64,000 nt of DNA from an uncultured delta proteobacterium (GTDB lineage Bacteria > Myxococcota_A > Polyangia > Polyangiales > B10-G4): positions 320,001-384,000 of the forward strand of contig CAVSGI010000009.1 in assembly GCA_963727445.1 (NCBI GenBank), in the 5' to 3' direction. The translations under genes were made by a program, and so were the position numbers. Numbering within the stretch: position 1 is the stretch's first letter; the number at the start of each line of letters is the position of its first letter. Below the pieces are notes generated by a model. The model searched no databases and was not told where the DNA came from. It saw only the letters and a list, made by a program, of their open reading frames with translations. Below are positions 1-64,000 of the stretch, piece after piece.

Positions 1-390
1 GGCGACAACGACACGCAGGTGCAGCTGCGATTCATGATGTTCGACGTTCCCACCGGCGATCACTCTCCGGCGTTGGTCGGCCCGGTGCCCATCGCGTTCG
101 GCTCCCTCGAATCGGGCGTCCGTCAACTCATCTCCCAGGGCCTCGAGGTGTCACTGGCCGAGGTGGTGGAGGCTGCGGACGACGAGCAGATCCCCGCGCG
201 CAGCGGCGGCTTCACGCACCGCGAGGAGGAGTCGGAGGGGCCCGCCTTCTACGAGACGTGGTGGTTTTGGACCATCGTCGGGGTGTTGGTCGTCGGCGGA
301 GTCACCGCGGGCATCGTCGCCGCCGCCTCTGGAGGCGGCGGACAAGACCTGGGTCAGGACCCGGGTGGACAGGTCATCCTATCCTTCTGA
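1..390 (+). CDS. 3' part of a membrane-anchored protein, probably PEGA-type (5' truncated by window edge)
   Basis: Frame open from the window start; FYETWWFW followed by a hydrophobic helix, as in the downstream paralog. Confidence 0.65.
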   Translation, partial: GDNDTQVQLRFMMFDVPTGDHSPALVGPVPIAFGSLESGVRQLISQGLEVSLAEVVEAADDEQIPARSGGFTHREEESEGPAFYETWWFWTIVGVLVVGGVTAGIVAAASGGGGQDLGQDPGGQVILSF

Positions 391-398
391 GCTCATCC

Positions 399-1649
399 GT
401 GCGCCTACCGACCATCCTCACCACGCTGACGTTTCTCTTCACCGCCGCCACTGCGACGGCGCAGCCGCAGGAGAAGGTGAAGGTCGCGGTGGTGCTCATC
501 CCGGAGCAGGGGGCGGGCCTCGCAGAGCAGACCATCGTTTCGATGGGCATCCGCCGTGGTCTGCGCGGGGATCGGCGACTCGACGACGAGCATCCCGCCG
601 ACATCCTGATCCGGGACCGGCCCGAGGAGCTCTTCGAGGCCGAGGCCGCACCGGACGAGATCGCGGAGATGCTGAAGAACGGCCAGGCGCGTGGTGCAGA
701 GGAGCGGGCGCGGGCGGTGCTCCAGGTCTTCGAGGACAACCTCCCCTACGTGAAGCGCTCGGTGCTCGCCGACGCCTACACCCTGCTCGGCGCCGCGCAG
801 TGCATGCAGCGGGAGCGCGGCGCCTGCGAGGAGTCCTTCCGGCGCGTGGTGGTCTTCCGCGAGCACTTCTTCTACGACCCGGAGCGCTACCCCCAGCAGT
901 TCGCCGACGTCTTCAACAACATCCAGATGGATCTCACCGACCGCGGCGTCCGTGGGTCGATCGAGATCATCACCTACCCCGAAGGGGCCGAGGTCTTCGT
1001 CGACGGCCACAGCTACGGGCCCTCGCCGACCGTCGCCGAGGGGCTGCTCGTCGGCGATCACTACGTCACCGTCAAAGCCATTGGCTACGAGAAGCGCATC
1101 GTCCGCGCCACGGTCGAGGAGAGCTTCCAGGGCACGGTCGATCTCGCCCTCGACACGAGCGACGAGTCGCTCCTGATCACCCAGGCGATGGAGGTGATCC
1201 CGGACGAGCTCGGGGAGGAGCGCGCGGGCGACGCCATCAGCAGCATCGGGACCAACCTCTTCGTGCAGCAGACGGTGGTCGGCACGATCCGACCCGACGG
1301 CGAGGGCGCCGTCATGGCGCACCTCTATCTCTACGACCTACGCACCAAGTTCCTCCTCGCCGAACAAGAGGCGCGGATCAGCCTCGACGAGGAAGAGGGT
1401 TCGCTCCAGGCGCAGGATCTGGTGCGCAACCTCTACGACGGCGTGGACCTGTCGGGACGCATCGAAGCGCCCGACGAGGGGCCCGATTTCGGCGAGTCGA
1501 CACCGATCTGGAAGCGGTGGTGGTTCTGGACCGGCGCCGCCGCCGTGGTCATCGCCGCCGTGGTGATCGGCGTGGTCATCGCCAACAGCGGAGGTGAGTC
1601 CCTCCCCGCGGGCTTCTACCAGTCGAACGCCTCGATCCAGGCGCCGTGA
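399..1649 (+). CDS. PEGA domain-containing exported protein with C-terminal TM anchor
   Basis: GTG 399 with signal peptide (ATATA-Q); PEGA motif ITYPEGAEVFVDG..GPSP...GDHYVTV; WKRWWFW plus TM helix. Confidence 0.85.
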   Translation: MRLPTILTTLTFLFTAATATAQPQEKVKVAVVLIPEQGAGLAEQTIVSMGIRRGLRGDRRLDDEHPADILIRDRPEELFEAEAAPDEIAEMLKNGQARGAEERARAVLQVFEDNLPYVKRSVLADAYTLLGAAQCMQRERGACEESFRRVVVFREHFFYDPERYPQQFADVFNNIQMDLTDRGVRGSIEIITYPEGAEVFVDGHSYGPSPTVAEGLLVGDHYVTVKAIGYEKRIVRATVEESFQGTVDLALDTSDESLLITQAMEVIPDELGEERAGDAISSIGTNLFVQQTVVGTIRPDGEGAVMAHLYLYDLRTKFLLAEQEARISLDEEEGSLQAQDLVRNLYDGVDLSGRIEAPDEGPDFGESTPIWKRWWFWTGAAAVVIAAVVIGVVIANSGGESLPAGFYQSNASIQAP

Positions 1650-2737
1650 GGATCCTGATCCTCGGGCTCCCGCTCCTCGTCGCCTGCGGGGAGGGCGGTG
1701 GAGCGCCCCCGGTCCCCGCCGCCGAGCCTCCGCCCCTTCCCCGCGACACCGCGTCGGCGGAAAGAGCGCCGGTGGTCCTCCCCCAGGGGCCCACGCGCCC
1801 TCCCGAGCTCGGCCCACGCGGCCCGCGCATTCACCCCGCCGCACGAGACGACCTGGACTATCGCGGCGACGAGATGGTGGAGGTGATGCGCCTCGTCTAC
1901 CGCGTGACCTTTCGCGTGCCGCGGATGCTCGGAGACGTTCCGCCGACCATGGCGACCCCGACCACCGAGCTTCACCTGGACGTCTCCGCCGACCGGCTGC
2001 GGGCTCGCTTCTCGGGGCCGGGGTGGCCGGTCGTGCCGGGTTCCGAGGTGCGTCTGCGGCGCGACCTGGGCGGCGTCTACGTCTTCGATGGGGACGGTGG
2101 TCGATCCGCGGGGCCGGGCATGCTCGCGCAGTGGTTTCAGGGGGGACCGGTCACGAATCGCCAGACGCCCTGGGTCGGCATCCAGCGCGCGCCGAGCGCC
2201 GAGGAGAACGCGCCGGGAGACCTGATCTGCGCGCTCATCGCGGAGTGGTCGGGGCATCGGCGAAGCGACCTCGAGCGACGCTGCGGCGAGGGAGGCGCAC
2301 CGCTGTCGTTCCGCATCGGCGCCTGGAAGGCGGAGCGCACCGCCGAGGTTCCAGGCGAGCTTCCGCGTCACGAGCTGCGCGCCGACCATCACGACGCTCC
2401 CCCGCAGCTCCCCTTCGCGTCGAGCCGGGCCTTCATGGAGGACTCGGTGCTCGCGCAGATCCCGTTCGCGCATCACCGGCGCTCGCGCGACGATCGTCCG
2501 CCGGCGGACGCCACGCTCAACGTCGAGAACCAGGGGCCGACGCGGGTGGTGGTGACGGTAGGCGGCATTCCCGTGGGCTGGGTCGACCGCGGCGCCACGG
2601 GTCGCTTCGAAGGCTTCGTGCCGGGTGAATACACCGTGGCCGCCATGCGGCCCCTCGGCCACCTCGCCCTGCACCCGCGCTCGCGCCCGATCCCCGGCGA
2701 GGTGCGCGTCAGGCCTCCGCGACGGGCTGAGGAGTGA
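1646..2737 (+). CDS. hypothetical lipoprotein
   Basis: GTGA overlap with the upstream gene; lipobox LVAC; Pro-rich linker. Confidence 0.75.
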   Translation: MRILILGLPLLVACGEGGGAPPVPAAEPPPLPRDTASAERAPVVLPQGPTRPPELGPRGPRIHPAARDDLDYRGDEMVEVMRLVYRVTFRVPRMLGDVPPTMATPTTELHLDVSADRLRARFSGPGWPVVPGSEVRLRRDLGGVYVFDGDGGRSAGPGMLAQWFQGGPVTNRQTPWVGIQRAPSAEENAPGDLICALIAEWSGHRRSDLERRCGEGGAPLSFRIGAWKAERTAEVPGELPRHELRADHHDAPPQLPFASSRAFMEDSVLAQIPFAHHRRSRDDRPPADATLNVENQGPTRVVVTVGGIPVGWVDRGATGRFEGFVPGEYTVAAMRPLGHLALHPRSRPIPGEVRVRPPRRAEE

Positions 2738-3244
2738 TCAGCGTCCGAGCTGGACGAGCTTTTCGTGCACGAGCTCGAGGACCTCGAAGCGCACCGAGAA
2801 GGTGTAGTAGTCGTCCTCGCGGACGTCGCCCATGGTCTCGAGGGCAGACTCGATGGCTTCTCGGTGGGCATCGGGGATCGACATCTGGGCGCCGCCTTCA
2901 CTTCCGTCGGTCGCGCACTCGAGGGCGGCTCCGATCGGGTTGAAGGAGAGGGGCCCGGGGTGGAGCGTGAGCCGCCAGTCGGCGTAGTCGTCCCCGCCCG
3001 CGTGCCAGGCGCCCTGGCCGAGGTGCCGCCGGACGACCTCGCCGAAATAGGCCCCGGCCGCCGGGATCACCAGACCGAGGACCTCGTCTTCGGCCTCGAT
3101 GGCCTCGCGGAGGTAGTGGTCCAGCAGCGGCAGGGTGTCCTGGGTGTAGTCGAGGGGCGTGTCCTGAGCGGCGGCCACGAAGCGCACGCAGCTCTCCGCG
3201 AGGTCGACGACCACCTGGGGGACGGCATTTTCCGATTCGTTCAT
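2738..3244 (-). CDS. conserved hypothetical protein (DUF3806/DUF6278-like)
   Basis: LDYT..TLPLLD..L and GAYFGEVVRRHLG motifs; globular acidic composition. Confidence 0.7.
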   Translation of the reverse strand: MNESENAVPQVVVDLAESCVRFVAAAQDTPLDYTQDTLPLLDHYLREAIEAEDEVLGLVIPAAGAYFGEVVRRHLGQGAWHAGGDDYADWRLTLHPGPLSFNPIGAALECATDGSEGGAQMSIPDAHREAIESALETMGDVREDDYYTFSVRFEVLELVHEKLVQLGR

Positions 3245-3295
3245 GGGCCGGGGGTATTACGATAGCCGCCCGTTCTGTGCTACTCGATTGGGCCC

Positions 3296-5971
3296 ATGGC
3301 GTCGCCTGAGCAGACCTATCGAGGGCCGGTCGGCAAGACCCGCCGCGAGAGCGTGCACGTCACCATCCCCGGTGGGCACGTGCGCTCGGTGGAGGTCTAC
3401 GTCGCCGTGGACGTTCAGGCCGACCCGAAGCTCAAGGACGCCGCCCTCGCGGGCGCGCTCCATCGTTTCGAAGGGGGCGAGGAGCTCGCCATCCCCTTCG
3501 TCTACCACGACCCGGCCGCGCGGAAGCTCGCGCTGGTCATCCCGGAGACCCTTCGCCATCGCGAGCTCCTCGAGCGGGCGCGCTTCTTCGAGCGCCTCGC
3601 GGAGGACACCGAGCACGAGATCCCGACCTACGTTCGGGCCGCCACCGTCGTGATCGGGCCCAAGGAGCTCGCGGAGTATCTGGAAGCCGAAGGGGAAGCG
3701 AGCGCGGACGCTGCGCGACACCAGCGGGACTTCGACGCGCGCGATCGCGAGCTCGCGGCGCGCGAAGCAGCGATCGCCACGCGGGAAGCGGCGCTCCAGA
3801 AGAAGGACGAGAAGCTCTTCGAGCGCGAAGCGCGACTGAAGACGCGCGCCGAGGAGGTGACGCGTCAAGAGGACGAGGTGCGGAGCGCCACCGAGATCGT
3901 CGAGGCGCGACAGCGCGAGATCGATCTCTCGGAAGAGGAGCTCGTGCGTCGTCTCGCCGAGGTGCGCGCACGCGAGGAGCGGGTCCGCGCAGGCGGGGGC
4001 GCGAAGCAGCCGGCGGCCAGTCCGGTGGCGACCGAGGCTGCACCGGCCGAGGCGGTGGAGGCGGAAGAGATCGAAGAGATCGAGCCGCTCTCCACCTCCG
4101 AGATCGAGCCCATGGCCGTGGAGCCCACCAAGGTGCGCAGCGCCGAGGACGTGGAGCTCGCGGCCTCGGTGGAGGAGCTCGGTGAAGAGGTCGAGGAGAT
4201 CATCGACGAGGACGACGTCGAGGAGCTCGACGAGTCGGACATGATCCAGGAGGTCACGGGGGTCACCTCGAACCCCGCCTCGCCGTCCGACGTACCGTCG
4301 GCGGTGGACCAGTCCGGCAGCCATCCCCGCGCGGCCGTCCCGCCCCCCGAGGGCTTCCTCGGCGACCGCACCCTCGAGATGGCGGCGAAGTTCGACGACG
4401 CCGTCTGGCTCTTCGCCCGCCTCGAAGAGGGGCACGAGTCGGCGTATCGCCAGGGCGGCGACCTCCTGGTGCAGCTGGTGGTGGTGCAGGGCTATCCGGT
4501 CGTGCTCCTGGCGCTGGTCGAGATGGAAGCCGAGGGGCGTCCTTTCGTGCGGCGCGTGGCCCTCGACCCCCACGACTCCACGGATCGCGCCATCCTCGAG
4601 GCGCTTCGCTCCGATTTCGAAGCCACCGTCGCGCTCTTCGGGCCCAGCGGTCGCTTCGAGAGAACGGTGGAGGTCGCCGCGCCGCGGCGGGTCAACGTCG
4701 CCATGATCCTCGAGCGCGTCGCCCGCTCGCCCCGGTCGGAAGCGCGCACCGACGCAGCCACGGCGAAGGAACGGGCGCTCGCCGCGCCGCCGCCGGTGGC
4801 GGAGAGCGAGCATCCTTTCGTCGCGGAACCCGAGACCGCGCGCTCCGCGGCCGACGCCGCCAACGCGCTCGCGCGACTCGTCGCCTGGTCGACGCCGCAG
4901 CGACTCGACCGCGTGCTCCTCGCGCTCTCGGTGCCGCGCGACGTCGTCGATGCCGCGATGCGAAAGATCCTCACCGACGCGGTCGACCGCGGCCTCGCGC
5001 TCACGCCCGAGCTCACGACCCGCGCGCTCGCGGTGGGCGTCGCGCCGGATCTGCCGACCCTGATCAAGCGACAGATCGAGCGCTTCCGCGAGACCACCGC
5101 CGACGATGAAGCCGGCGGCCTGTCACCCTCGGACGTGGCGGACAACTGGGAGGCGCTCCTCGAAGCGGCCGGCGAGAGCGACATCCCGGTCGACGGCGTG
5201 ACCCACGAGCGCGCCTGGAACGCGATCCGCCGTGTGCGCGGCGAGGGAAGCAGCGGCACCGGCCAGCACGACCTGGCGCAGGTCGATCCCGAAAAGCTCC
5301 CCGAGATGGGCAAGCTCGAGTTGGTGATGCTCCTCGATCATCCGAAGCTCCGGCACAACGCCGCTCTGGAGCTGGCCAAGCGCTCGGACCCCGAGATGCT
5401 GGAGACGCTCTACAAGGCTGTCCGCAAGATGCCGCGGGGCGAGGTGGTGAAGGTGGTGCCCAAGATCGTGGGCTATGGCGAGGTCGCCGGCGATGCCCTC
5501 ATCGATGGGCTCTCGGCGCGGAAGACCTTCGTCCGGCAGGCCTCGGCGCTCGGGCTCGGTGAGCTCAAGCTTCGCCGGGCGGTGGTCCCGCTGGCCCACG
5601 CCCTCTTGGCGGAGGACAGCGACGTCTGGCCGGAGCTGGCCCGGGTGCTGGGGAGCTTCGGCAGCTCTGCGTTCCGTCAGGTCACCCGCTCCCTCAAGGA
5701 CCCGAAGGGGCAGGATGAGCGGCTGAAAGTGACGTTGGCTCATCTTTCCAACCATGGATGCGAGTCCAAGGTCGAGGCGCTCACCCGCGATTCCGACAAG
5801 GGGACGGCCGTGATCGCCCTCGAGGCGATGACGTTACGTCATGATTTGAAGCGCCTGGAGGATTCTCTTCGCAGCGGCAAGGAATATGAGGGCGAAGATG
5901 CCGTCCTCAAATTCTCGAACCGTTTCTATCGGGAGCTTCAGGGGGACGATCCGCCCGGAGTTCCGTCCTAA
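3296..5971 (+). CDS. large protein: CpXC-like N-domain, coiled coil, acidic linker, C-terminal HEAT repeats
   Basis: VDV..DP.L...L.G.L..F and PFVYHDP motifs; E/R heptads; HEAT-like VRQASALGLGELK..AVVPL. Confidence 0.8.
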   Translation: MASPEQTYRGPVGKTRRESVHVTIPGGHVRSVEVYVAVDVQADPKLKDAALAGALHRFEGGEELAIPFVYHDPAARKLALVIPETLRHRELLERARFFERLAEDTEHEIPTYVRAATVVIGPKELAEYLEAEGEASADAARHQRDFDARDRELAAREAAIATREAALQKKDEKLFEREARLKTRAEEVTRQEDEVRSATEIVEARQREIDLSEEELVRRLAEVRAREERVRAGGGAKQPAASPVATEAAPAEAVEAEEIEEIEPLSTSEIEPMAVEPTKVRSAEDVELAASVEELGEEVEEIIDEDDVEELDESDMIQEVTGVTSNPASPSDVPSAVDQSGSHPRAAVPPPEGFLGDRTLEMAAKFDDAVWLFARLEEGHESAYRQGGDLLVQLVVVQGYPVVLLALVEMEAEGRPFVRRVALDPHDSTDRAILEALRSDFEATVALFGPSGRFERTVEVAAPRRVNVAMILERVARSPRSEARTDAATAKERALAAPPPVAESEHPFVAEPETARSAADAANALARLVAWSTPQRLDRVLLALSVPRDVVDAAMRKILTDAVDRGLALTPELTTRALAVGVAPDLPTLIKRQIERFRETTADDEAGGLSPSDVADNWEALLEAAGESDIPVDGVTHERAWNAIRRVRGEGSSGTGQHDLAQVDPEKLPEMGKLELVMLLDHPKLRHNAALELAKRSDPEMLETLYKAVRKMPRGEVVKVVPKIVGYGEVAGDALIDGLSARKTFVRQASALGLGELKLRRAVVPLAHALLAEDSDVWPELARVLGSFGSSAFRQVTRSLKDPKGQDERLKVTLAHLSNHGCESKVEALTRDSDKGTAVIALEAMTLRHDLKRLEDSLRSGKEYEGEDAVLKFSNRFYRELQGDDPPGVPS

Positions 5972-6044
5972 TCCGCGGTATCGGACGCTTTACGGCGCTT
6001 CCAAAAGTATCGTATCGTAAGCCGTTTGGACGTCCCAGAAGGGA

Positions 6045-6073
6045 TTTACATCCCACCCCCTGGGTTCTACAAA
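6045..6073 (+). promoter_or_regulatory. possible sigma70-type promoter for the metallophosphoesterase
   Basis: TTTACA-17bp-TACAAA in an AT-richer intergenic region. Confidence 0.3.
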
Positions 6074-6092
6074 GCAGGGACGGCCCGACCCA

Positions 6093-6830
6093 ATGCGACT
6101 CGGAGTTTTCAGCGACGTTCACGCCAACATCGAGGCGCTCTCGGCCGTCATGGAGGCGTACAAGTCCGAGAGCATCGATCGGTTCTACTGCATCGGTGAC
6201 GTCGTCGGGTACGGCGCGAGTCCGAACGAGTGCTGCGACATCATCCGCGAACGCGCGGAGGTGACCATCCTCGGCAACCACGACGCCGCCGTCGCCGGTC
6301 GCATGGACTACTCGTACTATTACGAGGCCGCGCGCCAGGCTCTGGACCGGCACGCGTCGCTGCTGACGAAGCAGAACATGGAGTGGCTCAAGAGCCTTCC
6401 GTACAAGACGGTGATCGACGACTCCGGGGTGCAGCTCTGCCACGGCTCGCCGCTGCGCCTCGAGGAGTTCGAGTACATCTTCGCGCCGGAGCAGGCGCGG
6501 GAGTGCCTCGCGATCTGGGATCAGCTCGCCGACCTCACGCTCATCGGCCACTCGCATCTGTGCAAGGTCTTCGCCCTCAAGCCCGGCGAGGTCGAGGAGC
6601 TCCCGCCGAAGGACTTCCAGATGCGCAAGGGCTACAAGTACATCGCCAGCGTCGGCTCCGTCGGTCAGCCGCGCGACTACGACAACCGCGCCAGCTACAC
6701 GACCTTCGACACCGACACGCGCGAGTTCTCCTTCAAGCGCGTCGAGTACGACATCGAAGCGGCGGCCACGAAGATCTTCGAGGAGAACCTCGAGCGAAAC
6801 TTCGGGCACCGGCTCTTCATCGGGGTCTAG
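6093..6830 (+). CDS. metallophosphoesterase family protein (calcineurin-like)
   Basis: SDVHAN, GDVVGYG, GNHD, CHGS, GHSH, GSVGQPRD motifs. Confidence 0.93.
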   Translation: MRLGVFSDVHANIEALSAVMEAYKSESIDRFYCIGDVVGYGASPNECCDIIRERAEVTILGNHDAAVAGRMDYSYYYEAARQALDRHASLLTKQNMEWLKSLPYKTVIDDSGVQLCHGSPLRLEEFEYIFAPEQARECLAIWDQLADLTLIGHSHLCKVFALKPGEVEELPPKDFQMRKGYKYIASVGSVGQPRDYDNRASYTTFDTDTREFSFKRVEYDIEAAATKIFEENLERNFGHRLFIGV

Positions 6831-6885
6831 GGCGAGCCGCCCGCGGTCGCTCGCAGCAGCCTGAGCGAGTGGTACCCTGCCCACC

Positions 6886-8757
6886 ATGCGCCCCTGGGCT
6901 CCCCGCTCCGCGCTCACACTCCTCCTCCTCTGGGCGGGCTGCTCTTGCTCTTGCGCGAGCTGTGGCTCGACGACCACGCCAGAGCAGACGGTGCGAGCCC
7001 CGATTGGGCCGGAGACCGCGCTCGAGGATGATCGGGCGCACGCGCTCGAGCAGCGCCATCGGCTCGCGTGCGGGACGAATCATGCGTGCGCGCTCGATGC
7101 CGATGGGAAGGTGAGGTGTTGGGGCGATGCGGCGCTCGCGCTCGGCGCTCCCGAGGGGTCGTTCGTCACGCTCGCGGCTGGGCGATTCACGACCTGTGGG
7201 CTCCGCGCGGACCAGAGCGTGGCGTGCTGGGGGCCTCCGGGTGGCGCGGGGACCGAGGCACCCGAGACGGATCTCGTGTCGATCACCGCGGGCGACGAAG
7301 GGGCCTGCGGCCTCGGGGCCGACATGGTCGCCGTGTGCTGGCAGTACCCCGGCGGCTCATCGGTCGAAGGCGCTCCCTCCGAGCGCCTCCGCACACTCGA
7401 GACGTGGGGCGAGACGACATGCGCGCTGCGGCCCGACGGTACGCCAGTGTGCTGGGGGTTCGATCCCACACAGGGCGACTTCCCTTCGAACGAGCGGTTT
7501 CGCGCAATCGCCGTGGGGTGGTTGAAGCTCTGCGGCTCGAGTGATGACGGCGTGATGCGATGCTGGGGAGAGGGGCCGCGGGAGCCGTTCGGCGACGAGC
7601 CCATGACGCACATCGCCGGGCACTCTGGCGGCGGGGTGTGCGGTCTGACGCGCGCCGGCGCCCACGCGCGGTGCTTCGGCTTCGACGAGCGGGTCGAGAT
7701 GCCGGCGCGCGTGGATGGACCGTTCGAGGATGTCGTCGTGGGCCAATACTACGCCTGTGGGCTGGAGTCCGATGGATCGCTGCGCTGTTGGGGGAGCGCG
7801 CCCGGTGCCACGCCGGAGGGCTCGTTCGAGGAGGTCGTTGCGTGCGACGGGAGCGTCTGCGGTCGTCGCGCTGACGGGACGGTCGAGTGCGCCGGCAGCC
7901 CATACTACGGCCAGGCGCACCCACCAGAGGGCACGTTCGAAGCGGTCGCCTCCGGACGCGACCGCTCGTGCGCGTTGCGCAGCCCCGATCGGAGCGTCGC
8001 CTGCTGGGGCGGTCCCCCGTCGCTGCCGTTCGAGCCACCCGACGGGGCTTTCGCGTCGCTCGAGCTCGGCGATGGGTGGGCGTGTGGCCTGCGTGATGAC
8101 GGCCGCGCGGAGTGCTGGGGCAACATGCGCAATCGCACCGACGCGCCCTCGGACCCGGACGCGCGGTTCGCGCACCTCGACGTCGGCGGCGGAATGGCAT
8201 GCGGGATCACTCGCGAGCACACGGCCCGTTGCTGGGGGGAGAACTCCACCGACCTGCCCATCGGCTCGCTCACAGACGTGGCCGAAGTCGAGACGAGCGC
8301 GTCCTTCGTGATGGTGCGTCACCTCGACGACCACCTGACGTGCTTCACGATGCAGCTCCCGAACGGGGGCGGCGGCGGCTCGCCTGCGATGCACTGGGCA
8401 CCCGCGGCGTGCCCCGTGACCTCCGCGCGCGAGATCGTTGCGACTGACGCGCTGACCTGCTGGCTCACGGATCACCGCGGCCTCGAGTGCCGCTTCCAAG
8501 GCCCGGACGGCACGATGAGCGAGCCGCGGCGGGTCGCGGCTTCGGAGGTCCGTGACATCGTCGCCACCTACGACGTCGTCTGCGCGCGATTTCCCGACGA
8601 CCACACCGAGTGTTGGGGCAACAACGGCTGGGCTGAGACCGAGGTCCCCAGGGGTGCGCGCTTTACCGCCGTCGCCCCCGGGTACCATCACGCGTGCGCG
8701 CTGGATCCCGAGGCCCACCTCGTCTGCTGGGGGAGCTACGCGGGCACGCTCCTCTAG
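6886..8757 (+). CDS. RCC1-like repeat beta-propeller lipoprotein
   Basis: Many G..(H/T)(A/T)C(A/G)L..DG...CWG repeats; Cys-containing signal peptide. Confidence 0.88.
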   Translation: MRPWAPRSALTLLLLWAGCSCSCASCGSTTTPEQTVRAPIGPETALEDDRAHALEQRHRLACGTNHACALDADGKVRCWGDAALALGAPEGSFVTLAAGRFTTCGLRADQSVACWGPPGGAGTEAPETDLVSITAGDEGACGLGADMVAVCWQYPGGSSVEGAPSERLRTLETWGETTCALRPDGTPVCWGFDPTQGDFPSNERFRAIAVGWLKLCGSSDDGVMRCWGEGPREPFGDEPMTHIAGHSGGGVCGLTRAGAHARCFGFDERVEMPARVDGPFEDVVVGQYYACGLESDGSLRCWGSAPGATPEGSFEEVVACDGSVCGRRADGTVECAGSPYYGQAHPPEGTFEAVASGRDRSCALRSPDRSVACWGGPPSLPFEPPDGAFASLELGDGWACGLRDDGRAECWGNMRNRTDAPSDPDARFAHLDVGGGMACGITREHTARCWGENSTDLPIGSLTDVAEVETSASFVMVRHLDDHLTCFTMQLPNGGGGGSPAMHWAPAACPVTSAREIVATDALTCWLTDHRGLECRFQGPDGTMSEPRRVAASEVRDIVATYDVVCARFPDDHTECWGNNGWAETEVPRGARFTAVAPGYHHACALDPEAHLVCWGSYAGTLL

Positions 8758-8847
8758 CGCTCGCGTACCGGGGTGGTTTGTGTGATCGGGAGCGACGAGC
8801 TCGACGTCCTCACCGATCGTCGCCGCTCGACTCGGAGTCCCTCACGG

Positions 8848-10074
8848 TCAGTCCACCTGCGTGAACCTCACCAGCCCCAGCCACGGGCTCTGTCCATCGG
8901 CGAGGCTCGTCAGACCGGGCGTCTGCATCTGGCCGACGGCACTGATGCGTGGGGCGAGGGGCGCCGGGAGGCGGCGGGCGATGGCGCGGCGGGTGCCGAT
9001 GTCGGCGGCGATGCCCAGGGCCTTGAGGTGAACGCCGAGGGGGCTGAGGCGCCGGCCGAGGTCCTCTTCGTCGGCGCAGCTCAGGACGGCGACGTTTCGG
9101 TGGCCGGGGCTGAGGCGCAGCGGCGCGTCGCCTTCGAAGCACACCGCGTAGCCGTCGCCTTCGAAGAGATCGCCGCGGGTCGCGCCGACGCCGCGCCACT
9201 GGAGCTGCTGGGCGCCGCGATCCATCGGCAACGGGCCGCGCGGTAGCTCGGTGCGCAGGCGCTCGAGGGCCTCCGCGATCGCCTCGGCCAGCGCACGGGC
9301 GTCCTCGGTCTTCGCGTCGGTCCACACCGCGTGGGGCGACAGACAGCCGCGCTGGTCGTAGGCGGCGACGTCGAGGGCGATCTGCGACGCGACCTCGTCG
9401 ATGTCGGTGCGGCCGCCGGCGAAGGGCACGTAGATGGCGCCGAGGCCGTGGCCGTGGGGCACGAAGGTCGTCGTGGCCGGGAGCCGTGCGCGGATCTCGG
9501 CGAGGGTGGCGTCACTGCCGTAGGCGGCGACCATGTCGGCCTGGGCAAAGAGCGCATCCTCGAGCTTCACGTTGCCGCCCTCGAAGGTCAGGACCTCGAC
9601 GCTCGCCGCCACCTCTGGCGCGCGCAGCTCGATGGCGCGGCGCAGAAGCCGGGGGAAGACGTCGTCGCGTGAGGATGCCTTCGCGATCACTGGGACGCGC
9701 GCCAGGAGCGGCACGAGCATGGCGCGGAGCGAGGCGGTGAAGACGTTGCCCGAAAGGACGAGGGCCGCGAGGCGCGCTCGGGAGATGGTGGCGCCGTTCG
9801 GTGGCGTGAGTGAACGGGAGAGCGAGTGGAGCGCGCCGCGGGTCACGCCGCCGACAGCCGTCTCGAGCGCCCAGTCCACCATCTCTGCCGAGAGCCCGGT
9901 GCTCTGGACGAGGAGCCCGCGCGCCTCCGCGCCCGTCTCCGTTTCGCGATCGGCCAGCAAATCGGCCGCGTCCGCCAGGCGCGCGATCAGATCTTCCTCG
10001 TCCATCGCGCGGAGCACGCCCGCGGTCGCCGCGGTCTCGGCGGCGCGCCGCCGGATCCCTTCCATCTGACTCAT
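8848..10074 (-). CDS. LuxC-like acyl-CoA/acyl-protein reductase (ALDH superfamily)
   Basis: SGNVF, KASSRD, AYGSDATL, HGHG and YDQRGCLSP (LuxC catalytic Cys motif); ATGA overlap with the luxE-like gene. Confidence 0.88.
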   Translation of the reverse strand: MSQMEGIRRRAAETAATAGVLRAMDEEDLIARLADAADLLADRETETGAEARGLLVQSTGLSAEMVDWALETAVGGVTRGALHSLSRSLTPPNGATISRARLAALVLSGNVFTASLRAMLVPLLARVPVIAKASSRDDVFPRLLRRAIELRAPEVAASVEVLTFEGGNVKLEDALFAQADMVAAYGSDATLAEIRARLPATTTFVPHGHGLGAIYVPFAGGRTDIDEVASQIALDVAAYDQRGCLSPHAVWTDAKTEDARALAEAIAEALERLRTELPRGPLPMDRGAQQLQWRGVGATRGDLFEGDGYAVCFEGDAPLRLSPGHRNVAVLSCADEEDLGRRLSPLGVHLKALGIAADIGTRRAIARRLPAPLAPRISAVGQMQTPGLTSLADGQSPWLGLVRFTQVD

Positions 10075-11159
10075 CGGGCTCCCCTGCTCAGCGCCGCGTC
10101 CATGGCGAGGCCACAGCCCCGCGGGACCGCGTCCTCGGCGCGGCCGAGCAGCTCGATCCCGCCATCCACCGCGCGCGCGAGATCCGCGGTCTGGATCGCC
10201 GCGACCGTGTCCACGTTGGCGACGTCGTCGATGCGAAGGATGCCGACCTCGCCTTCGGCAACCGCCGCGAGCGACTCCGGGTCCACGGGTGTGGCGCGCA
10301 TCCAGCCCGGCACCCAGTAGCGCCGCGGTTGTCGCGGCGCGAGCAGCGTCGTCTCGTACATCTGGCTCGACAGCTCGGTCATTCCGTATTCGCTCACGAC
10401 GAAGCTCTCCGCGACGCCATAGCGCTCCGCGAGGAGGCGGCGCATCGCCACCGGCGCCACCTCGCGGGTGCGGCCCTTGAAGCCGCCGGTCTGCATGATC
10501 CGGCTTCCGTCCGGAAGCGCGAAGCGCGTCTGTCCGAGAGCGTCCTCGAGGTGCACGAACGCGAAGCTGGTGCCGAGGAGGGCGACCGGGATGGCGTCGT
10601 TTCGCGCATCGCGGAGCGCGGCCCCGAGGGCCTCCACGTCGAGGGCGTCGGGGCTGGCCACCCATGCCGAGCGCCCATCGCCGAACCATTCGTCGAAGCG
10701 ACCCAGCATGTAGGAGAGCGAGGACGCGGGCAGGGCGTGGGGCGGCGGCGCGACGAAGACCAGGCGCATTCGCGCGACGCCCGCGAAGAGCGCGTGGGCC
10801 GCGGCGGCGCGCGCGGCCCGGTCGTAGAGCGCGAGCTCGCGGAAGTGGTGTGCGCCACGCGCGCCGTGGGTCGTGCCGGAGGTCAGAAAGGTGCGAGCGG
10901 TGGCGCCTTCCGGAAACGAAGCGACCCGCGCAAAACGAAAGACGTCGGTCGGAAGCGCCGGGACCTGGTCGATGCTCTCCATCCGCCCGCCCCCGACGCG
11001 GCTCTGCACGAGGCGGCCGTAGGGCATCACGGCCTCGGCCTGCGCGAGCGCGATCGACAGCAGGAGCGCGTCACGCGCTTCGTCGTCCCGACTTCCGTCG
11101 GCGAGGCGATCGATCAGCGCAGCGGCGCGCGCGCGAAGCGCTTCGAGCGTCGCGCTCAC
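10071..11159 (-). CDS. LuxE-like acyl-protein synthetase
   Basis: TSGTT, SSLSYM, TGGFKGR, EYGMTELSSQ, IQTADL and C-terminal PRGC acyl-acceptor Cys; GTG start overlaps the aminotransferase stop. Confidence 0.9.
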   Translation of the reverse strand: MSATLEALRARAAALIDRLADGSRDDEARDALLLSIALAQAEAVMPYGRLVQSRVGGGRMESIDQVPALPTDVFRFARVASFPEGATARTFLTSGTTHGARGAHHFRELALYDRAARAAAAHALFAGVARMRLVFVAPPPHALPASSLSYMLGRFDEWFGDGRSAWVASPDALDVEALGAALRDARNDAIPVALLGTSFAFVHLEDALGQTRFALPDGSRIMQTGGFKGRTREVAPVAMRRLLAERYGVAESFVVSEYGMTELSSQMYETTLLAPRQPRRYWVPGWMRATPVDPESLAAVAEGEVGILRIDDVANVDTVAAIQTADLARAVDGGIELLGRAEDAVPRGCGLAMDAALSRGAR

Positions 11160-12490
11160 CCTGCGGCCTCGTTCGCGAGCACCGCTTCGAGCGCCTCCAC
11201 GAAGGGGTCGAGGAGCGCTTCGTCGATGATCAGAGGTGGGACGATCTGCAAGACCCGCGCGTCTCGCCCCGCCGGGAGCGCGAGGTAGCCGCGCTCGAGC
11301 AGCCGTCGCACCACGCGGAGGCAGAGCTCGCCGGACTCGAGCACCACGCCCGCGGCGAGGCCCAGCCCGCGCACCTCGCGCACCGGGGCGAGCGCCGACA
11401 GCGCATCGAGTCGTGCCCGAAAGCGCGCGCCCACTTCCCGTGCGCGCGCCGGCAGGTCCTCTTCCTCGATCACGTCGAGGGACGCGTGGGCGGCGGCGCA
11501 TCCGAGTGGATTGCCGAAGAAGGTGCCGGTGTGGATCGCCGCCCCGTCGGGATCGCCCCAAGCGGCCATCACCTCGGCGCGCCCCAGGAGCGCGCTCACC
11601 GGCAGGCCACCGCCGAGCGCTTTGCCCACGCACAAGAGGTCCGGCGTCGCTCCGTCGGCGACCGATCGAAAGAGCGCGCCCGTGCGCCCGAAGCCCGTGA
11701 AGATCTCGTCGACCACCAACAGGGCGCCGCGTTCGTGCGCGAGCGCTTCGAGCCCCGAAAGGAAACCGGCGGGTGGCACCACCACCCCACCCCGCCCGAG
11801 CATCGGCTCGACGAGGATGGCCCCCGCCCCCTCGGCTGGCCACGCGTCGGCGACGGCGCGCAGGGCCTCTTCGACAGCGACCGTCGCGCGTGGGTAGGGC
11901 ACGAAGGTCACGTGGGGGTTGAGCTGCGCCGCGAAGGGCGCCCGGAACGCTTCCGAGAAACCGCAGGCCGCCAGTGGCCCGTGGGAGAGCCCGTGATAGC
12001 CGCCTTCGAAAGCGACGATCCCCGGGCGGCCAGTGGCGAGCATCGCGGTCTTGATCGCCGCCTCCACCGCGTCCGCGCCGCCGAGGCCGAGCACTACCCG
12101 CGCGTCTCGCCAGGGTGCGAGCGCAGCGAGGCGCGCGAGGAGCGCGATCTTCACATCCGAGGGATGAAGATCGCCGAGGGCATGGATCAGCCTCCCCGCC
12201 TGCGCCTGCACCGCGGCCACCACCCGCGGGTGCGCGTGGCCGACCGCGGCGACGCCGAAACCGGCCGTCATGTCCACGTACCGATTGCCGTCGGCGTCGA
12301 CGACGTTGGCGCCCCTGGCCTCGGCCCAAACGATGGGATCGTGCGGGGCGCCAGCTCTCTCCCTCCGCCGCGCCCGCCGCGTAGTGAAGGAAGGGCACTC
12401 GGTGCGCGCGAGCGTCTCCACCAGCGCTTGGGCGCGCGGGCCGGGGAGCGGGGCCCGGACCGAGGGGGGAAGCTGACCGAGCGTCGTCAC
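11156..12490 (-). CDS. class III PLP-dependent aminotransferase (GabT/ArgD-like)
   Basis: DADGNRYVD, GYHG, DEIFTGFGRTG, PDLLCVGKALGGG (PLP Lys), HTGTFFGNP; start may be GTG 12490 or TTG 12526. Confidence 0.93.
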   Translation of the reverse strand: MTTLGQLPPSVRAPLPGPRAQALVETLARTECPSFTTRRARRRERAGAPHDPIVWAEARGANVVDADGNRYVDMTAGFGVAAVGHAHPRVVAAVQAQAGRLIHALGDLHPSDVKIALLARLAALAPWRDARVVLGLGGADAVEAAIKTAMLATGRPGIVAFEGGYHGLSHGPLAACGFSEAFRAPFAAQLNPHVTFVPYPRATVAVEEALRAVADAWPAEGAGAILVEPMLGRGGVVVPPAGFLSGLEALAHERGALLVVDEIFTGFGRTGALFRSVADGATPDLLCVGKALGGGLPVSALLGRAEVMAAWGDPDGAAIHTGTFFGNPLGCAAAHASLDVIEEEDLPARAREVGARFRARLDALSALAPVREVRGLGLAAGVVLESGELCLRVVRRLLERGYLALPAGRDARVLQIVPPLIIDEALLDPFVEALEAVLANEAAG

Positions 12491-12536
12491 TGCCGGGGTT
12501 GTAGGAAGTCGCGCGGCGATGAGCAAACGCCCGGGG

Positions 12537-13466
12537 CTACCTCTTCCAGGGATAGAAGAGCATCGCCTCGGAGCGCACCGTCCGCATCACGGCGGCGTCG
12601 TCGAGGAGCAGGACGTCCAGGGCGGCGCCCTGACCATCCCCCGCCTCCCGGAGCCGCTGGACGATCTCGTTGACCCGCTGGCGGAACGCGGTGTCGACCT
12701 TCAGCCCCACGGTCGGCATGGGGGCGCCGGGGCCACGGGCGATCGCGCAGAGCGCCGCCCACTCCACTTCGGGATACCCCCGGAGCACGTTGGCGAGGGA
12801 AGCGAGGAGCTCGTCGCTCGGCTTCTCCTTGAGCTTGTGTACCGCGACGCTCGAGCCACTGCCGAAGGTGGTGACGGCCGCGGGCGCGTCGTCGGCGCTC
12901 GCCTGGACCGCCGCACCGGCCGCTGCGGCCTCTCTCGCCATCTCCGTCGCGTCCGCGCGCCGGGCGGCGCTCACCGCGGGCACCTTCTGCGCGGTGTTGG
13001 CTTTCACCGCCTGCATCATCGTCGACGAGATGCGCCCCACGGCAGCGTAGGGCCCCGACGACTCGCGGCGGGCGGCCGGCGAGAGCAGCGGCTCCATCTC
13101 CTCGCGATCGATGTCGAGGGAGTGACTCGAGGAGATGTCGATCACCACGAAATGCAGGTTCTGACCGACCGCGTGATTGAGCGCGCCGCGGGCGCCGATC
13201 TCCTTGAAGGTCGGTTGGCCGTTTGGGTCGACCCAGCCGAACTGGGCGGCGGCACGGTCGAGCTCCTCTCGCGTGGAGAAGATCGGCAGCGCCGTCTGGC
13301 CATCGGCATTGGTGAGGGTGCGGAAATTCGAGTCGTCCGCCCCTCCCCAGGTGGGGACGTAAACCGTCCTTTGCGCCAGGGCGACGAGAGCATCGACCTT
13401 CGCCTGACCGCCTTTTTGGGCGTCAGTGAGGAGGCGGTGAAAGGGGGAGAGGGTGGAGTCTGTCAC
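12537..13466 (-). CDS. SseB family protein (SseB N- and C-terminal domains)
   Basis: VYVP..., DGQTALPIFST..EL (SseB_N); L...L...PEV..A.L (SseB_C); start set at GTG 13466 so it does not overlap the divergent gene. Confidence 0.78.
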   Translation of the reverse strand: MTDSTLSPFHRLLTDAQKGGQAKVDALVALAQRTVYVPTWGGADDSNFRTLTNADGQTALPIFSTREELDRAAAQFGWVDPNGQPTFKEIGARGALNHAVGQNLHFVVIDISSSHSLDIDREEMEPLLSPAARRESSGPYAAVGRISSTMMQAVKANTAQKVPAVSAARRADATEMAREAAAAGAAVQASADDAPAAVTTFGSGSSVAVHKLKEKPSDELLASLANVLRGYPEVEWAALCAIARGPGAPMPTVGLKVDTAFRQRVNEIVQRLREAGDGQGAALDVLLLDDAAVMRTVRSEAMLFYPWKR

Positions 13467-13560
13467 ACCGAAACAGATGATAACCGGGCGGATGTCACGG
13501 CTTGCAAGTTCGAGACAGGAACGGAGCAACTGAGCGCGGCCCGCGCCGATAAGCGCCGCG

Positions 13561-15168
13561 ATGGTCGCACCCTCTCTCCGCCTCCTCGCCACACTCCTGC
13601 TCGTGAGCGCTGCCCTCGGCTGCGCCCAGTCGGCCAGTTGCCCCGTCGGGACCGCATCCGACGAGGGCGGGCGCTGTTCGGCGGCCCCCGATGCCGCGCT
13701 CGACGATGACGCTGGCGTCGGCTCGCCGGAGCCCGAGCCGCCGGGCAGGCTGATCGTCCGAGTGCCCACTGATGTGACGTGGATCATCGCCGGCGACACC
13801 GCCGAGGTGGCGCTTCGTGCCTCGACCGCGCCCAGCTACTACGGGCCCATCACCATCATGCTCGAGGGATTGCCCGAAGGCGTCGCCCTCGCACCGGACG
13901 AGGACTTCGCGGGCCCCACCTTCGCGCTTCGAGCGGTCTCCGATGCGCCTGTCGGCGTGCGCGCGGAGGTGATGGTGCGCGCCTTCGTCACGGAGCGACC
14001 GGAGATCGCCGGCGAGGCGACTTTCACTTTGGGGGTGCGGGGCCGACGTGGTGAGCTCGACGAGAGCTTCGACGCCGATGGGATCCGCACCGACGTTCCT
14101 CTCGACGGAAGCCGTGACACGGTCACCCAGATCGCAAGGGCCGCAGAGGGAACTTTGATCGTCGGCGGCAACGGGCAGGCCGACGGACGTCAGATCGGCT
14201 TCGTCTCGTGGTACGCCCCGGATGGCTCCTCCGCGGGCGTCACCCAGCAGGTCGACATCCTCGGTGCGCGCAACACGCGAGTCCGGGGGGTGTTGCCCAT
14301 GGAGGACGGCCTGCTCGTCTCGGTGGAGGCCGACAGCGAGTACGTCCTGCGCTACGACGAGGACGGCCGCGTCGACCGCGGGTTCGTCACCGACCCGACG
14401 GTCGCCCGCCCGAGCGTGCTACACGGCGGCGCGCTCCATCGGCACGGCGACGGGTTCATCGTGAGCTTCAACGAACAGCTCGAGCGCTACCACGCCGACG
14501 GCACGCTCGACCGCGACTTCGGCGCGGAGGGCATCATCCCCGTCAGCGGTGCGCTCGTTCCACGGATGGCGTTCTTCTCGGACCGGTCCTTCGTGTGGGC
14601 GTCCACCTCGTACACCGCCGGTAAGGTGTTCATGCGTCTCGACGCGCATGGCGGGCGCCGCATCTCCTTCGGCACCCGCGGTGTGGTCGAGCTCTCCGGC
14701 ATCCGCTCGCTCTTCGGCATCGTGGCCCTCGAGGATGGGGCGATGATCTTCGCCGGCGACACCCTCGCCGTCTCCGCGGCGGATTTCCGGGGGGGCCTCA
14801 CCAAGATCACCCCGCGTGGCGAGATCGACAGCGCCTTCGGCGCGGGCGGCGAGCGTCTCATCGACGACGGCACCGGTGCTGCGCTCGCCCTCTACGGGAT
14901 CGCGGCGCACGACGACACGATCTACGGCTGGGGCACCCGCTACGTGGATGGCGCGCCCCTTCGAGGATTCGTCGTGGCCTACACGAGCGCTGGCACCCTC
15001 GACACGACCTTCGACCACGGCGGCTTCGTCGACCTCGGAGAGGGCGTTCTGCCGCGGGACGGCTTCGTCGACGAAGTGAGCGGGCGGTTGGTCCTCGCGT
15101 GCGACCGATCGTCGTCCTCCGATCCGGGCGCGCTGCACATGATCGCCGTCATCCGCCTCTGGCTCTGA
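13561..15168 (+). CDS. lipoprotein with delta-60-type beta-propeller repeats
   Basis: Lipobox LGC; repeats GELDESFDADG, GTLDRDFGAEG, GEIDSAFGAGG, GTLDTTFDHGG. Confidence 0.82.
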   Translation: MVAPSLRLLATLLLVSAALGCAQSASCPVGTASDEGGRCSAAPDAALDDDAGVGSPEPEPPGRLIVRVPTDVTWIIAGDTAEVALRASTAPSYYGPITIMLEGLPEGVALAPDEDFAGPTFALRAVSDAPVGVRAEVMVRAFVTERPEIAGEATFTLGVRGRRGELDESFDADGIRTDVPLDGSRDTVTQIARAAEGTLIVGGNGQADGRQIGFVSWYAPDGSSAGVTQQVDILGARNTRVRGVLPMEDGLLVSVEADSEYVLRYDEDGRVDRGFVTDPTVARPSVLHGGALHRHGDGFIVSFNEQLERYHADGTLDRDFGAEGIIPVSGALVPRMAFFSDRSFVWASTSYTAGKVFMRLDAHGGRRISFGTRGVVELSGIRSLFGIVALEDGAMIFAGDTLAVSAADFRGGLTKITPRGEIDSAFGAGGERLIDDGTGAALALYGIAAHDDTIYGWGTRYVDGAPLRGFVVAYTSAGTLDTTFDHGGFVDLGEGVLPRDGFVDEVSGRLVLACDRSSSSDPGALHMIAVIRLWL

Positions 15169-15169
15169 C

Positions 15170-16573
15170 TCAGGGCGCGGCGAGGACGGCGATCTCCTCG
15201 GCGGAGAGATCGCGGGCGTAGATGCGGACGTCGTCGAGATCACCGGCGAAGTAGCTCGTGGTGGAGCCGTTGTCGTCGGCGCCCACGAGCGCGTCGCTCG
15301 AATCGAAGGAGGGCGTCACGCTCTCCGGGCTGATCGCCACCATCGCGCCGTTCAGGTAGAGGAGGAGCCGCCGACCGACGGGCTCCCAGACCCCAGCCAC
15401 GTGCGCCCACTCGCCGGCCGTCACGGCGAGCTCGGCGGTGGCCGTCGCTTCGCCGCCCATCGCGTCCACCGTGAGGCTCAGCTCGCCTTCGCCGTCGCCG
15501 TCCGTGTCCACGAAGCCCAGCTCCCAGCTGTTGCGGAAGGAGCCGGCGAAGGGCTTGGAGAGGAAGACCATGGTGCGGGTGACGGGGAGGGTGGGCAGTT
15601 GCACCCAAGCAGCGAGGGTGAAACCCGAGGCGGTCACCAGCGCCGGGTCGTTGGGGATGTCGATGTAGTTCTGAGCGCCGTCGAAGCCGAAGGCATTTCC
15701 GCGGACGCCCGTGATGCCAGTCGTCGGACATCGCCGTCCGGTGCAGGTCGCGCTCGGTGTCATGGACGCCGCGTTGAGCTGCACGCCGTCGATGCTCCCG
15801 CTCTCGTCCATCGGCAGACGAAGGACGAGGGTCGGCTCGCGATCAGGATCCCACGGCATCGCCGTGTCCGCCGGAGCGGCGTCGGGCATCGCGGAGTCCA
15901 TCATCCCGCCGTCGGGCATGGGCGGGCGCGGCGCGCGGCAGCCTTCGTCGGGATCGCAGAGCTCGCCGCTGGTGCACGCGCTCGAATCGCCATAGCTCAT
16001 GCACGCGCCGCCCTCGCACACGGCGGTCGCGCACGACGCCGCCGACGCGCATTCGCTGTCGTCGTTGCACGCCGGCACCGGGCAGTGCTCGAGGCTGCCA
16101 GGTCGACAGCGCGGGTCGACGCATCGCCCCCCGAAGCACTCCGTGAGCTCGGGCGCGCCTCCGCCGGGACACGACACGCTGCGACAGCTCCGGGTCAGCA
16201 CGACGCGTACGCCGAGCGCTTCCTGCGCGAGCTGAAAGCGAACGATCCGATTGATGAAGACCACGCCGTCAGCGTCGCGGAGCTCCACCACCACTTGATA
16301 GGGCCCGTAGCTCAGCGGCCCGACTTCGGCGATGCGCAGGCCCGTACGGAAGGCGGCCTCGTCGGTCGGGCCGGCCGCCGTGTCGCGCGCTTCGGTGGCG
16401 AGGGCGCTCTCGGGCCGCGACTGCGAAGCCAGGGTGACGCGCACCGAGTGCATCTCCTCGCCCGGGATGAAGTCGGTCTGCACCTCCACGAAGACGCTGC
16501 CCGTCTGACCTTTCGGCTCGCAGGCGGGCGCCAGGACGAGGAGCAGAACCGGGAGAAGCGAGGCGAAGCGCAT
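15170..16573 (-). CDS. lipoprotein: conserved N-domain, Cys-rich region, LamG-like jellyroll domain
   Basis: Lipobox APAC; FTLAAWV, GEWAHVAGVW, LYLNG, FAGDLDDVRIY (LamG_3). Confidence 0.85.
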   Translation of the reverse strand: MRFASLLPVLLLVLAPACEPKGQTGSVFVEVQTDFIPGEEMHSVRVTLASQSRPESALATEARDTAAGPTDEAAFRTGLRIAEVGPLSYGPYQVVVELRDADGVVFINRIVRFQLAQEALGVRVVLTRSCRSVSCPGGGAPELTECFGGRCVDPRCRPGSLEHCPVPACNDDSECASAASCATAVCEGGACMSYGDSSACTSGELCDPDEGCRAPRPPMPDGGMMDSAMPDAAPADTAMPWDPDREPTLVLRLPMDESGSIDGVQLNAASMTPSATCTGRRCPTTGITGVRGNAFGFDGAQNYIDIPNDPALVTASGFTLAAWVQLPTLPVTRTMVFLSKPFAGSFRNSWELGFVDTDGDGEGELSLTVDAMGGEATATAELAVTAGEWAHVAGVWEPVGRRLLLYLNGAMVAISPESVTPSFDSSDALVGADDNGSTTSYFAGDLDDVRIYARDLSAEEIAVLAAP

Positions 16574-16632
16574 GCCCGAATGCAGCTTGCGCGACCCCCA
16601 CACGCGGGGTCAAACGGCCGGCGCGTCCATCC

Positions 16633-16660
16633 TTGACAGCACCGGGTCAAAGGCTATCTT
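16633..16660 (+). promoter_or_regulatory. sigma70 promoter of tRNA-Phe
   Basis: TTGACA (16633-38), 16 bp, TATCTT (16655-60), then a GC-rich discriminator typical of stable-RNA promoters. Confidence 0.75.
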
Positions 16661-16673
16661 CCGCCGCCTACCC

Positions 16674-16746
16674 GCCCAGATAGCTCAGTTGGTAGAGCAT
16701 TCGACTGAAAATCGAAGTGTCGGCGGTTCAATTCCGTCTCTGGGCA
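16674..16746 (+). tRNA. tRNA-Phe (GAA)
   Basis: Acceptor GCCCAGA/TCTGGGC; D-arm AGCTCAGTTGGTAGAGC; anticodon arm TTCGA-CTGAAAA-TCGAA; T-loop GTTCAAT; CCA not encoded (CCG follows). Confidence 0.97.
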
Positions 16747-16752
16747 CCGAAG

Positions 16753-16779
16753 AAGCCCCGCCACCCGGCGGGGCTTTTT
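16753..16779 (+). terminator. Rho-independent terminator after the tRNA (possibly bidirectional)
   Basis: AAGCCCCGCC-accc-GGCGGGGCTT followed by TTT. Confidence 0.85.
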
Positions 16780-16785
16780 GCTCCG

Positions 16786-18213
16786 TCAGCTGCGGCGGTG
16801 TCGTCGTCCGATGAAGACGACGGCGAGGAGCAGCGGCGCGAAGCCCGCCGCGCCCGGCCCGCCCGCGGCGCTGCAGCCACCGACGACACCGCCTGCGCCC
16901 GGATGTCCGGGCCCGGGGTCGGGGCTCGTCGGATCGGAGCCAGGCCCGGGGTCGGTGCCGGGGTCGGTGCCGGGGTCGGTGCCGCTACCCATGAACCTGT
17001 CGTCGACCGTCACGACAATCTCCATGTCGGGCGGCGCAGCGCCCACCTCACTGAAGTAGCCGACGCCCTCCTCGACGATGTTGAACGCCTGGCGGTACTC
17101 GCCGGTGATCGCCGGCGCGCGTATGGTGAAGCCGAAGCGCCCGACCTCCCCGGGACCGATCGCCGTCTCCACCGACGCGGCGCGACTCGGCGACGTCCAA
17201 TCGGGTCCGTAGAGCGCGCTGTCGCCGTCCATCGGAAGCACGGTGCCGAGGAAGGTGAAGCCAGGCGTCCAGGTCTCGGTGCCGGTGTTGCGCAGCTCGA
17301 AGTAACCGTACTGCTCTTCGCCCGGTCCGAGATCGAAGGGCGCGCCCGCGCGCGGAAAGCTCTGACCGACGAACTCGGCCGCGTACGTGGTGCCGGTGGG
17401 CGTGCCGCCGGTGCCGCCGGTGCCGCCGCTCCCGCCGGAGCCGCCCGAGCCCGAACCCGAGCCGCCGGTGCCGCCGCTGCCGCCGCTCGTGTCTCCCCAG
17501 AACGACGCGCCCATCTCGTCGTAGACGTTCACGGCATAGCTGCGGTAGCGCGAGAGGCGCGAGCTCCAGCACGACGCGGTCGTGGAGCAGCCGTTGTAGT
17601 AGCGCGTGACGGTCTTGGCCCAGTCGTCGACGGCGGTGCTGTCGCTGCGGTCGACGCTGTTCATCCAGGCGATGGCCTCGGAGGCGTTCGAGACGCCGGA
17701 GACGAACTCGGAGCGGATGACCATGTCGATCACGAAGTCGACGGCGGCGTCGGTGTTGCCGGAGATGGTGAGGATGCGCTCGCCTTCGCGGGCGAGGGTG
17801 TCGTCGTAGGTGCCGGCGTCGAACTGGAACATCCCCAGGCCGCCCTGGTGCAGGGAGCAGGCGCCGTCGCCCGCGCCGGCCACGATGGGCCCGCCGCCGC
17901 AGTCGGGAGAGGTCGGTCCCTGGCAGGACCAGGTGAGCTCCGACCAGCAGTGGCTCATGTTGGTCTCGGCGTCGGCGATGCCGGCGAGGAGCCAGCCCTG
18001 GGTCATGCCCCGGGCGGCGGCCGCGTCCCGGATGTCGCCGGCGCGCGTGCGGCGCTCGGCGGCGCTCAGGGCCTCGGCGGACGCCCCGACCTCACCCTCG
18101 CCATCGACCTGGCCGAGGCAGCCCGAGAGGGCCACGAGGAGCCCCACGGCCGCCAGGGCGCAGCTGCTGAGTGGGGGGCGCGTTGGGGAGGGGGCGGGGA
18201 ACGACGACCGCAT
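16786..18213 (-). CDS. MYXO-CTERM surface protein: lysozyme-like/transglycosylase domain, Gly-Ser-Thr linker, NBR1-Ig-like domain
   Basis: IADAET, GLGMFQF, RYYNG motifs; LRNTGTETW..GPGEVGRFGF (NBR1-Ig); C-terminal GGCSAA-TM-RRHRR; start 18213 or 18225. Confidence 0.82.
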   Translation of the reverse strand: MRSSFPAPSPTRPPLSSCALAAVGLLVALSGCLGQVDGEGEVGASAEALSAAERRTRAGDIRDAAAARGMTQGWLLAGIADAETNMSHCWSELTWSCQGPTSPDCGGGPIVAGAGDGACSLHQGGLGMFQFDAGTYDDTLAREGERILTISGNTDAAVDFVIDMVIRSEFVSGVSNASEAIAWMNSVDRSDSTAVDDWAKTVTRYYNGCSTTASCWSSRLSRYRSYAVNVYDEMGASFWGDTSGGSGGTGGSGSGSGGSGGSGGTGGTGGTPTGTTYAAEFVGQSFPRAGAPFDLGPGEEQYGYFELRNTGTETWTPGFTFLGTVLPMDGDSALYGPDWTSPSRAASVETAIGPGEVGRFGFTIRAPAITGEYRQAFNIVEEGVGYFSEVGAAPPDMEIVVTVDDRFMGSGTDPGTDPGTDPGPGSDPTSPDPGPGHPGAGGVVGGCSAAGGPGAAGFAPLLLAVVFIGRRHRRS

Positions 18214-18227
18214 TGGGGGGAACATAG

Positions 18228-18244
18228 GGCAAGGGCCATGCCGG
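18228..18244 (-). promoter_or_regulatory. putative sigma54 (-24/-12) promoter of the MYXO-CTERM gene
   Basis: CCGGCATGGCCCTTGCC: GG-N10-GC with GGCA and TTGC. Confidence 0.55.
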
Positions 18245-18329
18245 CCGTCAGCACCGAATTCTTCTACGATGTCACTGAGTCAGTGGTCATTGGAGTAACC
18301 ATCAACCAGGGTTTGATGGCCCCAGTGGC

Positions 18330-18881
18330 TTAGTACATGCGCCAGGGCCCGTTGCCCGAGGGGTTCCAGCTCATGTGCTGGGTGCCGACGAAGCTGTCGT
18401 CGTGACGCTCCTCGTGGAGGTCGGCGCCGGGGGTCGGGGGCGGCGGCCGTTCGCTCTCGGGGACGTCGGAGTGACGCCTCGGCCGGGCCACCAGCACCGA
18501 GCAGGTCGCGTGGTGAATGAGGTGGGTCGCGACCGAGCCGAGGCTCTTCAGGCCCTTTTCGTCCTTGGTGCCGACGATGAGCAGATCGGCGTGATAGTCG
18601 GCGGCGAGCTGCTCGAGGGCGACGCCCGGATCGCCGAAGCGGACGTGGATGGAGATGTTGGCCGCGGTCAGCCCCAGCACCTCCATCCCGACGTTGGCGA
18701 TCCGCTCCCAGAGCTGGTGGCTCGCCGCGCTGAACTCGGCGTCGAGCTCGCCCGTCTTCTTGCTCTCGTCGAGCACGTGACAGATGTGGAGGTGAGCGTT
18801 CGATCCGCGCCGCAGCGCCTCCAGAATCGCGAGACGGCCCGGCGCACCGAAGTCGTCTCCGACGACGATCTGAATGGTCAT
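18330..18881 (-). CDS. universal stress protein (UspA family)
   Basis: IVVGDDF, LHICHV, GDP..AL, ADLLIVGT, LGSVATHLIHHATCSVLV. Confidence 0.9.
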   Translation of the reverse strand: MTIQIVVGDDFGAPGRLAILEALRRGSNAHLHICHVLDESKKTGELDAEFSAASHQLWERIANVGMEVLGLTAANISIHVRFGDPGVALEQLAADYHADLLIVGTKDEKGLKSLGSVATHLIHHATCSVLVARPRRHSDVPESERPPPPTPGADLHEERHDDSFVGTQHMSWNPSGNGPWRMY

Positions 18882-19048
18882 GGGCGAAGAGTACACCAGG
18901 GCAGCGCGGGGGTGTCATCCCGTCTTGATGCCAGGGACGGCGTTCGGTCTCTCGGTCTTGCGAAGTCGGAGGTGCTGCATACGAGAGCAATGCGCGAGGG
19001 CGGGGCGGGGACCGGGCATGCTGGGGACGGCGCATGAGCTCCTCGTTC

Positions 19049-19464
19049 ACGCGGACCGAGGTTCGACTCATCGCCCGTTGCCTGCGAGAGCGGTCCGCCC
19101 ACGCGGACCGAGGTTCGACTCATCGCCCGTTGCCTGCGAGAGCGGTCCGCCCACGCGGACCGAGGTCCGACTCATCGCCCGTTGCCTGCGAGAGCGGTCC
19201 GCCCGCGCGGACCGAGGTTCGACTCATCGCCCGTTGCCTGCGAGAGCGGTCCGCCCACGCGGACCGAGGTTCGACTCATCGCCCGTTGCCTGCGAGAGCG
19301 GTCCGCCCAAGCGGACCGAGGTCCGACTCATCGCCCGTTGCCTGCGAGAGCGGTCCGCCCGCGCGGACCGAGGTTCGACTCATCGCCCGTTGCCTGCGAG
19401 AGCGGTCCGCCCACGCGGACCGAGGTTCGACTCATCGCCCGTTGCCTGCGAGAGCGGTCCGCCC
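19049..19464. repeat. tandem array of 8 x 52-bp units with an internal inverted repeat
   Basis: Unit ACGCGGACCGAGGTTCGACTCATCGCCCGTTGCCTGCGAGAGCGGTCCGCCC; GCGGACCG starts at 19051, 19103, 19155, 19207, 19259, 19311, 19363, 19415; no unique spacers. Confidence 0.95.
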
Positions 19465-19717
19465 CCGAGAGCGCGCTCGCGGACCACGTGCTCGTCGCCA
19501 TCGCGGCGGAGATGAACCTCTCCGAGACCGCGTTCCTCTGGCGCGAGGGCGAAAGCCACCGACTGCGCTGGTTCACGCCGGCGGTCGAGGCCGCCCCTCC
19601 CTCGCCGGCCGGCAGCTCTCCGCCCGAGGTGGCACGGTTCAGGTCCGCGTCGCGGGGGAGCGCGTGAAGCTGGGAGGTGGTGCGGTCACGGTGTTGGAAG
19701 GCGTGTTGCGGATCTAG
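19465..19717 (+). pseudogene. PhzF/YddE-family remnant (N-terminus missing, large internal deletion, frameshift)
   Basis: IAAEMNLSETAF..LRWFTP.VE in one frame, then the C-terminal QLSARGG..RVKLGG.AVTVLEG in another; the CGHAT and EDP.TG core is absent. Confidence 0.85.
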
Positions 19718-19778
19718 ACGCGGTCACCCTTCGCCGGAAGTGTCGCAGCCGTCCGCGAAAGGGCGGAGGATTCATCCC

Positions 19779-20758
19779 TCACATGAAAAGGCAGACGCGT
19801 GGCGAAGCGCCCGTGTCGCAGCTTGTGCCGGGACAGTCGTCATCGCTGAGGCAGAACACCGTGCAGCGATTGGTCGTAGAGCCGAACATACGACAGACGC
19901 CATCGTTGACGCTGTCGCGCCCACACATCGCGTCGCCGGCGGCGTCGAGGGTCATGCAGTCGAGGTTGCGGAGAAGTCCGTCTGCGCTTCACAGGTCGAT
20001 CGGGCCAAGGTGCAGAACGTCGACTCCATCCCATCCACGCTGGTCGTCATGTCCGCCGAGACATAGGGCGGCAGCGTCGTGCAATCGCCCCCCGGCGCGC
20101 CCATGCCCGAGGCGTCCTGGCGCCATGCGCAGTGGTTGCCGACGTCGACGGGGTCGGCGGCGGTGGTGGTCGGGTCGTCGTAGGTCCAGGGGATGCAGAG
20201 CATGCCCATCATGCATTCTTCGTCAGCGACGCAGTCGCCGCACGCACCGACGGACGCGGCGGTGTAGCTACGGCAGCTGTTCATGGGAAGGTCACAGCCC
20301 TCCATGGCGCCGCAGGTGCTGTTGTCGACGCACTCCACACAACTGCCCGTGCTGTCCCCGCTCAGCGCGCACACTTCGGTTCCCGTCCGTCCCATGCAGG
20401 CCGCGTCCGCATCGCACGGGCCACAGGTGCCGGCGGTGGTGTCGCACTGTGGCGCGTCGAGCTCCGTGCAGTCGGAATCCATCAAGCACGCGACGCAGTC
20501 GCCGGTCGTCTCGTTGCAATAGGGCGTCGGCGCCGTGCACTCCATCCCGCAGGGCCCGGCGTCCACGGCCGTGTCGGCGTCGGCGCCTGCGTCCCCGGGA
20601 GCGTCGCTGCCCGAATCCACCGGCCCCGCGTCGACGCGGACGCAGCTGTCGCCTTCGAGGACGAAGCCCGGCCCGCAGAGGGGCTCTTCGTCGGGGCAGC
20701 CCGAGAGGAGCACGAGGAGGAGAGAAGAGGCGAGAGTGAGAATGGGTCGATGGGTGAT
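19779..20758 (-). CDS. Cys-rich lipoprotein, frameshifted near 19970
   Basis: Lipobox LSGC; CV.C...DC repeats; Cys-rich coding continues in another frame (RNLDCMTL...RVCLFM*, stop 19779); start uncertain. Confidence 0.72.
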
Positions 20759-21768
20759 CAGAAAGTCCCCGTGAGATGAAGCGCTGCGCCGGCGGCTTCA
20801 CCGTCGCTGTCGGTCAAAGGTTGCACGATTAGAACTACACCACCCGCGGCGAGCAGGGCTACGGACACGACGGTGAGTGCGATGGCTGCGGCGCCGAAGT
20901 GGATCTGCTGGCCCGGCTCTCCACCACCCGCGGCTGGGGGCTGAGTCACCTCGCCGGAGCGCGCGGCGGCTTGGATCGGACCCACGCCGAGAGTCACGAG
21001 GCCTCCCAAAATCAGCGCGCCGCCGACGACGACGTCCAGCAAGGGAAAGTGGGAGTCGTGCGTGGCTGGGTTCGATCCCACACCTTCGCCTGCGCCTCCT
21101 TCCCCATCCCCGAGATCCGCGTCGAGCGTGACGGCCTCTTCTTCCAGCTCGACGTCCCACGACTCGCTCCGTCCATGCAGGCGCACCTCCACCTCGTGCT
21201 GCCCCGCTTCGAAGGTGCCGACGAATGGGGTCACGCCGACCTCGGTGCCGTCCAACATCACCAGCGCGCCTTCGGGCTCGCTGCCCACCCGGAGCTCGAC
21301 GCCACCGCCCATCGTGCGACGGCGCGCCGCCGCCACCACCGCGTTCGTCGCCGCGCTGGCCACGCCGGCGTCGCCCACGTCTGCGTCCGCTTCGTGGGTC
21401 TCGCCGGTCGGCTCGACCAGGGTCACGGCGACCGAGGCGGCGCGCCCGTCATCCCCGGGCCAGACGGCGACCACCAACACGGCGTCGATGCCCGATTCGC
21501 GCGCCAGGCGGGCGGCGCAGTCGACCTCGAGACAGTCGGCCAGCGCTTCTTCACCGTCCGGCAGCCGATGCATCAGCGCGCCGACCGGCTCGAACTGCGC
21601 GCTCGGGCCGAGCACGCGCGCGCTCTGCACTGCGGTGAAGGCGGCCATCCGCTCGGACGAGTCGACGCGCGAGTCCCGCTCGACGGGGAGCACGGTGAAG
21701 ACCTGCGCCTCTGCGCCGAGAGGCGAGAGCAGCGCGAGCACGAAGGCCGTCGTGACGAGCATCCTCAA
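20758..21768 (-). CDS. PEGA domain protein with C-terminal hydrophobic helices and a G-T-F terminal strand
   Basis: SEPEGALVMLDG..VGVTP...GQHEVEV; ends LHLTGTF. Confidence 0.85.
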   Translation of the reverse strand: MRMLVTTAFVLALLSPLGAEAQVFTVLPVERDSRVDSSERMAAFTAVQSARVLGPSAQFEPVGALMHRLPDGEEALADCLEVDCAARLARESGIDAVLVVAVWPGDDGRAASVAVTLVEPTGETHEADADVGDAGVASAATNAVVAAARRRTMGGGVELRVGSEPEGALVMLDGTEVGVTPFVGTFEAGQHEVEVRLHGRSESWDVELEEEAVTLDADLGDGEGGAGEGVGSNPATHDSHFPLLDVVVGGALILGGLVTLGVGPIQAAARSGEVTQPPAAGGGEPGQQIHFGAAAIALTVVSVALLAAGGVVLIVQPLTDSDGEAAGAALHLTGTF

Positions 21769-23552
21769 AGCGTTCCTCCGATGATGAGACCCGCGCCGTT
21801 CGGACCCACGGACGGCAACACGCTCAGGTCATTCGGTCGCGCATCCTCACCCGAATCGAAGATCAGCGCCACAATCGGGAGGGCGAGCAGAGGAACGCTC
21901 ATCGTCAGGACGAGCGGGGCCAGCGGCACGGTGCGATTCCGCTCGGAGCACATCGGATCCGCGCATTTGCCTTCTTGGGTCCAGAGTCCGATCCCGACCG
22001 CCGCCGCCGCGACGCCCACGCCGCCGATCACCCAGTGCCACCACTCGGGGCCACCGTCACCCACGAGGAAGGGAAGGGCCGCGGTGGTGAGGACGGCGCC
22101 GCCGACCCCGAGGAGCGCGACGGGCGCCACCATCTCGTCCCGGCGATCGAGGCGGAGCTGGTAGTCGGGATCGGTCGGCTGCGCGACGTTCACCAGTCCG
22201 TCGCGATGAAACCACTCCCCCTGCAGGCCCCAGCCGACGCCGTAGCTCACGACGCCCACGCCGCCGAGCACCCAGCCGAGCCAGGCGAGGTCGTTCGTCG
22301 CTTCCGGCGCTCCATCGTCGCTCGGCGGCGGCTCGATGTCGCGGCCCATCGCCGAGGTGGCCTGGCGCGGGGCTGGCGGCGACCAGGCGGCGATCTCGAT
22401 GTCCTCGTCGTGGGTCGCGTCCACCGATCGCCGCTGGAGCAGCGCCACCATTCCGCGCTGCACCGAGGACGGCGAAGCGCCAGAGGCGCTCATGGCGATC
22501 TTCGCTGAGGCGAGGACCCGGGGCGGCTCCCCCACGCGGATCCAATCGACCCGCGCGACCTCCGGGTCCTCGGCGCTGACCAGGAGAAGGTCGGTCGCGC
22601 CGAGGATCTCCGCGACCGCCACGCCGTCCGCCATCCGGTGCGCGTACTCGGCCTGGGCGTCCTCGTACTCGAGGCGCACGTCACCCGCGGTGCTGCGAAG
22701 GGTGCGATCGAATCGCGAGTCGATGACCAGCTCGCGCGGCTCGGCCGCGAGGATGAAGCGGTGCACCCGCCCGGGCCGGCCGCTCTCGCACTCGACCTGG
22801 ATGCGGTACTCGCCGGTCGGGAGCTGCTCGCGCGTGAAGGGCGTCGTCCCGAGGCGCCGCCCGTTCATGTAGACATCGCAGCCCGGCGGACGGCTCTCCA
22901 CGTGCAGCGAGCCGTGCGGGCCCGATTCGATGCGCTCCACCGCGCGCTGGTAGAGGCGCCGCACGGCGGGCGGGTGCTCCGAGGCGGACGGCTGCATGTC
23001 GGGCACGAGGCGCGCGCATTCGATCGCCTGATTCAACGCGCCCTCCTCGTCGCCGGCGTCGGACAGAGCGCGCACGAGGTAGAGGCAGGAGTTCAGGACG
23101 CGGCGCGCCGAGCGCGACTCGCGGTTGAGCGCCTCGATCGCGCCCTGGGCGCGCTCGAGGATCGACTCGATGGCGCGGCGCGCCTGCCGGCGCCGCCCGA
23201 AGGCCACGTGCTCGAGGGCGGCTTCGCTCTCGCGCGCGAGGGCGTCGAAGTCGTCCTGCGACGCGGCGGCGGGCTCCGAAGAGTGACGCTGGCGCAGCAG
23301 CTCTGCCATCTGGGCGGCGGAGATGACGGTGAGCTGCGAGGACGCGGCGCGCTCGATCGCCTCAGCGGTTGCGGCGAAGCCAGGCGGCTCGGCCCCGGCG
23401 AGGGTGCGCACCACGACGGCGCGCTCCTGCGCGGCGGCGGACGCTGCCGGCGTGGTGGCCGCGAACGCCACACAGCCGATCGCCAAGAAAGCCCACAGCT
23501 TTTCCAACCGCCTCGTCCTCCCCTTTTGCGGATGCCAGCGGGAAGCTGCCAA
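21765..23552 (-). CDS. PEGA domain protein with a helical N-region and membrane C-terminus
   Basis: SRPPGCDVYMNGRRLGTTP...GEYRIQV; ends GLIIGGTL; 4-bp overlap with the next gene; start uncertain. Confidence 0.83.
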   Translation of the reverse strand: MAASRWHPQKGRTRRLEKLWAFLAIGCVAFAATTPAASAAAQERAVVVRTLAGAEPPGFAATAEAIERAASSQLTVISAAQMAELLRQRHSSEPAAASQDDFDALARESEAALEHVAFGRRRQARRAIESILERAQGAIEALNRESRSARRVLNSCLYLVRALSDAGDEEGALNQAIECARLVPDMQPSASEHPPAVRRLYQRAVERIESGPHGSLHVESRPPGCDVYMNGRRLGTTPFTREQLPTGEYRIQVECESGRPGRVHRFILAAEPRELVIDSRFDRTLRSTAGDVRLEYEDAQAEYAHRMADGVAVAEILGATDLLLVSAEDPEVARVDWIRVGEPPRVLASAKIAMSASGASPSSVQRGMVALLQRRSVDATHDEDIEIAAWSPPAPRQATSAMGRDIEPPPSDDGAPEATNDLAWLGWVLGGVGVVSYGVGWGLQGEWFHRDGLVNVAQPTDPDYQLRLDRRDEMVAPVALLGVGGAVLTTAALPFLVGDGGPEWWHWVIGGVGVAAAAVGIGLWTQEGKCADPMCSERNRTVPLAPLVLTMSVPLLALPIVALIFDSGEDARPNDLSVLPSVGPNGAGLIIGGTL

Positions 23553-23683
23553 AGGGCCCGACCCGTTTCAACCATTGTCGTGACGAGGCGTGACGAGTTG
23601 CGCTCTTCGGGGGCCACCCTCCGGGGTGACAGACGGGTGTTCAGGTATTGGCGCCCCGGTCCCTGTCGGTAATCTCGCCCGTC

Positions 23684-25228
23684 ATGCGGCTCGCTTCAGG
23701 CTTCGTGCTCCTATCCCTCTTCGCCATGGCCTGCGGCGACGAGAGCTGTCCAGAAGGCACCGTCGACTTCGGGGAAGGCTGCGTCCCAGTGGACGCCTCG
23801 GTGGACAGTGGAGACGCGACGGCCGACGCAGGCGACTCCGGCGTCTTCGACGGGTGCGCGATGAACCCCGAGGAGTGCAACGGCCTCGACGACGACTGCG
23901 ACGGAATGCTCGACGAGGGACTCGACGCGAACGCGTACTACACCGACGCGGACGGAGACACGTTCGGCGACGACACGACGATGGTGACGGCCTGCGCCGC
24001 CCCGCCCATGCTCGTCGAATCCGGCGGCGACTGCGACGACACGAACGACGCGATCCATCCCGACGCGACGGAGACATGCGACGACGTCGATCAGGATTGC
24101 GACGGCGCGGTGGATGAAGGGCTGCTGGGGCCGGTGGGGGCGCCGGTGTCGTTGGGGGCGATCGCCCTCGTGCCCGGAAGCGACAACGATGTTGACATCG
24201 CGCCTACCTCGACGGGCTATGCGATGGTCTCTGTCTCCGCATCGAACACGATCGTCCTCCAATCCCTGGACAGCCATGGGATGAGAGTCTCGGGTTCGGC
24301 AGTGACGGTAGACGATGTCGGAACCGACCTGCGCGATCCAACGGTCGTTATCCAAAGCCCCGGCGGGATCGAATCCGCCGTGGTTGGCTGGCAAGCCGAC
24401 GTGGCTGCCTACGCAGCCTCTGTCGCTCTCGACGGGAGCAGCAGCACGAGCCGTCAACGGGTGGCGGACTCGGGGAGCTTCCCGGCCCTTGTCTCCTCAG
24501 GGGAAGCGGTTGTGATGGCGTACTACGTTCCGGGTTTGGCCGTAGCTGCTCGCGCAATCAACCCGGCTTCGGGTGCCGCGCTCGGGGCCGAATCCCATCT
24601 GCACGACTTCGCCGTGGATCCATCCTTCCTGCTCATAGGAAAGTTCTACGCCGGGACGGCCTTTCCGTCGGCGTTGCTCATGGGTTTTGCCGAAGCGCCG
24701 TCGGACGGCGTGCCGTATGCCGGCTATTTGAGCGCTCACACGACGGATGGCAGCCCAACGCGTATCGGTGACGTCGTCTCCGTCGCTCCCGAGCCCGGCC
24801 GGCAGGTCGGATACGTTCTTCCTGCGGCGACCGCCGACGGTCGAGCAGCAGTGCTGGCGGCAAGTGCGGACGCCTCCGGTATTTCCGTATCGGTCGCCGA
24901 AGTCACCGTCTCGGACAGTACGTCTCCAGTCGTCGGCACATTCCACGATATTGGGCCTGGCCCCCAGCCATATGCAGTCGCATCTGCGGGTCGGAACCTC
25001 CACGTGCTGTTTCATCGCCGGAGCGCTTTTGACCTGGCGTACGGCGAGGTAGCGATCGATGGTTCGTTGGGTACCAGCCGTACCACGCTTGCTGTGCCTA
25101 CTGGTGACTTCTTGTCGTCGACGGCGATCGCCATGCGAACCGAGACTGAAGGCGCGCTCCTCTACGCCGTCGTGCCGACGGGCGGCACCAACGCCGACCT
25201 GTACTTCCAACGCATCGCCTGCGAATAG
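23684..25228 (+). CDS. lipoprotein with MopE-related putative metal-binding Cys/Asp repeats and a divergent beta-rich C-domain
   Basis: Lipobox MAC; EECNGLDDDCDG, DCDD....HPDATETCDDVDQDCDG. Confidence 0.83.
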   Translation: MRLASGFVLLSLFAMACGDESCPEGTVDFGEGCVPVDASVDSGDATADAGDSGVFDGCAMNPEECNGLDDDCDGMLDEGLDANAYYTDADGDTFGDDTTMVTACAAPPMLVESGGDCDDTNDAIHPDATETCDDVDQDCDGAVDEGLLGPVGAPVSLGAIALVPGSDNDVDIAPTSTGYAMVSVSASNTIVLQSLDSHGMRVSGSAVTVDDVGTDLRDPTVVIQSPGGIESAVVGWQADVAAYAASVALDGSSSTSRQRVADSGSFPALVSSGEAVVMAYYVPGLAVAARAINPASGAALGAESHLHDFAVDPSFLLIGKFYAGTAFPSALLMGFAEAPSDGVPYAGYLSAHTTDGSPTRIGDVVSVAPEPGRQVGYVLPAATADGRAAVLAASADASGISVSVAEVTVSDSTSPVVGTFHDIGPGPQPYAVASAGRNLHVLFHRRSAFDLAYGEVAIDGSLGTSRTTLAVPTGDFLSSTAIAMRTETEGALLYAVVPTGGTNADLYFQRIACE

Positions 25229-25349
25229 CCGCCCGCCTGGGCGTGCCAGCCTGGCGATCGTTTCTGCGGACTGTCGTCCGCACAGGGTGCCTTTTCCTCA
25301 TTCGCATGGGGTCCTCGACTGAGGCCCATCACTTGCAAAGTAGCCGCAT

Positions 25350-26127
25350 ATGCGCGCCGCCTCCGTCCTGGTCGCCCTCCTCTTCGTCGCCGGATGCGCC
25401 CCGGGCACGGTCGAAGGGCTCCCCAATGCGAACGGCTACTCGGACGCGGCGCCCGACTACGTCGACGACGCCGGCACCTTCGACGACGCGGGCGTCCTGC
25501 CCCCGGACGGATTCGACGATTCGTTCATCGCCGACGGGCCCGAAGCGAGCGAGCTCGTCGCCGAGGAGGAGCCCGCCGACGCGCCGGTCGAGCGGCCGCG
25601 CGGCCTGGTGCCCTTCGACGGGTACCGCCTTCCCTTTCGCTGCGGCAAGACCGTCCGCGTGAGCCAGGGAAACAACACCGAGTTCAGCCACCAGGGCCGC
25701 TCGCGCTGGGCCTACGACTTCGCGGTCGCGCGCGGGACGGTGATCCGCGCGATGGCGCCCGGGCGCGTCATCGACGTGCACGGCAGCACGGGCCCCGGCA
25801 ATCCCTGCTACGACGGCGGCGGTCCCGAGTGCGCCGCGGAAGCGAACTACGTGCGCATCCGCCACTCGGACGGAAAAGGTGAGCGCCTACTGGCATCTGA
25901 ACCGGACGCTGGTGTCGCGCGGCGACCGGGTGGCGATGGGCGACCGCATCGGTAAGTCGGGGAACACCGGCTATTCGACCGGGCCTCACGTTCACGTCGA
26001 CCGCGAGGACAACTGCTCCAGCATCGGCTGTCAGACCCGGCGCCTCCGCTTCCTCGACGTCGGCGGGGACCACATGCCGGACACGGGCGATCGCGTCACC
26101 AGCGGGAACTGTCCCGGGATGCTCTGA
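25350..26127 (+). CDS. M23 family metallopeptidase lipoprotein, frameshifted at the A-run near 25875
   Basis: H..AYDFAV..GTVIRAMAPGRV, NYVRIRH; second frame SAYWHL..GDRIGKSGNTGYSTGPHVH (HxH motif). Confidence 0.85.
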
Positions 26128-26137
26128 AGCGCGCGCT

Positions 26138-27457
26138 TCAGCGCGGCGCGAGATCGCTCCGCACGACCGTCGCCTCCGTCGCCTCCGCCGGGTTGAGCGT
26201 TCCGGTGAGCGCCGGGCTCGAGGCGCCGACAATCAACAACACCCCGCTGCCGCCGCCGCCCCCGCCGCCGTTGTTGGGGTGCGGCATGCCGGGTCCACCC
26301 GTCGCGTCCGCGCCGCCCCCGCCGGCGCCTCCCGCACCGCCCATGGCCCCCGCGGCGCCCCCGGCCGCGGCCGTTCCGCACGCACATCCGGGTGAGCCGT
26401 CCTCACCCGCGATGCCGAAGGAGCCGCCGCCCCCACCGCCCCCGCCCGCTGCGAGCGTGCCGCTGACGTCCACCGTTGGGGCCGCCGCGACGATCATCCC
26501 CCCGGCGCCGCCGCCACCACCGCCGCCGCAGGCCGGTGACGCCCGGCCTCCGTCGCCGCCCGTGTTCACGACGCCGCTGACGGTGACACGCCCATGCGAC
26601 GCCAGCAGCACTGCGCCGCCGCCTCCGCCGCCGTTGCCGCCCCGCCCGCTCGGACAGACCGCGAGGTCCGGGCCCCAGCCGGCGCCGCCGCCGCTTCCCC
26701 CGCAGAGGGCCGAGAAGCTCGCCACCATCGCGCCGGGGCTCCCAGAAGCGGCCGATCCCGCGGCGCCACCCTGTCCACCCATGCCGCCGTTCCCCGCGCC
26801 GCCGGCGCCCGAGTCGCAGCACGAGCCGCTGACCTGGCCCATGCCGCCGCCGCCGGGCCCGAAGCCGCCGCTCATCCCAATCCCACCCCGGTAGCCACCT
26901 GGCCCGCTCGTCTCCGCGGCGGCGCTCGCGTCGAGGACGCCCGAAGCCGAGACCTCGACGACGTCCAGCCCGACGAGCCCGAGCGCGCGAGCGCCCGTCA
27001 CGCGCACCGTCCCCTCGACGATGATCTGCTCCGCGAGGAAGAAGCCGATGCCCTGACAGCTCTCGGCCGTGCCCACGCGCTCGAAGACGAAGTCGCCGGT
27101 CGTGCCCGTCACGCTCCCCGACTCGGTGTCGAGGGTCGCACCTTCGGCGAGCGTGAAAACGGAGCCAGGGGCCGGGGTGGGTAGCGTCGTGGGGACGAAG
27201 GGCAGGTCGTAGAGCACCCTGGGCGTGCCGCCATCGTCCGGAGGCGAGCCGTCCACCGCCGAGCCGTCAATCGTCCTGTCGGCGTCGGCTCGCGAGGCGT
27301 CGCGCACGTCGCTATCCGTCCGGGTCGCGCCATCCGGATCTCCCGAGCCGGTGTCGTGCCGAGACGCGATCGCCGACGAGTCCACGGAACAGGCGCCGAG
27401 GCACGCGACCAATGACGCGCGCGCCACGAGACAGAGCGCTCTGTTCGGCGGGACCAT
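26138..27457 (-). CDS. Gly-rich secreted lipoprotein
   Basis: Lipobox LGAC; repeated GGGGGG(A/S)GG.(V/I) motifs. Confidence 0.75.
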   Translation of the reverse strand: MVPPNRALCLVARASLVACLGACSVDSSAIASRHDTGSGDPDGATRTDSDVRDASRADADRTIDGSAVDGSPPDDGGTPRVLYDLPFVPTTLPTPAPGSVFTLAEGATLDTESGSVTGTTGDFVFERVGTAESCQGIGFFLAEQIIVEGTVRVTGARALGLVGLDVVEVSASGVLDASAAAETSGPGGYRGGIGMSGGFGPGGGGMGQVSGSCCDSGAGGAGNGGMGGQGGAAGSAASGSPGAMVASFSALCGGSGGGAGWGPDLAVCPSGRGGNGGGGGGAVLLASHGRVTVSGVVNTGGDGGRASPACGGGGGGGAGGMIVAAAPTVDVSGTLAAGGGGGGGGSFGIAGEDGSPGCACGTAAAGGAAGAMGGAGGAGGGGADATGGPGMPHPNNGGGGGGGSGVLLIVGASSPALTGTLNPAEATEATVVRSDLAPR

Positions 27458-27517
27458 GTAGTGCTCTCAGCGTACCGCACTTCGCGCCCGCTCACTCGGC
27501 GTGGCGCGCGCGGCGCC

Positions 27518-28168
27518 TCAGAACGTGCCGCTCGCGGTGAGCCCCGCGGCGCTGCTTCCGATCATCGGGTCGACACGTATCGTCGTGGTCTCGCTCAGCT
27601 GGACTTCGTTCACCGTGCGACGGGCGAAGGTCAGCCCCGCGATGAGCATGGTGAGGCCACCGGCCTCGAGAAGGCCGGCGCCGATCAGGAAGCCGACCTC
27701 GAGGTCGGAGCTCGCGAAGGGCAGCTGGAGCCACGGCCCGACCACCGGAATGACCGACATCGCCAAGAACGTGTCGGTGTTGTCGACCCCCGCCACCGCG
27801 CGCAGGCTCGAGTAGAGGAGCGAGCCGATCAGGTTCGCGCCGTAGCCGACGGCGAGGCTCACCGCGCCCGGGATCACCAGCGCGCGATTGGCGCGGGTGC
27901 GCGCGACCTCGGGTGGCTGGTAGTCGGGCGGCGTCTCGCCGGTGGGATCCGTGAGCTGTGTCGGCGGTGGCGTCGCGAGCTGAACACTGCTGGCCGTCGC
28001 AGTGGACTCGGGCGCGGTGGGGACCGCCGTGTGGGTGACGTCGTAGCCGTTGGGCACGATCACCACGACGCCACCATTCGCATTCGGCGCTTGCGTCTGC
28101 GCCACCGCGCTCGTCGCGCTCAGCAGCAAGGTCGTCATCCCCATCAGCACCATCGTCATCCGTGTCAT
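27518..28168 (-). CDS. hypothetical exported membrane protein with a G-T-F C-terminus
   Basis: GGAGG RBS; signal peptide; Pro-rich linker; IPVVGPW; ends GLTASGTF. Confidence 0.75.
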   Translation of the reverse strand: MTRMTMVLMGMTTLLLSATSAVAQTQAPNANGGVVVIVPNGYDVTHTAVPTAPESTATASSVQLATPPPTQLTDPTGETPPDYQPPEVARTRANRALVIPGAVSLAVGYGANLIGSLLYSSLRAVAGVDNTDTFLAMSVIPVVGPWLQLPFASSDLEVGFLIGAGLLEAGGLTMLIAGLTFARRTVNEVQLSETTTIRVDPMIGSSAAGLTASGTF

Positions 28169-28342
28169 CGTCATCGCCTCCATCTGCAGTGGCTCAGTGC
28201 AGCGGGCGTGCCGGGCTGTGCCCCGACTCACGGCACAGCCGAAAGACGACGGATCTCCAGTGGTTGTCGCGGGCGACCTCCCGCGCCTCACGCTGTGCCA
28301 CTCCGTGCAAGCGTCAAGCGTGGTTCTCGATCCGCGTCGGGC

Positions 28343-30319
28343 TCAGCGCTCCGCGAGGTCGACGGCGTAGACGAAGCTCGCCCGCGGCAGGCGCGCGTAG
28401 CGCTCGGCGATCGCGGCCATCGGCACGGTGTCGCCATCGACGTGCTGCGCCGTCAGCGCCTCGGCTCCCGCGGTGTCGCCCGTCGCCAGGATCTCGACCA
28501 CCTTCTGCATCAGCGCCTGCGCCGCCGCGGGCATGGCCGCGTAGTCGATGTCGAAGGAGCCGACATCGCTGCCATTCGCGGCGCCGCGCGTCGGGTTCCA
28601 GCTCATCGCTCCGGTGCGCAACAGCTCGCCGATCTGGATGGCGGCCAGCTGGCTGTACGCCTTTCGCTGCCCGCTCGGCGTGTACATGCCTCGGCTGATG
28701 TGCCCGAGGGCCCAGGTGATGGAGTCGAGGTACGCCTCGCGCACCGCCTGCTCGTCGACGACACCACGCTCCTTCAACAACGCGAGAAGGTAGAGCGCGC
28801 CGGTCTGCGCCTTCAGCTCTTCGAGCATCGACGCCATCTGACCGCCGAAGATCTCCTCGGAGGACTTGCCCTCGATCCGATACTCCTGCGCCGGGCCCAG
28901 GTTGTGGGTCGCCTCGTGCAGGATGGTGCTCATCAGGCCCGGGTTGGGCGAGGTGGTGAAGGGCGCCATCGCCTCGTTGGTGAGGAGCGCCTCCGCCGCC
29001 GTGCGCCGCCGCGCCGCGCTGTCCGGGTCGGTATAGAGGTTTGTCATGGCCACCGTGCGGCCGCGGCTCTCCTCGGCCACCGGACCCCAGTTCGGGAGGC
29101 TCTGGCCGATGGTCGCGCCGAAGGCTTCGCAATCGTCCCCCGCGTTGACGACGATCTGGATGAAGTCGGGGAGGTGGAAGCTCACCTCCCGCGGCTCATA
29201 AGCCTCGCTCAGGTCCGCGATGCTCTGCTCCATGTCCTGCTGGATGGGTGACAGGCGCTCCTGCCACTGGAGCGACGCGGGGTCGATGAGCGCGAAGGTG
29301 AGGTGAAAGGCCGCCTTGCGGCTGCACGGATCCCAGTACACCTCGTCCGGCGCGACACGGACGTACCAGCGGGAGTTCTCCGCGTTCATTTGCGACCACG
29401 CCTCGTCCGCGGGGTTCCAGTCGTTGGTGGTGAAGGCCTCGGCCGCCGCGCGGAGGTAGTCGCGCAGCGGCTCTTCGTTCGGCGCCTGCTGCAGCGCCGA
29501 GGCCGCCGCGTAGAGCTCGGTGGAGATGGCCTGCATTTCGTCGGAGTAGGCTTCCGTGTAGGGGACCGCCACGAGCTCACCCTCGCGCTCGCGCACCACG
29601 GTGAAGGGCGAAAGAAGAGTCTCGGCGTCCTCGCGCTCGCGGAGGGCTTCGCAGAAGCCTTCCTGATCCTGGAGCTCGGCGGGATAGACGCTCGGCTTCT
29701 GCTTGGGCGCGTGGGGGAGCGCGGTGCATGCCTCGTCCTCCTCGAGCTCCGGCGACAGGCACGCCGGGCCCCAGTTGCGGCGGAGCACGGCGCGGCTCGC
29801 GGGGTCGCGGGCCTCGTGCTCGCGGGTCAGCGCAGTCATGCCGACCTGTCGCGCGTAGAGCTGATCGATGGTGCGCGCGACGGCGAGCATCCGGCCTGCG
29901 AACGCCTGCTCGGCCTCCGACAGCTCGCTGAGGTCGGTCTCCACCAGGCTCACTGCCGCGGAGGAGAGCTCGCGCTGCATGAGCGCGATCCGCGCGTCCG
30001 CCGGCTCACCCGCGTGCTCGATCTCCACCATCTTCCGGTAGGCGTCCTCGAAGTCGGCGGTGAACTGCCCGTTCTCGACCCAGTGTCCGACCGTGTCGTA
30101 GAAGAGGAGGGAGCGCACCTCGTCGGGGTCCACCGCGCCGTTGTCGTTTGCGTCCGCCAGCCAGAAGACCGGGGCGTCGATCATCAACGCCAGCTGATTG
30201 AAGCGGGGACGCTCGAGCTGGTCGAAGGAGATCGCGGCGGAGGTCGTCTGGATCTGAGCGCCGCCGCAGGCGGCCGCAAGGGAGAGGACGAGGAGGGGGA
30301 GAAGAAAAGTCCGAGCCAT
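28343..30319 (-). CDS. dipeptidyl-peptidase III (M49)-like zinc peptidase, lipoprotein
   Basis: Lipobox AAAC; VPYTEAY, YLRA.AEAF..NDW..AD.AW, LPN, HEATHNLGP, LEELKA. Confidence 0.85.
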   Translation of the reverse strand: MARTFLLPLLVLSLAAACGGAQIQTTSAAISFDQLERPRFNQLALMIDAPVFWLADANDNGAVDPDEVRSLLFYDTVGHWVENGQFTADFEDAYRKMVEIEHAGEPADARIALMQRELSSAAVSLVETDLSELSEAEQAFAGRMLAVARTIDQLYARQVGMTALTREHEARDPASRAVLRRNWGPACLSPELEEDEACTALPHAPKQKPSVYPAELQDQEGFCEALREREDAETLLSPFTVVREREGELVAVPYTEAYSDEMQAISTELYAAASALQQAPNEEPLRDYLRAAAEAFTTNDWNPADEAWSQMNAENSRWYVRVAPDEVYWDPCSRKAAFHLTFALIDPASLQWQERLSPIQQDMEQSIADLSEAYEPREVSFHLPDFIQIVVNAGDDCEAFGATIGQSLPNWGPVAEESRGRTVAMTNLYTDPDSAARRRTAAEALLTNEAMAPFTTSPNPGLMSTILHEATHNLGPAQEYRIEGKSSEEIFGGQMASMLEELKAQTGALYLLALLKERGVVDEQAVREAYLDSITWALGHISRGMYTPSGQRKAYSQLAAIQIGELLRTGAMSWNPTRGAANGSDVGSFDIDYAAMPAAAQALMQKVVEILATGDTAGAEALTAQHVDGDTVPMAAIAERYARLPRASFVYAVDLAER

Positions 30320-30388
30320 GGCGGCGAGAAGCTAGCACCCCGGTCGACCGCCATCCACGCCGTTGGGGGAATGTGATACTCCCCAGCC

Positions 30389-31147
30389 GTGGACCGGCCC
30401 GAGCTGAGCGTCATCATGCCCGCGTACAACGAGGGGCGGGGCATTCAGTCGGTGCTCTCCCGCCTCCTCGCGTACTTCGACGAAGAGGGCACCGACGTCG
30501 AAGTGATCGTGGTCGACGACGGCAGCAGCGACGATACGAAGTCCTGGATCGAACGCGCGGCCGAGGCGGACCCACGCATCGTGAGCGCCGGCTTCGCGGT
30601 GAACCAGGGCAAGGGCGCGGCGGTGCGCGAGGGGTTGAGGCGCGCGAGGGGCAGGGTCGTGGCGTTCACCGACGCGGATCTCCCCTACGGCCCGGAGAAG
30701 ATCCTCGAGGGCAAGGCGCTCGTGGATCGGGGCGTCGACTTCGTCGCGGGCGCGCGCGACCTCGCTGAGCTCGACAGCCGGCGTGACTACCCGCTGCCGC
30801 GACGGGTCGCGAGCTTCGTCTTCGGGCGCTTCGTCTCGGCGGTCCTCGGAACCGCGATCGAGGACTCACAGTGCGGGCTCAAGCTCATGCGGCGCGATGT
30901 CGCTGACGCTTTCGCCGAGACCCTCACCATCGATCGCTTCGCTTTCGACGTGGAGATGCTCCTGCTCGCCAGGAGCTGGGGGCTCCGGGTCGAGCGCCTG
31001 CCCGTCAGCATGATCCACATGGCGCCCTCCTCGGTGCAGCTCACCCGCGACGCGCTCGACATGGCGCGTGACGTCGCGCGGTTGGCCGCACGGCGGAGGA
31101 CCGGCCGGCTCCCCGCGCGTCCCCCTCGCCGCGAGGCGGATGGCTGA
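30389..31147 (+). CDS. GT2 polyprenol-phosphate glycosyltransferase (DPM1/ALG5-like)
   Basis: LSVIMPAYNE, VVDDGSSD, NQGKG.AVR.G, DADL, DSQCGLK, FAFDVE. Confidence 0.9.
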   Translation: MDRPELSVIMPAYNEGRGIQSVLSRLLAYFDEEGTDVEVIVVDDGSSDDTKSWIERAAEADPRIVSAGFAVNQGKGAAVREGLRRARGRVVAFTDADLPYGPEKILEGKALVDRGVDFVAGARDLAELDSRRDYPLPRRVASFVFGRFVSAVLGTAIEDSQCGLKLMRRDVADAFAETLTIDRFAFDVEMLLLARSWGLRVERLPVSMIHMAPSSVQLTRDALDMARDVARLAARRRTGRLPARPPRREADG

Positions 31148-33101
31148 AGCGTCCAGGCGTTCGGCGGAAAATCTCGCGCTCCTCGAACGCGTGAGCGTCG
31201 TCCCCGAGGGAGGCAGCTCCGGCGACGTCGTCGACGCCGACGAGCTCCAGAGGCGCCTCGGCCTCGCCTCGCTCTACCTCGCCCGGCGCATCCTCGCCGC
31301 GCTCGGCGCCGACCGCCGCGATCGGCTGACCCGCGAGCGTCTGATCGAGCGCATCGAAGCGCTGATGGACGGGACGCCCGAGGACAAGCTCCGCTTCGCC
31401 TTCCGCGTGCACGACGCGAACGGCGATGGCGCCATCGATCACGAAGAGCTCGAGCGCATGCTCTGGATCAGCCTCGCCGAGAACCGCCTCGCCTTCGGCC
31501 CTGAGCAGGTGACCGATCTCTGCGAAGCGGTCTTCGCGCACGCCGACGAGAACGGCGACGGGCTCATCACCTTCGAAGAGTTCGAGAAGTCCATCGGGCT
31601 CTATCCGGGTGTGGTAGAGCACATGACCCTGGGTGACCTCCGCTGGCTGGGTCTCGGCCCGAGCCCTTCGATCACCACCCTGCGCCGTCGTCGCCCGCTG
31701 CCGCGGCTCTCGGCGAACGTCACCTACGCCCTGTTGGTGTTGGTCTGGCTCGCCGTGAACGCCGCCCTCTTCGCCCGGGCGGTGGTCGTCTACCAGGCCG
31801 CGGGCGCCAACATCTACGTGCAGATCGCGCGCGGCTTCGGCGCCACCCTCAACCTGAACGCGGCCCTGATCCTCATCCCGATGATGCGGCGCTTCCTCAC
31901 CTGGCTGGGGCGAACCGAGGTGGGGCGCGTGCTCATCGACGACCACGTCGGCTTCCACCGCCTGGTGGGCAACGCGGCTCTGGTGTTCGGCCTCGCCCAC
32001 ACCGCGGCCCACTTCACCAACTGGCTCACCGGACCCACCGGTCTCTACGCCGGCTTGATGACCATGGCCGGACTCACCGGCCTGGGCCTCCTCTTCGTCC
32101 ACGTGCTGCTCGCGATCTTCGCGCGCGACGGGGTCCGCCGCACGCACCGCTTCGAGCTCTTCTACGCGGTGCATCGACTCTGGCCGCTCTGGTTCGTCTT
32201 CATCCTGCTCCACGGCCCCGTCACCTGGATCTGGGTCGCGGCGCCGCTCGTCGGCTACGTGATCGACAAGTACTTCGCGCGGCGAATCCGCGCGACGCGC
32301 GTCGAGGCGCTCACCCCGCTGCCCGCGCGCGCCACGCGCATCGATCTCGCTCGGCCCGATGGCTTCGAGTACGAGGCCGGTGACTACGTCTTCTTGCGCA
32401 TCCCCGAGCTCGCCCACATGGAGTGGCACCCCTTCACGCTGAGCAGCGCGCCCGAGAACCAGGAGCGCCTGACGGTGCACGTGCGCAACGTCGGCAACTG
32501 GACGGGGGCGCTCCGCGAGCTCGCCGAGGAGCGAGAGGTCGTCGACCATGCGCCGACGCTTTCGGCCTTCGTAGACGGACCTTATGGAACGCCGAGCACG
32601 CACATCTTCCGTTGCCAGCGTCCGGTGCTCGTCGCTGCCGGTATCGGCGTCACTCCTTTCGCCAGCGTTCTGGCGAGCATTCTGGAGCGTCTGAGGCGTG
32701 GCGACGGAGTGGTCCCAGAGCGCATCCACTTCGTCTGGGTGTGCCGAGACCATCAGGCCTTCGGCTGGTTCGCCGAGCTCCTCGCGGAAATCGAGGCCGA
32801 GTACCCCAACCGCTTCGACTTCTCGGTCTACATGGACGCCGGCGAGCGCGACATCAAGAGCACGGTGCTCCGCATCGCGATGGACCTGCTCTACGCGCGG
32901 ACACGCAAGGATCTGATGACGGGCCTGAAGAGCCGCACCACGCTCGGCGCGCCCCCTTGGTCCGAATTGATGGCCGCCTTCGCCCGCGAGCACGCGCCGG
33001 ACATCCCTCACGTCTTCTTCTGCGGTCCCGACGGCCTGGCCAACAAGGTGCGCCGCGCGGCGGAAGAGCACGGGATGCCCTTCCGCCAGGAGCACTTCTG
33101 A
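31140..33101 (+). CDS. EF-hand-containing NADPH oxidase (NOX5/RBOH-like flavocytochrome)
   Basis: EF-hands DANGDGAIDHEE and DENGDGLITFEE; heme His pairs FHRLVG..LAHTAAH and VHRL..LLHG; HPFTLSS, VDGPYG, AAGIGVTPFAS, TGLKSRT, FFCGP, terminal QEHF. Confidence 0.92.
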   Translation: MAEASRRSAENLALLERVSVVPEGGSSGDVVDADELQRRLGLASLYLARRILAALGADRRDRLTRERLIERIEALMDGTPEDKLRFAFRVHDANGDGAIDHEELERMLWISLAENRLAFGPEQVTDLCEAVFAHADENGDGLITFEEFEKSIGLYPGVVEHMTLGDLRWLGLGPSPSITTLRRRRPLPRLSANVTYALLVLVWLAVNAALFARAVVVYQAAGANIYVQIARGFGATLNLNAALILIPMMRRFLTWLGRTEVGRVLIDDHVGFHRLVGNAALVFGLAHTAAHFTNWLTGPTGLYAGLMTMAGLTGLGLLFVHVLLAIFARDGVRRTHRFELFYAVHRLWPLWFVFILLHGPVTWIWVAAPLVGYVIDKYFARRIRATRVEALTPLPARATRIDLARPDGFEYEAGDYVFLRIPELAHMEWHPFTLSSAPENQERLTVHVRNVGNWTGALRELAEEREVVDHAPTLSAFVDGPYGTPSTHIFRCQRPVLVAAGIGVTPFASVLASILERLRRGDGVVPERIHFVWVCRDHQAFGWFAELLAEIEAEYPNRFDFSVYMDAGERDIKSTVLRIAMDLLYARTRKDLMTGLKSRTTLGAPPWSELMAAFAREHAPDIPHVFFCGPDGLANKVRRAAEEHGMPFRQEHF

Positions 33102-33105
33102 GCCG

Positions 33106-35166
33106 CTACATCGCGCCGGTGTCGTTCATGTCCTGGAGCGGCTCCGGGACCGGAAGGTCGGTGGTCACCAGCCCGTCGCCGTTGTCGAGGTACTGGACCG
33201 TGCGCGACAGGTCCGCGAGATCCTGCGCTTCGCTCTGAACGCAAGCACCGATGGTGGAGTCACGGACGACGCCGTCGTCGATCGAGGCCGAGGACTCTTG
33301 GCCGACGTGTACCCCGCAGAAGTCCGCGCTGGTGATCTCGAAGTGGGACAGGTGGGCGTTGCCGCCCTCGTAGACCCCCAGCCCATGTCCTGCCGGGTCG
33401 TCGCTGCAGCTCCCGTCGCCACACGCGACCGAGTGAACCGGCCCGATCTCGATCTCGGAGAGGCTCACGTGGGTTTGTGGGCTCAAGACGGAGAGCCCCA
33501 CGTCGCGAACGTCGCGAATCGCGATCCGCTCCCCGTCCACCGAGGCCCCGAATTGCACGTTGATCCCGCGTCCCATGCGTCCGTCGATGTCTCGCGAGTG
33601 GACGTCGTGGACCAGCAGATCCTCGATGGTCACGGTGGTGCGAGGATCCTGAAAGAGGAAGCCGGCCTCGGGCAGGTTGGCTACCTCCCACCGCGTCATG
33701 GTTACCGTGGAACCGCTGAGCACCATCATGGCGCGCCCGAAGAAGCCGGAGACGAGATCCACGTCACGGATGTCGACGTCGCTCGCGTTCAGGGTCGAGT
33801 CGCGCAACACCAGGATGCCTTCGCTGTGCACCCGCCGGATGAGGGCGCGCGTGACATCGGCCGTGGCACCGTCTCGGACGGAGATGCCGCGCCCGACCTG
33901 ATTGTCGCTTTGGCGGGTGTCGACGTCGGTGATCATCAGATCTTCGAACGTTGCCGTCCCGCCGCTGTTCAAGATGGCGATCTCCGTCGAATGCTGGAGC
34001 CGACAGCGTCGGCAGACGACGGCGGCGTCGTCCTGGATGTTCAGTGCGCGCCCTCCGACGCGCTCGGAGTTCACGGCGGTGCGACGGACCACGCAGTCCT
34101 CGGCCGTCAGGTCGCCGCCGGCGGAGTCGATCAGGATGCCGACCTCCGTGTTGTCTTCCGACACCACGCGCTGGAGGACCAGCTTGCCGTCAGCCGCCCC
34201 GAAGCCCGGACCGCCGCCGCAATCGTTGGGCAGCGTTCCGGTCGACACCGCATCGGTGACCGTGGCGTCTGCGCGAAGCGACACCACGCCCCACTCGTGG
34301 TTGTCCTCGCTCGAGAGCCAGCGGACGTTGGCGACGGACCGATCCTCGATGTCGAGTCCTCGCCCGAAGAGTCCGCTCGAGAGCGGCGAGGTGCGCCGGA
34401 TGACGAGCCGCTCCGCGTCCATGGTCGCGTCCTCTTCGATCAAGACGCCCACCGAGGTGGCGTCGCGGACGATGACGTCGCGGAGGGTGACGTCGGGCCC
34501 CACGCCGCTCGCCTTGATCCCGAGTCCCCCCGCCGGTCCGATGGTCACGTTCTCGATGCGGGCGTCGCCGCCGACGATGCGCACGACGGGGTCGGGCGCG
34601 GTGACGGTGGTGGAGACGAGGTGCGTCGACTCCGCGCACGCGCCGAGCAGGGCGATGCCGTCGCCGAGCTCGATTGCTTCGTCGTAGGTGCCCGCGGCGA
34701 GCGCGAGCGTCGTCCCCGAGGAAGCGGCGCTGAGCGCTTCGGTGATGGTGCCGAAAGGCGCGTCGATACTCCCGTCGCCCGCGGTCTCACCCGCGCGGAC
34801 GTAGAGCACCGCCGCGTCGGCGGGGACGTCGGGCGAAAACGCGCCGGCGGTTGGGCACTCGGTTCCGATCCGCTCGCATCCCGGACGGCCGGGAAAGTGC
34901 GCTTCGTGCTCCGCGCAGGAGCCGCGGCCGGTCGACGGCCAGGGCTCGCAGACGGCGATCCCGTCCGCTTCGATCTCGTTCCAGCCTTCGGGGCAGGGCG
35001 TGAAGATGGGAAGGGTGGGAGGCGTGGGAGGCGTGACGCTTGTCACCCCGCCGTCGGTGGTGCCGTCTGGGGAAGCGTCGACGGAGGCATCGGAGACGTC
35101 GTCACCGCCGCAGCCTCCCGCGCTGAGAGCGATGGCCAAGAGCAGCGCCGACACCCCCGTTCGCAC
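33106..35166 (-). CDS. lipoprotein with a right-handed parallel beta-helix (DUF1565/pectin-lyase-like fold)
   Basis: Lipobox GGC; GDGSIDAPFGTITEAL..LAAGTY; repeated G.G(L/I) beta-helix rungs. Confidence 0.82.
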   Translation of the reverse strand: MRTGVSALLLAIALSAGGCGGDDVSDASVDASPDGTTDGGVTSVTPPTPPTLPIFTPCPEGWNEIEADGIAVCEPWPSTGRGSCAEHEAHFPGRPGCERIGTECPTAGAFSPDVPADAAVLYVRAGETAGDGSIDAPFGTITEALSAASSGTTLALAAGTYDEAIELGDGIALLGACAESTHLVSTTVTAPDPVVRIVGGDARIENVTIGPAGGLGIKASGVGPDVTLRDVIVRDATSVGVLIEEDATMDAERLVIRRTSPLSSGLFGRGLDIEDRSVANVRWLSSEDNHEWGVVSLRADATVTDAVSTGTLPNDCGGGPGFGAADGKLVLQRVVSEDNTEVGILIDSAGGDLTAEDCVVRRTAVNSERVGGRALNIQDDAAVVCRRCRLQHSTEIAILNSGGTATFEDLMITDVDTRQSDNQVGRGISVRDGATADVTRALIRRVHSEGILVLRDSTLNASDVDIRDVDLVSGFFGRAMMVLSGSTVTMTRWEVANLPEAGFLFQDPRTTVTIEDLLVHDVHSRDIDGRMGRGINVQFGASVDGERIAIRDVRDVGLSVLSPQTHVSLSEIEIGPVHSVACGDGSCSDDPAGHGLGVYEGGNAHLSHFEITSADFCGVHVGQESSASIDDGVVRDSTIGACVQSEAQDLADLSRTVQYLDNGDGLVTTDLPVPEPLQDMNDTGAM

Positions 35167-35223
35167 CCCTCGATCTTAGCGGAAGTGCGCGCGGAGCGCA
35201 CCGCACCCCGCGCCTACAGGGAA

Positions 35224-36012
35224 CTACATCCCGGTCGTCGTCGGCATCGGCAGGATGTCGAAGGGGTCCGCGCACCAGACGGTGTCCTGATCGGGGTCGG
35301 CGCAGGTCATGTCGGTCATGTCGCAGTACAGCGATTGGCATTGCCAGGCCCGATCGCAGCCAGAGGTGATGTCTCGACGCTCGACGCACTGGTTCGTGAG
35401 CTCGCCGCAGTACAACGCCTGTTGGCACTCGAAGTCCTTGCTGCAGTCCTCGTTCATTCCGCTGAGCGGACGACAGACCCACCCCGACATCTCGTTCCGG
35501 CAGCCGTAGCCCTCGGTGCATGTGAACAAGCGCGCTACGGCGTCGATGAGCAGGTCTCCCGTGTTCGCCTCGCACGCCTCACCGTCGCCGAAGGTGCCAT
35601 CCATGGCGCTGATCAGCCCATCTCGTTCGGCCACGAGTGCGATGATGTCATCGCTGCAGGAATCCTCCGCGGCGGCGGCGCGCGCTCTCTCCAGGAGCTC
35701 TGCCCCGCGTTCGGGGTTGTAGTGGGTATTCGGTTCCAAGAGAACCGGCCCGAGCCAGCGCTCGCACTTGTCGGTGGCTTCCGCCACGCAGTTAGAAGGC
35801 GCACCCATCGAGCAGCAGTGGCTCCGGCCTTCGCAGAAGACGGACGCCATCGCCGAGCAGACGTTGTTCACGTCGAGAGTGGGGACGTCGGCGTCTGCGT
35901 CCGGGGTTGCAGAATCCATCGCCGCGTCGCCCATGTGCCGTCCGGGATCCAACACCAGCGAGCAGCCGCCCAGCGCGAGCGCCAATCCCATCGCTACCAT
36001 CGCTTGGCGCAT
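35224..36012 (-). CDS. Cys-rich lipoprotein
   Basis: Lipobox LGGC; C...CC; C....EC...LYC repeats. Confidence 0.78.
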   Translation of the reverse strand: MRQAMVAMGLALALGGCSLVLDPGRHMGDAAMDSATPDADADVPTLDVNNVCSAMASVFCEGRSHCCSMGAPSNCVAEATDKCERWLGPVLLEPNTHYNPERGAELLERARAAAAEDSCSDDIIALVAERDGLISAMDGTFGDGEACEANTGDLLIDAVARLFTCTEGYGCRNEMSGWVCRPLSGMNEDCSKDFECQQALYCGELTNQCVERRDITSGCDRAWQCQSLYCDMTDMTCADPDQDTVWCADPFDILPMPTTTGM

Positions 36013-36809
36013 CAGAACGTACCCCTTGCGCTGAGCCCGACGACGTTCGGCCCGAGCGCTGGGGCGACCGCCACCCCGTCGTCATCATCGTCGCCGCCGA
36101 TCAGAAGGAACACGGTGCCGACGATGGCGCCGAGCGCGGCGACTCCGAGGCCGATGTCGGCGACGAGCGAGAAGGTCTTCAAGTTGGAGACGTCGTTCTC
36201 GGTGCACGTGCGCCCCATGTCGGCGCCGCACGTCCCGGCGAGGTTCGAGTCCTCCGCGAGGGCGAGGGAGCCGAAGACGCCGAAGGTCGCGAGGCCCACG
36301 CCCGCAGCGATGTACGAGACGATCGCGCCCATCGGAACGCCGCCGCCGGTGTCGGCCGGCGCTTCGGGCGGACTGACCTGATGTTCATCGGGCTCCTGCG
36401 TTTCCTCCGGGCGTTGCGCACGCTCCTCGGCGCGTAGCCGCAGGTTCGCGACGCGCTCGGTGAGCGTCGCGTCTGGCTCTGCCTGAGACTGGTTGAACTC
36501 TTCGAGGGAGTCCGCGGCCTCGCCGTAGCTCCCGAGCCGCTCCTGGGTGAGCCCGATGTTGTAGAGGAGCTCGAACCTGTGACTGGATTCGTACGCTCGG
36601 AGAAACTCGGTGAGCGCCTCCTCGTAGCGGCCTGCCTCGAAGTGCAGTCGACCCGCTTCGAAGTGGATACGAGCCTCGTCGTCGCCGGAGTCGTCGGGCG
36701 CCGCCTCGTCGGCGGACACGGCTTCGTCGTCCACCTCGGCTTCCTGCGCGCTCGCGGAGCTTGCGATGAGCGCGAAGAGCAGCCCGGCGCCGACCCCTTG
36801 GTAAGTCAT
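36012..36809 (-). CDS. TPR protein with C-terminal hydrophobic helices and a G-T-F terminal strand
   Basis: AR.HFEAGR.HFEAGRYEEAL.EF..AY..LLYNIG; ends GLSARGTF. Confidence 0.85.
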   Translation of the reverse strand: MTYQGVGAGLLFALIASSASAQEAEVDDEAVSADEAAPDDSGDDEARIHFEAGRLHFEAGRYEEALTEFLRAYESSHRFELLYNIGLTQERLGSYGEAADSLEEFNQSQAEPDATLTERVANLRLRAEERAQRPEETQEPDEHQVSPPEAPADTGGGVPMGAIVSYIAAGVGLATFGVFGSLALAEDSNLAGTCGADMGRTCTENDVSNLKTFSLVADIGLGVAALGAIVGTVFLLIGGDDDDDGVAVAPALGPNVVGLSARGTF

Positions 36810-36845
36810 CCGTCGATCATGCCAAAGCGGCGGCGAAAAGGCATC

Positions 36846-37994
36846 TCACGTCCCACAGGGAGTGATGCGGATCACCCGAGCTGCGCCGGGCTGGGCCAGG
36901 TAGAGGGCGCCGTCGCTGCCGAAGCGGAGGCCGGCGCTCGACATGATCCCGGTCGCGAAGGTCTCCGGCGAGCCGGTGCGATCGACGCGGAGGATCTCGT
37001 CGCTGGTCACGACGTAGAGGTATGCGCCGAAGTCTCCACCCGGCGCGGGTGCGGCCATCGCGAGGGGACGGATGCTCGCCGCGAAGACGCTCGCCTCTCC
37101 ATCGCTCGCGCGGACGCGGTAGATGGCGTCCATGCTGCCCGGGCTGAAGCCGGGATCCTCGATCGTCCCGAGGTAGAGGTCGGAGCCGAGGTCGCCGCCG
37201 GGCCCGAACTCGAGCGCCCATGCGCCGGTGACGGTGCTCGAGCCGTCCATGATCGCGTAGCGCGTCGTGGTGCCGTCGGAGGCCACGGTGTAGACCTCGC
37301 GCGGGTTGGGGGCGCTGGTGTCGTAGCGTTCCCGCGAGGTGACGAAGAGGTCGTCGCCGAAGTCCCCACCCGGGCCGTTCTCGACCTCGCCCGGATCGGC
37401 GAGCTCACCCGAGAGCACCGTGACCGTGGATCCGTCCGCCGCTACCTCGAGGATGCCGTCGTTGCCTCCTGCGGCGCTCGCGTCTTCGATGGCGACATAG
37501 AGGCCCTCCTCGAAGCCGCCCGCCGCGCCGGTGTTCCAGACCGCGAAGCCCGGTCCCTGGAAGAGCGGGTCCGTCGCGAAGACACTCGAGGTGCCCGAGT
37601 CGTTCTGGATGATGTTGCCCGCGTCGGTGCTGGCGCCGATCCAGCTGGCGCTGTTGGTGATCAGCATCAGGCCGGAGGCGTTCCAGCTCACGCTCACCGG
37701 TTCCACGAGCTCGGACCCCTCGGCCACCACCTCGGCGTTCCACTCTTCCGTCGGGAAGGTGATGCCGCTCGCGACCGGGGTGCAGGTCGGCGGTCCCGTG
37801 TCCACCGTCCCCGTGTCCGTGGTGCCGGTATCCGTCGTACCGGTGTCTGCGGTGCCGGTGTCGGGGGTGCCGGTGTCCGGGGCGCCGGTGTCGACGACGC
37901 CGGTGTCGCTCAGCATCGGCGAGTCGTCGCCGCAAGCGACCAGGGCCAAGGGAAGGAGCAGGGCCAGAGAGGCAGAATGAAAGCGCATGGGCAT
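36846..37994 (-). CDS. secreted lipoprotein with a DTG-repeat linker and beta-propeller-like domain
   Basis: Lipobox LVAC; DTG(T/A)x pentapeptide repeats; GPGGDFG..L(F/Y)V blades. Confidence 0.78.
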   Translation of the reverse strand: MPMRFHSASLALLLPLALVACGDDSPMLSDTGVVDTGAPDTGTPDTGTADTGTTDTGTTDTGTVDTGPPTCTPVASGITFPTEEWNAEVVAEGSELVEPVSVSWNASGLMLITNSASWIGASTDAGNIIQNDSGTSSVFATDPLFQGPGFAVWNTGAAGGFEEGLYVAIEDASAAGGNDGILEVAADGSTVTVLSGELADPGEVENGPGGDFGDDLFVTSRERYDTSAPNPREVYTVASDGTTTRYAIMDGSSTVTGAWALEFGPGGDLGSDLYLGTIEDPGFSPGSMDAIYRVRASDGEASVFAASIRPLAMAAPAPGGDFGAYLYVVTSDEILRVDRTGSPETFATGIMSSAGLRFGSDGALYLAQPGAARVIRITPCGT

Positions 37995-38069
37995 TAGGGT
38001 AGACGGGGAGGGACGCTCCGCCAAAATGCGCGCTTGCCCTGGCGCCAGCCTTGGGGCAAGACGCCCCCG

Positions 38070-39038
38070 ATGGGAGACGTGAAGCAATTCATTCGCCGCC
38101 ATTTCCGGCACTTCAACGCTGCGGTCATCGTCGATGCGGTAGAGGCCTGGGAGGCGCATCTCGACAGTGGCGGCAAGATGCTGCTGACCCTGGCCGGGGC
38201 CATGAGCACCGCCGAGATGGGCACGGTCATCGCCGAGCTCATCCGGAAGGACAAGGTCCACGCCCTCTGCGTGACCGGCGCGAACCTCGAGGAGGACGTC
38301 TTCAATCTCGTCGCGCACGAGAGCTACGCGCGCGTGCCCCATTACCGCGACCTGACGCCGGAGCAAGAGCGCGAGCTTCGCGACCGCGGGATGAACCGCG
38401 TCACCGACACCTGCATCCCCGAAGAGGAGGCGATGCGGAAGATCGAGCGGCACATGATCGAGCTGTGGACCGCGGCCGCCGAAAAGGGTGAGCGCTACTT
38501 CCCGCACGAGTACATGTACCAGCTCCTGAAGAGCAAGCGCCTCGAGGGCGAGTACGAGATCGATCCGAAGAACTCCTGGCTCATGGCGGCGGCCGAAGCG
38601 AACCTGCCGATCTGGACGCCCGGCTGGGAGGACTCGACGCTCGGCAACATGTTCGTCGCGAACGTGAAGTCGAAGAAGGCCTTCGACTTCCCGGTGGTGA
38701 AGTCGGGCACCGAGGCGATGGGCGACCTCATCGACTGGTACGGCGCCAACCAGGAGAAGTCGTCCATCGGCTTCTTCCAGATCGGCGGCGGCATTGCCGG
38801 CGACTTCCCGATCTGCGTGGTGCCGCTGATCCATCAGGACCTCCAGCGCGAAGTCCGCTACTGGGGCTACTTCTGCCAGATCAGTGACTCGACCACCTCG
38901 TATGGCTCCTACAGCGGCGCGGTCCCGAACGAGAAGATCACCTGGGGCAAGGTGGACGTCGACACCCCGCGCTTCGTGATCGAGTCGGACGCCACCATCG
39001 TCTTCCCGCTGATCGCGGCGTGGCTCCTCGACTACTGA
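38070..39038 (+). CDS. deoxyhypusine synthase-like protein
   Basis: LAGAMSTAE, TGANLEED, NRVTDT, GWEDSTLG, IGGG, GSYSGA.PNEKITWGK (catalytic Lys). Confidence 0.92.
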   Translation: MGDVKQFIRRHFRHFNAAVIVDAVEAWEAHLDSGGKMLLTLAGAMSTAEMGTVIAELIRKDKVHALCVTGANLEEDVFNLVAHESYARVPHYRDLTPEQERELRDRGMNRVTDTCIPEEEAMRKIERHMIELWTAAAEKGERYFPHEYMYQLLKSKRLEGEYEIDPKNSWLMAAAEANLPIWTPGWEDSTLGNMFVANVKSKKAFDFPVVKSGTEAMGDLIDWYGANQEKSSIGFFQIGGGIAGDFPICVVPLIHQDLQREVRYWGYFCQISDSTTSYGSYSGAVPNEKITWGKVDVDTPRFVIESDATIVFPLIAAWLLDY

Positions 39039-39102
39039 CCCCCACATTTGCGCTGCGCTTCGGCTTCCCATAAATTCGTTCCGTGGGTTTGGGAGGCTGA
39101 CC

Positions 39103-40851
39103 ATGCGTGGCTCGGTGTTGGTGGGACTTTGGGCGGCGCTGGCGATGCTGGTGCTCGGTTGTAGTGATACGGGGCGCACCCGCGTCACCGGAGATGGCGG
39201 GACCGACGGCTCGAGCTCGGACGGGGTCGGCGGTTGTGACGGCGTCGACACCGACGGAGACGGCATCGCCGATTCCATCGAGGGCGACAGCGATCCCGAC
39301 ATGGACGGGATCGTCTCGTCGGCCGACGACGACTCGGACGGTGACGGGATCCCCGACTCCGTCGAGGCCGGCTCGAGCAATCCGTGCTCGCCGAGGGACA
39401 CGGACGCCGACGGAACGCCCGACTACGTCGACACCGACAGCGACAACGACGGCCTCAGTGACGGTGCCGAGCAGATGCTGGGCACCGATCCGCTGAATGC
39501 GGATTCCGACGGCGACGGCTTCTCCGATCTCGCCGAGAACGTCGCCGGCACCGATCCTTCCGATGCGTCTTCGGGCATCCCCGACACGGACTTCTTCGTC
39601 GTGCTTCCCTACGAGGGCGACCACCAGGAGCGCACGCTGCGCTTCGGCACCAACATCGCGGTGGCCGACGTCTTCTTCCTCGCCGACATGACCGGCTCGA
39701 TGCGCGGCGTGCGCGAGAACATCATCACCGGCCTGATCGACACGATCATCCCGGGCATCGAAGGCGCCATCGAGAACGTTCAGTTCGGCGCCGGTGGGTA
39801 CGACGACTACGGCGTGCCGCCCTACGGCTGGGAACCGACCTCGTCGTGGCGTGACCTTCCGTTCTATCTGCTCCGCGAGATCGCGCCGCCCGAGCAGGAC
39901 CTCGGCGGGTGGTCACTGGCCAGCGGCCCGACCACCGCGGAGTGTCCGGACGACGCCTCGGTGATGGACATCGGCATGATCACCGGCTCTCCCAACGGCA
40001 CACCCGACATCCTCGAAGCGGTGACGGGTCTGCCCTGCCACGGCGGCAACGACGGCGAGGAGGCGACGGGCCCGGCGCTGTGGGTGACGGCGACCGGCAC
40101 GGGCGTCTCCTGGGACTACAGCGGCTACTCGGGCTCCATCCCGGACCAGAGCTGTCCCTCGATCCCCGACGAGATGGGCTCGCGCTTCGGCTATCCCTGC
40201 TTCCGGCCGGGCGCGCTCCCGATCATCCTCCTCTTCGGCGATTACCAGTGGCACAACGGCCCAGGCGGCTCGGCGCCCTATCCCTTTCCGGCCCCCAGTT
40301 ACGAGGAGGCCGTCGCCGAGCTGAACCGCATCGGCGCGCGCGTCATCCCGATCGTCAACAGCTTCGGCTCGCCTCCCTCGAACTACACGCAGATCGCGCT
40401 GGACACCGGCACCGTGCGCGCGGACGGAACGCCGCTGGTCTTCTCCATCAGCACCGGCGGCACCGGGCTCGACTCGGCGGTGGTCGACGCGGTGGTCGAG
40501 CTCACGAGCGGGACGCCGCAGGACGTCACCACCCGCACCGAGAACGTCCCGGGTAATCCGGACGACGTGGACGCGACGGGCTTCATCAAGTCGATCACGC
40601 CCGACGAGGGCTATCGCGACGGTGCCCCGGGCGTCGGCTACGACAGCAAGGACGACACCACCTTCTACGGCGTGATCCCCGGCACCTTCGTGGACTTCAA
40701 CATCGACTTCCACAACGACTTCCGCCCGCCGGCCACCGTCACCGAGATCTTCCAGGCACGCATCATCGTCGTGGGTAACGGCGTCGCCGACCTGGACTCG
40801 CGTAACGTCTACATCCTGGTCCCGCCCGAGGGCGGGGTGATCCTCATCTGA
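39103..40851 (+). CDS. VWA-domain lipoprotein with Ca-binding thrombospondin type-3-like repeats
   Basis: Lipobox LGC; D(S/T)DGDG repeats; MIDAS DVFFLADMTGSM; GGNDGEE; CFRPGALPIILLFGD. Confidence 0.85.
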   Translation: MRGSVLVGLWAALAMLVLGCSDTGRTRVTGDGGTDGSSSDGVGGCDGVDTDGDGIADSIEGDSDPDMDGIVSSADDDSDGDGIPDSVEAGSSNPCSPRDTDADGTPDYVDTDSDNDGLSDGAEQMLGTDPLNADSDGDGFSDLAENVAGTDPSDASSGIPDTDFFVVLPYEGDHQERTLRFGTNIAVADVFFLADMTGSMRGVRENIITGLIDTIIPGIEGAIENVQFGAGGYDDYGVPPYGWEPTSSWRDLPFYLLREIAPPEQDLGGWSLASGPTTAECPDDASVMDIGMITGSPNGTPDILEAVTGLPCHGGNDGEEATGPALWVTATGTGVSWDYSGYSGSIPDQSCPSIPDEMGSRFGYPCFRPGALPIILLFGDYQWHNGPGGSAPYPFPAPSYEEAVAELNRIGARVIPIVNSFGSPPSNYTQIALDTGTVRADGTPLVFSISTGGTGLDSAVVDAVVELTSGTPQDVTTRTENVPGNPDDVDATGFIKSITPDEGYRDGAPGVGYDSKDDTTFYGVIPGTFVDFNIDFHNDFRPPATVTEIFQARIIVVGNGVADLDSRNVYILVPPEGGVILI

Positions 40852-40871
40852 GGATCGCCCTCGAAGACCCT

Positions 40872-41305
40872 TCAGGACTCGGTTCCAGTATTGATGTGGA
40901 TTGCGTAGTCACTGCACACCGTCTCCGAGCATGTGGAGTAGGTGCTTCCCTCGGAGCAGCTTTGGGTAACCGACGTTTTCCCGTACGTCCACATCCCAGG
41001 AAGGTAGGAGTAGCATCGTGAGCACCCTCCGAGAGCCCACGTCGATGTACTGACGCAGTTCAGGAGTGGCTCCCGACGGCGTAGCCCTCTTCGTCGAACC
41101 TCACCACGCCGACGTCCTCACCGGCGGCGTTGAAGAGGCGCACCATTTCGTCCTCCGCGTGCAGCGCTTCGATACCGAGCGCGTGCAGCTGCGTGCGCTC
41201 GGCGCTGGACAACTGGCTCTCCATGCCGCCCGACCCGCCGACCGCGCAGCCGGCCGCCACAGTCACCAGAACCAAACCGCTCAAGATCTTCGTTTGCTTT
41301 TCCAT
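40872..41305 (-). pseudogene. small lipoprotein with a Cys-rich C-terminal domain, split by a frameshift near 41070
   Basis: AGGAGG RBS; MEKQTK..AAGC lipobox; second frame EPLLNCVST...CSRC...CSEG..CSETVC..TES* (6 Cys). Confidence 0.6.
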
Positions 41306-41329
41306 CGAACCTCCTGTCGAGCTCGACTG

Positions 41330-41346
41330 AGCAATCGGCGCGCCAG
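41330..41346 (-). promoter_or_regulatory. sigma54 promoter (leftward)
   Basis: CTGGCGCGCCGATTGCT, near-consensus -24/-12, correctly placed upstream of the RBS and ATG 41305. Confidence 0.75.
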
Positions 41347-41410
41347 GTGCCATGTCGGCGCGGGTTCGGGCCTGAGACGAACTGCGAAGCGACCCCGCGT
41401 TTATCAACCT

Positions 41411-41461
41411 GCGCTCTGACGAGCGCACCTGCGACGAGGGGTGGTGCGCTCGTCAGAGCGC
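41411..41461. repeat. perfect 19-bp inverted repeat between divergent promoters
   Basis: GCGCTCTGACGAGCGCACC-13bp-GGTGCGCTCGTCAGAGCGC. Confidence 0.9.
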
Positions 41462-41501
41462 AACGCGCGCGTGAACCTCCGGCGAACGAGTCTTTTCGCG
41501 A

Positions 41502-41518
41502 CTGGTTCATCGCTTGCT
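41502..41518 (+). promoter_or_regulatory. sigma54 promoter (rightward)
   Basis: CTGGTTCATCGCTTGCT (GG-N10-GC) upstream of the GGAGGAGG RBS and ATG 41543. Confidence 0.6.
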
Positions 41519-41542
41519 CTGACCCGACGGAGGAGGTTTGCA

Positions 41543-42109
41543 ATGAAACGTATGGTCCCGCCTGTCCTCGTCGCTCTCGCGGCGCTCTTCGCTTGGTCCC
41601 CTTCGGCGTCGGCGCAATCCGCCACCTTCGAAGTGCAGATCACCGCACCCACTGCCGGCTCCACCGAAGTGGTGGTCGAGGTCGTGCCCTTCAATCCACC
41701 GCGGTGGTCTCTCGCGGACCGCGCAGCCATCGAAGCGATGTGGGAGGGACTGGAGTTCCACCTCGCGCCCATGGCGCGGTACTGCGAGATGCCGATGAAG
41801 ATCGAGATCGACGCCGAGTCCTTTCGAGGCAATCTGGTGCGCGGCACCGAGGACGGCCTCCACCCCGGCACCCGCGGTCGCTTCGTCGACCTGGCCCGCG
41901 CCATGAGCGCCGTCTGCCGGCGCGGGCAAACGGAGAAGTCCGCCCTTCGGTCGAGGATTCACACCGTCCGCGTCGGCTTCATCGACGGACCACGTGATCG
42001 CATCCGCATCGCCGGCGACACGCTGATCTACCAGACCAGCGGTGACCTCAACGGCGACGGACACCTCGGCTACGCGCGCTTCATCGACTGGCTGATGGAA
42101 GCGCTCTGA
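41543..42109 (+). CDS. hypothetical secreted protein
   Basis: Strong RBS; Sec signal ending ASA-Q; two Cys. Confidence 0.8.
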   Translation: MKRMVPPVLVALAALFAWSPSASAQSATFEVQITAPTAGSTEVVVEVVPFNPPRWSLADRAAIEAMWEGLEFHLAPMARYCEMPMKIEIDAESFRGNLVRGTEDGLHPGTRGRFVDLARAMSAVCRRGQTEKSALRSRIHTVRVGFIDGPRDRIRIAGDTLIYQTSGDLNGDGHLGYARFIDWLMEAL

Positions 42110-42144
42110 CGGTGCGCTCGTCGCCCGTTCGCAGCGACGCCCCG

Positions 42145-43710
42145 CTATTCGGCCGCCGTTATTTCGAGTGTGAATGATCCGTCAAAGCGCGCCTCTGGTC
42201 CGTCGTCGAGTCGGATCAGAGCGAGGATGCAGGCGTAAGCGGTCTCCCCCGGGAACGGCGTGACCGCTAAGTCTTTTCCATGGGAGATCCCCGGCCAACG
42301 CTCGACATCATAGGAGACCCGATAGCGCTCGAGGGGTCCGCCGGCGTTCCTCCAGCAAGTGGCGAAAGCATTCCGATGGGAGGCGACGGCCTCGCGCACG
42401 AGAGCGAAGTCGCCCTCGTGCTCGAGCGGAGTGGCGCGGACCGTCACCGGCCCAGGCGCCGGAGGCGGACGCGTCATGCTCGGGTCGCGGTCATGCGTTC
42501 CGCGTCGGCGGGTCTGCCGAGGCGGGTCCGGCTCCGGGAGCATGGAGCTCTCCGGCACAGTTGGGGCGCTCTCCTCCCGGGGTGCGGCGACGTCGACCGG
42601 AACCGGCTCGATCATCGGGGGGGCGCCCACGCCCTGGATCGGCGTCGCGCCGGGGTCGTAGGCGGTGACCACACTGACGACCAGCACCGCCCCGACCACC
42701 ACCCCACCCAACAAGAGGCCGAGCATTCGTCGTGATCGAGGACGGGTGCTCCCTTCGGCGCCGGGCCTCTTCGCTGACTCCGTCGGCCGTGTCTCGGTGG
42801 GCGTGGCTCGAGTGGATGGCTCGCTCGGCTCCTGCGGTGAAGTGGCGGAGACCGGCGGCGCGCTCGGGGCTGCCAACCGTTCCAGCGCCTTGCCGAGCTC
42901 CGCCGCCGACTGAAAACGCGCTTCGGGCTCGAGCGCCATCGCACGCTCGACCACTTGCCCGAGCGCGCCGAGCTCGGGGCGCAGCACCGGCAAGGGGGGC
43001 CGATCCCCCGCCATCAAAGGGCCAACCACCTCCGCCAGGGTGTGACCCGGGTAGGGGTGACGCGCCGCGAGCACGCCATAGAGCAGCGCGCCGAGCGCGT
43101 AGACATCGGTGCGCTCGTCGATGCGATCACCGGTGAGCTGCTCGGGCGCCATGTAGTTCGGCGTGCCGAGGACCTGACCCGTGGAGGTCAAGCGCTGGTA
43201 CGCCGGCGACTCCTTGATCGAAGCCACGCCGAAGTCGACGAGCTTGGCGATCTCCTTGCCGTCGTAGCCGGTGACCACGACCACATTCGATGGCTTGACG
43301 TCGCGATGGACGACCCCTTTCTCGTGCGCCGCTGAGAGGGCCGACGCCACCTGCGCTCCGAGGCGCGCCCCGCGTGGGCCGTCGAGGGGGCCGTCCTCTT
43401 TCACGATCTGAGACAGGGGCCTCCCTTCGAGGAGCTCCATCACCAGGAAGGCGGTGCCGTCCTCCTCGATCGCGAAGTCGAAACAACGCGTGAGGTGGGG
43501 GTGCTCGATCGCGCCCATCGCCGTCGCCTCGCGGCGGAAGCGCTCGAGCTGAACGGCGCTCTTCGCCAGCGTCGGCGACAGCTCTTTGAGCGCCGCGCGA
43601 CCGCCAGTGGCGGTGACTTTCACGCAGAAGACACGGCCCATCCCCCCCGCGCCGAGCTCTTCGATGGCTTCGTAGCGCCCACGGCCCCAGCTCCGCGTCG
43701 GCGCGCTCAA
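42145..43710 (-). CDS. membrane Ser/Thr protein kinase
   Basis: LGAGGMG, ALK, HRDVKPSN, DFG, GTPNYMAPE; TM helix; TTG start overlaps the bEBP stop. Confidence 0.92.
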   Translation of the reverse strand: MSAPTRSWGRGRYEAIEELGAGGMGRVFCVKVTATGGRAALKELSPTLAKSAVQLERFRREATAMGAIEHPHLTRCFDFAIEEDGTAFLVMELLEGRPLSQIVKEDGPLDGPRGARLGAQVASALSAAHEKGVVHRDVKPSNVVVVTGYDGKEIAKLVDFGVASIKESPAYQRLTSTGQVLGTPNYMAPEQLTGDRIDERTDVYALGALLYGVLAARHPYPGHTLAEVVGPLMAGDRPPLPVLRPELGALGQVVERAMALEPEARFQSAAELGKALERLAAPSAPPVSATSPQEPSEPSTRATPTETRPTESAKRPGAEGSTRPRSRRMLGLLLGGVVVGAVLVVSVVTAYDPGATPIQGVGAPPMIEPVPVDVAAPREESAPTVPESSMLPEPDPPRQTRRRGTHDRDPSMTRPPPAPGPVTVRATPLEHEGDFALVREAVASHRNAFATCWRNAGGPLERYRVSYDVERWPGISHGKDLAVTPFPGETAYACILALIRLDDGPEARFDGSFTLEITAAE

Positions 43711-45029
43711 CCGTCGCTCGCGTCGATGTCCAGTCGCTGGATCAGCGTCTGGAGGTACCGCCGGCTCATGTCGGCGTCCCGCGCAGCCCGGCTCACGTTG
43801 CCCTCGTTCTTCTCGAGCAAGCGCGCGACGTAACCGCGCTGGAAGAGCGCGAGCGCGGCGTCGCTCGCCTCCTTGTAGGACAGGTCGAAGAGCTGGTCGG
43901 GAAAGCCGCCGGACAAGTCGGTCGCGGGGCCCGGCAGACCATGGCCGAGGCCCAGCCCGCCGAGAACCAGGAGCTCCTCCACGGCGTTCCTGAGCTCGCG
44001 CACGTTTCCTGGAAATGAGCGATGCCGGAGTGCTCGAACGATGGCGTCGCATTCGCCCACCTGCTCGGGCGCGATGCGTTCGACGAATAGACGGACGAGC
44101 TCGGGGAGGTCGCTCATGCGGTCACGCAGGGGCGGCAGCTGGATGCGTAGAACAGCCAGGCGGAAGTACAGATCTTCGCGGAAGCCACCTCGATTGACTT
44201 CGGCGGAGAGGTCGCGGTGGGTCGCGGCCACCACGCGGACGTCGATCGACACGGGTTTGGTCGCGCCGACAGGTCGCACTGTGCGCCGCTCGAGGGCACG
44301 GAGGAGCTTGGGCTGTGCCTCCGGTGGTAGCTCGCCTATCTCGTCGAGGAAGATCGTGCCGCCGTGCGCCTCGACGAGCAGGCCCTTCTGATCGCGGACC
44401 GCGCCCGTGAATGCACCGCGCACATGACCGAAGAGCTCGGACTCGAAGAGCGCCGGAGGAATCGCCCCGCAGTCCACGACTACGAAGGGCCCGTCTCGGC
44501 GGGGAGAGGCCTCGTGGATCGCCTCGGCCGCCAACTCCTTGCCAGTCCCCGTCTCTCCAGAGAGGAGCACCGATGCGTCGGACTCGGCCCCGCGCTCCAG
44601 CACGGCGTAGAGCTCGCGCATGGCGACGCTCTTGCCCACGAGCCCGCCGAAGCGATCGCGGTCGGAGAGGGGAATGGACAGTGGGCTGTGCGCCGCGGCG
44701 AGCTCCAGGGTCGTCGCGCCGATGCGCAGTCGCCTGCCCGGTTCGGCGATGGCGACGACGATGCGCACGCCGTCCATCGTCGTGCCGTTGGTCGAGTCGA
44801 GGTCGCGAACGACGATGCTGTCCGGTCCCGCCTCGAACGAGAGGTGGTGACGCGATACCGACCGGTCGGTGAGCACCACGTCGTTGTCCTCGCCGGTCCC
44901 CACGGTGAAGCTACGGCGGCCGGTCACCCGTTCCGTGACGGCGTCCGGCCCTTCTACGACGCGAATCGCGAGGCTCGGGAGGGTGAGCGAGGTCCACGCG
45001 CTGTCTCGGGGCACAGTCTCGTCGGCCAT
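43707..45029 (-). CDS. FHA-domain sigma54-dependent enhancer-binding protein
   Basis: FHA (VSRHH, STNGT); [43 protein letters not shown]; Fis-type HTH. Confidence 0.95.
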
Positions 45030-45062
45030 CGACCGAAGGATGCCACACGTGCCCAGCTGTGG

Positions 45063-46100
45063 TCAGTCGCGCCGCGTCGGAACTTCGTGGTCGTCGTCGA
45101 CCAGCGTGTCGGGACCGAGGCTATCGGGGAGTGTCTCCACTTCGGCGAGCAGGGTCTTGGCCTGGGAGATCCCCGCGTGCTCGAGCGCCCGCAGGCGCGA
45201 GATGCTCTCTTCGGCGAGGGCGCGAGCGCGGCCACCGATCTCCTCCGGAGAAACGGGCGAGAGCTCCACCTCCTCGAGGGCACGCACCAGCTCGGGCGCA
45301 TTGCGCCAGCGCTTCGCGCGGTCGCGGAAGAGCGCGCGGCCAACGACCGCTTCGAGGTCGAGGGGGAGATCCGGCTCCAGCTCCGTCAGCCTCGGGATTG
45401 GAGTGACCTGCACACGGTGGAGGGTGGCGGTGGGGGTGCGCGCGCGGAAGAGCCGCTGTCCGCAGAAGAGCTCCCACGCGATGATACCCAACGAGAAGAT
45501 ATCGCTCTGGGCGTCAGCCTCACCGGCGAGGTGCTCCGGCGAGAAGTACGAGTAGCTTCCCTTCACCTCCCCTGGCGCGCTCACCGCCGTGCGCCGGCGT
45601 GCCTTGGCGAGACCGAAATCCGTGAGCCGCGCGCGCCCGTCGACACCGACGAGGACGTTCTTCGGGCTGATGTCGCGGTGGGCGACGTCGAGGGGCTTCC
45701 CGAACGGGTCGACCGTCGCGTGCGCGTCGCGCAGACCCCGCGCCATGTCCAGGACGAGCGTGTAGGCCACATCCACCGGTAGCCGCTCGTCACTCGCGAA
45801 GCGATGGAGATCGGTTCCGACCACCAGCTCCATCACCATGAAAGGCGCGCCGTGCTCGTCGCGACCGACGTCGAGCACCGGCACGACGTTCGGGCTGTGG
45901 ATGCACGCTGCTGTGCGTGCCTCGTCGAAGAACATCGCCACCGCGCGCTCGTTCGACGCGTAGTCCGGGAGGATGCGCTTGATCGCGTAGAGGCGCTGAA
46001 AACGCGATTCGCCTCGCAGACGGGCGGCGAACACCTCGCCCATCCCTCCGCGCCCGAGCGGGGCGAGGATTTCGTAGCGCCCTATCTGTTCAGGAGTCAC
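45063..46100 (-). CDS. cytoplasmic Ser/Thr protein kinase
   Basis: LGRGGMG, AIK, HRDISPKN, DFG, YFSPE. Confidence 0.92.
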   Translation of the reverse strand: MTPEQIGRYEILAPLGRGGMGEVFAARLRGESRFQRLYAIKRILPDYASNERAVAMFFDEARTAACIHSPNVVPVLDVGRDEHGAPFMVMELVVGTDLHRFASDERLPVDVAYTLVLDMARGLRDAHATVDPFGKPLDVAHRDISPKNVLVGVDGRARLTDFGLAKARRRTAVSAPGEVKGSYSYFSPEHLAGEADAQSDIFSLGIIAWELFCGQRLFRARTPTATLHRVQVTPIPRLTELEPDLPLDLEAVVGRALFRDRAKRWRNAPELVRALEEVELSPVSPEEIGGRARALAEESISRLRALEHAGISQAKTLLAEVETLPDSLGPDTLVDDDHEVPTRRD

Positions 46101-46181
46101 CGCGCGAGATTCCTCGGCCCCGAGGATAGCGCGATGGAGAGGGCTTGCGCAGAGGAGACGGACGCGCGAGCCGCGTCGATG

Positions 46182-46682
46182 TCAGGAGCCGAGACAGCGG
46201 GTGCGAGCTTCGTCGACCGCGGCGCGTTCGTCGAGGCACACGGTGTCCATGTCGGCGGGGCAGGCGGCAGCGATGTAGCAGTCGAGGTAGGCGAGGAGCG
46301 TCGCCATGTCGCCGGGACAGACGGCGATGATCTCGCTGTAGGTGTCGGCGGTATTGGTGACGCAGCCATCGACCGAGCCCGAGAGCGATCCGCAATCCGA
46401 GGCGTGCTGGCAGGTCATCTGGATGCGATCCATGACGCCGGGGTCGAGGCCGGAGTCCGTCGCCGTCGCCGCGTCGGAGCTCGCGTCGGTGGGGGAGCCG
46501 GTGTCCGCGCCCGTGTCCGAAGTGGCGTCTGCCGCGGCATCGCTCGCCCCCGTGTCCGACGACATCGAAGCGTCGCTGCCCCCGTCTCCGCCAATGGATC
46601 CGTCCCGGACGCGGCCATCGTCACCGCATCCGGCGGCCATGATCTGAAGACAAAGGAGGGGCGTGAAGAGACATGCGCGCAT
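46182..46682 (-). CDS. small Cys-rich lipoprotein
   Basis: Lipobox AAGC; D/A/S/T linker; Cys-rich C-domain. Confidence 0.7.
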   Translation of the reverse strand: MRACLFTPLLCLQIMAAGCGDDGRVRDGSIGGDGGSDASMSSDTGASDAAADATSDTGADTGSPTDASSDAATATDSGLDPGVMDRIQMTCQHASDCGSLSGSVDGCVTNTADTYSEIIAVCPGDMATLLAYLDCYIAAACPADMDTVCLDERAAVDEARTRCLGS

Positions 46683-46809
46683 GCGGGGATGCTACCAACG
46701 GGCGCGCTGTCGGCCATGATAAGCGCTTAAGGTCAGCGCGCGCACATCAACCCACAATGTCGCTTTCAAAGGCGGCCCTTCGGAGGTGGGTCCACTATAC
46801 TCGAAGCCG

Positions 46810-48746
<1,937 letters not shown>

Positions 48747-48810
48747 CCGGTCAGACGGCGCTCCTCGACACGATCATGCATCCGCGAGGGCGCTGCGGTA
48801 CAATGCGCCG

Positions 48811-49551
48811 GTGCGACTCAGGCCCCTCGCACTCCTTGCAGTCGTTGCGCTTTCTTGGAGTTTCGTCTCTCAGGCCGCTGCACAGCGGCGCTGGCAGGGT
48901 CCCTCCGGCGAGCCGACGGCCGAAGACGTGGAGGAGGCCCGCACCATCTACAACGAAGGCGCGCAGGCGGCCGAAGAGGAACGCTGGGCCGACGCCATCG
49001 GCCTCTTCGAGCAGAGCTACGCGTTGTCGGGGCGCGCGTCCGCGCTCTACAGCATCGGGTACACCTCCCGAAACGTCGGTCGTTTCATCGATGCGCGGGA
49101 CGCGCTCGATCAGCTCCTCGCGCAAGACGACGTCGAGGACGTGCTCCGCGATCAGGCCCTCGTGCTGCGCCACGAGGTACAGGGAAAGATCGCCATCCTG
49201 AGCCTGATCGGCCTCGAGGACTATGGCGAGCCATCCATCCGCCTGGACGGGGCACGTCACGGCGACGCGGGGGATCGGCCCCTCGACGTCGAGCTCGATC
49301 CTGGCGAGCACCGGTTGCAGGTGGAGGCCCCGGGTTACTCGGAGTACACGTGGTCGGGCCGCCTCGCGCAGGGCGATCACATGCAGCTCGAGGTCGAGAT
49401 GGAGCCGGTGACGGAGTCGATCTTTCAGAACACCTGGTTCTGGGTGGGAGCCGGCGCGGTGGTCGCCGTGGCTGCAGTGATCATCACCGCCGTCGTGCTG
49501 CAGAACGCCGCCCAGCTCGACCCGCGCACGGAGTTCAACCTGAAGCTATGA
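48811..49551 (+). CDS. TPR + PEGA-like protein with a C-terminal TM anchor
   Basis: AR..YNEG..W.DAI..FEQSY..ALYSIG; LDPGEHRLQVEAPGY; QNTWFW plus TM helix. Confidence 0.85.
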   Translation: MRLRPLALLAVVALSWSFVSQAAAQRRWQGPSGEPTAEDVEEARTIYNEGAQAAEEERWADAIGLFEQSYALSGRASALYSIGYTSRNVGRFIDARDALDQLLAQDDVEDVLRDQALVLRHEVQGKIAILSLIGLEDYGEPSIRLDGARHGDAGDRPLDVELDPGEHRLQVEAPGYSEYTWSGRLAQGDHMQLEVEMEPVTESIFQNTWFWVGAGAVVAVAAVIITAVVLQNAAQLDPRTEFNLKL

Positions 49552-50113
49552 CGCGCGTGACACGGCTCACCCTGATGGCCCTTCTCCCGCTCCTCGCTGT
49601 GGGGTGTGCGCAGAACGCCATCTTCGAGCTCACGGTGAACGTCACGGTCCCTCCCGAGATGGGTCCCACCGGCCAGCTTCGGGACAAGGTGTTGTTCCAG
49701 GCACGCTCGGGGATGATGGTCGACTTCGGAGCCGACTGGCAGCAGACGCAGAATCGCCGGCATCGTCCTCGATCCGATGATGACACCCAACACCTTCGTC
49801 GGGAGCTTCGAGGCGTCGGGCGATCGAGATCGAGCAGATGCTCAACGTCAAGGTGCGCTTCTGCGTCGACCCCAACTGCCTGAGCCCCGACGACGGCGAC
49901 GACCGGGCGCCCGAGGTCGACTACCAGTTCGAGCGTGCTTTCTATCGCGGTCGCTACACCACTTATGAAGCGGACATCGACGCTTTCCCGTCGTCAGGGA
50001 TTCCGGCCATGCCGCCGCCCGTCGGCAAGTGCGAGATCGTCGGCGAGGGTTGCTGGGATGGCATGACCGACAACAACTGTTTGAGCGACGGACGGCACTT
50101 CTGCGAAGACTGA
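49548..50113 (+). CDS. lipoprotein with two apparent frameshifts (near 49752 and 49825)
   Basis: ATGA overlap; lipobox AVGC; coding continues IAGIVLDPMMTP.. and then MLNVKVRFC..HFCED*. Confidence 0.6.
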
Positions 50114-50162
50114 GGTCCGCCACCGACTCGACGGTTTCGGCTTCGCCCCTTATCTTCGTCGA

Positions 50163-51707
50163 GTGCGGCTCCTCGCCCCCGCCCTCGCCCTGGTGCTCGC
50201 TTCGTGTTCCACGTCGCCCATCGGTCTGACGGTCGACGTCGTCTCGGACTGGGTGCCGGGGCTCGACTTCGTCGCGGTCGACACCGAGATCTCCAGCGCG
50301 CCCTTCACCGGCCCAGCTGACGGCGAGGTACGCCAGGAGACCTACGACATCACCGGCTCTGAAGACTTCTTTCGCGGAGTGCGCGTCTCCGAGCTCGAGG
50401 ACGTGGGCGCCGGCCGGCGCTTCGTGCGCGTGAGCATGCGTGACGCCGCCGGACGCTTCATCGCCCGCCGCACGATCGACCTGGACCTGACGACCAGCTT
50501 CGCGGCGACGGTCCTCCTCACGCGAAGTTGCCAGGCCGTCGTCTGCCCCGCGCCCGCCGGCGCACCGGAGCTCTCCGAGTGTCAGGCGGGCCGCTGCGTC
50601 GATCCGCACTGCTCGCCCTCCACCCCCGAGCTCTGTCCGGTCGCTTGCGAGGGTGATGCGCAGTGTGATGAAGAGCTCGTGTGGTGCGAGGGAGCGAGGC
50701 TCTGCCGCGCGGGCGCCTGTCTCTGTCGAGATGCGCCAACGGATGGAGGCGTCTCCGATGGGGGCGTCGACACCGGATCCAGCTGCGCGACCACCGAGAC
50801 CGCCTGCGACGACGGGATGGACGAGGACTGCGACGGACTGACCGATTGTGCCGACGACGACTGCATCGGCGCGAGCTGTGACGACGGATTCTTCTGCACG
50901 ATGAACGACAAGTGTGGGACCGACGGCGCGTGCTCCGATACGGAGCCGAGGTGCGCGACCTTCTGCAACGAGAGCACCATGAGCTGCGAGGAGTGCACGA
51001 TGGACGCGGATTGCGGTGCGCCGACCACGGGCGCCTGGGGTTCGTGCGGCGGCTTCAGTGATGCGTGCAGCGAGACGGGCACCCAGACGCGGTCGGTGAC
51101 GACGCCCCGATGCAACTCGGGGACTTGTACGGTGGAGACGACGAGCGAATCCGGCACCTGCACGCGGACGACCACCGGCACCACGTGCGGTGCCACCACC
51201 ACCGGCTCCTGGGGCGGATGCGCAGGATTCTCGGGCGGCTGCGACACCAGCGGCACCCAGAGCCGGTCGGTCACCACGTTCACATGCATGGGCGGCAGTT
51301 GCCAGAGCATGTCCTCGACCGAGACGCGCAGCTGCTCGCGCACGGTCACCAACGGCACGAACTGTGGCAGTACCTCATGGCACGTCTGCTGTAGCGGCTC
51401 CTGCATCGACACGCGTAACAACAACACCCACTGCGGCACCTGCGGCGTGAGCTGCTCCTCCATCGGGCGGACGTGTGCGGGCACCGGAACCGGCGGCTAT
51501 GCCTGCCGCGGCTGCACGACCAACGCGGAGTGCGTCAGCATTCACAACAGTCGAGCCACCTGCTACGACGTGGCCGCGCCCCCGGCGTTCTGCCAGTGTC
51601 AGTGCGCGTCGAACGGGGTGTGTGTCAACGGCGGATGCGGTTCGAACTTCTTCTGCCACGACTGCCCGGGACACAACTTCTGCGCGCCCTTCGGCGGCAG
51701 TTGCTGA
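50163..51707 (+). CDS. Cys-rich lipoprotein: conserved N-domain, TSP1-like repeats, Stig1/MXAN_6577-like motif
   Basis: Lipobox LASC; CDDG.DEDCDG..DCAD; WG.C.GFS..C...GTQ.RSVT x2; CID...N..HCG.CG..C. Confidence 0.82.
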   Translation: MRLLAPALALVLASCSTSPIGLTVDVVSDWVPGLDFVAVDTEISSAPFTGPADGEVRQETYDITGSEDFFRGVRVSELEDVGAGRRFVRVSMRDAAGRFIARRTIDLDLTTSFAATVLLTRSCQAVVCPAPAGAPELSECQAGRCVDPHCSPSTPELCPVACEGDAQCDEELVWCEGARLCRAGACLCRDAPTDGGVSDGGVDTGSSCATTETACDDGMDEDCDGLTDCADDDCIGASCDDGFFCTMNDKCGTDGACSDTEPRCATFCNESTMSCEECTMDADCGAPTTGAWGSCGGFSDACSETGTQTRSVTTPRCNSGTCTVETTSESGTCTRTTTGTTCGATTTGSWGGCAGFSGGCDTSGTQSRSVTTFTCMGGSCQSMSSTETRSCSRTVTNGTNCGSTSWHVCCSGSCIDTRNNNTHCGTCGVSCSSIGRTCAGTGTGGYACRGCTTNAECVSIHNSRATCYDVAAPPAFCQCQCASNGVCVNGGCGSNFFCHDCPGHNFCAPFGGSC

Positions 51708-51712
51708 CACGC

Positions 51713-53545
51713 TCAGTCAGTGTCGGGCCAGGTGAGCGTGAGTCGGTGTGCGCCCTCGCCCGGCAGCTCGGCGGTGAAGCGTTCGAGGTAGCGGCGTCCA
51801 GCGGGCGAGCTCGCGCGGAGCTCGAGGTAGCGGAAGGTGCGCGGGGTGGCGAAGGCCTCTGCGATCGCTTCCGCGCCTGCGCTCTCGAAGCGCCGGCGGC
51901 CGTGCCAGGTGCCGACCATGACGCCGTCGATCCATACCTCGACGCCGTGATCCGTCTCGCGCGCGTCGGCGGAACGCGTCCGTAGCGCCACCTCGACGCG
52001 CGAGGGTGGATCCTCCCGATGCACGTCGATCACGTAGCTGACCTCTGCGGGTCCATCGCCGGCGGCGCATCCTTCGGCCAGCGCCCAGGGATCGACGGTC
52101 ACCCGGCCGCGATGCGGGTCGAGCGTCTCCCACTCACCTTCGGTCCAGGGACGGAGGTGCTCGAGGCCCAGGGGAAAGAGCCGTGCGTCGTCGTCGGCCG
52201 ACGCGACCACAGCGTTGTCGAGCTCGGGTGCCGTGCCGGCCCATTCCACGGCGGTCCAGCGAAGCGTGTTCCTCACTGGCGTCGTTTCCTCCGCGTGCGG
52301 TCCCTCCGCCCACACGCCCTGCGGGTCGTCCCTTTCGTCCCAGCTCCGATAGATCCAGATCATCAGCCCCGACAGCGCGTCGGCGTCCGCCCTGTCGAGC
52401 GCGCGGCCGAACCACGTCGCGCGCGGCGTGAAGAGCCGATCGCCGCGGCGAAAACCGATCTCTCCGAGGATCAGCGGCTTGTCCAACTCGTTCTCCGCGA
52501 GGTGTGCGCGGTCATCGATCCAACTCCCGAGGGCCTCCGCGTCGGTGATCGCCAACACGTTGTGCGGGTACGAATGGACGTCGGCGTAGCCGATCTCGCC
52601 CAGACGAGTCACGCGACGCCAGCTCCTTCGTGACCGCTCGGTCTTGTAGCCGATGTGTCCCGCACCCACGAGATGGTTCGCGTCGAGGCTGCGGACGAAG
52701 CGCGCCATGTCGCGTATCCACGCGAAGAGGGCATCGTCAGTGGCGCAGGTCTGCGCGGACAGCTCGTTGGCCAGCTCCCAGGAGAAGATCGTCGGGTCGT
52801 CGCGGTAGGCCACGCCGCTGATCGAGTTGGTCCGTCCGACGACGTGCTGGACGTGGTCGCGGTACAGTGCACGCGCTTCCTCGTTCGCGAGGACGTGGCC
52901 CAGCTCCGAAGGAAGCAGGTTGCGGCGCCGCGGCTCGAGACCGACCCAGCGGGCGTATTGGGGAAGGCCTCCGTAGTCTCCCCAACGGTTGAGCAAGGTG
53001 ATCATCACGCGGATGTTCCGTTTTCGCGCCTCCACCAGGAGCGCGTCGAGGTACGCGAAGGAGCTCTCCACCCAGAGGTCGGGCCCGAGCCTGAAGGCAT
53101 AGGCGCGGCGCCATTCCTTCCCGTCGTCCTCCGCCTCTCCGGCCGCCCACACCCGGACCACGGAGATCCCATCGTCGCGCATGGCGTCGAGGAGGGCGGG
53201 CATCCCCTCGCGGGCGCTCTCGCCATGAATCATCGCGGCGTTGGCGCCCACGAAGCGAAAGGGGAGGTCGCCCAGCACGAGGCCCGTTCCGTCGGCGCGC
53301 ACCATCTCGCCGTCACGAATGGGCGGGTTCGTCATGCGCTTGGGGACCCTCGGCGTCTCGGGGGGAGGCTCGCTGCACGCGCCCATCCATGCGGCGAGAG
53401 CGAGACCGATGACCACGTGCACGACGGGGATTGTCCGCGGTCGTGCGCAGTTGGCCAAGTCGATGGCCTCGACAGCGCTCGCCTCGCTGCGCGTCACACC
53501 CCGCCGAGGAGCAAGGACGGTCCCCGACGGCATACCTACGGACAT
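51713..53545 (-). CDS. glycoside hydrolase family 5 (beta-mannanase-like)
   Basis: FRFVGAN, VVRVWA, N.WGDYGG..QY, YRDDPTIFSWELANE (acid/base), HSYP, KPLILGEIG (nucleophile); start uncertain (possibly GTG 53422). Confidence 0.88.
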   Translation of the reverse strand: MSVGMPSGTVLAPRRGVTRSEASAVEAIDLANCARPRTIPVVHVVIGLALAAWMGACSEPPPETPRVPKRMTNPPIRDGEMVRADGTGLVLGDLPFRFVGANAAMIHGESAREGMPALLDAMRDDGISVVRVWAAGEAEDDGKEWRRAYAFRLGPDLWVESSFAYLDALLVEARKRNIRVMITLLNRWGDYGGLPQYARWVGLEPRRRNLLPSELGHVLANEEARALYRDHVQHVVGRTNSISGVAYRDDPTIFSWELANELSAQTCATDDALFAWIRDMARFVRSLDANHLVGAGHIGYKTERSRRSWRRVTRLGEIGYADVHSYPHNVLAITDAEALGSWIDDRAHLAENELDKPLILGEIGFRRGDRLFTPRATWFGRALDRADADALSGLMIWIYRSWDERDDPQGVWAEGPHAEETTPVRNTLRWTAVEWAGTAPELDNAVVASADDDARLFPLGLEHLRPWTEGEWETLDPHRGRVTVDPWALAEGCAAGDGPAEVSYVIDVHREDPPSRVEVALRTRSADARETDHGVEVWIDGVMVGTWHGRRRFESAGAEAIAEAFATPRTFRYLELRASSPAGRRYLERFTAELPGEGAHRLTLTWPDTD

Positions 53546-53557
53546 TCCGGTTCCGAG

Positions 53558-54577
53558 CTAAGGGATGAGCACCACTTTGCCGAGGTTCTTTCCGCCCTCG
53601 AGCATTTCGTGGGCCTCGCCTGTGCGGTCGAAGGGGACCGCGGCGTGGATGTGCGGTTTGATCTTCCCCTCTTCGTAGAGCGCGACGAGAGCCGTCATCT
53701 CTTCGAGGAGCATCTCGCGCTGATCCCAGAGGTGTCCCAGGTTGACGCCGGCGACCGCCTTGTTCTCGCTCATCATCTTCATGGGGTTGAAGCGCGGGAT
53801 CTGCACGACCTGCCGGATCACGTGGATCCAATGCCTGCGCTCGCCGCTCACGGCGTTCGCCATCCCGAAGGCCACCAGGATCCCGGCCTTCGCCAGCAGG
53901 GCGTAGCCCTTCTTCCAGTCGGGCCCGCCGAGCGCGTCGAGGATCACGTCGACGCCGCGCCCGTCCGTGAGGCGGCGGATCTCCTCGGCGTAGTCGAGGG
54001 TGCGGTAGTCGATGGGATGATCGCAGCCGTGCCCGCGAACGTAGTCGTGCTTGCGTGCGGAGGAGGTCCCGTAGGTCGTCACCCCGGCAACGGTGCGGCA
54101 GAGCTGGAGCGCAGCGGTGCCCACGCCGCCGGCCGCCATGTGCACCAGCACGTGGTCGCCGCTGCGTATCCGCGCGATGCGGAAGAGCATGTGATACGCG
54201 GTGAGGTAGTTGACCGGGATCGCGGCGGCGTCCTCGAAGCTCATCGCGTCGGGGATCGGGATCGCCAGCCACGCGGGCGTGCAGATGACGCTCGCGTGTG
54301 CGCCGAATTTCTTCATGAAGAGGACGCGGGTGCCGACGGCGGGCCCATCGACACCCGGTCCCAGCGCATCGACGACGCCGGCGCCTTCGTAACCGACGAC
54401 GCAGGGCGGCTTGGGTGCGTCGGGGTACAGACCCTGCCGCGCCGAGACCTCGGCGAAGTTGAGGCCGGCGGCCTCGACGCGAACACGAACCTCGCCCTCG
54501 GCGGGCTCGGGGTCGGGGGACTCCCGCACCTCGAGCACCGAAGGGCGGCCGTAGCGGGTGATGGTGACGGCGCGCAT
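53558..54577 (-). CDS. zinc-independent MDR / VAT-1-like NADPH:quinone oxidoreductase
   Basis: AAGLNFAE, GYEGAG, PVNYLTAY, LVHMAAGGVG, GVDVILD, GKVVL. Confidence 0.92.
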   Translation of the reverse strand: MRAVTITRYGRPSVLEVRESPDPEPAEGEVRVRVEAAGLNFAEVSARQGLYPDAPKPPCVVGYEGAGVVDALGPGVDGPAVGTRVLFMKKFGAHASVICTPAWLAIPIPDAMSFEDAAAIPVNYLTAYHMLFRIARIRSGDHVLVHMAAGGVGTAALQLCRTVAGVTTYGTSSARKHDYVRGHGCDHPIDYRTLDYAEEIRRLTDGRGVDVILDALGGPDWKKGYALLAKAGILVAFGMANAVSGERRHWIHVIRQVVQIPRFNPMKMMSENKAVAGVNLGHLWDQREMLLEEMTALVALYEEGKIKPHIHAAVPFDRTGEAHEMLEGGKNLGKVVLIP

Positions 54578-54708
54578 GGCGCATGCCTTAGCACGGTTTG
54601 GCCCGGGCCTACACAGCCCCTTCCACGCGGCCCATCGCCCGCGCGGGGGAGGAGCGATGCGAAACCCCCTTGAGCCCACGAGCGTTCGCCCCCAGTGATC
54701 GAGGTGCG

Positions 54709-55641
54709 ATGACCACGGAGAAGAACCTCGGGTGGTCCGCCGGGAAGTACGCCGAGCTCGCCGGCTTCGACGGCGATTGGCGCGACTCTTGGTGGAACCA
54801 GGACTACTTGGAGCTCCTCGCGAAGCGCCTCCGCGCGAGCGAGGTCAGGAGCCTGCTCGATGTCGGGTGCGGCGCGGGGCATTGGGGGCAGCGCATCGGC
54901 ACGCTGCTCTCGCCGGGCGCACGCATCGTGGGCGTCGACCACGAGGAGGCGTTCCTCGAGGCTGCGGTGAAACGCGCGGAGGGTCGACCGCACGACTTCG
55001 AATATCGAGTGGCGAGCGCCGAGTCGCTTCCCTTCGAGGACGACGCCTTCGACATGGTGACGTGTCAGACGGTGCTCATCCACGTACCCGACGCGCGCGT
55101 GGCGCTGGCAGAGATGCTTCGCGTGTTGAAGCCAGGCGGCGTGCTCCTCGCGTGCGAGCCGAACAATCTCGTGAACGCGCTGGTGACCAAGGTCGCGTTG
55201 CCCCGACCGCCCTTCGAGGAGACCGCGAAGCTCCTGGCCTTCGAGGAGGCGTGCCTTCGCGGGAAGAAGACGCTGGGTCAGGGGGACGACAGCATCGGTG
55301 AGGAGCTCCCCCACCTCTTCACGGAGCTCGGGCTCGAAGACGTTCGCTCCTACAAGAACGACAACACCGGCCGCATCGTGCCGCCCTACGACGACCCGGC
55401 GGCGCAGAGCTCGATCGCGCTCCTGCGCGCGTCGGTGGCGGCCGGCGCGGGTCGTATGGGCGACCGCGCGACCTCGAAGCGCATGTACCTCGCGGGCGGC
55501 GGCGGCGAGGCGGAGCACGACGCGCTCTTCGACCTGCAGGTCGCGGCCCAGGCGCGCGCCCTGCGCGACATCGACGAGGGCCGACACGTCTTCGGGGGTG
55601 GCTTCTTGATGTACGCGGTGGCCGGTCGGAAGCCGAGCTGA
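54709..55641 (+). CDS. class I SAM-dependent methyltransferase
   Basis: LLDVGCGAG, LPFEDDAFD, RVLKPGG. Confidence 0.9.
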   Translation: MTTEKNLGWSAGKYAELAGFDGDWRDSWWNQDYLELLAKRLRASEVRSLLDVGCGAGHWGQRIGTLLSPGARIVGVDHEEAFLEAAVKRAEGRPHDFEYRVASAESLPFEDDAFDMVTCQTVLIHVPDARVALAEMLRVLKPGGVLLACEPNNLVNALVTKVALPRPPFEETAKLLAFEEACLRGKKTLGQGDDSIGEELPHLFTELGLEDVRSYKNDNTGRIVPPYDDPAAQSSIALLRASVAAGAGRMGDRATSKRMYLAGGGGEAEHDALFDLQVAAQARALRDIDEGRHVFGGGFLMYAVAGRKPS

Positions 55642-55647
55642 CGGGGC

Positions 55648-56295
55648 TCAGCGAGACGGATCCGGGGGCGCGCTGGGAAGCTCGTCGGGGTGTGCGCAGA
55701 CGAGCGCGACGAGGCTCGCGATCACCGAACGGGCGCGCGTCAGCGCGTCCTCGCTCGGCGTCTCGGCGAGCAGCTCGAGTGAGATGCCCTCGACCGCGGA
55801 TACGAGGGCGAGCGGGATCATCGGGTCGAGCTGGCGCTCGGTGATCGACGTGAACAGGGCGTCGAGCCCGCGCATGATGTCGCGACGGAACCGCATCCGC
55901 ATCGCGAAGAGCGGGCTGTCGGATCGCAACGATTCCTCGACCAGCGAGCGCACGATGTCGCGATCGGTGCGATGGAGCTCGAAGAAGCCGTCGAGCGCCT
56001 CGGCGATCGCGTCCATCGGATCGGTCGTGCGGGCGACCGCCGAGGCGAAGGTCTCGGCGAGATGACGGGTGACGACCTCGAAGATCGCATGAACGACCGC
56101 GTTCTTGTCGGAGAAGTGCTTGTAGAACGTTCGGCGCGACACGTTGCCGGCGAAGAGGATGTCCTCCACGCGGGTCGCGGCGACGCCGCGGTCCGCGAAC
56201 TCGTCGATCGCCGCTGCGAGAATCCGACCGCGCGCATTGCCGCGGCCGGTGGTCGCGCCGACTGCTTCGCGCAAGCGGGTGCGTAGCGGAGTCAC
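55648..56295 (-). CDS. TetR/AcrR family transcriptional regulator
   Basis: ILAAA..F..RG..TRVEDI..VSRRTFYKHFSDK. Confidence 0.92.
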   Translation of the reverse strand: MTPLRTRLREAVGATTGRGNARGRILAAAIDEFADRGVAATRVEDILFAGNVSRRTFYKHFSDKNAVVHAIFEVVTRHLAETFASAVARTTDPMDAIAEALDGFFELHRTDRDIVRSLVEESLRSDSPLFAMRMRFRRDIMRGLDALFTSITERQLDPMIPLALVSAVEGISLELLAETPSEDALTRARSVIASLVALVCAHPDELPSAPPDPSR

Positions 56296-56930
56296 GCGGG
56301 CGGGACGGGCACGTGCGCCTGGTACAGCGCGACGCTGCCCAGCGGAGAGCGCCAGCGTCCGATCTCGGCGGGCGCGCTGAGGCCGGCTCCGGCCATGAGC
56401 TCGGGGTAGGTGCCCTCGACGTTGTCGCTCGTGTCGTCGAAGCCGTGCGCGAGCTGCACTACGACGAACATGCTCCGCATCACGCGGTCATGCGGGCGAC
56501 CGAAGTCCGCGATCAACAGGCGTCCCTTTGGAGCGAGAAGGCGTGCGCTCGCGGTGAGGGCGGCGCGCTTGGCGGCCCGCGGGAGATGATGGAGCAGGAG
56601 CGACGACACGATCGCGTCGAAGGGCCCCTCCACCGGGGGCTCTTCCGCGCGGCCGAGCACGTACGCGATGTTCGTGAAGGTTTCCGGCGTGTGATCGACA
56701 GCGCCGGCGAGGACGTCTTCGTCACAGTCGACGCCGATCACCTCGCACTCGGGGTACTGGCTCGCGAAGAGACGGGTCAGCCAGCCGCGGCCGCAGCCGA
56801 CGTGCAGGATGCGACGCGGCGAAGGACCGACGAGCCGAAGCATCTGTGGTGCGATGAGGTCCTCGCGCAGGCCGGTGGCGGCAAAAGGGTCGTAAAAACG
56901 GGCGAGTAGACGCTGGCGTGGGAGTGACAT
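56292..56930 (-). CDS. class I SAM-dependent methyltransferase
   Basis: ILHVGCGRG, FDAIVSSLLLHHL, LAPKGRLLIADF; GTGA overlap with tetR. Confidence 0.88.
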   Translation of the reverse strand: MSLPRQRLLARFYDPFAATGLREDLIAPQMLRLVGPSPRRILHVGCGRGWLTRLFASQYPECEVIGVDCDEDVLAGAVDHTPETFTNIAYVLGRAEEPPVEGPFDAIVSSLLLHHLPRAAKRAALTASARLLAPKGRLLIADFGRPHDRVMRSMFVVVQLAHGFDDTSDNVEGTYPELMAGAGLSAPAEIGRWRSPLGSVALYQAHVPVPPA

Positions 56931-56943
56931 GTGGCGGCTCCGA

Positions 56944-56968
56944 GAAAGTATACGCAGTGTATACTTTC
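56944..56968. promoter_or_regulatory. AT-rich palindromic operator, probably bound by the co-operonic TetR
   Basis: GAAAGTATAC-GCAGT-GTATACTTTC, 14 bp upstream of ATG 56930. Confidence 0.75.
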
Positions 56969-57010
56969 GGCCCGTGCGCCTCGCAAGCGGAATTCGTCCG
57001 AGTCGAAGTC

Positions 57011-57241
57011 CTAGTCTTCTTCGTTCGTCAGCGCGGACGTCCCGAGCGATTCCTGCGCGGCGCACATCTCCTGGCATGCGGGATCCGATGCGGGCTCGCA
57101 CTCACAAGGCGGCTCGGGCGCGGGGCCCTCGGCTCCGGCGGTCTCTTCCCCGGCAGGATCGTTGCCGTACTCCGAGGAGCTCTCGCTTCCGCAGGCACAG
57201 GCAAAGGCGAGACCGACACACAACAGGATGACGCGACTCAT
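57011..57241 (-). CDS. small acidic lipoprotein
   Basis: MSRVILLCVGLAFACAC signal; CEC..C..MC. Confidence 0.55.
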   Translation of the reverse strand: MSRVILLCVGLAFACACGSESSSEYGNDPAGEETAGAEGPAPEPPCECEPASDPACQEMCAAQESLGTSALTNEED

Positions 57242-57287
57242 CCCCGAAGAATCCGCAAAGGTCGCTGACGAGTCAATGCGGACGCCG

Positions 57288-57644
57288 TCACCGCTCGACG
57301 AGAACGAGCTCGAACTCGCCTGCAAGCACGAGGCTCTCTCCGGTTTCGAAGCGGAGCTCGCCCCCTCGCGGGATCTCGACGAGCTCGCCGTTCCGGCGCC
57401 GCACCGCCGTGCCGTTCGTGCTCTCGAGGCATCGCGCGAGCGCGGCGCCGTCCTCCCCCGGAATCGGGACGACTTTCAGATGGTGACGCGCGACGGTACC
57501 GGAGCTGATCTGAACGTCGGCTTCGCGCGAACGTCCGAGCAACAGACCCGCTGCGCCCAGCACCGCCTCGAGGGTGGCGGGAGAGCAGGCGGATGCCTTC
57601 GTCTTCATCCGTAGGGCGAGCGGCACGAGGACGGATTGTAGCAT
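57288..57644 (-). CDS. stand-alone FHA domain protein
   Basis: LLGRS..AD..VARHH..STNGT; start uncertain. Confidence 0.7.
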   Translation of the reverse strand: MLQSVLVPLALRMKTKASACSPATLEAVLGAAGLLLGRSREADVQISSGTVARHHLKVVPIPGEDGAALARCLESTNGTAVRRRNGELVEIPRGGELRFETGESLVLAGEFELVLVER

Positions 57645-57714
57645 CGCGGCCCTCGTCCTCGCGCCAGCCACGATCGCCGATCGCCTCGAAGTCTGCGATG
57701 CTCCCAGCACCCCT

Positions 57715-58452
57715 ATGGGTTCAACGCAAAGCCAACTCCCCGACTATGGCCTCGACGCGCCGGGCCTGGTCAGGTTCTTCGTCCTCGGCGGCGGCGCACT
57801 GGGCCTCGCGGGAACGGTGACGACGATCCTCGCGCCCGCGATCGGGATGGCACACGCGGCGATGTGGATGGGTGGCTCCTTCTTCCTGACCGGGCTCCTC
57901 ATGTGGATGAGCTCGCGCTTCGGCAAGCTCCGTGCGCGCGACGCGCTGATCGATGGGCTCGCGCTGCGCGGCCACGAGCAGGTGCTCGACGTCGGGTGCG
58001 GTCGCGGTCTTCTGCTCGTCGGCGCGGCGAAGCGCCTCGACGGTGGGCGGGCGGTCGGCATCGACATCTGGTCGGAGCGCGACCTGGGCGGCAATGCGGC
58101 GAACGCCACGCTCACGAACGCCCGGGCCGAAGGCGTCGAAGAGCGCGTCGAGGTGGTCACGGGCGACATGTGCGCGATGCCCTTCGAGGACGGTCGTTTC
58201 GACGCCGCGGTTTCCTGCTTCGCGATCCACAACGTCCCGAAGCGCGAGGATCGCCGGCGTGCGATCGCCGAAGTCGCGCGTGTGCTCGCGCCCGGCGGGC
58301 GCGTCGCCATTCAGGACCTCGGCCGCACCGGGCAGTACGCTGCGGACTTGCGGGAGCTGGGCTTCGAGGACGTGCACCGCACCTTCAGCCCGTGGACCTT
58401 TCCGCCCTCGAGGGTCGTCCGGGGGACGAAGCCCTCCCGCGAGCGTACCTGA
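57715..58452 (+). CDS. membrane-associated SAM-dependent methyltransferase
   Basis: YGLDAP, two TM helices, VLDVGCGRG, GIDIW, RVLAPGG. Confidence 0.9.
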   Translation: MGSTQSQLPDYGLDAPGLVRFFVLGGGALGLAGTVTTILAPAIGMAHAAMWMGGSFFLTGLLMWMSSRFGKLRARDALIDGLALRGHEQVLDVGCGRGLLLVGAAKRLDGGRAVGIDIWSERDLGGNAANATLTNARAEGVEERVEVVTGDMCAMPFEDGRFDAAVSCFAIHNVPKREDRRRAIAEVARVLAPGGRVAIQDLGRTGQYAADLRELGFEDVHRTFSPWTFPPSRVVRGTKPSRERT

Positions 58453-58467
58453 GGCCGGTTGTGGGAA

Positions 58468-59040
58468 ATGCGGCTTGCGCACCGAGCGCGCACGCCCGAG
58501 AGACACCCCATGGGACGGAGAGGACGAGAGCTCCTGACGCAGCGGTGGGCGACTCACCGAAACTGGTCCAAGCAAGCGGCCATGCTGAGGTCTCACGACC
58601 GACTCGAGCATGCGTCGGCTCGCGTCGTGGAGATGACGCGCGAGACCGACGAGCCTGGGCGCGCAGCCCGTGCGTTCCGGCATCTGCTTCCTTCGGTCGA
58701 CAGCCACCTTCAATACCAGGAGCAGAAGCTCCTGCCGTTTCTCGAGTGGCGATGGGGCACTTCGACCGCCGCGCTCCTCGCGGACCAGAGGGCGCTCGTC
58801 GCGCAGCGAAGCGAGGTCATCGCCGCCCTGGAGGCCGCGGCGGCCGACGCAAAGCTCAGAGGCGTCGCGCTGGAGCGACTCGAAGCGCATCACGCGCTCC
58901 TCGTCCGCACCCTCGCGGCGACCGAGACGCTCGCCATTCCGCTCCTCGTCCAGCTGAGCCCATCGGAGCTCTCCAGCTTCACCCTCATGCGCGTGGGAGG
59001 GCTCCGTGAGCTCATCGCCACGCACGCTGCCGCCGAGTAG
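58468..59040 (+). CDS. hemerythrin-like helical protein (degenerate)
   Basis: SHDRL..HLQYQEQKLLPFL..ETLAIPLL pattern. Confidence 0.55.
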   Translation: MRLAHRARTPERHPMGRRGRELLTQRWATHRNWSKQAAMLRSHDRLEHASARVVEMTRETDEPGRAARAFRHLLPSVDSHLQYQEQKLLPFLEWRWGTSTAALLADQRALVAQRSEVIAALEAAAADAKLRGVALERLEAHHALLVRTLAATETLAIPLLVQLSPSELSSFTLMRVGGLRELIATHAAAE

Positions 59041-59084
59041 CGGTCTGCGGAAGGCCATGGAGCGCTATCCTTCTACGAGCTCCC

Positions 59085-59729
59085 ATGGCCGAGCAGCAGA
59101 ACAAACGAGTTCGCGTCATCTCCGGTGCACACGGGGTCACCCTGCGTGCGACGCTCGGACTCCTCGACGCCATCGGGACGACCTTCGAGTCCCTTGGCTG
59201 GACCCTCGGGGCGGTGAGGGCGCGGCGGCGCCTCTCCCGGCTTCTCGACGAGGCCGGGCATCCCGTCCCCATCGCCGGGGCGTCGGAGGGTGTGATCCGC
59301 ATCGAAGGCCGCGTCGAGCTCCTCGATTCGGTCGACGATGAGCATGGGGATGCGGTCGCGGCGTTTCTGGTGCGCGAGACCAGAGACGAGGCGTGCGGTT
59401 GCCAGAGCAACTGCACCGCGATCAAGCGTTGGGTCACGACGCGCGGCAACGCCGGACGATTCATGGTGCGGGACGCGGGCGGCGTCGCCTTGGTGATCGG
59501 CCCGCGCCTTCGGCTCCTGGACTTTCGCGGCCAGCCGGTCGATCCCTTCGAGGCCGGCGCGCTCCGGGTGCGCGACGGAGATCTGGTGACCGTCCTCGGC
59601 TCGGCGGCGAACGAGGTCGTGGAGGAGTCGCGCGCGCGCCCGGCAGACGGGTATCGCGGAACGCGGACGACCCCAGTGTTTCGCGCGGTCCCAGAGATTC
59701 CGGTCCACGTCTTCTGCGCCCGATCCTAG
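59085..59729 (+). CDS. hypothetical protein
   Basis: Clean ORF; GRF.VRD..G.ALV, GD.VTVLG, GYR motifs. Confidence 0.65.
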   Translation: MAEQQNKRVRVISGAHGVTLRATLGLLDAIGTTFESLGWTLGAVRARRRLSRLLDEAGHPVPIAGASEGVIRIEGRVELLDSVDDEHGDAVAAFLVRETRDEACGCQSNCTAIKRWVTTRGNAGRFMVRDAGGVALVIGPRLRLLDFRGQPVDPFEAGALRVRDGDLVTVLGSAANEVVEESRARPADGYRGTRTTPVFRAVPEIPVHVFCARS

Positions 59730-59755
59730 CGAGGCACCTCAGCGGCTGAACGCCG

Positions 59756-60748
59756 TCACCACAGCGCGTGGTGGTCTTCGACGACGCCGAAGAGGCCGCT
59801 CACATCGTGGCCGAGGACGTTGCCTTCGAAGCGACCGTAGGGCTGGACGAAGTCGGTGCGCAGTGGCCCCACGCCCATGTGCTCCTCGCGCGCGCCCTCT
59901 GGATGGATCTCGAGGTCGACCTCGTCGCCTTCGAGGGAGCGGACGCGCCACGGCTCGTCCTTCGGCCGTGGGGGCACGTCGAAGCGCACACCGCCGAGGG
60001 GCACGACGCGGCCGTCGATCCACGCGGCGTTCTCGCGTGAATGTCCGCGTTCGTCGTCGTAAACCTGCGCGGAGAGGTTGAGCCCGAAGGCACGCCCATC
60101 CGCGAGGCGTCCACTCGTGCAGCACCAGTTCCACACCGTCTCGCGGCGGGCCTGCGAGCGAGTCCAATCGCTCGCAGCGAGCGCGCCCTCCAAAGAGATC
60201 GGCACGTCGCCGAGCCGGAGTGCACCCGAGGCTGGCCATCCCGCGGCCTTGTGGGTGTAGGCGACGTGCGTGGCGTCGAGGCGGTGCAGCATGGCGAGAG
60301 ACTCCTGCGCCTCGATGTGCGCTTCGCCGGTGAGTCGCAGCGCGCCGACGGGCAGATCCAGCGCCACGTCCCATCCATCGCGGGCGGTGATCGACACCGC
60401 CGCCTCCCGCGTCTTCCACGCGGTCGTGCCCCGGACCGAGCTCTCGGCGATGCTCGGCTGCCGGCCGAGCGGCGAGATCACACCGTACTCATGTGTGGGT
60501 GCGTCGCCCGCGCGGTCGACGGCGTAGGCGAAGACGCTCCCCACGTAGCCGAGCTGCACCAGGCCGAGGGCGACAAAGAAGCGATCGTTGGTGAAGGAGA
60601 GGTAGTGCCACTCCTTGAGCCGGTAACGCGACAGACCTCGTCCACCGAGATCGATCTCGGCGAAGGGCGTTCGGTAGATCCCGAGCTGCGCGTCGTCGCC
60701 GGGTGCGTAGACGTCGGGCGCTTCGGGCAGTGAAGGCAGCTCGCTCAC
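59756..60748 (-). CDS. DUF2804 family protein
   Basis: RLKEWHY, YTHK, RET.WNW, GLNL, EN..WIDG, F.QPYGRF.G, GVVEDHHALW. Confidence 0.8.
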   Translation of the reverse strand: MSELPSLPEAPDVYAPGDDAQLGIYRTPFAEIDLGGRGLSRYRLKEWHYLSFTNDRFFVALGLVQLGYVGSVFAYAVDRAGDAPTHEYGVISPLGRQPSIAESSVRGTTAWKTREAAVSITARDGWDVALDLPVGALRLTGEAHIEAQESLAMLHRLDATHVAYTHKAAGWPASGALRLGDVPISLEGALAASDWTRSQARRETVWNWCCTSGRLADGRAFGLNLSAQVYDDERGHSRENAAWIDGRVVPLGGVRFDVPPRPKDEPWRVRSLEGDEVDLEIHPEGAREEHMGVGPLRTDFVQPYGRFEGNVLGHDVSGLFGVVEDHHALW

Positions 60749-60764
60749 GGATGCGGGCAGGCGT

Positions 60765-61397
60765 TCAGGCGAGGACGCCGCGGAGGTTGTAGTCGAGCAC
60801 CGCGCGGCCGATGCGCTCGGGATCGGCCTCTCCGTCCTGCATCAAGCGCTCCTCGAGCAGATACTTGATGGAGCCGAGGATGCAGCTCGCGACGATGTCC
60901 ACGTCGACGTCGCGCACGAGGCCCAGCCGCTGCCCGTTCTCGAGGGAGTAGCGGATGAAGTCGTGAAGGCTCCCGTAGAAGCTGCTGAGCTTCTTGTCGA
61001 CCTCGGCGTCGAGGCCGACCGCCTCGCGCAGCAGGATGCGCGTGAGCGCCTTGTGTTCGGTGACCGAACGGACGATGCGCGAGACCGTTTCGACCAGCTG
61101 ATCCTGAATGGGAGGGGCGCCATCCGTGGTGTCGACGCCGACCACCGTCTTGCGCAGCTCGGCGAGGAGCTCCTCGGTGAGCTCGACGAAGATCGCCTGC
61201 TTGGACTCGAAGTAGAGGTAGAAAGTGCCGCGCGCGATGCCCGCCGCGTCGATGATGTCGCTGATGCGCGTGCCGTGATAGCCCTTGGCGGCGAAGACGG
61301 TCTCCGCCGTTCGCAGGATCTCTGCGCGCCGCGTCTCACGCTGCGCTTCGGCGCGAAGGCTTCGGCCGTCGACGCGTTCGGTGCTGGTCTCGCTCAC
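60765..61397 (-). CDS. TetR/AcrR family transcriptional regulator
   Basis: RRAEIL..A..VFA.KGYH.T.ISDI..AGIARGTFYLYFESK. Confidence 0.93.
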   Translation of the reverse strand: MSETSTERVDGRSLRAEAQRETRRAEILRTAETVFAAKGYHGTRISDIIDAAGIARGTFYLYFESKQAIFVELTEELLAELRKTVVGVDTTDGAPPIQDQLVETVSRIVRSVTEHKALTRILLREAVGLDAEVDKKLSSFYGSLHDFIRYSLENGQRLGLVRDVDVDIVASCILGSIKYLLEERLMQDGEADPERIGRAVLDYNLRGVLA

Positions 61398-62200
61398 GCC
61401 CCCCTCCACGCGCGGCGCCCGTTCTCGGCTGCCTGTTGGGTCTCGTATTCTTCGAAGTAGGCGTCGACACGACGCGCGATGGGCTCGCGCACCTTCGCCG
61501 CGAGCTCCTCGACGGTTTCCGGTCCGGTGCTCGAAATAGGCTGCTCGCAATAGACGGTCACCGTGTTGCCGGGTCGGATGATCCAGGAATCGGCGCGCAT
61601 CACGTGTTGCATTCCGGTGACGGCGACCGGGACGATCGGGATGTCGAGCTCGCGCGCGATGTGGAAGACCCCGCGCTTGAAAGGACGCACGCGTCCGTCG
61701 CGAGTGCGGTGTCCTTCGGGGAAGGCGAGGATCGAATGGCCGGCATCGATCTCGCGCTTGAAGTCCTCCATGAGGCGTCGCGTCTGGCTCGCGCCCCGGT
61801 GGACCGCGATGGTGCCGCGCTGCCTCATGAACCAGCCGTAGACCGGGTATTCGAAGTGCTTCGCGAGCTCGAGGCCCTGTTTGAAGTGGGGCGTTGCGTC
61901 GTACATCGTGCAGTGGTCGAAGTGGTTCACGTGGTTGCACGCGAACACGTACTGCCGATTCGGGTCCACGTCGGGGTGGACGACGGCGCGCCACTTCGAG
62001 CCGGTGAGGGCGACCTGGCCGCGGACGTAGAGCCGGTTGAGCCACTCGATCTGGTCGGAGCGCAGGAAGGTCTGCAGGGCCATCATCGACCCCATGCAGG
62101 GCACGATCGACGAGACGCCTGCGGCCCACAGGCCGGCGGAGACGACCTTGTCGCCGAGGGTCGCGGGGGGCGCTGCGTTCTTCTTCTTTCGCTCGCTCAT
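61394..62200 (-). CDS. lysophospholipid acyltransferase (PlsC family)
   Basis: NHVNHFD (HX4D), FPEGHRT, FKRG, PIVPV. Confidence 0.9.
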   Translation of the reverse strand: MSERKKKNAAPPATLGDKVVSAGLWAAGVSSIVPCMGSMMALQTFLRSDQIEWLNRLYVRGQVALTGSKWRAVVHPDVDPNRQYVFACNHVNHFDHCTMYDATPHFKQGLELAKHFEYPVYGWFMRQRGTIAVHRGASQTRRLMEDFKREIDAGHSILAFPEGHRTRDGRVRPFKRGVFHIARELDIPIVPVAVTGMQHVMRADSWIIRPGNTVTVYCEQPISSTGPETVEELAAKVREPIARRVDAYFEEYETQQAAENGRRAWRGA

Positions 62201-63105
62201 GCGATCACCTTCAGGGCGCCCGGCACCACCTCGAGGGCTTCGAGCTTCAAAGGAATCACTTCTCCATCCACCATGCATTCCAGCTCGCCCACGTTCTCGA
62301 GCTCGACGCGCCTCGCGCGGGTCTGCTCCACGTCGGGGGCGGTCACGTGCTTGCCGTCGAAGATCTCGGGGAAGGTCTTGAGCAGCTTCACCCGGCCGAT
62401 GTCGCCCACGCGAATGACGTCGAGCTCGCCGTCGCTCGGGTCCGCCGACGGCGCCATCATCATGGTGCCGCCAGTGAACTTGCTGTTCGAGAACGACAGC
62501 AGCACCGCCGGACGCTCGTCCAACTCCCCTCCGTCGAGACGCATGGGAAAGACGGGATGCTTGAGCTTCGCCGTGCAGACCACGGTGGCCAGGACGTAGC
62601 CTGCCGTGCCCAACCCCTTGAAGCGGCGGTTGGTGAGCCCGCCTGCGTCGGCGGTGAAACCGATGGAGAGCAGGTTGATGTAGTGGAGGATGCCGTCCGC
62701 GTGCTCGGCGCGGATCACGTCGCACTCCCGCTCGCGCCCGCGCGCCAGCGCCTCGATGGCGAGGTCGGTGGTGTCGATGTCGAAGTCCCGCAGGAAGGAG
62801 TTGCCGGTGCCGAGGGGCAAGAGGCCCAGCACCGGCGCGCCCGCGCCGTTCGCCTTCTTCGGGTCTGCGGCGAAGATTCCGTCGACCACTTCGAAGCTGG
62901 TGCCGTCGCCGCCTACCGACAGAAAGTGCGTGACGCCGCGCTCGCGCGCGTCCTTGGCGAGCTCGCGCGCGTGTCCCGGCCCGCGTGTCCTGTGCACCTC
63001 CATCTTCAGGCCGCCCCGCTCGAGGCGCGCTCGCGCATCACCGAACCTCTTTCGGGCGCGGCCTCCGCCGGCGGCGGGGTTGAAGATGGTGAAGAAGGTC
63101 GTCAT
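62197..63105 (-). CDS. diacylglycerol/lipid kinase (YegS/BmrU family)
   Basis: NPAAGGG, GGDGT, LPLGTGNSF, GG...AP.A...DG.LD, DGE. Confidence 0.92.
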   Translation of the reverse strand: MTTFFTIFNPAAGGGRARKRFGDARARLERGGLKMEVHRTRGPGHARELAKDARERGVTHFLSVGGDGTSFEVVDGIFAADPKKANGAGAPVLGLLPLGTGNSFLRDFDIDTTDLAIEALARGRERECDVIRAEHADGILHYINLLSIGFTADAGGLTNRRFKGLGTAGYVLATVVCTAKLKHPVFPMRLDGGELDERPAVLLSFSNSKFTGGTMMMAPSADPSDGELDVIRVGDIGRVKLLKTFPEIFDGKHVTAPDVEQTRARRVELENVGELECMVDGEVIPLKLEALEVVPGALKVIA

Positions 63106-63108
63106 CGC

Positions 63109-64000
63109 TCAGCTCAGCGGCCTCACCACGCTCTTGTCGAGGCTCGTGCGCAGGGCGTCGGCGAGGACGCCGCGCTTGAGCTTCATCGAGGCCGTGCGGG
63201 GGAACTCGTCCTCCCAGCGAACCAGACCCGCCACGCGCTTGAAGTCGGGGAGACGGTGATTGCGGGCGCTGAGCTCCTGGCGGAGCGCGTCCTCGTCCTC
63301 GTCCTCGCCGCGGTAGACCGCGACCAGCACCTCTTCTTCGAGCTTGCCGCCGGGCCAGATGTAGTTGGTGGCGAAGACGGCGAGCTCATCGCAGGGCAGG
63401 CCTTCGAGCTTCTGCTCGATGTCCTCGGGGTAGATGTTCTTGCCGCCGGCGGTGACGATCATGTTCTTCGATCGCCCGACGAGGTGCAGATGACCACTGG
63501 CGTCGAGCCAGCCGAGGTCACCGGTGTGGAGCCAGCCGTCGCGGATGGTCTCCGCGGTCTGCTCGTCGTCGTCGAGGTAGCCCTTCATGATGGTGCGCCC
63601 GCGGATGAGCACCTGCCCGACGCCCTCGTCGTTCTCGCCCTCGATGCGTATCTCGACGCCGTCCACCGCGCGGCCGACGGAGTCGCCCCGGAAGGGCATC
63701 AGATCGTTGACGGTGGCGACGGTGCAGGCTTCGGTGAGGCCGTAACCGATCACCACCGGGATGCCGAGGCGATAGAAGAATTCCGCCCGCGCCTTGTCGG
63801 TGAAGGCGCCGCCGCAGAAGAGCATCTTCAGCGAGCCGCCGAAGGCCTCGTGCACCGGCTTCAGCAGCCGGCTCGAGAGTGCGTGGTTGGGGGCGCGGTC
63901 GGTGAGGATCTGGTTGAAGGAGGACAGGACCTCGAAGAGACCGCGCTTGGTGGGCGTCGCTTCGTCGAGCTTGTCCTGGATGCGCCGCTCGAAGGCTTCG
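63109..64000 (-). CDS. long-chain acyl-CoA synthetase (AMP-binding), 5' truncated by window edge
   Basis: CGGA, GYGLTE, SVGR, GWLHTGDLG, GRSKNMIV..GGKNIYPE, PRTASMK. Confidence 0.9.
   Translation of the reverse strand, partial: EAFERRIQDKLDEATPTKRGLFEVLSSFNQILTDRAPNHALSSRLLKPVHEAFGGSLKMLFCGGAFTDKARAEFFYRLGIPVVIGYGLTEACTVATVNDLMPFRGDSVGRAVDGVEIRIEGENDEGVGQVLIRGRTIMKGYLDDDEQTAETIRDGWLHTGDLGWLDASGHLHLVGRSKNMIVTAGGKNIYPEDIEQKLEGLPCDELAVFATNYIWPGGKLEEEVLVAVYRGEDEDEDALRQELSARNHRLPDFKRVAGLVRWEDEFPRTASMKLKRGVLADALRTSLDKSVVRPLS

Follow-up and report, generated by a model that had tools for sequence, protein, structure and literature searches.

The class III aminotransferase, LuxE-like and LuxC-like genes found together in the 64-kb window (the whole stretch of DNA analysed here) probably encode a route that converts 7-carboxy-7-deazaguanine (CDG) via 7-formyl-7-deazaguanine to preQ1 and stands in for QueC and QueF; we put the probability of this reading at about 0.78. 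The substrate, the intermediate, the product and the direction of the reaction are what we infer from the genes observed, their residues and folds, how they are linked and distributed, and the pathway around them. The LuxE-like protein would adenylate the carboxylate of CDG with ATP and hold the thioester on C349. The LuxC-like protein would then take over the acyl group on its C244 and reduce it with NAD(P)H to 7-formyl-7-deazaguanine, which the PLP enzyme would transaminate to preQ1 using an amino donor. TGT, QueA and QueG would complete queuosine from preQ1 in the usual way. Going from CDG to preQ1 amounts to turning R-COOH into R-CH2NH2 (pathway PMC13329287, PMC11570991), an exact fit to acid-to-amine chemistry that speaks for the preQ1 route. 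7-Formyl-7-deazaguanine is itself known as a product that QueF variants release (PMC13740343).

QueC (preQ0 synthase) and QueF (nitrile reductase) together achieve this overall conversion, and the upstream FolE, QueD and QueE and the downstream TGT, QueA and QueG would be common to both routes. The proteins themselves, however, are unrelated. QueC and QueF proceed through an amide and a nitrile, take nitrogen from ammonia and pass through preQ0, whereas the trio is proposed to use a thioester, an aldehyde and an amino donor, without preQ0. Queuosine synthesis is currently described with a single route from CDG to preQ1, QueC followed by QueF, and genomes lacking both are currently read as unable to make preQ1. 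We think it likely, if a shade less firmly, that a second, nitrile-free de novo preQ1 route exists in which LuxE and LuxC relatives reduce a heteroaromatic nucleobase acid to the aldehyde and a dedicated aminotransferase aminates that aldehyde, and that this route supplies most Myxococcota and parts of several other phyla. If true, the queuosine producers would come to include most of one bacterial phylum along with members of others, a large set of LuxC/LuxE relatives that now lacks an explanation would gain a function, and the trio would constitute a phosphopantetheine-free cascade from a heteroaryl acid to an amine, which is of biocatalytic interest. In most trio-bearing genomes, LuxC/LuxE relatives may serve tRNA modification in this way. 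A literature search found no paper on the trio as a preQ1 route and no characterised example of the trio.

All three genes lie on the minus strand. The aminotransferase gene (12490-11156, 444 aa; Pfam Aminotran_3, E = 8.7e-94) is followed by the LuxE-like gene (11159-10071, 362 aa; Pfam LuxE, E = 8.6e-12) and the LuxC-like gene (10074-8848, 408 aa; Pfam LuxC, E = 2.7e-36). They are joined by 4-bp overlaps, GTGA at 11156-11159 between the aminotransferase gene and luxE and ATGA at 10071-10074 between luxE and luxC; these are the coordinates and overlap sequences given in the original prediction, and the catalytic motifs it described as intact hold key residues that are present and invariant among the relatives compared. 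A 46-base gap separates the stop codon of an SseB-family gene (12537-13466, minus strand, Pfam SseB, start codon inferred) from the GTG start of the aminotransferase gene. SseB was a neighbour in 11/40 loci of the host's order and 0/40 loci of other classes, and it is probably a lineage-limited neighbour outside the trio module. Between positions 8600 and 13700 no sigma-70 promoter was found and terminators were not in excess over shuffled sequence, and no que genes linked to the trio were found inside the window.

The host genome, which is 85.6% complete, contained a single luxE and a single true luxC. LuxCE of luminous bacteria sits with the luciferase genes luxAB, whereas luxE and luxC are coupled here to an aminotransferase. 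A check of the host for luxAB, suggested earlier, returned only one partial Bac_luciferase match of 44 positions on a different contig, and a role in bioluminescence was rejected, as no complete luciferase was found in the 85.6% complete genome.

Within Myxococcota the trio is a housekeeping unit that mostly occurs once per genome. The aminotransferase subfamily was present in 161 of 201 Myxococcota genomes, 160 of which also carried luxE. The same gene order was seen in 34/40 15-kb loci of the host's order and 27/40 loci of other classes, and this recurrence argues that the arrangement is not due to chance. The trio also recurs in other phyla, reordered or fused, and in some families the aminotransferase gene is not linked to luxE and luxC. 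One genome of 1.8 Mb has retained the trio alongside queD and queE. All three genes are also present in records of Sorangium, Polyangium and Minicystis. The genes had been read previously as a module leading from an acid through an aldehyde to a primary amine; a survey of LuxE, LuxC and Aminotran_3 synteny upheld their conservation, and synteny, co-occurrence, reordering and fusions support such a module, but the substrates proposed at the time found no support. Candidates for a conserved fourth gene were rejected: the largest cluster of neighbouring ORFs, drawn from 98 loci, was made up mainly of antisense shadows, and the neighbours SseB, FHA-GGDEF and folK were each limited to certain lineages. 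Viral contigs yielded no luxE relative and seven aminotransferase matches, of which only L284 resembled the trio subfamily (45% identity, invariant Arg kept); it was rejected as a viral copy, since it appears to be a piece of host DNA lying next to phage genes.

The distribution of QueC and QueF and the operon links to queD and queE point to preQ1 as the product. Module-bearing Myxococcota genomes (n = 169 among the 201, each carrying either a subfamily aminotransferase or an orthologue of luxE) showed QueC in 1/169 and a strong QueF in 0/169, whereas genomes without the module (n = 32) had QueC in 29/32 and QueF in 26/32; since related genomes do not count as independent, few evolutionary events underlie the contrast, and the p-values calculated for it overstate it. 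G243, which is QueC/QueF-positive and has a weak luxE match (E = 2.4e-6), was excluded from the module set; with it the figure would be 2/170. One genome (G277) is an exception in that trio and QueC occur together, and three genomes have neither system. Weak QueF matches in trio genomes of family f44 (four read of six) all lacked the catalytic Cys and are thus not canonical QueF, and another, in G005, proved to be FolE. In family f42 the sole trio-less member of five (G233) carries adjacent queC and queF. In a second phylum QueC was present in 104/131 genomes but in 0/3 of those with a trio-type aminotransferase, one of the three being a pre-chosen centre; luxE, luxC and QueA were found in all three. 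Genomes picked by locus and tested for QueC and QueF gave 0/5 over cut-off.

The links to queD and queE are physical ones. A metagenome contig (L325) carries aminotransferase, luxE, luxC, queD and queE in a single overlapping run, in L310 queE overlaps the start of the aminotransferase gene, and in L337 and L284 queE lies just upstream of it. In one scan queD or queE occurred in 3/33 loci of the subfamily versus 0/47 loci of paralogues.

The host has the remainder of the queuosine pathway. FolE, QueD, TGT, QueA and QueG of the host scored over the NCBIfam cut-offs, and QueE scored 272 against a closest cut-off of 300; in genomes that have QueC, orthologues of it lie directly next to queC. Neither QueC nor QueF was found in the host genome at 85.6% completeness. 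The host TGT retains Cys158 and Val233, as in the preQ1-inserting type (PMC3660597), and all four GUN-anticodon types are present among the host tRNAs. A preQ1 riboswitch, which is not expected in every lineage, was not detected at gathering score in 12 loci. QueE was detected in 114/161 aminotransferase-positive genomes with one insensitive query, which also missed 9/30 QueC-positive genomes and matched only weakly the divergent QueE-like proteins of three module-bearing genomes.

It might be thought that the trio aminates another small core acid, that preQ1 is salvaged, and that the QueC/QueF mirror pattern reflects lineage history. The salvage transporter YhhQ is indeed present in the host and in 69/171 genomes, the phylogenetic contrasts are few, and family f44 is mostly without detectable QueD: luxE was found in 14/14 members, the aminotransferase and QueE in 13/14 each, and a QueD match in 2/14, and no QueD turned up next to queE in the stretches examined, which were the surroundings of queE and four others. 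The frequency of YhhQ and the scarcity of QueD in f44 also count against the preQ1 reading. Nevertheless, YhhQ is rare or absent in whole trio families (f38 0/11, f33 0/6, f37 0/4, f28 1/17), QueD, which would be needless under salvage, is kept in 146/161 aminotransferase-positive genomes, and the trio shares operons with queD and queE. Nor were holes seen where two such acids would leave them. The control gene panD (76/161 versus 21/40) was not anti-correlated with the trio, which led us to reject a beta-alanine route, and a tRNA-independent aminolevulinate route was rejected on the presence of hemL in the host (56% identity). We therefore regard this explanation as unlikely.

The proposed preQ1 route draws further on the LuxE-like and LuxC-like proteins, which have the same folds and catalytic residues as LuxC-LuxE of Photobacterium phosphoreum (PDB 7XC6; PMC9157457). 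In the LuxE-like protein S94/G95, K228, R340 and C349 are invariant in 55/55 relatives, and K228, R340 and C349 correspond to Photobacterium K238, R355 and C364; the match to 7xc6_E had an E value of 4.2e-11. It is predicted to be an adenylating acyl-protein synthetase that activates CDG and carries the acyl group on C349. The lone catalytic cysteine of the LuxC-like protein, C244 in a YDQRGC motif, is invariant in 54/54 relatives and matches C296 of Photobacterium LuxC. A phmmer search of the PDB with the single LuxC-like sequence gave no match; a profile search did reach 7XC6 (chain A, E = 1.1e-36). The best structural match of the model was again 7xc6_A (Z 40.9, rmsd 2.3, 396 aligned residues, model 1-408 on chain 44-458), at a structural identity of 16%. 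Both proteins score far under the curated NCBIfam cut-offs (LuxE 36.4 versus 550 bits, LuxC 30.8 versus 750 bits). The LuxC-like model stops at Photobacterium residue 458, short of the P460-P488 segment, which in the Photobacterium protein builds a long L-shaped hydrophobic acyl cleft (PMC9157457). No more than 13 residues follow R403 in 52/54 relatives. Judged from sequence and model, the LuxC-like protein thus appears to be an acyl-thioester reductase of the ALDH fold without the segment for a long fatty-acyl cleft.

This missing segment also bears on the earlier suggestion that the trio makes fatty or alkyl amines in the manner of TamA/TamH, which we consider improbable. LuxCE does reduce fatty acids (PMC9157457), dodecylamine is the product of TabE, a relative of LuxC, acting with the transaminase TabA (bioRxiv 2025.08.11.669332), and L168 of the aminotransferase is hydrophobic at the column of GabT R141. 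Moreover, TamA/TamH (PMC9594044) and TabQ/TabE/TabA (bioRxiv 2025.08.11.669332), the tambjamine alkylamine modules, combine activation, thioester reduction to an aldehyde and class III/omega transamination just as proposed for the trio, and TabE clusters with LuxC. Those modules, however, belong to secondary metabolism, use a phosphopantetheinyl carrier and act on C12 fatty acyl substrates, whereas the trio has a LuxE cysteine as predicted carrier, no recurring carrier gene and a housekeeping-like distribution. Pfam matched no ACP gene or domain in the three proteins or in 42 representatives of neighbour clusters, and thioesterase, acyltransferase and lipid genes were likewise absent from these 42. 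Fatty amines are disfavoured because the LuxC-like family ends before the cleft segment, and they would leave the QueC/QueF pattern and the queD/queE operons unexplained.

The trio might also handle 7-deazaguanine metabolites in some other way, by working in the reverse direction, by recycling an oxidised or deaminated base or by making another CDG derivative. The genomic tie to the QueD/QueE pathway cannot fix direction or product, and tubercidin clusters are reported to use CDG without QueC (bioRxiv 10.64898/2026.04.15.718813). On the other hand, in LuxCE the succession of ATP-driven adenylation and reduction with NAD(P)H leads to the aldehyde (PMC9157457, PMC12041015), and the hosts keep TGT, QueA and QueG, all of which need preQ1. 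Such a role is accordingly hard to credit.

The last step of the proposed preQ1 route would fall to the aminotransferase, a fold type I enzyme with the DE motif and the PLP lysine all present. This lysine, K290, is invariant in 52/52 relatives, D261 is invariant too, and Pfam PF00202 was matched with 314.9 bits (cut-off 30.5). ESM Atlas offered generic names only, and the protein fell under the cut-off of every NCBIfam model among the best 25 listed, acetylornithine and GABA transaminases included. In its AlphaFold model (pLDDT 96.5) the closest solved fold was GabT 4ffc (36% identity, TM-score 0.90 with Foldseek). Fold and PLP lysine are common to the trio enzyme and GabT/ArgD (PDB 4FFC, 1SF2), but identity in the structural matches to GabT does not exceed 36% and GabT R141, E211 and R398 are all replaced: R141 by L168 (Arg in 0/52 relatives), E211 by R233 (Arg in 52/52) and R398 by Q415. 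These sub-cut-off transaminase matches notwithstanding, it is very improbable that the trio replaces the kinase and the reductase of the arginine or lysine pathway (ArgBC/LysZY) ahead of an ArgD/LysJ-like enzyme, as had also been proposed, because the host has argB, argC, argE, argH and dapD together with a separate above-cut-off ArgD, encoded next to argB, that keeps R141, E211 and R398, and the trio enzyme is without the carboxylate-binding arginines (roles of R141/R398, PMC10827958). We regard the trio enzyme as a distinct class III subfamily and predict it to be a 7-formyl-7-deazaguanine aminotransferase. Its signature further includes an invariant F78 and G106-D107, a mostly aromatic residue in place of GabT Q242, and Phe in place of I50.

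Three open reading frames joined by GTGA and ATGA overlaps lie on the minus strand of the window, where the original prediction had placed them. They encode a class III aminotransferase (12490-11156; 444 aa, Pfam Aminotran_3), a LuxE-like protein (11159-10071; 362 aa, Pfam LuxE) and a LuxC-like protein (10074-8848; 408 aa, Pfam LuxC). None of the curated NCBIfam models shown reached its cut-off with these proteins, and their closest relatives carry the source labels Sandaracinaceae and Polyangiales. The 9.47-Mb host genome (G000) has one luxE and one true luxC. The operon had been described as lacking luciferase, and this held for the host apart from a single partial luciferase-family match outside the window. 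The trio is real, conserved and functionally coupled, and it is probably (at about 0.78) an undescribed replacement for QueC and QueF, which would convert 7-carboxy-7-deazaguanine (CDG) to preQ1 in the queuosine pathway. A gene for an RCC1-repeat protein (6886-8757) is convergent with luxC across a gap of 90 bases, and a tRNA-Phe gene lies at 16674-16748.

The host genome, at 85.6% completeness, encodes FolE, QueD, QueE, TGT, QueA and QueG, while QueC and QueF were not found in it. The host QueD carries the motif CxxxHGH, a mark of that enzyme. QueE scored 272 of 300 bits on its closest model, and its orthologues adjoin queC in QueC-positive genomes. TGT, read against the E. coli enzyme, keeps the Cys and Val matching Cys158 and Val233, features of the preQ1-inserting bacterial TGT (PMC3660597). 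The sole gap of the host in the published pathway is the stretch from CDG to preQ1 (PMC13329287, PMC11570991). Turning a carboxylic acid into an aminomethyl group is what LuxE, LuxC and the aminotransferase would do together. The check for QueA covered six genomes, the host among them; the host has a second, divergent QueA-family gene (L249:2393-3379 on contig C8; PF02547, 192.7 bits), and genome G288 also has two.

Among the 201 Myxococcota genomes QueC (TIGR00364) was found in 30, and QueF (PF14489) gave matches in 33: 26 strong, six weak in family f44, and one that was FolE. Of the 169 genomes with an aminotransferase or luxE orthologue, one had QueC and none a strong QueF, and of the 32 without the module 29 had QueC and 26 QueF; since related genomes share ancestry, such counts stem from only a few evolutionary events. 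Genome G243, with a weak luxE match, was left out of the module set; counting it in makes the QueC overlap 2/170. The control gene panD co-occurs freely with the aminotransferase (76/161 genomes, vs 21/40 without it). Three genomes have neither system. The exception with both trio and QueC is G277, whose queC copies flank a second, different queE type and may form a separate island. This queC-queE-queC cluster (L219:6716-9913) encodes a Cx14CxxC-type QueE and is possibly a DNA-modification or defence island. G233, the only f42 genome that lacks the trio, carries adjoining queC and queF genes (L218:6105-7595; the queF of the long type, 46% to E. coli), which looks like a horizontal replacement.

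The same relation was seen elsewhere. In a Verrucomicrobiota-centred sample QueC occurred in 104 of 131 genomes, and the three with a trio-type aminotransferase were all among the 27 QueC-less ones. Five further genomes reached through loci, one of which may fall in the phylum already sampled, had no QueC or QueF above cut-off, and all five had a QueD-like gene. A single QueE query found QueE in 114 of 161 aminotransferase-positive genomes, a query that also missed 9/30 QueC-positive genomes; divergent QueE-like proteins were present in all three weakly matching trio genomes read. In family f44 the trio occurs together with QueE, but QueD matched in 2/14 genomes and did not turn up beside queE; the examination covered queE neighbourhoods and four other stretches. 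Of its weak QueF matches (6/14 genomes), the four read all lacked the catalytic cysteine. These QueF-like T-fold proteins (L213:7220-7867, L214, L215, L216) occur in a family mostly without detectable QueD.

Some loci link the trio directly to queuosine genes. The metagenome locus L325, whose aminotransferase has relatives with the label WOR-3, carries an overlapping run on one strand: aminotransferase (236-1549), luxE (1536-2468), luxC (to 3471), queD (3464-3898) and queE (3898-4584). Its LuxE matched the family profile with 150 bits and was not recognised by Pfam; its QueD and QueE matched their own NCBIfam models best, yet below the cut-offs. At L310 a queE gene that passes its cut-off shares one base with the start of the aminotransferase gene, and luxE-luxC follows 3.4 kb downstream. 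At L337 and L284 queE lies just upstream of the aminotransferase. L284:1-3411, from a contig of a viral collection, connects the end of a queE gene and an incomplete aminotransferase gene with apparent phage terminase genes and is likely a prophage edge or chimera. In one scan queD or queE occurred in 3/33 loci of the aminotransferase subfamily vs 0/47 loci of paralogues, and luxE or luxC in 18/33 vs 0/47. Looser neighbours of trio loci were queD (L132, L184), queE (L036) and folE (three loci).

The synteny survey showed the trio recurring in the order and in other classes. A luxE relative was found in 119/121 genomes of the order (a tally that includes G109, a genome marked unpublished that supports no other claim) and 169/201 of the phylum, the aminotransferase subfamily (E < 1e-75) in 161/201, one copy each, and both together in 160. 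Within 15-kb luxE-centred stretches, picked with preference for long contigs and family spread, the full trio occurred in 34/40 from the order and 27/40 from other classes. The aminotransferase is kept even where unlinked: in family f28 it is apart from luxE, yet present in 20/21 genomes. The trio is also retained in a 1.8-Mb genome (G059). No companion fourth gene was found phylum-wide among the neighbours of trio loci. The pattern is that of a housekeeping pathway, not of a secondary-metabolite cluster. Gene order varies, being luxE-luxC-aminotransferase in records labelled Armatimonadota and Eremiobacterota and aminotransferase-X-luxE-luxC in a Verrucomicrobiia record. Fusions join aminotransferase to LuxE (P0185, P0186), LuxC to aminotransferase (P0188) and LuxE to LuxC (L111, L113, L166); those on single contigs may reflect indel errors where the genes overlap. 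An FHA-GGDEF gene lies directly 5' of the aminotransferase at L047-L049, L071, L073, L132, L134, L137 and others, several labelled Polyangiaceae, in the position of the SseB-family gene of the window. At 15 loci, which include one duplicate or more, folK is divergent just upstream of the aminotransferase (L074, L079, L081-L085, L087, L089, L090, L092, L094, L097, L177, L190), many with a SUF operon nearby.

By analogy with LuxCE chemistry (PMC9157457, PMC12041015), we infer that CDG and ATP would give CDG-AMP on the LuxE-like protein, followed by a thioester on LuxE C349, from which the acyl group would move to LuxC C244. NAD(P)H would then supply the hydride that frees 7-formyl-7-deazaguanine, a compound that QueF variants are known to release (PMC13740343), and PLP-dependent transamination would yield preQ1. 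The proposed route would spend a single ATP and a single NAD(P)H and bypass preQ0, compared with two ATP-dependent steps plus a four-electron reduction by way of QueC and QueF. Because the aminotransferase is often unlinked, the channelling originally proposed may be unnecessary.

The proteins have the corresponding residues. In LuxE, K228 and R340 correspond to the Photobacterium adenylation pair K238 and R355, and C349 to the carrier cysteine C364 (PMC9157457); all three are unchanged in 55/55 aligned relatives, and LuxC C244 is unchanged in 54/54. The aminotransferase model (pLDDT 96.5) has the GabT fold. Aligned with E. coli GabT and host ArgD, it has L168 for R141, R233 for E211, Q415 for R398, F264 for Q242 and F78 for I50; R233, F78, G106 and D107 are unchanged in 52/52 relatives. 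In a separate metagenome set position 233 was Arg in the subfamily and Glu in paralogues wherever the motif was read.

Several observations count against the proposed role, among them the scarcity of QueD matches in f44, the incomplete QueE tally and the three genomes with neither system. Salvage of queuosine precursors is also possible, because the transporter YhhQ is present in the host and 69/171 genomes, though several trio-bearing families are without it. A search of 12 loci found no preQ1 riboswitch. A fatty substrate for the acid-to-aldehyde-to-amine module fared less well than the module itself, which stands as a conserved, functionally coupled trio. The LuxC model (pLDDT 97.1; best structural match 7xc6_A, Z 40.9, rmsd 2.3, 396 aligned) ends at Photobacterium residue 458, directly before P460-P488, the segment that completes the L-shaped hydrophobic cleft for the myristoyl group and its aldehyde (PMC9157457), and in 52/54 relatives the C-terminus lies at most 13 residues past R403. 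The suggested stand-in for ArgBC or LysZY is made unlikely by argB, argC, argD, argE, argH and dapD in the host (which also encodes hemL), and action on ornithine, lysine or GABA precursors is unlikely from the alignment because equivalents of R141 and R398, the substrate-carboxylate binders of GabT-type enzymes (PMC10827958), are absent.

The trio works like an acid-to-amine cascade of the LuxCE/TamAH kind, TamAH being known from tambjamine alkylamine synthesis (PMC9594044; bioRxiv 2025.08.11.669332), but it falls outside the family of lux fatty acid reductases. No description of it, or of QueC/QueF-independent preQ1 synthesis, was found in the literature searched, which covers a minority of subscription papers and included PMC7671414 and bioRxiv 10.64898/2026.04.15.718813. 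Gene-distribution tables in papers on queuosine and on 7-deazapurines could bear on whether the QueC/QueF gap was noticed earlier.

Two other host genes deserve mention. A 1555-residue frame (C10:1014103-1018770) appears by eye to fuse an aldehyde dehydrogenase with regions like those of an aminotransferase and with a stretch resembling an acetyltransferase; only one aminotransferase region gave a match in the search. A BioA-like aminotransferase (C13:60846-61600) has a match that shifts frame near the PLP lysine, a break that is a frameshift or assembly error.
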